A DNA stretch of 20,829 nt from Promethearchaeota archaeon (GTDB taxonomy: Archaea > Asgardarchaeota > Lokiarchaeia > Sigyniarchaeales > SOKP01): NCBI GenBank assembly GCA_048938855.1, contig JBHLLT010000037.1, forward strand, positions 1-20,829. The letters are read 5' to 3'. Below the pieces are notes generated by a model. That model was not told the DNA's origin, did not search any database, and was given only the letters and a program-made list of their open reading frames with translations. This document shows, piece by piece, positions 1 through 20,829 of the stretch. The first letter of the stretch is position 1. Each line of letters starts with the position of its first letter. Made by a program: the position numbers and the translations under genes.

Positions 1-50
1 TTTGCAATATAACTCTCAGATTTCTTAGCAGGTGCTTTCTTTTTAGCCAT
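1..50 (-). CDS. 5' end of a gene running off the window; Lys/Ala-rich N-terminus MAKKKAPAKKSESYIA (possibly a tailed histone-fold or other basic protein)
   Basis: ATG at 50-48 on the minus strand preceded by a strong GGAGG Shine-Dalgarno; frame is open to position 1. Product identity is a guess from only 16 codons. Confidence 0.6.
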   Translation of the reverse strand, partial: MAKKKAPAKKSESYIA

Positions 51-664
51 ATTTATTCCTCCACTCTTTATTTAGTTTAATTTAGTTTATATTTTAGATG
101 TTAATTAAGTATAACTACACATTTCTATTATATAAATGTTATGATTGGAATCAATAGAGGTATGAAAGAGCAATAAGAGATCATATGGAATCGAAAATGA
201 GATTGTTTTATTAATTTGATATTAATTTTTCCGACTAAAAACGATTTTTAATTTTTATTAAATAAAAGCATCGTTTCTTTATTTTTTGAATTTTTACTAT
301 TGCGAATAATTCAATTGATCCAGTGGGTATTTTATTAATCGTTAATTAAATTGTGTGAAAATTTTAATGAATTGAGAATTGGAAAAATTATATATTTGAC
401 CTCCTAAAGCCTTGAATTCTAACATTTTTCAATATTCGCTGTTATAAAATAAATCGGTGAGCATTTATATGAAAAATCATAGCAGAACAATTTTTTTAAT
501 CTTTTTTAAATCTAACAACACAAAATAAAGAATTAAAATTAGTTTGAAATCCTCAAAACTTAAAAAATTATAATTTTATGATTTTTTCAAATATAAAAAT
601 TAAAATATAATATCTTAGATTAGTGTATTAAAAAAAAATTTGTGATCTCTAGTTTTAATTGGTT

Positions 665-1501
665 ATGTCGAAATTGAAAAAGATGGATGATTCTGAAATC
701 GAAGAAGCACTTCAAACCTTAGGCTTTACTAAAAATGATTCTAAGGTCTTACTGACATTAAGCAAGTTTAAGATCCTTAGTCCTGCTGATATTGCTAAAT
801 ATTCAGGTGTGGATAGAGCAAGAGTGTATGATTCATTAAATAGATTAATAGAAAAAGGATTTATTCAAAAAGAGCCAATTAAACGAGGGGCAAATTACCA
901 AATAATTCCGATTGAAAGAATTTTTAAGGTAATCCGTGAAGATTATAAAGAAAGAATTCAGGAAACGTTATCTCTAGAAAAAATTATCAGCGATTTGGAA
1001 ATTGACAAAGAAGAATCTGAACCAAGGGTGTGGTCTATAAACACGAGGTCCAAAATTCGTAAAAAAGTTAAAGAGTTAATAAGTTCTGCGAATGATAGAA
1101 TTTTTTTCATAATCACACCAGATTTACTAATGCAAGAATTAGGAGGATATGATTGGGTATTAAAAGAACTATGGAATAAGAAATTTTCTTCAGAGATTCA
1201 AATTGTAATAGCATTAAAATATAATGAACTTTTAAAAGAAGAAATTAAAAAATTATTGAAAATTTCAATTAAGATTCATTCAATCGAGGGAGATAATGTT
1301 ATACCGTTTGGATTATTAATAACCGATAATCAATTTTTACTCACTACATTAGATAGTGTCAGAGAGGCTCCAGAATATACTTCTGGTTTATGGTTAGAAA
1401 ACGGGACTCCCAAACAACTTGTAGGATATGAACATTTATTTAAACATTTTATTACAAGTGAATGTAAATTAATCCAACTAACACCACCGAAAAAAACCTA
1501 A
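665..1501 (+). CDS. TrmB-family transcriptional regulator
   Basis: N-terminal wHTH typical of TrmB (LGFTKNDSKVLLTL...ADIAKYSGVDRARVYDSLNRLIEKGFI) followed by a PLD-like effector domain (ELISSANDRIFF...LLITDNQ). ATG at 665 is preferred over the TTG at 659. Confidence 0.85.
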   Translation: MSKLKKMDDSEIEEALQTLGFTKNDSKVLLTLSKFKILSPADIAKYSGVDRARVYDSLNRLIEKGFIQKEPIKRGANYQIIPIERIFKVIREDYKERIQETLSLEKIISDLEIDKEESEPRVWSINTRSKIRKKVKELISSANDRIFFIITPDLLMQELGGYDWVLKELWNKKFSSEIQIVIALKYNELLKEEIKKLLKISIKIHSIEGDNVIPFGLLITDNQFLLTTLDSVREAPEYTSGLWLENGTPKQLVGYEHLFKHFITSECKLIQLTPPKKT

Positions 1502-1604
1502 ATTAAATTCCTTAATTTAATTAAAAATAAATAATAAAAAAAATTTATAATTTAAAGTCAAAAATATATTTTTATTACTTTTAAGAGAATAGGGAAACTG
1601 TATT

Positions 1605-2162
1605 ATGTCTTATCGCGGAAAGGTTATATTACTCGGAGACGCAGGTGTTGGGAAAACTAGTCTGTTAGCTCAATATGTGGATGGTCGCTTTAGTGAAGAA
1701 TATCATCAAACGACAGGAGCTAATTTCCTAATAAAAGAAATTGATTTAACTAGGATAATAGATCAATTGGATATAAAAAACCCGAAATTAAAGAAAGATA
1801 TTAGGGAAAAGGGTTTCAAATTATACTTCTGGGATATTGGCGGGCAAACAGATAAATTATGGGCTAATGAATATTATTTTGTTCAAGCAGTTGGAGCGAT
1901 GGTTATTTTTTCCTTAGATAAAGTATCTTCATTTGAACAAATTGATTTTTGGATAAATAAATTAAAAGAATTAAGTGGAGATGTACCATATGTTATTGTT
2001 GGAAATAAAACAGATTTACAAAGAAAAATTAATACTGAATTAATTCAAAATAAAATAAGAGCTGTTGGAGTAAAATATTTTGAAACTTCAGCAAAATTAA
2101 ATGAGAATGTAGATGAAGCATTTGAGAGTTTGTCTGTTCAGATTTTGAACACTTTTAAATGA
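1605..2162 (+). CDS. Rab/Ras-superfamily small GTPase (eukaryotic signature protein)
   Basis: G1 GDAGVGKTS, G2 TTGANF, G3 WDIGGQ, G4 NKTD, G5 ETSAK; no C-terminal Cys prenylation motif. Confidence 0.93.
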   Translation: MSYRGKVILLGDAGVGKTSLLAQYVDGRFSEEYHQTTGANFLIKEIDLTRIIDQLDIKNPKLKKDIREKGFKLYFWDIGGQTDKLWANEYYFVQAVGAMVIFSLDKVSSFEQIDFWINKLKELSGDVPYVIVGNKTDLQRKINTELIQNKIRAVGVKYFETSAKLNENVDEAFESLSVQILNTFK

Positions 2163-2249
2163 AATCTAAATAATCTTATATTTTAAAACTCATTTTTGTC
2201 CTTAATAATTTCAGTGTTATTTAGTTTTTAGGTTTATTTATCATATACT

Positions 2250-2984
2250 ATGAGTATTTTACTAATCCCCATTGCCCCACTAACACGGACTAAATCTAGA
2301 CTTAGAGATTGTTTTTCTAACCAACAGCTTAAAGACTTAACTATCGCTATGTTTAAAGATCTTGGAAAGACGCTACTCAATGTAACATGCTTCGATCAAA
2401 TGATAGTGTACTGTAATACTCCAGAGATATTAGAACTTGCTAAAGATTATAATTTAATTGGGATTAAAGAGGAATTATCATCTCCTCGTAAATCATTTGA
2501 CGAGGTTATAGAAGATCTTAACGAGATCGCTATTAAGAAATTTGATGCGAAACAAACTGTATTTTCATTTTTGGATTTAATCTTAATTTCTTCAGAAAAT
2601 TTCAATGAAATTCATCAATTAATTCAAAAGAACCAATTAGTTATATGTCCTGCTATTCATTCAGCAGGGATTTCCATTTTTGGCCGAAATCCTCCAAAAA
2701 TTATTCCCTCTTTTTTTTCAGATCCAAATGTCCCTTCTCTTGTTGCTTTACTGAATTATGCTTCACAGAAGGATTTAGAAAAAATAGCTGTTTATGATTC
2801 TTTTAGAGCAGGATTTGACATCGATATAAAACAAGATTTAGTTTTAGGATATGAATACTTAAAAATATTAAATTTAAGGGATACGGAGGTTTTTAGATTC
2901 CTTGAAAATAACCTAAAAATAGCTCTTAAAAAAAGTAAGGTAAGTAATAATCGTATTTTTAAAATTAAAAAAAGAAAATCCTAA
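2250..2984 (+). CDS. cofC: 2-phospho-L-lactate/PEP guanylyltransferase (coenzyme F420 biosynthesis)
   Basis: N-terminal ILLIP...TKSRL motif, LTIAMFKDL, central DL, late FDID..DL motif characteristic of CofC. Confidence 0.75.
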   Translation: MSILLIPIAPLTRTKSRLRDCFSNQQLKDLTIAMFKDLGKTLLNVTCFDQMIVYCNTPEILELAKDYNLIGIKEELSSPRKSFDEVIEDLNEIAIKKFDAKQTVFSFLDLILISSENFNEIHQLIQKNQLVICPAIHSAGISIFGRNPPKIIPSFFSDPNVPSLVALLNYASQKDLEKIAVYDSFRAGFDIDIKQDLVLGYEYLKILNLRDTEVFRFLENNLKIALKKSKVSNNRIFKIKKRKS

Positions 2985-2985
2985 T

Positions 2986-4218
2986 TCAGAATGAAAAGGT
3001 TATGTTTAATTTAACTTTCTCATTTATTATTTCTTCGACTGATGCTTGAAATTCTTCTCTTTCAGTTTTAAGAGCATTTAAATACCTTGTGTAATCTTTA
3101 TTCTTTCGATTATAATCTGCCTCAACATGTTCGAGTTTTATTGTATTCGAAGAAATTTGATTTTTTATATCTTCTAATTTCTGAGCTAACCCAGCATCTT
3201 CAATTTTATTTTCAATATCTTGAATTTTGTCTTTAATTTGCAAATATTCTTCAATATTCGCTTGTAATTGTTTTTCTTCAAAAATTGTATTAATTTGCTC
3301 AATAGTTTTTTCTTTTGTTTCAGTTTTTAAATTCAATTTATTTTCTTCTAATATATGACGTAATTGAACCATAAGAGCCGTAAATTTGGGTAAATCTTTC
3401 CGTTCAGTAATTAACTTTTTTATTGGATTTTTAAGAAAATCTCGCATATAATTTATGTCAATATTAGGAATGAGAATTGTCCCTTTCTCTAATTCGAACT
3501 TCAATTTCTTTAATGCTTTTTTGAATCCAATTTCGTCGTTGATTTTTAGCTGTAATTGGAAAAGAGTGTCTTTTTCAGTTTCTAATTCTTTAAAAAGAGT
3601 ATTCTTTTCGATGTTAACCAATTCTGAATTGAGCTCTTCTTGATTTCTATTTCGCGCCTCTAGGTCCTCTTCAAATTTATCTAAATCGAGTTTAGCATGT
3701 TCAATATTTTCTTTCAGATGGAAGATTTTTGGTAGTTTCTTAAGTAAATATTCTGCTTCTTTGACTTCAGTATACTTTTTTCTCATGAATTCTTCTAATT
3801 GTACTTGCTTTTTCGTTAATTTTCGAGTTATATAGTTAAGTTGCTTTAGTTCTGCTTGAACTTCTTTATGAAACTTCGGTAACGACTTTCTGGCAATTTC
3901 ATTAATACTCGTAAACAGCCTTTTAACTGAACCAATTAATTTTAGAATGTTATCATAATCTAATTCTTCTTCAGGGACTTCAATTTCGTCAATTTCTTTT
4001 CTTATCCGATCAGAAAAAAAATTAAGAGATCTCTGAGCTTTTTGATCAATTTTTTCCATTCCGGTTTCTAAGAAACGATCTAAACACACTTTTATTTCAA
4101 TTAAATTCTCTCTAACTTCTTCAATTAATTTCTTGGTAACTCTTTTAATTTTAAAAAATTGAGCATTCACTCGCTGTTTATAGAATTCTTCAAAATCTTC
4201 AAGATCTTGTTCTATCAT
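2986..4218 (-). CDS. Hypothetical long coiled-coil protein
   Basis: 410-aa ORF rich in E/K/L with heptad character and no catalytic motif; starts 18 nt after the serS stop, so probably co-transcribed. Confidence 0.75.
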   Translation of the reverse strand: MIEQDLEDFEEFYKQRVNAQFFKIKRVTKKLIEEVRENLIEIKVCLDRFLETGMEKIDQKAQRSLNFFSDRIRKEIDEIEVPEEELDYDNILKLIGSVKRLFTSINEIARKSLPKFHKEVQAELKQLNYITRKLTKKQVQLEEFMRKKYTEVKEAEYLLKKLPKIFHLKENIEHAKLDLDKFEEDLEARNRNQEELNSELVNIEKNTLFKELETEKDTLFQLQLKINDEIGFKKALKKLKFELEKGTILIPNIDINYMRDFLKNPIKKLITERKDLPKFTALMVQLRHILEENKLNLKTETKEKTIEQINTIFEEKQLQANIEEYLQIKDKIQDIENKIEDAGLAQKLEDIKNQISSNTIKLEHVEADYNRKNKDYTRYLNALKTEREEFQASVEEIINEKVKLNITFSF

Positions 4219-4236
4219 TTTATGTTCGATTAGTTT

Positions 4237-5526
4237 TTATTTTAATGGTTTAATAATCTTTTTACCATTCATATATTTCTGAAGTACTACTGGAATTGTA
4301 ATTGAATGGTCTTTATTTTGATAATTTTCAAGAATGCAACATATAGTGCGTTCAGTTGCTATTGCGGTAGAATTCAAGGTATGCAATATTTCTTTTGCTT
4401 GTTGTGAACCAACTTTTCCCACTCGGATTTTCAATTTTCTTGCTTGATAATCCAAACAATTACTGCATGAAACGAGTTCACGATATGTCTCTGATGCTGG
4501 AAACCACGCTTCTAAATCATACTTTTTAGCAGCATTATCATTTAATTCTCCAGAAGCAATGTTTGCTATTCTGTACGGTATTTTTAACTCTTTATAAAGC
4601 TCTTCAGCATTAGTTATTAATTCTTCAAAATGATTCCATGAATCTTCAGGTTTGCTGAAAATAAACTGTTCTACTTTCTCAAACCGGTGAACTCTGAATA
4701 TTCCTAAAGTATCCTTTCCATGAGATCCCGCTTCTCTTCTAAAGCATGATGAAATTCCGGCATACTTCAAAGGTAATCTTTCAGGTTCAATAATTTCATT
4801 ATAATGATATGCTGCTATAGTTTGTTCGGAAGTCGCAATCATATATAGATCTTCATCTTGAATTTTATACAGTTGTTCTTCAAAATCTGCTAATTCTGCA
4901 GCAGCCTTCATTACTTCATGTTTAGTGAAAAAGGGGGTCCAGATTGGTAGATAATTCTTGCTTGTTAATTTCTCTAAAGCAAATTTTAAAAGAGCTAAAT
5001 TGAGAAGCACTAAATCTCCTTTTAAATAGAAAAATCTTGATCCTGCAATTTCTGAAGCTTTTTTAGTATCTGCTCCTCCAATTTTGGTAATTAAGTCGAC
5101 ATGAGAAAGAGGTTTGAAATTAAATTTTGGGACACTCCCCACTGTTCTAAGAATCTCATTTTCCTCTTCGGTTTCTCCTCTAGGAACAGATTCATGTAAG
5201 ATATTCCCTACCATGTAACGGTATTTTTCTCTTTGTTCTAGATATTCTGTTGTTAATTTTTCTAATTCATCAATTTTATCTTTAACTTGTTTTGACTCAG
5301 CTATAGATTCATCAGCTTTCTCCGTATCACCAACCTTTTTGAAATTTCCGATTTTGAGAGAAATTTCATTCCTTTTTTTTCGTAATTCTTCTATCTCTTG
5401 TAAAGCAGCTCTCCACTTTTTATCAAAATCTAATACTTTCTCTGCATTTGAAGGATCTTTGAACCTTTTTTCCTCTGATTTAATTATGTCATCTAAATTT
5501 TTTCTGAACAGTTCAATATCAAGCAA
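4237..5526 (-). CDS. serS: Seryl-tRNA synthetase (bacterial/eukaryal-type class II)
   Basis: MLDI start, N-terminal coiled arm, ATSEQ, FRREAGSHGKDTLGIFRVHRFEKVEQF, ELVSCSNCLDYQAR, HTLNSTAIATER. TTG start with an AAGGAG SD just upstream. Confidence 0.97.
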   Translation of the reverse strand: MLDIELFRKNLDDIIKSEEKRFKDPSNAEKVLDFDKKWRAALQEIEELRKKRNEISLKIGNFKKVGDTEKADESIAESKQVKDKIDELEKLTTEYLEQREKYRYMVGNILHESVPRGETEEENEILRTVGSVPKFNFKPLSHVDLITKIGGADTKKASEIAGSRFFYLKGDLVLLNLALLKFALEKLTSKNYLPIWTPFFTKHEVMKAAAELADFEEQLYKIQDEDLYMIATSEQTIAAYHYNEIIEPERLPLKYAGISSCFRREAGSHGKDTLGIFRVHRFEKVEQFIFSKPEDSWNHFEELITNAEELYKELKIPYRIANIASGELNDNAAKKYDLEAWFPASETYRELVSCSNCLDYQARKLKIRVGKVGSQQAKEILHTLNSTAIATERTICCILENYQNKDHSITIPVVLQKYMNGKKIIKPLK

Positions 5527-5621
5527 AGTCTAGCTCCTTGGATCTAACTTGAAAATTATAAATTCTGATTATTTTATTAAAATGTGAAATTGATTCAAAA
5601 ATATTGTTATAAAAATTTTTA

Positions 5622-5807
5622 TTATTCATGCTGAATTCTATCAGTAATTTCACTTCGAGCTAAAGCTGTTTTAATCTTTCCTTTATCATAACCCACCATA
5701 TCAATTATCTTCATTATTTTAATCCTCCTACTCTTACCTTTTAAACCAGCTTCTAACATGAACTCTTTAGCATAATCTTCTTTCTTTTTTTCTTCTGACT
5801 CAGACAT
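5622..5807 (-). CDS. Small hypothetical protein (61 aa)
   Basis: ATG at 5807 gives MSESEEKKKEDYAKEFMLEAGLKGKSRRIKIMKIIDMVGYDK...; protein-like composition; co-oriented with serS. Confidence 0.65.
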   Translation of the reverse strand: MSESEEKKKEDYAKEFMLEAGLKGKSRRIKIMKIIDMVGYDKGKIKTALARSEITDRIQHE

Positions 5808-6034
5808 ATTGTTAAATAATTTTTTTTTCAATAAAAAATTCACGAGACCTCCATTAAAGGATTTTTTGAAAATTAAACGATTAAGAGATAAAACAAAAGA
5901 AAATAAATTAAACCACTTATTGAACTCTAATCAGAAAAAATAAATTATTTCCTTAATTTCAAAACCCAATAAAATTTGATATAAAATTTCAAATTAACTA
6001 CAAAATTGTGGTGACACTATACAAAAAGGTGAAA

Positions 6035-8095
6035 ATGATGTCTGATAAACAGACCATGGAGAAAAAAATATCTGGTAAAGAGGCGGGTAAAGATAAAGGT
6101 AAAGATAACATTCGCATAGGCGTTTACGTATGTCGGTGAGGAGTAAATATAGGAGCCGTTGTAGATTGTGATGCGGTCAAGGATGCCATTGAAAATCTTC
6201 CAGATGTTGTTATTGCGAGAACTAATGATTTTACATGTAGCGATCCTGGACAAAATTCTATTAGAGAAGATATATTAGAATATGAGCTAAATAGAGTAGT
6301 AGTTGCTGCATGCACACCAAAAATTCATGAACCCACTTATCGGGCTGTATTAGTTGAAGCAGGCTTAAGTCCTTACTATTTTCAAATGGTGAATTTAAGG
6401 GAACATTGTTCTTTTGTTCACAGAGATGATAAAAAAAAAGCAACTGAGAAAGCGATAAGATTAGTTAAAGCAGGAATTAATCGCGCTCGAGAATTAGAAA
6501 ATATACCACGAAAAGAAATTCCTGCTGAAAAGGCAGTGCTAGTAATAGGAGCAGGTATTGCCGGTATGAATGCAGCTCTAGATTTAGCTAATCAAGGAAT
6601 TCCAGTATATTTAATTGAGAAAGAAGCTACTATTGGTGGTAAAATGGCACAATTAGATAGAATTTATCCAACGGATGATTGTGGAATATGAGTCTTGGCA
6701 CCGATAATGGTAAATGCTTCAAAACATCCGAATATAAATTTATACACATACAGTGATGTTGTGGAATTTTCTGGTATCCCTGGAAATTACAATATAAGAA
6801 TCCGTAAAAATCCACGTTATATAGATGAAAAGAAATGTACAGGTTGCGGATTATGCACAACTAAATGTCCTATTAAAGTTCCTAGTGAATTTGACAGAGG
6901 TATTGGTGAAAGAGGTGCTATTTATATTCCTTTTCCTCAAGCAGTACCAAAATTAGCTGTAATGGATCGGAGTGTTTGTATTGAATGCAAAAATTGTGAA
7001 AGAATATGTCCAGCTGAAGCAATTAATTTTGAACAAGAAGCAGAATATATTGATGTCAAGGTAGGTGCTGTGATTATTGCAACTGGTTGGGACGAATATC
7101 CAATATGGGAATCAAATGAATATCATTATGGTTATTACCCTGATGTTATTACTCAAATAGAATTAGAAAGGCTGTTAAGTCCAATTGGACCGACTGGAGG
7201 ACATGTTTACAGGATATCCAATGGGGAAACACCAAAAACTGTAGTAATGATTCAGTGTGTCGGCTCGAGAGATGTTAATGCTAATCCATATTGTTCATTT
7301 GTGTGTTGTAGTGTAGCACTTAAAAATGCTCAATTACTGCTACAAGAATATCCAGATATGGAAGTAATTCTATTTTACATTGATATACGAACTACAGATA
7401 AAGGTAATGAAGAGTATTATCGAAAAATAAGAGAATCTGGTATTCGAATGATTAGAGGAAAAGTGGGTGAAATTGTTGAAGATAAGGAGAATAATAAGTT
7501 AAAAGTTCGAGCATACTCATCTTTAACTGGAGAAATTGTAAAAATTGATGCTGATTTAGTTGTTCTATCAACAGGAATGATTCCTTCTAAAGGTACCGAA
7601 GAAATGGTTGAAGTAATGGGATTAAGCAAAGGTCCAGGAGGCTTTCTTTCTGAAATTCATGGATGTTTAAACCCACAAGAAACAAAAGATATAGGAATAT
7701 ACATTGCTGGATGCGCAGCAGGTCCAAAAAATATTCCTTATTCAGTATCTTCTGCTTTAGCAGCTGCAAGTAAAGCATCAACTCTCTTATCCCATGATAC
7801 TATAAAACAAGAACTAATTATTGCTGAAGTTGATAAGGATCTTTGTATGGGATGCCGTAGATGTGAAAAACTATGCTCTTACGAAGCAATAAAAGTAAAC
7901 GAGGATGAAATTGCTGAAGTAGATGATTTAAAATGTAAAGGTTGTGGAGTATGTGTATCATCTTGTCCAGCAAGAGCTATAGATTTAAAATATTACAGAG
8001 ATAGGCAATTTAGTCAAGAAATAAAAGGTATTGGATGTAGTGATGCTGAAACAATAGAAATACCTTCTGAAAGTATTGAAGAATTAACGGATTAG
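6035..8095 (+). CDS. hdrA: Heterodisulfide reductase subunit A, selenoprotein (686 aa; Sec-UGA at 6137-6139 and 6689-6691)
   Basis: One continuous frame from ATG 6035 (GGTGA SD) to TAG 8093-8095 if two TGAs are read through. They fall at conserved Cys positions: RIGVYVCR*GVNI (consensus CHCGxNI) and YPTDDCGI*VLAP. Also present: VVAACTP, NLREHCS, FAD motif GAGIAG, two ferredoxin domains, QCVGSRD...YCSFVCC. Confidence 0.95.
6074..6109 (+). repeat. Three imperfect 12-nt tandem repeats in the hdrA N-terminal extension
   Basis: GGTAAAGAGGCG GGTAAAGATAAA GGTAAAGATAAC, encoding GKEA-GKDK-GKDN. Confidence 0.6.
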
Positions 8096-8105
8096 AGGAA
8101 AAAAA

Positions 8106-8534
8106 ATGGTTGGTAACCAAAACGATTATTCACGAAGAATTATAGCCTTTGGCTGTGATAAATGAGGGTATTCAGTAGCAGATTTAACAGGAGTTACACG
8201 AAAATCATATTCAACTGACTTTCACCTCATACGAGTCAGATGTACAGGGCGAATAGGAATACACTTAATTATGGAAGCTTTTCTCAATGGTGCTGATGGT
8301 GTTGCAATAATCTCTTGAAAAAAAGGAGAATGTGAATTCGGTAATGGTAATACTAATACATATGAACATGTAATCACTTTAAAAAAAATATTGAAGCATG
8401 AAGGTATATCTGAGGAAAGAATCCAACAATATTTCTGTTCAGCTGCAGAAGTTGAAAAATTTATGACTTCAGTTGAAGATATATCATCCAGAATTCAAGC
8501 CCTCCCTCCATTACCTAAAAATAATCCGAATTAG
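8106..8534 (+). CDS. mvhD: MvhD/VhuD [2Fe-2S] subunit, selenoprotein (142 aa; Sec-UGA at 8163-8165 and 8316-8318); absent from the ORF track
   Basis: Manual translation: MVGNQNDYSRRIIAFGCDK*GYSVADLTG...IRVRCTGRI...AFLNGADGVAIIS*KKGECEFGNGN...GISEERIQQYFCSAAEVEKF...PKNNPN-TAG. Both TGAs align to MvhD Cys/Sec positions. GAGGA SD overlaps the hdrA stop. Confidence 0.93.
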
Positions 8535-8594
8535 AATGATCTTTTCAAAAAAATATTAGTTGAAGAGAAACTAACCCGCGGCTCGGGTTTTCGG
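8535..8594 (+). promoter_or_regulatory. Candidate SECIS-like RNA structure 3' of mvhD
   Basis: AUGA (8536-8539) directly followed by a 9-bp stem UCUUUUCAA/UUGAAGAGA (8540-8548/8560-8568) with an A-rich loop, then a GC-rich hairpin AACCCG-cggcu-CGGGUU (8573-8589). It lies immediately downstream of two UGA-containing genes. Confidence 0.55.
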
Positions 8595-8628
8595 AAAAAT
8601 TAGAATTTAAATATTATTTAGCATAATT

Positions 8629-10122
8629 ATGAGTCTTGAAAAAAACCTTTCATGGGAGTTTTTAAAAAATCTAGCAGAAGCTTTAGATTCATATAGAATC
8701 AGAGCTCTTATTGATGCTAAACGTGATATTTTAAAAGCAGGAGTATATAATGAAATCCAATATGAAACTATCCTCTATAATATGCTAGATGAAGAGAAAT
8801 TAAAATACTCTCTATTTAATTTTTTAAAAAATAACTCTGAAGGTAATTTAGAAACCTTAAATCAATTTTCTAAAATAAACTCTATTGAGTTAAAAAAGAC
8901 ATTGAGTTTATTTGAATTACTTAAAAATGAAAAATTAATTATCGTAGAAGAATTATATGATAAAATTAAAGGAGATGATAATAATCCAGAAAGATTAATC
9001 TTCAAAGACTTTTCAATTAAAGCTTTTGAAGGAGATATTTCAAAACTCAAACCAATCTATGAACCTGTAAAAGTTATTTTTGAATCTAAAAATTGCTCAG
9101 GTTGTGGTCTTTGCGCAGCAATCTGCCCAGCAAATTGTATTCATATTTATAATGGTTTTGGAAAAATTGATGAAGAAAAATGTATTCGATGCGGATTGTG
9201 CTATTTTGTTTGTCCTAGAACTTATTTACCTATGAAAATTTTAAATATGGCACAAGAAAATGTTTCTGAAATCAAGGACTATGGTAAAGTTGGATACTTT
9301 ATAGAAGCATACTCTGCTAGAACTAAAATAAAAGAGATTTCAGATATATGTCAAGATGGAGGAATTTCAAGCACTTGTATATATTATCTTTTAGAAAAAA
9401 ATAAGATCGATTATGCTATTGGCGCTAAAATGAGTAATACACTATGGCGACCAGAACCTTTTTTAATTAAAAATAAGGACGATATCCTTTCCTCAGCAGG
9501 TACTAAATACGTAAATAATCCCAACTTACAATTATTAAATGATCGCGAACTTAATGAGAAAAAAATTGCAGTTGTAGGAGTTCCGTGTCAAATGCAGGCA
9601 CTTCTGAAATCAAATATTTATAATATAGGATTTCCCTCGATTAATAATGTAGAATATCGAATTGGTATCTTCTGTATGGAATCGTTTTCTTATGAATCCC
9701 TTTTTAATATTTGTAAGAAATTAGAAGTTGATATAAATAATGCAAAAAAGATGGATATCAACAAAGGGAAATTCTTTGTATATACCCAAAAAGGTGAAGA
9801 ATTTAATATCCCTATCAAAGAAATTTCACATTTTGCTCGAGCAGACTGTGAGATGTGTTATGATTTAACTTCTGAATCTGCAGACATTTCAATCGGGTCA
9901 ATAGGTTCTCCTTCAGGATGGAATACAGTACTCATTAGAACTGAAAAAGGCAAAGAACTTTATAACGAATTGATTAAACATAAGTTAATTGAATCTAAGC
10001 CAATTACAGAGGTGAAACCTGGATTACCACTCTTAGAAAAAACGGCTAATTCCAAAAAAACTAAGAGTAAAAAACATATAAATTTAAAATTAGAAGAGAA
10101 CCAGAGAGTTCCAATTTATTAG
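8629..10122 (+). CDS. Coenzyme F420 hydrogenase/dehydrogenase beta-subunit family protein (FrhB/FpoF-like) with 2[4Fe-4S] ferredoxin domain and ~145-aa N-terminal extension
   Basis: CSGCGLCAAICP / CIRCGLCYFVCP; FrhB motifs QDGG, SAGTKY, VVGVPCQ, IGIFCMESF, CEMCYD...ADISIGSIGSPSGWNTVLIRTEKG. Confidence 0.9.
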   Translation: MSLEKNLSWEFLKNLAEALDSYRIRALIDAKRDILKAGVYNEIQYETILYNMLDEEKLKYSLFNFLKNNSEGNLETLNQFSKINSIELKKTLSLFELLKNEKLIIVEELYDKIKGDDNNPERLIFKDFSIKAFEGDISKLKPIYEPVKVIFESKNCSGCGLCAAICPANCIHIYNGFGKIDEEKCIRCGLCYFVCPRTYLPMKILNMAQENVSEIKDYGKVGYFIEAYSARTKIKEISDICQDGGISSTCIYYLLEKNKIDYAIGAKMSNTLWRPEPFLIKNKDDILSSAGTKYVNNPNLQLLNDRELNEKKIAVVGVPCQMQALLKSNIYNIGFPSINNVEYRIGIFCMESFSYESLFNICKKLEVDINNAKKMDINKGKFFVYTQKGEEFNIPIKEISHFARADCEMCYDLTSESADISIGSIGSPSGWNTVLIRTEKGKELYNELIKHKLIESKPITEVKPGLPLLEKTANSKKTKSKKHINLKLEENQRVPIY

Positions 10123-10254
10123 AATAGGAAAGTTTTAAGTAAAGTATGTACACTTAGACTTCTTCTCAAGGAAAACCAAAAATTTAATATTAAATTCTGT
10201 ATTTACTACCATTAAATCAAAAAAGTAAACATAAAATTAATTGATTGAGTTAGT

Positions 10255-10746
10255 ATGAGTTCTTTCTCGGCTGTTCGCCCAAAAAATTTTCGTGAAAAGG
10301 TGTTCTTTCGCAAATTAAGAGCACAAGTAGATGGAAATGCTAGAGTTGAACATGGATTAACACAAATTAGAGGAATTGGAAGAAGACTTTCACAAGCAAT
10401 TGTTAAAGTGGCAGGAATAGATCCAAATCTAAGAATTGGAACAATTGCTGAAAAAGATCTAAATAGATTAGAAGAGATAATTATAGCTCCTGTGGAAAAT
10501 GGTGTCCCAGGTTGGATGATAAATCGACCAAAGGATTTACGTACTGGTGCTGATCTTCATATCATTGGAAATAAATTAGAGATTACCGTAAGACAAGACA
10601 TTGATAGAATGAAAAAGATTAAGAGTTACAAAGGGATTCGACATCACTTAAAATTAAAAGTCCGTGGTCAAAGAACAAAAAGTACAGGTCGTCATGGCTT
10701 AGTTATTGGTGTTGTAAGAAGAAAGAAAGGTCAACAACAAAAATAA
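10255..10746 (+). CDS. rps13: 30S ribosomal protein uS13
   Basis: GLTQIRGIGRR, PGWMINRPKD, SYKGIRH..LKVRGQRTKSTGR. Confidence 0.97.
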   Translation: MSSFSAVRPKNFREKVFFRKLRAQVDGNARVEHGLTQIRGIGRRLSQAIVKVAGIDPNLRIGTIAEKDLNRLEEIIIAPVENGVPGWMINRPKDLRTGADLHIIGNKLEITVRQDIDRMKKIKSYKGIRHHLKLKVRGQRTKSTGRHGLVIGVVRRKKGQQQK

Positions 10747-10767
10747 TGAATAATAAAAGGTGAGAAT

Positions 10768-11271
10768 ATGGGAGATCCAAGACGGTTAAAGAAGAAATTT
10801 AAGAAACCTAAACATCCCTTTCAAAAGGATCGAATATTGGAAGAACTCGAATTCGTCGGTAAATATGGGCTCAGAAATAAACGTGAATTCTGGAAAATGC
10901 GTACAATGCTAGGAAATTGGCGTGATATTGCTCGACAATCTAGAACATTATCTGAAGAACGTGCGAAGGAAGTACAACAGACTTTAATAAAAAAGTTAAA
11001 TCGGTTAGGTATTATAGGTTCAGAAGCAGAGTTTGAAGATGTACTGCTTTTAACGCCAGAAGATGTCCTAAAGAGAAGACTTCAAACTCTTGTCTATGAG
11101 AGAGGACTTGCTAGTACCATTTATCAAGCAAGACAATATATTACTCATGGTCATATTCAAGTTGGTGGAAAAAAGATAAATACTCCTTCCTACATTGTTA
11201 AAAGAGATGAGGAAGAGCTTATCGATTTTACTCCGCAAAGTCCATTATCAGCTGTAAAAGAAAAAAGTTAA
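10768..11271 (+). CDS. rps4: 30S ribosomal protein uS4
   Basis: MGDP...PKHP, YGLRNKRE, RRLQTLV...GLA.TIYQARQYITHGHI S4 domain; AAGGTGA SD. Confidence 0.97.
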   Translation: MGDPRRLKKKFKKPKHPFQKDRILEELEFVGKYGLRNKREFWKMRTMLGNWRDIARQSRTLSEERAKEVQQTLIKKLNRLGIIGSEAEFEDVLLLTPEDVLKRRLQTLVYERGLASTIYQARQYITHGHIQVGGKKINTPSYIVKRDEEELIDFTPQSPLSAVKEKS

Positions 11272-11284
11272 GCAGGGTTGAATT

Positions 11285-11683
11285 ATGAGTAGAAGAGAAG
11301 AAATTAAATGGGCAATTGTTCATATCTTTAGTTCTTATAATAATACGATTGTTACCGCTACAGATTTAAGTGGTGCAGAAACTTTCGCCAAATGTTCTGG
11401 GGGTATGGTAGTCAAAGCTGACCGCGACGAAAGTAATCCCTATGCAGCAATGCAATGTGGTTTCCGTGTGGCAAACGATCTTCGAGATAAAGGTGTTACA
11501 GGAATACATATAAAAGTAAGAGCTCCCGGTGGAAATAAATCTCAAACACCAGGACCAGGTGCTCAAGCCTGTATCCGAGCACTCGCAAGGGCTGGTTTGC
11601 AAGTTGGTAGGATTGAAGAAGTAACCCCTAAATCCCATGATCACTGTAGAAGGAAGGGTGGTCACAGGGGAAGGCGCGTATAA
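11285..11683 (+). CDS. rps11: 30S ribosomal protein uS11
   Basis: [40 protein letters not shown]-terminal RGRRV. Confidence 0.97.
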
Positions 11684-11744
11684 ATTAGCACGCCCTATTT
11701 ATTGATTTGGAAGGATTATTTATCCAAAAACTACCTTTTTATCC

Positions 11745-11993
11745 CTATCTCATAAAAATTACTCCTATTATTATTAACATGATCACAGCCAGGATGCAAA
11801 TTATTCCAAATACCATTTCTTCATGTTCAACTAAATCCTTTTTTTTTTCAAGACTTAATTCCTCACCACAATTTGGGCAAAAGGAGGGTGGCTTTCTAAA
11901 TACATAATTTTTAAAGGGACTATATTTTAGATAGATTTTCTTTCCACATTTTGGACATCTTGGCTGGAATAAGCTTTTTTTAGTTGAGCTCAT
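11745..11993 (-). CDS. Small zinc-ribbon protein with C-terminal transmembrane helix
   Basis: CPKC and CPNC pairs; hydrophobic C-terminus MVFGIICILAVIMLIIIGVIF. Confidence 0.7.
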   Translation of the reverse strand: MSSTKKSLFQPRCPKCGKKIYLKYSPFKNYVFRKPPSFCPNCGEELSLEKKKDLVEHEEMVFGIICILAVIMLIIIGVIFMR

Positions 11994-12176
11994 TTTGAAA
12001 TTTCAAATATGTAAGGATTCTTTACTCTGTAAATAACATAACTGATATAAAAATTTATTTGGAAGTAGGATTCAAATTCTTTTACCATCGCAAAGAAATA
12101 TATTAATGAAATGTTTTTAAATACTTAAAGACATATTTTAAGAGATAATTAAAATAAACAATTCAAGTCGTCTTTC

Positions 12177-13691
12177 ATGAGTGAAGAAGAGAAGTTCAAT
12201 TCTACAATACAGGAAATTAAAGATATTTATGTTTATTTGACACAGGGAGAACCAACTCCAGATGATGAGATTACTGCTCGGGAAAAATTAATTAATCAGA
12301 TTCAAACTTTAAAAATTGTAAAAAATAATGATGCAGAAGAGAATATGGATTTGTTCGATGATACATTAAATAAATTAGAAAGTTGGGATACATTAGAACT
12401 TTGGTTTGTAGAATCTGAATTACCAGGCAATATTGAGAAAATTATCAAAATTATTGGTGCCTTACCTGAATTTGAATCTAAAAAAGCTGATGTTGAAGAA
12501 TCTCCAACCACTCGATTACATGAAGATTTAGAGACTGCTAGTTTTGATATAAATCAGATTGTAAATAGAGTTTCAGAACAATTTAAAGGCGAGATAGACG
12601 ATTTAAAACATAAGATAGATGTTCTTAAAACAGAGATAGAGAAGAAAGATGAAACTCTCAAACAAGTTTCTCAAAGACGACTTGTTAAAAAAATTATTCC
12701 AAAAAAAGATGTGAAATTACCTCCTCCGAAAATCAAACTTCCAGTGTTTAAAAAACCCGAACATCCACCTCATATTAAAGTACCCAGCGAACCTAAGACA
12801 GAAACACCTAAAAAATCAATAGGAATTAAGTCGATTGAGGATGTTCAATCAAGAATTGAACATACTTTAGAAAGACTAGAGACCTTTCCTATTCTTGAAA
12901 AAATTCACGATATTGAAGAAGAACCATTAGATCAAAAAGAAGATGAAAAAATAATTACCGAAATTCCAAAAGAATCTGAATCCATAATAGATATTCTAGA
13001 AGAATCTGATGTTCCATCAAAACCACACGAACCACCTAAATTTACCGAAATGCCTGAAAAACCTAAGAAGAGAACTCTAGTACCAGAAATAATAGAAGTT
13101 GAAACTAAGGAAGGAGAAGAAAAAATACCATTTACAATCGAAAAACCTGATTTATTTGAAGAACCTACTGTTAAAGAACCTGAATTTATTGAAAAATCCC
13201 CTGTGTTGCCAACACCTAAATTTACAGAAGTCAGTATAGAAGAAATTGAAGCAGAAGAAATTCATTCGACCGGGACTGAATTATTTAATGTATTTTCTTC
13301 AGTAGGAGAAAAATCAGCTGAAAAGATACCTACTTTAGATGAAACTTTCACTCCAGCAAAAAGTAAAAGGAAGAAAAAGGAAGAAAAAAGTAACGCTATA
13401 GCTTTTGTTGGATTTAATGATTCTGAACCTGAAATAAGAAGTTACAATAAACCTGAAGCTGAAATTGAAGAAACGTTACCCTCTGATAAAGATTCTTTAT
13501 ACCAAGAACTAATTGCTCTTGAGGGTAAACGTTATTCATTAGAAAAATCATTTAAAGACATAGAAAAATATTACAGTTCTGGCTCTATTGATGACAGTGA
13601 GTATAAAAAACAAAGTGATGAGCTTAGAGGAAAGCTTAATGGTATTACCTCGAAAATTAACAGAATAAGACGTGTTATTTCGAGTATTTAA
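12177..13691 (+). CDS. Hypothetical protein with coiled coil, Pro/Glu/Lys-rich linker and C-terminal steadiness-box (Vps23/TSG101 core)-like helical hairpin
   Basis: 504-aa ORF; coiled coil near aa 120-165; KLPPPKIKLP Pro-rich tract; C-terminal LYQELIAL...LE...G.ID..EY.K...L pattern. Confidence 0.7.
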   Translation: MSEEEKFNSTIQEIKDIYVYLTQGEPTPDDEITAREKLINQIQTLKIVKNNDAEENMDLFDDTLNKLESWDTLELWFVESELPGNIEKIIKIIGALPEFESKKADVEESPTTRLHEDLETASFDINQIVNRVSEQFKGEIDDLKHKIDVLKTEIEKKDETLKQVSQRRLVKKIIPKKDVKLPPPKIKLPVFKKPEHPPHIKVPSEPKTETPKKSIGIKSIEDVQSRIEHTLERLETFPILEKIHDIEEEPLDQKEDEKIITEIPKESESIIDILEESDVPSKPHEPPKFTEMPEKPKKRTLVPEIIEVETKEGEEKIPFTIEKPDLFEEPTVKEPEFIEKSPVLPTPKFTEVSIEEIEAEEIHSTGTELFNVFSSVGEKSAEKIPTLDETFTPAKSKRKKKEEKSNAIAFVGFNDSEPEIRSYNKPEAEIEETLPSDKDSLYQELIALEGKRYSLEKSFKDIEKYYSSGSIDDSEYKKQSDELRGKLNGITSKINRIRRVISSI

Positions 13692-13693
13692 AT

Positions 13694-14467
13694 TCAATCT
13701 GATTTAATTGTTTTTATTTTAAAGATAGGTGGCATAATATGTTTATGATGTGCTGATTTCATCATGTTCTTTACATTTTTTACATGATCTTGGTTTAGGT
13801 CAGTTAAAGCTAAATTATTATCAATTCTATATATAATTTCATCTAGGACATCATATGTTATACCAATTTCATCTTCATCAGTTTGCCCTTCCCATAATCC
13901 AGCGCTTGGTGGTTTAATTATAATTTCTTCGGGAATTCCGAGTAATTTTGCAATCTTACTTACTTCACATTTATAAAATCCCCCAATTGGTTCTATATCT
14001 ACACCTCCGTCACCATATTTAGTAAAATACCCAATAGCTATTTCTGTTCTATTGCTAGTACCTGCCACAATAGACTTTCCTAAAGACTGGCCTATGAAAT
14101 AAATAGTCATCATCCTTAATCTAGGTTTTAAGTTTGCTATTGCCAAGCTATTAGATTCAATTACTGAGGCTGATTTTTTCATAAATTCATTGTAGACATT
14201 TTCTAAATCAAAAATGATAAATCTTATTCCTAAGTTTTTAGCTAATGCATTGGCATCCTTCAAATCTTGAGGATTTGATGAACAGGGTAATCCTAGGCCT
14301 ATTACATTTTCCTTACCAAGTGCTCTAACACATAAAGTCGTCGTTACAGCACTATCAATTCCTCCGCTAATTCCTACTACAATAGATTTAACATTTGCTG
14401 TATTTACATAATCTTTAATCCATTTTTGTATGTCTGATATAATTTTTTCATATTCAAGTTCTCTCAT
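13694..14467 (-). CDS. nadE: NH3-dependent NAD+ synthetase
   Basis: GISGGIDSAV, NLKPRLRM, GTSNRTE..IGYFTKYGDGG, KPPSAGLWEGQTDE; no glutaminase domain. Confidence 0.96.
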   Translation of the reverse strand: MRELEYEKIISDIQKWIKDYVNTANVKSIVVGISGGIDSAVTTTLCVRALGKENVIGLGLPCSSNPQDLKDANALAKNLGIRFIIFDLENVYNEFMKKSASVIESNSLAIANLKPRLRMMTIYFIGQSLGKSIVAGTSNRTEIAIGYFTKYGDGGVDIEPIGGFYKCEVSKIAKLLGIPEEIIIKPPSAGLWEGQTDEDEIGITYDVLDEIIYRIDNNLALTDLNQDHVKNVKNMMKSAHHKHIMPPIFKIKTIKSD

Positions 14468-14611
14468 AATTTTACTCTGACCATTATTATTTTATTATTT
14501 TTTTTGCATAAACTTAAAAGATAGGATAAAAATGTTATAACTATAAAATTAAAAAAACAAACTTTACTTTATCTAATAGAAGTAATATATTTTTATAAGA
14601 ATTGATGTAAA

Positions 14612-15022
14612 ATGAGTGAAGAATTTAAGGCAATAGTAGATTCTTCTTTCGACAATGGTACACCATTATGGATTTACACTCAAGATTATATTTATGGTAT
14701 AGTGCCAACCGCTGCAGGTAAATGGTTAGAAGTTTCTTATACTTTTGAAGATACTGCTGAACCTTTAATGAAAGGAGAAAAAAGTCCAGATTTTGCTTAT
14801 CAATTAATGATGGAAGAGATTTCAAAAGGTCTTACATTTTATGTTGAAGATTTAAAAGTTCCTCTATTAAAAGAATTCGCGGGAAGCACTGGAAAATCAG
14901 GTTCTGATCTAATTAATGCTGTAATTGGAGAATTAGTGAACAGTACGGAAAAATACACAAGTAATACAGATTTTATCATTAAAAGTAAAGATGAGTTAGG
15001 AAAACTCAAAGAAAAAGTATAA
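14612..15022 (+). CDS. Hypothetical protein
   Basis: 136-aa ORF with globular composition, divergent from nadE; family not recognised. Confidence 0.7.
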   Translation: MSEEFKAIVDSSFDNGTPLWIYTQDYIYGIVPTAAGKWLEVSYTFEDTAEPLMKGEKSPDFAYQLMMEEISKGLTFYVEDLKVPLLKEFAGSTGKSGSDLINAVIGELVNSTEKYTSNTDFIIKSKDELGKLKEKV

Positions 15023-15030
15023 TTCTTTAT

Positions 15031-15525
15031 CTATATATATAATCCACGCCGTTGTGGATACTTTTTAGAAAATTCTTTATCAATACGCCGTCCTAGTGCT
15101 GGAGCTATATTAGGATCCTGATCATTTATTAATTTTTTGAAATAATCACCATGCTCTTGCGAAAATTTTTCAATACCAGATGCTACTATATTTTGATTAT
15201 TTTTAATAGGAACTATCATCCCAAATAATCGTAGCATATCATTAGGCGACATTTTTCTTCCAATCTTTTCATCGATATCCTTATCTAAGTTTCTCACAAC
15301 TGTACCCATGCTTAAAGCTGAATAAGGACTTAATTGCTTTGATTTTAACCAAAAAGTATTAGGCTTTTTTGATATAAATGTATCTAAATTGCCATGATTA
15401 TCATTTGAACCTATCACTCTCCAATCCTTTCTATCTTTATCATATTCCTTTTTCATTTTTTTAATTACTGAGCTGATTGGAGCTACTCCGTAATAATCTT
15501 TCTCTTCCTCTTTATCACTAGTCAT
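15031..15525 (-). CDS. Hypothetical protein (archaeal conserved-hypothetical-like)
   Basis: 164-aa ORF; the KDWRVIG...LKS...PY...GTVVRNLDKDID segment recalls an uncharacterised euryarchaeal family (from memory, unverified). Confidence 0.7.
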   Translation of the reverse strand: MTSDKEEEKDYYGVAPISSVIKKMKKEYDKDRKDWRVIGSNDNHGNLDTFISKKPNTFWLKSKQLSPYSALSMGTVVRNLDKDIDEKIGRKMSPNDMLRLFGMIVPIKNNQNIVASGIEKFSQEHGDYFKKLINDQDPNIAPALGRRIDKEFSKKYPQRRGLYI

Positions 15526-15647
15526 AGTATCCTATTATATTAAGGTAATTTAACTATAAAAATTCTAAGGAAATATCCTATAAACAATAAAATATTTTAA
15601 ATCGAAAATTATAGATGATATACAAAAGAATTTTGAAATTGTAAAAA

Positions 15648-17528
15648 GTGGAAAATCAAAATAATCTTGAAAGATTCAAGGAATTCATTGAATATCTTGA
15701 TAAAGTTCTAAAAACTAATAATTTTAAAGAAATTTCTAAGTTCTTTCCTTTAATCGAGAGATTCGAACAATTGTTTTTAAGTGGATATGACAAACGGAAG
15801 AAAGAGGGTACATTTTATACAAGTAAAAGCATATCTGATTTTATTGTTAATGAAGTATTGTTGTGTTTAATTGATAAGAACATAAATAAGGACACTCAAA
15901 ATATCAAGTTAATTCAGAATTTAGATAATATCCTAAAATCTAATCAAGATAACAAGCAAGAGATCATAGATTTATTGTTAAATAGCACAATTTGCGATCC
16001 AGCGTGTGGTTCAGGTGGTTTTCTCTTAAGTGCTGCTAATAGTATTTATAATACTATTATCAAATTGAATTGTCAATTACCAGATATTCAGATTAAGAAA
16101 CATATATTATCAAATTTATATGGATTTGATATAAATGAATACCCAATTAAATTATGCATTTTAAGACTTTTAAGATGGTTTAATTATGAGAATAAATCAG
16201 AACTTGAAGAAATAATTTCAACTTTAAAATCAAATTTGAAAATACAAAATAGTATAATCAATGCTAAATTTCCGCACTTTGACATCATAGTTGGTAATCC
16301 CCCTTATGGGAATATATTAAATCAAAAAGAAAAAGAATTTCTTAAAAAAGAGAGTATTTTCTTTAAAGATATTTATTGTACTTTCCTAATAAAAGCTTTA
16401 GAATGGAGTAATCAAGTTATCGGGTTTTTAGTTCCAAAAAGTTTTCTCCTAAGGCAAAGTTATATTCGTTTTAGAAATAATTTCCTTTCAAAAGCAAATA
16501 TTTTAAAAATATTTGATATTGGCTCAAAAATTTTTAAGAGAGCTACAAATGAAGTTCAAATTATAATTTATGAAAAAAATGAGTTTCCTGAACGAGATTT
16601 AACCATTTACGATTATCCTAACATGAAGATAATTACATATCCGAAGCAAACTGTAGATTCTTTAAGAATTTGTTTTAATTTAGAATGTCCATTATGTCTA
16701 AAATCTAAAAAGTTATACGCATATACTTATAAGAATATATGTCCATATTGTAAAACAAATACAACCAAATTAAATAGGATTAGAATTAAACCAACAAAGC
16801 AAATATTAGATTTAATAGAAAAAATTGAAACAAAGGGAGATTTAAATTATTTAAATCCTGTAGATTTCCCAAAAATGATTAGAGGCGAAGAAGAGATTGG
16901 TTTAGAGACAGTTAAGAGAAATTTATTAAAAGACACGAGCGGTTCTTGCTATTTTATAAGTGCTAGAAATGATTTCAGTTATTATTCCTTCAACAAAAAT
17001 AAATCTTTCAACATTGAAGCTTTAGATCCAAAAATCTTGAAAGGAAATGAATTTGAATATTATATAAAACCGAAATTATTAATAAAACACAATAATATAA
17101 TCCCAGAAGCGATTTTTACAAATGAGAAGGTTTGTTTTACATCATCAATTTATTCATTGCTTCATAAGGATATTAATGAATTAAAGTATTTATGCGCTAT
17201 TCTCAATTCAATCTTAATTCAATTTTATTGTATTTATGCAATCAACAATCAAAAAGATACAACTATTAATTTAAACCAATATATGATTAGACATTTACCT
17301 ATTATCAAACTTAATGATGAAATTAAAAATAAGATCGTAAGTAAAGTTGAAATAATTGATTTATTATTGCTGAAGAATCGTAAAACCACTTCAGATAAAT
17401 ATTATCAGGAATTAAGAGAAATTGATGATACATTTTTTAAATTATATTCAATAACCAGTAAAGAAGCAAATCTGATTATTTCAAAAACCAAAAATCAAAT
17501 TAAACATTTTGAATCTATTTATAAGTAA
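15648..17528 (+). CDS. N6-adenine DNA methyltransferase, gamma class (Eco57I/TaqI-like) with C-terminal target-recognition domain
   Basis: GTFYT motif X, DPACGSG motif I, YGFDIN, FDIIVGNPPY motif IV, TaqI-C-like YLCAILNS..I.FY...LPI; GTG start. Confidence 0.9.
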   Translation: MENQNNLERFKEFIEYLDKVLKTNNFKEISKFFPLIERFEQLFLSGYDKRKKEGTFYTSKSISDFIVNEVLLCLIDKNINKDTQNIKLIQNLDNILKSNQDNKQEIIDLLLNSTICDPACGSGGFLLSAANSIYNTIIKLNCQLPDIQIKKHILSNLYGFDINEYPIKLCILRLLRWFNYENKSELEEIISTLKSNLKIQNSIINAKFPHFDIIVGNPPYGNILNQKEKEFLKKESIFFKDIYCTFLIKALEWSNQVIGFLVPKSFLLRQSYIRFRNNFLSKANILKIFDIGSKIFKRATNEVQIIIYEKNEFPERDLTIYDYPNMKIITYPKQTVDSLRICFNLECPLCLKSKKLYAYTYKNICPYCKTNTTKLNRIRIKPTKQILDLIEKIETKGDLNYLNPVDFPKMIRGEEEIGLETVKRNLLKDTSGSCYFISARNDFSYYSFNKNKSFNIEALDPKILKGNEFEYYIKPKLLIKHNNIIPEAIFTNEKVCFTSSIYSLLHKDINELKYLCAILNSILIQFYCIYAINNQKDTTINLNQYMIRHLPIIKLNDEIKNKIVSKVEIIDLLLLKNRKTTSDKYYQELREIDDTFFKLYSITSKEANLIISKTKNQIKHFESIYK

Positions 17529-17537
17529 TGAGTTTAT

Positions 17538-18035
17538 TCACTCGATTTCTTCTCTAAAATGAAAATTACATATATTATCTCCTAAACCCATAAACTTATT
17601 CCGTTCTATTTTTATATTAGGATTAAAGTTTCCTATGATTGCATTATAGAAAGGAATACAAAAATCATTACAAATTAATGGAATTTTGTTTTTTCGTTCT
17701 GGATTTCTATCCATTGTTGCTTTATATGGGCACTCAATTATCTTAATATTTACTTCAAATCCAGAAGTTTGATTAATTGAATATTTCCAACCCTCAACAG
17801 ACCAACGAAATGTAAGAATTTCAATTAAATCAATCAAACTATTGGTTTCAATACTTAAGTATTTCTTAATCCTCCGAAAAATTATTTCCATAAGTTTTAT
17901 CCAAACTTTTTTATCGATTTTTAGAGCAATTTGCCCACCTACTTCTTTTTCTGTTTCTAGCATCCATAACCCATCCAATGTAAAGAAACTCTTCTGAAAA
18001 TAATATAATTTATCAGCATCATTTACTTCTCTCAT
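17538..18035 (-). CDS. DUF6125 / V4R-like ligand-binding protein
   Basis: FFTLDGLW..E...G...A..ID..VW N-terminus; ECPY, LIC...C...Y, NPNI, C.F.F C-terminus. Confidence 0.7.
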   Translation of the reverse strand: MREVNDADKLYYFQKSFFTLDGLWMLETEKEVGGQIALKIDKKVWIKLMEIIFRRIKKYLSIETNSLIDLIEILTFRWSVEGWKYSINQTSGFEVNIKIIECPYKATMDRNPERKNKIPLICNDFCIPFYNAIIGNFNPNIKIERNKFMGLGDNICNFHFREEIE

Positions 18036-18416
18036 AATAATCCTTAGTCTTATTTATAAAATTATTTAAAAGAATGAATACTAATTATTAATAATATCAA
18101 GCTACACAAAAAACTTACACTAAAAATAAAGTGAAAGTTTTTATATAATTACTTATAGCCCTATATTGTAATTCTTTATCCTAATTATTTAATTTTTGCT
18201 CTAAATCCTATTAAATCAGAAAATAAATATTAATAATGTTTAAATATGAAAATCACTTTTACTGAATTAGATGTGTCTAAATCATTAAATTTTATAATTA
18301 TTAATTTTCATGAGAAATTATTTTAAAATTAAAATTAATAAAATTTTTTGTTAAGATATATATTTAAATAATCCTATTATATAAATTGGTCAAAAAAGGT
18401 AAAAAATGGTTTAAAA

Positions 18417-19250
18417 ATGGAAAATTTTTTACTAGGATTATTACTAAGCTTAATGGCTGGCCTGTCAACCACTATAGGGAGTTTCTTTTCTTTTTTTATG
18501 AAAAAACCTAGTCCCAAATTTATTTCATTCATCATGGGATTTTCTGCAGGAGTGATGATCTTGATTTCTTTTGTGGAATTACTTCAAGGTAGTATGAATG
18601 AGACAAGTCCATTGTTAGGTTTAATGTTTTTCTTTCTTGGAATGATAATTATGTTTTTAATTGATATTTTAGTTTCTCATGAGTATGAATTTGAGGATTC
18701 TATAGAATTTTTAGTTACTAATAATGGTCAATATAAGCCACATCTTCATCATGGTCACAGGCACGGACAGCGCCCTCGCTATTATGATGAGAAAAAGAAT
18801 AATCAATTAGCTAAAACATCTATTTTTATAGTTTTCGGAGTTTTTATTCATAATTTTCCAGAGGGTATGGCAACCTTTATTGGGGCTTTAACTCAAGTTA
18901 ACCTTGGAATTTTATTAGCTATCGCTATTGCTTTACATAACATACCAGAAGGTATAGCTGTAGCAGTTCCAATTTATGCTTATACCTTAAACAGGAAAAA
19001 AGCTTTTAAATGGTCCTTTATATCAGGTATGAGTGAGCCATTAGGAGCTTTAATAACATGGTTAATTCTCTTTCCTTTTATTAATGATTTTATTTTATAT
19101 GCTATGTTAGGTGCAGTGGGAGGGATAATGGTTTATATATCTTTAGATGAACTCTTGCCAATGTCTCGATCTCTGGCCAAAGAGCATTATTCGATAATCG
19201 GAATCATAACTGGGATGTTTATTATGGCTGTTAGTTTGATATTATTATGA
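18417..19250 (+). CDS. zupT: ZIP-family (ZupT/GufA) divalent metal transporter
   Basis: GFSAGVM, HNFPEG and HNIPEG motifs, SGMSEPLGA, ISLDELLP; His-rich loop HLHHGHRHG. Confidence 0.92.
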   Translation: MENFLLGLLLSLMAGLSTTIGSFFSFFMKKPSPKFISFIMGFSAGVMILISFVELLQGSMNETSPLLGLMFFFLGMIIMFLIDILVSHEYEFEDSIEFLVTNNGQYKPHLHHGHRHGQRPRYYDEKKNNQLAKTSIFIVFGVFIHNFPEGMATFIGALTQVNLGILLAIAIALHNIPEGIAVAVPIYAYTLNRKKAFKWSFISGMSEPLGALITWLILFPFINDFILYAMLGAVGGIMVYISLDELLPMSRSLAKEHYSIIGIITGMFIMAVSLILL

Positions 19251-19341
19251 AAATTTTCGAATAATTAATAATCAAATACGAATTTACAAAAATTACTTTA
19301 TTAGAACCTGAAAGAGAAAAAGAAGGAAAAAATAAAAGAAA

Positions 19342-19531
19342 TTAATCTTTTTTTCTTAAAATTGAACTTAATTCAGTTTTGAGTAAGTCTCGTATTGCTA
19401 CGCGAATTACTTCAGAACGATTGGGATATAGGTTCATATTAACCAATTCTTCTATACCTGTCAAATAAGTTCTGAAAAGATTGAAGATGTTTCAACTTTT
19501 CTTCAGGTATATGGCAGGTAATTAACTTCAT
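19342..19531 (-). CDS. Ribbon-helix-helix (CopG/CdrS-like) transcriptional regulator, split: join(19531..19501, 19469..19342), 52 aa; absent from the ORF track
   Basis: Joined translation MKLITCHIPEAYLTGIEELVNMNLYPNRSEVIRVAIRDLLKTELSSILRKKD has the RHH beta-strand plus the YPNRSE.IR.AIRDLL signature. AGGGG SD upstream. Unspliced reading stops after 30 aa. Confidence 0.85.
19470..19500 (-). other. Putative 31-nt bulge-helix-bulge (tRNA-splicing-endonuclease-type) mRNA intron
   Basis: Central 4-bp helix CUGA/UCAG, 3-nt bulges AGA and AAC on opposite strands, intron hairpin AAAGUUGAA/UUCAA(U)CUUU, in-register exon-exon helix ending UACCUG/CAGGUA. Cutting after the 2nd bulge nucleotides restores the frame. 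Confidence 0.75.
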
Positions 19532-19737
19532 TTTTTTATAAACCCCTTTTTATATCACGTTGTATTGTTTTTTTTGTTATACTTTACACACTATGAAAAG
19601 TAAATATATGAGTATAATACAACGATAATATATGTAAAATATAACCATTGTAATCAGACTTCTTCGTGAAATGGGACACAAAAAAGGATCCCACTAATTT
19701 ACTCGTATCCTTCTGAAATTTAGAAGACTTTATTTTT

Positions 19738-20829
19738 TTATTCTTTCATATCTTCAGGACAGATCTCTTTCCCTTCTATGGAAGATTTTAATGTGGCTAA
19801 AGCGAATTGGGTGATATATTTACCTTCTTCTCCTGATAATATTGTAACCTTATCATTCTTTATTGCATCAATGAAATGGTGCGTAGAATTAATAAAACCA
19901 TACTTCCAATCTCTTTCAATGTCATTAATCGTCTCTATCTTTTCATCTTTAAATATTACTATTGGAGGAAAAATTCCAGATCCAGACATAACATTTCCAC
20001 CTGATGTAGCTTGATTTATCCAAATAACACCCTTAGAACCTGTTATTGTTATAAATTCATCTCCTGGATAATAAGGGCTAGGTAAATTCATATTAAGACA
20101 ATAATTGAATTCCATAGTCCCGTAAGAGGGAACAAGAAATTCAGTGTTTTTTGGAGGAGAATATTTCCACATTATGTAAGCCGGAATATCTAATTTATTA
20201 AATCTGTCAATCCATGAATAAACTTTTTCGATTTTTGCCCCTGCTAAATGTACTGCCAACCAAAATTTATGAAACCCATCATCAAAAACAAAGGGAGAAC
20301 CGCACTCCAACCCACCACCACAAAGTTTGGGATCTAACCGCCACATCCATGTAGTAGTAGAGATGTCCCATCCTCCTTTGGTTCCTTCAATAGTTTTAAT
20401 GTGGACTGAATTTACTTGACCAATAACACCCTCATTTAATAATTGTTTTACTCTCATAATAGGAGGATAAAAAGTAAAATTCTCAAAAACTTTAAGTTTA
20501 ATATTATTCTTTTTACAGGTATCGATCATTTTATCGCATTCTTTAATAGAGTTTGCCATAGGTTTTTGTACAGATATTCCTAAGATATTCTTTTTAGCAG
20601 CATAAAGTGTCACTTCACAATGTAAGTGGTGAGGTAATAAAATTTCTAGAATATCTATGCTCTCGCAATCAAGCATATTTTTATAATCAGAATATATTTT
20701 GATGTTTGGACCCAAATTAAATTTTTCCACTTTAAGTTTTGCTCGTCTCGTTTTAGTATCACATAAACAAGTGATTTCAATATCATCGCGATCAAGATAT
20801 CCTAGAATATTTAAATCAAAAATTACCCC
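19738..20829 (-). CDS. Gfo/Idh/MocA-family NAD(P)-dependent oxidoreductase (5' end outside the window)
   Basis: Frame stays open upstream of the track's 20730 start to the window edge (GVIFDLNILGY...ITCLCD). Motifs ILLPHHLH, VQKPMA, VFENF, DDGFH. Confidence 0.9.
   Translation of the reverse strand, partial: GVIFDLNILGYLDRDDIEITCLCDTKTRRAKLKVEKFNLGPNIKIYSDYKNMLDCESIDILEILLPHHLHCEVTLYAAKKNILGISVQKPMANSIKECDKMIDTCKKNNIKLKVFENFTFYPPIMRVKQLLNEGVIGQVNSVHIKTIEGTKGGWDISTTTWMWRLDPKLCGGGLECGSPFVFDDGFHKFWLAVHLAGAKIEKVYSWIDRFNKLDIPAYIMWKYSPPKNTEFLVPSYGTMEFNYCLNMNLPSPYYPGDEFITITGSKGVIWINQATSGGNVMSGSGIFPPIVIFKDEKIETINDIERDWKYGFINSTHHFIDAIKNDKVTILSGEEGKYITQFALATLKSSIEGKEICPEDMKE

Follow-up and report, generated by a model that had tools for sequence, protein, structure and literature searches.

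A predicted bicistronic hdrA-mvhD selenoprotein operon with four in-frame UGA codons and one downstream SECIS element in a Promethearchaeota genome

Tandem genes for HdrA and VhuD (FrhD) selenoproteins have been described in Lokiarchaeota and other Asgard archaea (Mariotti et al. 2016, PMC4989117; Huang, Xiao & Zhang 2024, PMC11227280), and the initial annotation of the present locus had noted both proteins as selenoproteins of Lokiarchaeota. In these pairs HdrA carries several selenocysteines (Sec), including the canonical site, and VhuD carries two. The genes are separated by a very short spacer, hdrA never ends in UGA, and a single SECIS element follows the second gene, with an AUGA, a stem of nine positions and an 11-nt loop that begins AAAAA and ends AG. 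The locus analyzed here comes from the same lineage, has the same gene order and shares these traits. The homologous HdrA and VhuD proteins of Methanococcus maripaludis have Sec at three of the columns discussed below (U219, U20 and U71), and there too hdrA adjoins vhuD.

We analyzed a window of 20,829 nucleotides, by which we mean the whole stretch of DNA under study (assembly GCA_048938855.1, contig JBHLLT010000037.1, positions 1 to 20,829 of the forward strand). The source is a Promethearchaeota (Lokiarchaeia) MAG of 3.95 Mb in 93 contigs with 30% G+C; contamination of the bin is 7%, and the Sec genes and five hdrA loci all have one common SECIS type. The features of the locus are collected in Table 1. 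We interpret it as a bicistronic hdrA-mvhD selenoprotein operon in which four UGAs would encode Sec under the direction of one shared SECIS, a reading that the sequence makes very probable. Its direct basis is a set of intact reading frames, Cys/Sec homology, purifying selection, the genes of the Sec machinery, and an RNA element that is unique, conserved and covarying.

Table 1. Positions in the window of the genes, predicted Sec codons and SECIS parts of the hdrA-mvhD locus.
Feature	Position	Strand	Description and basis
hdrA	6035..8095	+	HdrA-type FAD/Fe-S flavoprotein, 686 codons; TGA-readthrough translation, 2 predicted Sec codons, TAG stop
UGA, predicted Sec35	6137..6139	+	motif C-R-U-G-V-N-I, N-terminal MvhD-like domain; 2399 nt upstream of SECIS AUGA
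UGA, predicted Sec219	6689..6691	+	canonical HdrA Sec site, T-D-D-C-G-I-U (CxxU); 1847 nt upstream of SECIS
mvhD/vhuD	8106..8534	+	[2Fe-2S] adaptor subunit, 142 codons; TGA-readthrough translation, 2 predicted Sec codons, TAG stop
UGA, predicted Sec20	8163..8165	+	C-D-K-U-G-Y; 373 nt upstream of SECIS
UGA, predicted Sec71	8316..8318	+	I-S-U-K-K-G-E-C; 220 nt upstream of SECIS
Single lokiSECIS	8526..8594	+	Asgard eSECIS-like type I, three-armed; pattern scan, covariance model, conservation
SECIS P1	8526-8530 with 8590-8594	+	CCGAA with UUCGG; 5' strand formed by the last mvhD codons
SECIS AUGA	8536-8539	+	one base past mvhD TAG
SECIS P2	8540-8548 with 8560-8568	+	9-position stem
SECIS apical loop	8549-8559	+	11 nt, AAAAAUAUUAG; AAAAA start, AG end
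SECIS AAC	8569-8571	+	invariant in 19 orthologs
SECIS P3	8575-8578 with 8584-8587	+	short G+C hairpin between AAC and P1
FrhB/FdhB-like F420-binding Fe-S protein gene	8629..10122	+	Pfam FrhB_FdhB_C 1e-42, FrhB_FdhB_N 3e-18

Both genes are open from end to end once TGA is read through. The only internal stops in the hdrA frame are TGAs at codons 35 and 219 (6137 and 6689), and those in the mvhD frame are TGAs at codons 20 and 71 (8163 and 8316). Neither frame contains a frameshift, and both end in TAG (8093-8095 and 8532-8534). In all of these points the frames are as they were initially described, and the same is true of their fate under standard ORF calling, which splits hdrA into two pieces (6386-6691 and 6695-8095) and loses mvhD entirely, nothing of 60 aa or more being called. 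An SD-like GGTG at 6028-6031 lies upstream of the hdrA start. The two genes are 10 nt apart, and a second SD-like sequence, GAGG at 8095-8098, overlaps the hdrA stop ahead of the mvhD ATG at 8106.

The family assignments proposed earlier held when the readthrough products were aligned. The hdrA product matched the NCBIfam HdrA2 model over residues 27-672 (3.6e-249), and phmmer searches of the PDB returned 9sfi_A (2.3e-217) and 5odc_A (1.1e-210) over residues 27-666. Homology to the solved HdrA chains is end to end, comprising an N-terminal MvhD-like domain, a thioredoxin-reductase-like FAD domain, and inserted and C-terminal ferredoxin domains; Pfam found four Fer4 stretches and an N-terminal Rossmann match at 167-200. 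The mvhD product matched Pfam FlpD (PF02662) over positions 1-122 of the 123-position profile (3.4e-37, 127.6 bits against a gathering threshold of 22.3), and has solved MvhD/VhuD relatives, among them PDB 5odc_D (3.7e-27). Scores against the NCBIfam equivalog models stayed below the cut-offs for HdrA2 (829 vs. 1100 bits; this model takes in a fused MvhD), for the HdrA models (617 vs. 1300 and 601 vs. 1400) and for VhuD (120 vs. 215). We therefore regard the two products as homologs of these families and not as proven subunits of a CoM-S-S-CoB reductase.

All four UGAs fall on columns that hold Cys or Sec in homologs, and homologs of the Cys type carry Cys in each of the four. At U35, 9sfi_A has Cys (VCYCGANI), as do Cys-type paralogs on contigs C24 and C6 of the same genome, and the five Sec-type HdrA paralogs of that genome all have Sec (5/5). 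U219 aligns with the X that denotes Sec197 in M. maripaludis HdrA (9sfi_A, context TDDCAMX). In MvhD, residues C16, U20, C47, U71 and C76 align with Cys/Sec columns of 5odc_D, 7bkb_F and 9sfi_K. In the U20 column 9sfi_K has X (CYQXGY), where 5odc_D and 7bkb_F have Cys; in the U71 column it again has X (AGXKPNEC), where the other solved MvhD chains have Cys. The methanococcal Sec contexts cited in the initial annotation are correct: TDDCAMX in 9sfi_A, and QXGY and GXKPNEC in 9sfi_K. The genome holds five Sec-type hdrA and four Sec-type mvhD genes, with identical Sec columns among these paralogs and Cys in the Cys-type copies.

The four codons are strongly conserved among relatives. In 19 same-genus orthologous loci with a DNA identity of 75-85%, TGA was present at sites 219, 20 and 71 in every locus and at site 35 in all 17 loci that cover it, two contigs being cut short of that codon. 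Synonymous sites in these 19 loci differ by 40-70% (pS 0.4-0.7), so that retention of TGA at all four sites is not a matter of chance, and pN/pS is about 0.1 both before and after each TGA (0.02-0.3 in conserved segments). TGA was kept almost throughout in 46 further Promethearchaeota loci, including 43/43 of those that cover site 35. The exceptions are TGC or TGT (Cys) at MvhD site 71 in three distant relatives (L111, L116 and L118), which, judged from the sequences, is classical Sec/Cys interchange.

A Sec machinery was found in the source genome. It includes a tRNA-Sec (61 bits with Rfam; labeled SeC(tca) by ARAGORN), a SepSecS gene (2.5e-109) 200 nt from it, and, 5 kb from these two, a gene for a SelB/EFSec of 472 aa with archaeal SelB domain III. 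PSTK (133 bits) and SelB (232 bits) score below the curated NCBIfam cut-offs of 290 and 242, respectively, although each is the top-scoring family for its protein, and Pfam aSelB_III is above its cut-off. Two adjacent selD genes contain one in-frame TGA each and are predicted to encode Sec-containing SelD. The initial annotation had named two things that would count against recoding, a genome lacking Sec machinery and UGAs that close relatives do not conserve as UGA or Cys. Neither applies, given tRNA-Sec, SepSecS, PSTK, SelB and two SelD on the one hand, and, on the other, UGA at all sites, with Cys in its place at a single site of three distant relatives. On this evidence all four UGAs are almost certainly read as Sec.

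The alternative that survives best is that the UGAs are partly or conditionally stops, or are decoded as something other than Sec (e.g., as Cys or Trp by near-cognate tRNAs), in which case the full-length Sec protein would be one product among several, with truncated HdrA or MvhD under selenium limitation. The residue inserted and the efficiency of insertion lie beyond the reach of sequence, and four serial UGAs would compound any inefficiency. The genome has also kept Cys-type hdrA and mvhD paralogs (on C24, C6 and others) that could substitute; in Methanococcus, Vhc substitutes for Vhu (PMC13518236). Set against this are the complete Sec machinery with a dedicated SECIS, the strong purifying selection downstream of each UGA, and the fact that in 65 loci a sense codon replacing TGA was never anything other than Cys, which argues for selection for Sec itself. 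We consider this alternative improbable. Far less probable still is that the genes are pseudogenes broken by nonsense mutation, or that the TGAs are errors of assembly or sequencing: standard gene calling does break both genes, but the same four TGAs recur in 19 + 46 independently assembled loci, all on Cys/Sec columns, in frames that have no frameshifts and a pN/pS of about 0.1. That UGA has become a sense codon throughout the genome, for which the open frames are the sole argument, can be given almost no credence. TGA is the true stop of 5/19 ORFs in the window, among them the conserved Ras-type GTPase (1605-2162), nadE (13694-14467) and ZIP transporter (zupT, 18417-19250) genes, which the initial annotation had cited to show that recoding is specific to these sites and the code itself unchanged. 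It also ends 159 of 1258 long ORFs genome-wide (TAA 908, TAG 191), and in-frame TGA within the window is confined to hdrA and mvhD. Site homology, conservation in the genus and in the phylum, and ordinary TGA stops together exclude pseudogenes, assembly error and a change of code.

The RNA segment behind mvhD has the hallmarks of a lokiSECIS: AUGA before the stem, an A-rich loop of 11 nt that ends in AG, and a position after the stop of the second gene. The GA_GA quartet is absent, with AA in place of GA after the stem, which makes this an AUGA_AA variant, a core already known from hdrA/frhD and frhA of Lokiarchaeia (PMC11227280) and from VhuU (PMC4989117). GA at 8567-8568 was considered as a bulged core and rejected, since 8568 varies (A/G/C) and A8569, A8570 and C8571 are invariant. 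The outermost P2 position (8540 with 8568) is paired in 14/19 orthologs and in 4/11 elements of the genome, so P2 effectively consists of 8 bp and one variable position.

A strict motif pattern matched the genome 13 times, compared with 0-2 matches in reversed or shuffled controls. Among the matches are the sites immediately behind each of the four Sec-type hdrA-mvhD pairs and behind the fifth Sec-type hdrA, which stands alone. Two further matches (C41:98234 and C90:22241) fall within long ORFs that contain no TGA and were taken as chance, in line with the control level of 0-2. A covariance model (R1) built from the element gave one significant match in the whole window, and one match per locus, after mvhD, in 42/46 Asgard loci; it gave no match in eight non-Asgard hdrA loci. 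Identity across the SECIS columns is 90% in the 19 orthologs, compared with a synonymous-codon identity of about 60% in the genes. A search of the whole window against Rfam with E up to 10 returned no SECIS family, whether eukaryotic (SECIS_1) or classical archaeal, and no other credible RNA; standard tools likewise find no SECIS family for lokiSECIS (Mariotti et al., PMC4989117).

Synonymous conservation after any of the UGAs was not above average; a local bacterial-type SECIS behind each UGA, of which this gives no hint, was therefore rejected. As hdrA lacks a SECIS of its own, the element at 8526-8594 would have to serve UGAs at upstream distances of 220 to 2399 nt and on both sides of the cistron boundary. 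A UGA at the end of hdrA would then be read as Sec, which would explain why hdrA always ends in UAA or UAG; TAA or TAG is its stop in 20/20 loci.

The fold of the element was examined in the 11 copies present in this genome. Its three helices comprise 18 pairs, all of which change on both sides and yet stay paired. In the alignment of these copies 92.7% of the cells are paired, the score was reached by none of 500 shuffles, and covariation is 0.94, compared with at most 0.25 for slid partners. The three-armed structure also holds in 42 loci from other MAGs, where the alignments were fitted to the model and thereby favor the structure. Locus L064, whose SECIS coordinates were badly mapped, was left out of alignment A1. 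The RNAfold energy of 8525-8635 taken by itself was not significant (z = -1.1); it is conservation and covariation that support the fold, and not its energy. The P1 lower helix and the P3 hairpin are not described in the main texts of PMC4989117 and PMC11227280. The Asgard SECIS may be more than the simple AUGA hairpin that has been published, with a lower helix formed from the last mvhD codons and a G+C hairpin as third arm. If all three arms are needed, each ribosome that terminates on mvhD would unfold a signal required up to 2.4 kb upstream, and Sec decoding in the two cistrons would be coupled to translation of the second.

In the mechanism that we propose, Sec-tRNA(Sec) would be made by SerRS, PSTK and SepSecS with selenophosphate from SelD, and would be delivered to the four UGAs by the archaeal SelB/EFSec, with the one SECIS (8526-8594) directing decoding at all four. 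HdrA (with Sec35 and Sec219) would be the flavin-based electron-bifurcating subunit, and MvhD/VhuD (with Sec20 and Sec71) its [2Fe-2S] adaptor. Actual Sec insertion, a single shared mRNA, long-range action of the SECIS and a chemical role for each Sec are the parts of this scheme that we infer from the nucleotide sequence and its conservation.

The roles of the Sec residues appear to differ among the sites. The initial annotation had placed all four at Cys-equivalent positions of Fe-S motifs. Cys equivalence holds for each of them; U219 and U20, however, are not in classical ferredoxin-type motifs. In M. maripaludis HdrA, Cys and Sec197 have been read as a redox pair, or selenenylsulfide relay, between cluster A3 and the FAD (2026 cryo-EM, PMC13518236). 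Since U219 aligns with Sec197, the CxxU site is the position of this Cys-Sec redox pair and not a classical ferredoxin-type motif. The Cys equivalent to U20 lies near the [2Fe-2S] cluster and has been described as disulfide-forming, and the corresponding residue in BamF is Sec19 (bioRxiv 10.64898/2026.04.10.717634). Two of the Sec sites or more thus correspond to a redox-active Cys beside a cofactor rather than to a classical Fe-S ligand, and U219 and U20 probably act as redox-active selenols.

The other two sites may be cluster ligands. MvhD has five conserved Cys/Sec positions and four ligands are needed, so U71 is probably one of them. U35, as one of the four conserved Cys positions in the N-terminal cluster domain of HdrA, may be another. 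Only three of the five MvhD positions hold an ordinary Cys, so that one Sec or more, probably U71 and in HdrA U35, may serve as a selenolate ligand. Taken jointly, the idea of a three-way, K-junction-like Asgard SECIS combined with at least one Sec that ligates an Fe-S cluster directly as selenolate is a tentative one, which we hold to be somewhat more doubtful than probable.

The gene downstream of the element is part of a conserved arrangement. The frhB-like gene starts 35 nt past the SECIS, after an AT-rich spacer, and is found directly downstream in 63/65 related loci. The trio hdrA-mvhD-frhB is conserved, and the SECIS lies in its 94-nt spacer. No hdrBC or hydrogenase genes were found in the window. 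A seryl-tRNA synthetase gene lies upstream in divergent orientation.

The main practical value of the locus is in annotation. In this MAG and in dozens of related ones, hdrA is split and mvhD lost on gene calling, and Asgard electron-bifurcation modules are consequently undercounted in metabolic reconstructions. The locus, in which one SECIS would serve four UGAs in two cistrons, is a clean case and a very well conserved one, and it would lend itself to reporter experiments on SECIS action at long range and on the additional RNA arms.

Compared with known systems, the more distant ones differ in several ways. The eukaryotic SECIS type I (RF00031), including that of multi-Sec mRNAs such as SelP, is likewise located downstream of the coding sequence; the present element has a shorter upper stem, an AA instead of a GA core and an extra arm, and it serves two cistrons. 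SBP2 is not known in this lineage (PMC4989117). BamE and BamF of the class II benzoyl-CoA reductase of Geobacter metallireducens (bioRxiv 10.64898/2026.04.10.717634) are also an HdrA-type bifurcating subunit and an MvhD-type adaptor, with Sec19, the equivalent of U20, beside the [2Fe-2S] cluster. They differ in being bacterial, with a bacterial Sec system, a longer adaptor and other partner subunits. Methanococcal HdrA, unlike the present one, has Cys at the U35 position. The methanococcal SECIS is of the archaeal GAA_A-bulge type with one element per gene, whereas one lokiSECIS is shared here, and the partners of the methanogen enzyme are HdrBC and a [NiFeSe] hydrogenase, compared with only an FrhB-like neighbor at the present locus. 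Closest are the Asgard HdrA-VhuD pairs, from which nothing essential differs. Most lokiSECIS cores are GA, but the AA core found here is among those listed for Lokiarchaeia hdrA/frhD; the main texts of both reports do not discuss the frhB-like gene that follows the SECIS after 35 nt. The arrangement had thus been reported in this lineage in 2016 and again in 2024; it is real but ordinary, and it leaves our knowledge of Asgard selenoproteins as it was.

The Sec codons of the operon in the window (hdrA followed by mvhD) were not equally fixed among related loci. In three loci from more distant Promethearchaeota relatives (L111, L116, and L118) the position of MvhD Sec71 was occupied by a Cys codon, TGC or TGT, and the remaining three Sec sites were still TGA. 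On these codons, site 71 is the most exchangeable Sec. The start of the window hdrA was also variable: codons 1 to approximately 26 (6035-6115) are Lys/Gly-rich and poorly conserved (pN/pS 0.4-0.7), DNA matches to orthologs begin near base 82, and the alignment of solved HdrA chains begins at residue 27. Species may therefore vary in their N-terminal extension or in where translation of hdrA truly starts.

A 94-nt spacer separates mvhD from an FrhB-like gene (8629-10122) that is conserved after mvhD in 63 of 65 related loci, and the SECIS element of the window is placed in this spacer. Between the end of the element and the start of frhB (8595-8628) there are only about 35 bases, AT-rich and poorly conserved. 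If frhB is co-transcribed, the element would be intercistronic and not located in a 3' UTR. On the other side, the operon adjoins the gene for seryl-tRNA synthetase, which loads serine onto tRNA-Sec. This adjacency was found in 40/65 related loci, although short flanks restrict the count, and it may be a coincidence. Genes of the Sec machinery were located on two other contigs of the same genome (see table).

Further UGA-containing genes were present in this genome. An hdrA paralog carries UGAs at positions 35, 68, 93, and 219, so that Sec occupies three of the four positions at which the N-terminal cluster domain has a conserved Cys; if these residues are cluster ligands, the [4Fe-4S] cluster would be largely selenolate-ligated. 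Small membrane ORFs on two contigs, five in tandem (68-85 codons) and one single, each contain one in-frame UGA between hydrophobic stretches, with lokiSECIS elements located 3' of them. Because there are three elements for the five tandem ORFs, two pairs seem to share one element each. The UGA and its neighbouring residues are kept in two other species (L153 and L154), and none of these ORFs matched a Pfam family.

Locations of Sec-related features in the window, its genome (G000) and the further locus L122 (C, contig; L, extracted locus)
Feature	Location	Strand	Locus or remark
hdrA paralog with four UGAs	G000:C20:88504-90438	+	L036
Fifth Sec-type hdrA	G000:C77:2601-4698	-	L035/L067
Solitary Sec-type hdrA, further locus	L122:1501-3603		
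Five tandem two-TM ORFs	G000:C70:123313-125527	-	L075:1813-4027
Single 70-codon membrane ORF	G000:C66	-	L076:1670-1958
Seryl-tRNA synthetase	window 4237-5526	-	divergent neighbour of selenoprotein operon
SelB, tRNA-Sec, SepSecS	G000:C49:35767-42808		within 7 kb
Two adjacent selD genes	G000:C34:253707-255755		one in-frame TGA apiece

The fifth Sec-type hdrA, with both Sec35 and Sec219, shares 70% identity with the copy in the window. Its stop codon is directly trailed by its own lokiSECIS, with no mvhD downstream. In a DNA search, at least 12 congeners gave hdrA-only matches of approximately 74-75% identity. Such a solitary gene deviates from the published statement that in Asgard archaea hdrA is invariably paired in tandem with vhuD/frhD.

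Follow-up and report, generated by a model that had tools for sequence, protein, structure and literature searches.

The stretch of DNA analyzed here, which we call the window (20,829 nucleotides [nt]; contig JBHLLT010000037.1 of assembly GCA_048938855.1), comes from a Loki-type Promethearchaeia archaeon and carries on its minus strand a gene for a 52-amino-acid (aa) ribbon-helix-helix (RHH) protein that is interrupted by a 31-nt insert at 19500-19470. Read from position 19531, the minus strand runs through ten codons, then the insert, and then the remainder of the RHH gene. An initial annotation of this DNA had described two out-of-frame halves separated by an intron of the bulge-helix-bulge (BHB) type, and re-reading the strand reproduced its sequence, its coordinates, and the shift of frame. 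Excision of the 31 nt opens a frame of 52 codons containing H-I-P-E-A-Y-L, the spliced product that had been proposed, with P-E-A-Y as in intron-less orthologues, and without excision the RHH reading frame ends after 30 aa, again as predicted. The positions of all features are collected in Table 1.

Table 1. Features of the interrupted RHH gene and inserts in the same-genus genome G228
Feature	Position	Strand	Evidence or remark
Exon 1	19501..19531	-	ATG plus nine codons (RHH beta-ribbon, last = Pro-Glu) plus first base of Ala codon
Intron, BHB, frame-shifting, 31 nt	19470..19500	-	Fold, frame, contigs of three studies
Exon 2	19342..19469	-	Remaining Ala codon bases, helices A and B, C-terminal tail, TAA
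Central helix, exon strand CUGA	19503..19506	-	Register test
Central helix, intron strand UCAG	19472..19475	-	Register test
5' bulge AGA	19500..19502	-	Predicted cut between 19501 and 19500
3' bulge AAC	19469..19471	-	Predicted cut between 19470 and 19469
Inner intron hairpin	19476..19499	-	9 bp, one bulged U, 5-nt loop
Outer exon-exon helix, exon 1 arm	19507..19520	-	Duplex energy, fold
Outer exon-exon helix, exon 2 arm	19455..19468	-	Duplex energy, fold
Ribosome-binding-like site, purine-rich AGGGG	19543..19547	-	11 nt upstream of ATG; kept across genus; putative function
T-rich tract, probable archaeal terminator	19310..19341	-	3' of stop; putative function, from sequence
Elf1 insert, inside zinc-ribbon Cys motif	G228 C18, L209:1815-1846	-	32 nt
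FAD_binding_4 oxidoreductase insert	G228 C2, L168:1153-1184	+	32 nt

The gene is highly conserved, with exon 2 orthologues within the genus 88 to 100% identical. Exon 2 alone scores 22.4 bits against Pfam RHH_1 (PF01402), above the cutoff of 20.5, and because this match begins only at profile position 13, exon 1 probably supplies the DNA-reading strand of the protein. The best NCBIfam match is CdrS (NF058555) over residues 1 to 43, computed with the intron-less orthologue of genome G156 (one substitution and the last residue differ) against a haloarchaeal model; the resemblance to CdrS-type division regulators noted in the initial annotation is therefore real (E value of 2e-10), but the score of 40.5 bits falls below the family cutoff of 100. 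A sequence search of the PDB returned a weak match to NikR (E value of 0.34). CdrS was characterized by its synteny with ftsZ2 (PMC7439475). The FtsZ-family genes of this genome lie at C31:22100 and C49:136581, and none of its five RHH copies adjoins either, which confirms the annotated absence of an adjacent ftsZ; the genes neighboring this RHH gene vary among relatives. Like CdrS of haloarchaea (PMC7439475) and aCcr1 of Sulfolobales, the protein is a stand-alone RHH of about 50 aa, but it differs from CdrS in scoring below the cutoff, in lying away from ftsZ-family genes, and in being one of five paralogues. We consider it CdrS-like, with a putative role in division. Elsewhere in the window, positions 15648 to 17528 (+) encode a 626-aa DNA methyltransferase of the Eco57I/N6 type with a TaqI-like C-terminal domain.

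Fold of the insert and its flanking exons

Every element of the annotated BHB geometry was recovered in this copy, including the 9-bp inner stem. The central helix CUGA/UCAG has four of four Watson-Crick pairs and lies between the 3-nt bulges AGA and AAC on opposite strands, and the outer exon-exon helix has one C.U mismatch adjoining the bulge. Among seven registers tested, only the annotated one gave a full central helix; the runner-up had two of four pairs, and register 0, which would yield Thr at the joint, was rejected with one of four. Cutting behind the second base of each bulge is the established biochemical rule for the tRNA splicing endonuclease EndA. The cDNAs of the archaeal cbf5 gene agree with this rule (PMC2738675).

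None of 1,000 shuffles of the intron equalled both the central helix and the hairpin energy of the real insert. The exon duplex of this gene has an energy of -9.9 kcal/mol, with a P value of 0.03 against synonymous recoding. Folded free of constraints, the 96-nt region has unexceptional stability (z of -1.5, 12 of 200 shuffles), and the exact BHB fold, at -15.1 kcal/mol, lies 2.4 kcal/mol above the minimum of -17.5 kcal/mol.

Recurrence at one codon and selection on the fold

A pattern search of 400 genomes of the phylum recovered 13 real insert-bearing genes in 12 Asgard genomes, along with five chance matches, and four additional distinct copies on metagenome contigs bring the set to 17 distinct inserts at this codon, each 30 to 40 nt long and located behind the Pro-Glu codons. 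Nine of the 12 genomes fall within the family and three within the Thorarchaeia family, one of the 12 having two tandem paralogues with differing inserts. Among 60 family orthologues that were read directly, 55 lack the insert, mostly reading P-E-A-Y at its position, and 5 carry one immediately behind Pro-Glu. The pattern matches L074, L075, L085, L086, and L088, as well as L095, L096, L099, L100, and L101 (a set that includes a Bathyarchaeia record), were rejected as chance matches rather than introns. A search tolerating up to 6 mismatches found no other site resembling the insert in this genome, tRNA introns included, and the insert matched no family in Rfam.

All 17 inserts block read-through, 10 by frameshift and 7 by an in-frame stop, and in all 17 the BHB is placed so that cutting at its bulges would recover the family protein. 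Four of four central-helix pairs form in 11 copies and three of four in the remaining 6. The joint frequency of helix and hairpin in shuffled sequences was at most 1/1,000 for each insert, a value that, like the rank and recoding P values, overstates significance because the insert-bearing sequences are kin. Base changes follow the pairing scheme: at the Pro codon, the wobble base and the intron base it pairs with vary in concert (C-G in 10 copies, U-A in 5), and five of the seven inner-hairpin pairs have two-sided changes across copies. Over 18 pairs, 80% of alignment cells are paired in the BHB register compared to 28 to 46% in slid registers, and with kinship ignored there are 22 cells with two-sided changes compared to 8.8 in shuffled alignments and no more than 10 when the registers are slid. 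The search for inserts at the same codon proposed in the initial annotation thus produced the covarying BHB pairs it had anticipated, and this recurrence and covariation exclude the strain-specific insert of no structural conservation that it had named as the contrary case.

The exons bear the imprint of the fold as well. The 13 intron-bearing Promethearchaeia genes have a mean exon-exon duplex energy of -11.4 kcal/mol, compared to -5.4 kcal/mol in the 37 genes that lack the intron, and the two distributions do not overlap; no comparable gap appeared in other exon 2 windows. In 13 of 13 intron-bearing genes the duplex beats synonymous recoding (P values of 0.005 to 0.05, subject to the same kinship), compared to 0 of 4 intron-less controls. 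The spliced exons differ from those of G192 by 15 synonymous and 0 nonsynonymous codons in 44, and from those of G171, a member of the same genus, by 24 synonymous and 0 nonsynonymous codons in 44, indicating that the exons are under purifying selection. Since the G192 insert is homologous, this selection on the protein persisted once the intron was in place.

The intron of the window is related to the inserts of G192, G344, G109, and G375 and to metagenome inserts, and one hairpin is common to most Promethearchaeia inserts, whereas by sequence L106 and the Thorarchaeia inserts seem to be unrelated. Relative to the other 16 copies, that of the window has its predicted cut 1 nt farther downstream, and its helix is shifted accordingly, formed by CUGA/UCAG where G192 has CCUG/UAGG, which suggests that the intron slid while its structure compensated. 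A gene tree of 132 columns implies 8 to 9 changes of intron state, at least 4 of them forced by supported branches, with too few columns to separate gain from loss. The intron-less G204 gene (L040) is the sister of the intron-bearing G109 gene (L036) and retains an exon duplex of -7.9 kcal/mol, the strongest of the intron-less set, which together suggest a recent, precise loss of the intron in G204.

Several further observations concern the relatives themselves. Tandem RHH pairs occur in genomes of the Thorarchaeia family (L063, L064, L070, L090/L094); in G397 both tandem genes carry an insert, with differing sequences, and in G134 only the first does. Degenerate or truncated second RHH copies lie near the intact gene in G195, G261, G144, and G138 (L010:1501, L037, L041, L043). 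Many orthologues (L019, L023-L035, L038, L039, L042, L046-L048, L050-L052, L055, L077) have ATA or ATT at the expected start codon, usually behind a GGTG site, which suggests non-AUG initiation. The genome G233 is of the Thorarchaeia-type family, yet the RHH gene and leader on one of its contigs (L018, G233:C125) resemble those of the window's genus, and this contig is possibly bin contamination.

Inserts in other coding genes

Against 1.98 Mb of G228, a genome of the same genus, we called inserts in this genome by protein homology only, ignoring the motif. This census covered about half of the genes, so the three inserts found in this genome are a lower bound. Eight disruptive, high-gain candidates emerged, three of them sharply bounded and with a BHB; the RHH gene had the top BHB score. 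The other two are 30 nt each. The insert in the AMP phosphorylase gene (C74:52205; L210:1177-1206, minus strand) interrupts the K-H-S-T-G-G motif within its Thr codon, and the same site carries inserts in 36 of 135 family genomes. The insert in cdhC, which encodes the acetyl-CoA synthase beta subunit (C49:457983; L211:955-984, minus strand), has three of four central-helix pairs and a related counterpart in G192. Profile matches of the exons abut in both cases, spanning positions 6 to 165 and then 167 to 483 in AMP phosphorylase and 26 to 323 and then 325 to 463 in cdhC. The reverse comparison returned two BHB-like inserts in G228 (Table 1), neither of which is present in this genome. Of the in-frame indels used as controls, 1 of 40 and 0 of 23 passed the BHB test. 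A homology-free de novo scan for BHB motifs across the genome was set aside; its 36,743 motifs were not discriminating, and a coding filter lost the known positive.

Among the five intron sites found, exon 1 ends in purine-AA in four, three of these being GAA, suggesting a preferred insertion context. We take the RHH intron to be one of a class of putative BHB micro-introns of approximately 30 to 40 nt that Promethearchaeia and Thorarchaeia carry in their coding genes.

Probable splicing, its alternatives, and known systems

The genome encodes two EndA-family genes, on C93 and C34, and the ligase RtcB, on C81, and by eye the EndA-family subunit on C93 has Tyr, His, and Lys at the triad positions. 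Very probably, EndA cleaves the RHH pre-mRNA in both bulges and RtcB seals the exons, and this core reading of the initial annotation, a coding-sequence BHB intron processed by EndA and RtcB in an Asgard host, is strongly supported by the inserts at the same codon, the covariation, and the independent assemblies. We infer the following course from sequence: the gene would be transcribed as a pre-mRNA whose region of codons 2 to 18 folds into the BHB, the tRNA splicing endonuclease would cut each 3-nt bulge behind its second base, and RtcB would ligate the exons into a mature mRNA for the 52-aa CdrS-like DNA-binding protein, while unspliced RNA would give the 30-aa peptide devoid of the RHH helices. 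The exact spliced junction did not occur in JGI metagenome contigs, and no RNA run appeared among the sequencing runs listed as containing this stretch; neither outcome speaks for or against splicing. The central-helix mismatches of 6 of the 17 copies and the loose inner helices of 3 would require a relaxed enzyme. Asgard EndA is reported to be of the two-subunit type, with the loop that is associated with a relaxed recognition of the BHB (PMC5829648).

A more elaborate form of this splicing, in which it acts as a regulated switch like that of XBP1 or HAC1 through condition-dependent EndA or RtcB activity or through RNA refolding, is a minor possibility. It would explain why the same codon has been hit in two classes and, by different sequences, in each of the tandem paralogues of G397. 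The BHB of this copy does compete with a slightly more stable fold; a negative-regulator role was also proposed for the cbf5 intron (PMC2738675). Most orthologues, however, work intron-less, a distribution that argues against a conserved switch, and the housekeeping genes AMP phosphorylase and cdhC carry the same type of intron in this genome. The purine-AA ends of exon 1 offer another explanation for the repeated hits, namely, a favored insertion context. That condition-dependent splicing gates the amount of a cell-cycle-type regulator, and that the same codon was repeatedly colonized for this reason, thus seems improbable, although if it were true it would represent an archaeal forerunner, in logic, of XBP1 and HAC1, built atop routine EndA splicing of many Asgard mRNAs. 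Most likely the intron is spliced constitutively and tolerated rather than serving as a dedicated switch.

The comparison to XBP1 and HAC1 in the initial annotation holds in its chemistry, in that an endonuclease and RtcB would restore the frame, but not in regulation, given the 55 of 60 intron-less orthologues and the housekeeping genes with introns of this type. The XBP1 intron is short and frame-shifting, and its exons are joined by RtcB. Splicing of XBP1, HAC1, and bZIP60 is mediated by IRE1 (PMC13149111), and a passage in PMC8718801 links RtcB to XBP1. The likeness would lie in the nonspliceosomal removal of an intron from a transcription factor mRNA; IRE1, in contrast, cuts two stem-loops and is activated by stress, whereas the RHH gene combines a BHB with a housekeeping endonuclease and carries no sign of a signal input. 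A test for IRE1-type sites found no pair of stem-loops, and both splice sites lie in the bulges of one BHB.

Far less probable is that the insert is a small hairpin element that kills the gene and stays unspliced, leaving a pseudogene covered by the four other RHH paralogues of the genome. Its patchy distribution (5 of the 60 family orthologues viewed) and the direct repeats of 3 to 4 nt at the joints of many copies would fit such an element, but this copy has no direct repeat and the genome has no second copy of the insert. A dead gene would also leave unexplained why carriers of the homologous insert differ by 0 amino acid changes compared to 15 to 24 synonymous ones, why the insert structure pairs with exon bases, and why an insert in the active site of AMP phosphorylase has been retained in 36 genomes.

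Slightly less probable still is translational bypassing or frameshifting, in which the ribosome skips the insert at the hairpin and the RNA stays uncut. A Glu codon precedes the resuming codon in 11 of the 17 copies, matching the Glu take-off codon, and a hairpin lies 3' of the take-off site in all of them; the matching landing codon is nevertheless absent from six copies, including this one, and the match follows from the BHB itself, whose helix ends in G next to an AA bulge. Bypassing would leave the wobble covariation unexplained, as well as the exon-exon helix and the re-registered helix. It also sits poorly with the inserts of AMP phosphorylase and cdhC, each of which falls within a codon, and plain frameshifting is ruled out by the in-frame stops of seven copies.

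An assembly or binning artefact, conceivable for a metagenome bin with 7% contamination and listed for checking in the initial annotation, is refuted as far as contigs can show, since other species carry homologous inserts and contigs from runs of three studies, one of which is possibly the source study of this genome, cross the insert over 562, 294, and 198 nt with 0, 2, and 3 differences, respectively. A loose end in run X2 proved to be the G192 insert.

With splicing by EndA and RtcB as the preferred reading, the closest known case is cbf5. Watanabe in 2002 and Yoshinari in 2006 are said to have described its pre-mRNA intron. The cbf5 gene of Sulfolobales and Desulfurococcales is the established example of a BHB intron in a coding region, with cDNA support (Yokobori 2009, PMC2738675), and a 2020 paper named it as the only earlier archaeal mRNA with such an intron (Schwarz 2020, PMC7714728); in the literature we searched, it is the only other archaeal gene for which coding-region BHB splicing is confirmed. 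The two share a short BHB intron within the coding sequence, cut sites between the second and third bulge bases, removal that is needed for a working protein, a host with two-subunit EndA, and a patchy distribution through loss. They differ in that the RHH intron resides in a transcription factor gene of an Asgard host that has several such introns per genome, in that unrelated inserts occupy one codon in two classes with one copy shifted by 1 nt, and in that cbf5 splicing is seen in cDNA while the Asgard intron is known here from DNA. In Haloferax volcanii, HVO_1309 has a BHB intron in its 5' untranslated region (Schwarz 2020, PMC7714728); it too is an mRNA substrate of the tRNA splicing endonuclease, but in a euryarchaeal host and in a region where no frame is restored.

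No report of BHB introns in Asgard coding genes was found in the literature searched, which was largely without subscription journals. The locus suggests that the closest prokaryotic relatives of eukaryotes splice several protein-coding mRNAs, including that of a transcription factor, via the tRNA machinery, which bears on the origin of enzyme-cut mRNA introns and of RtcB-dependent mRNA splicing. The locus also offers a compact test system: a single codon with 17 naturally occurring variants, gain and loss of the intron, and a 1-nt slide. In practical terms, this implies that Asgard annotations miscall intact genes (e.g., cdhC, AMP phosphorylase, and Elf1) as broken.

Repeated independent gains of tRNA introns have been described in Asgard lineages (bioRxiv 10.64898/2026.10.13.758758). 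They involve the same motif and enzyme, but the preprint covers tRNA genes only and its text does not contain the term "mRNA." Several tRNAs of the present genome (e.g., Gln, Asn, and Phe) appear to have introns that ARAGORN placed oddly or miscalled, in agreement with that preprint's account of missed Asgard tRNA introns.
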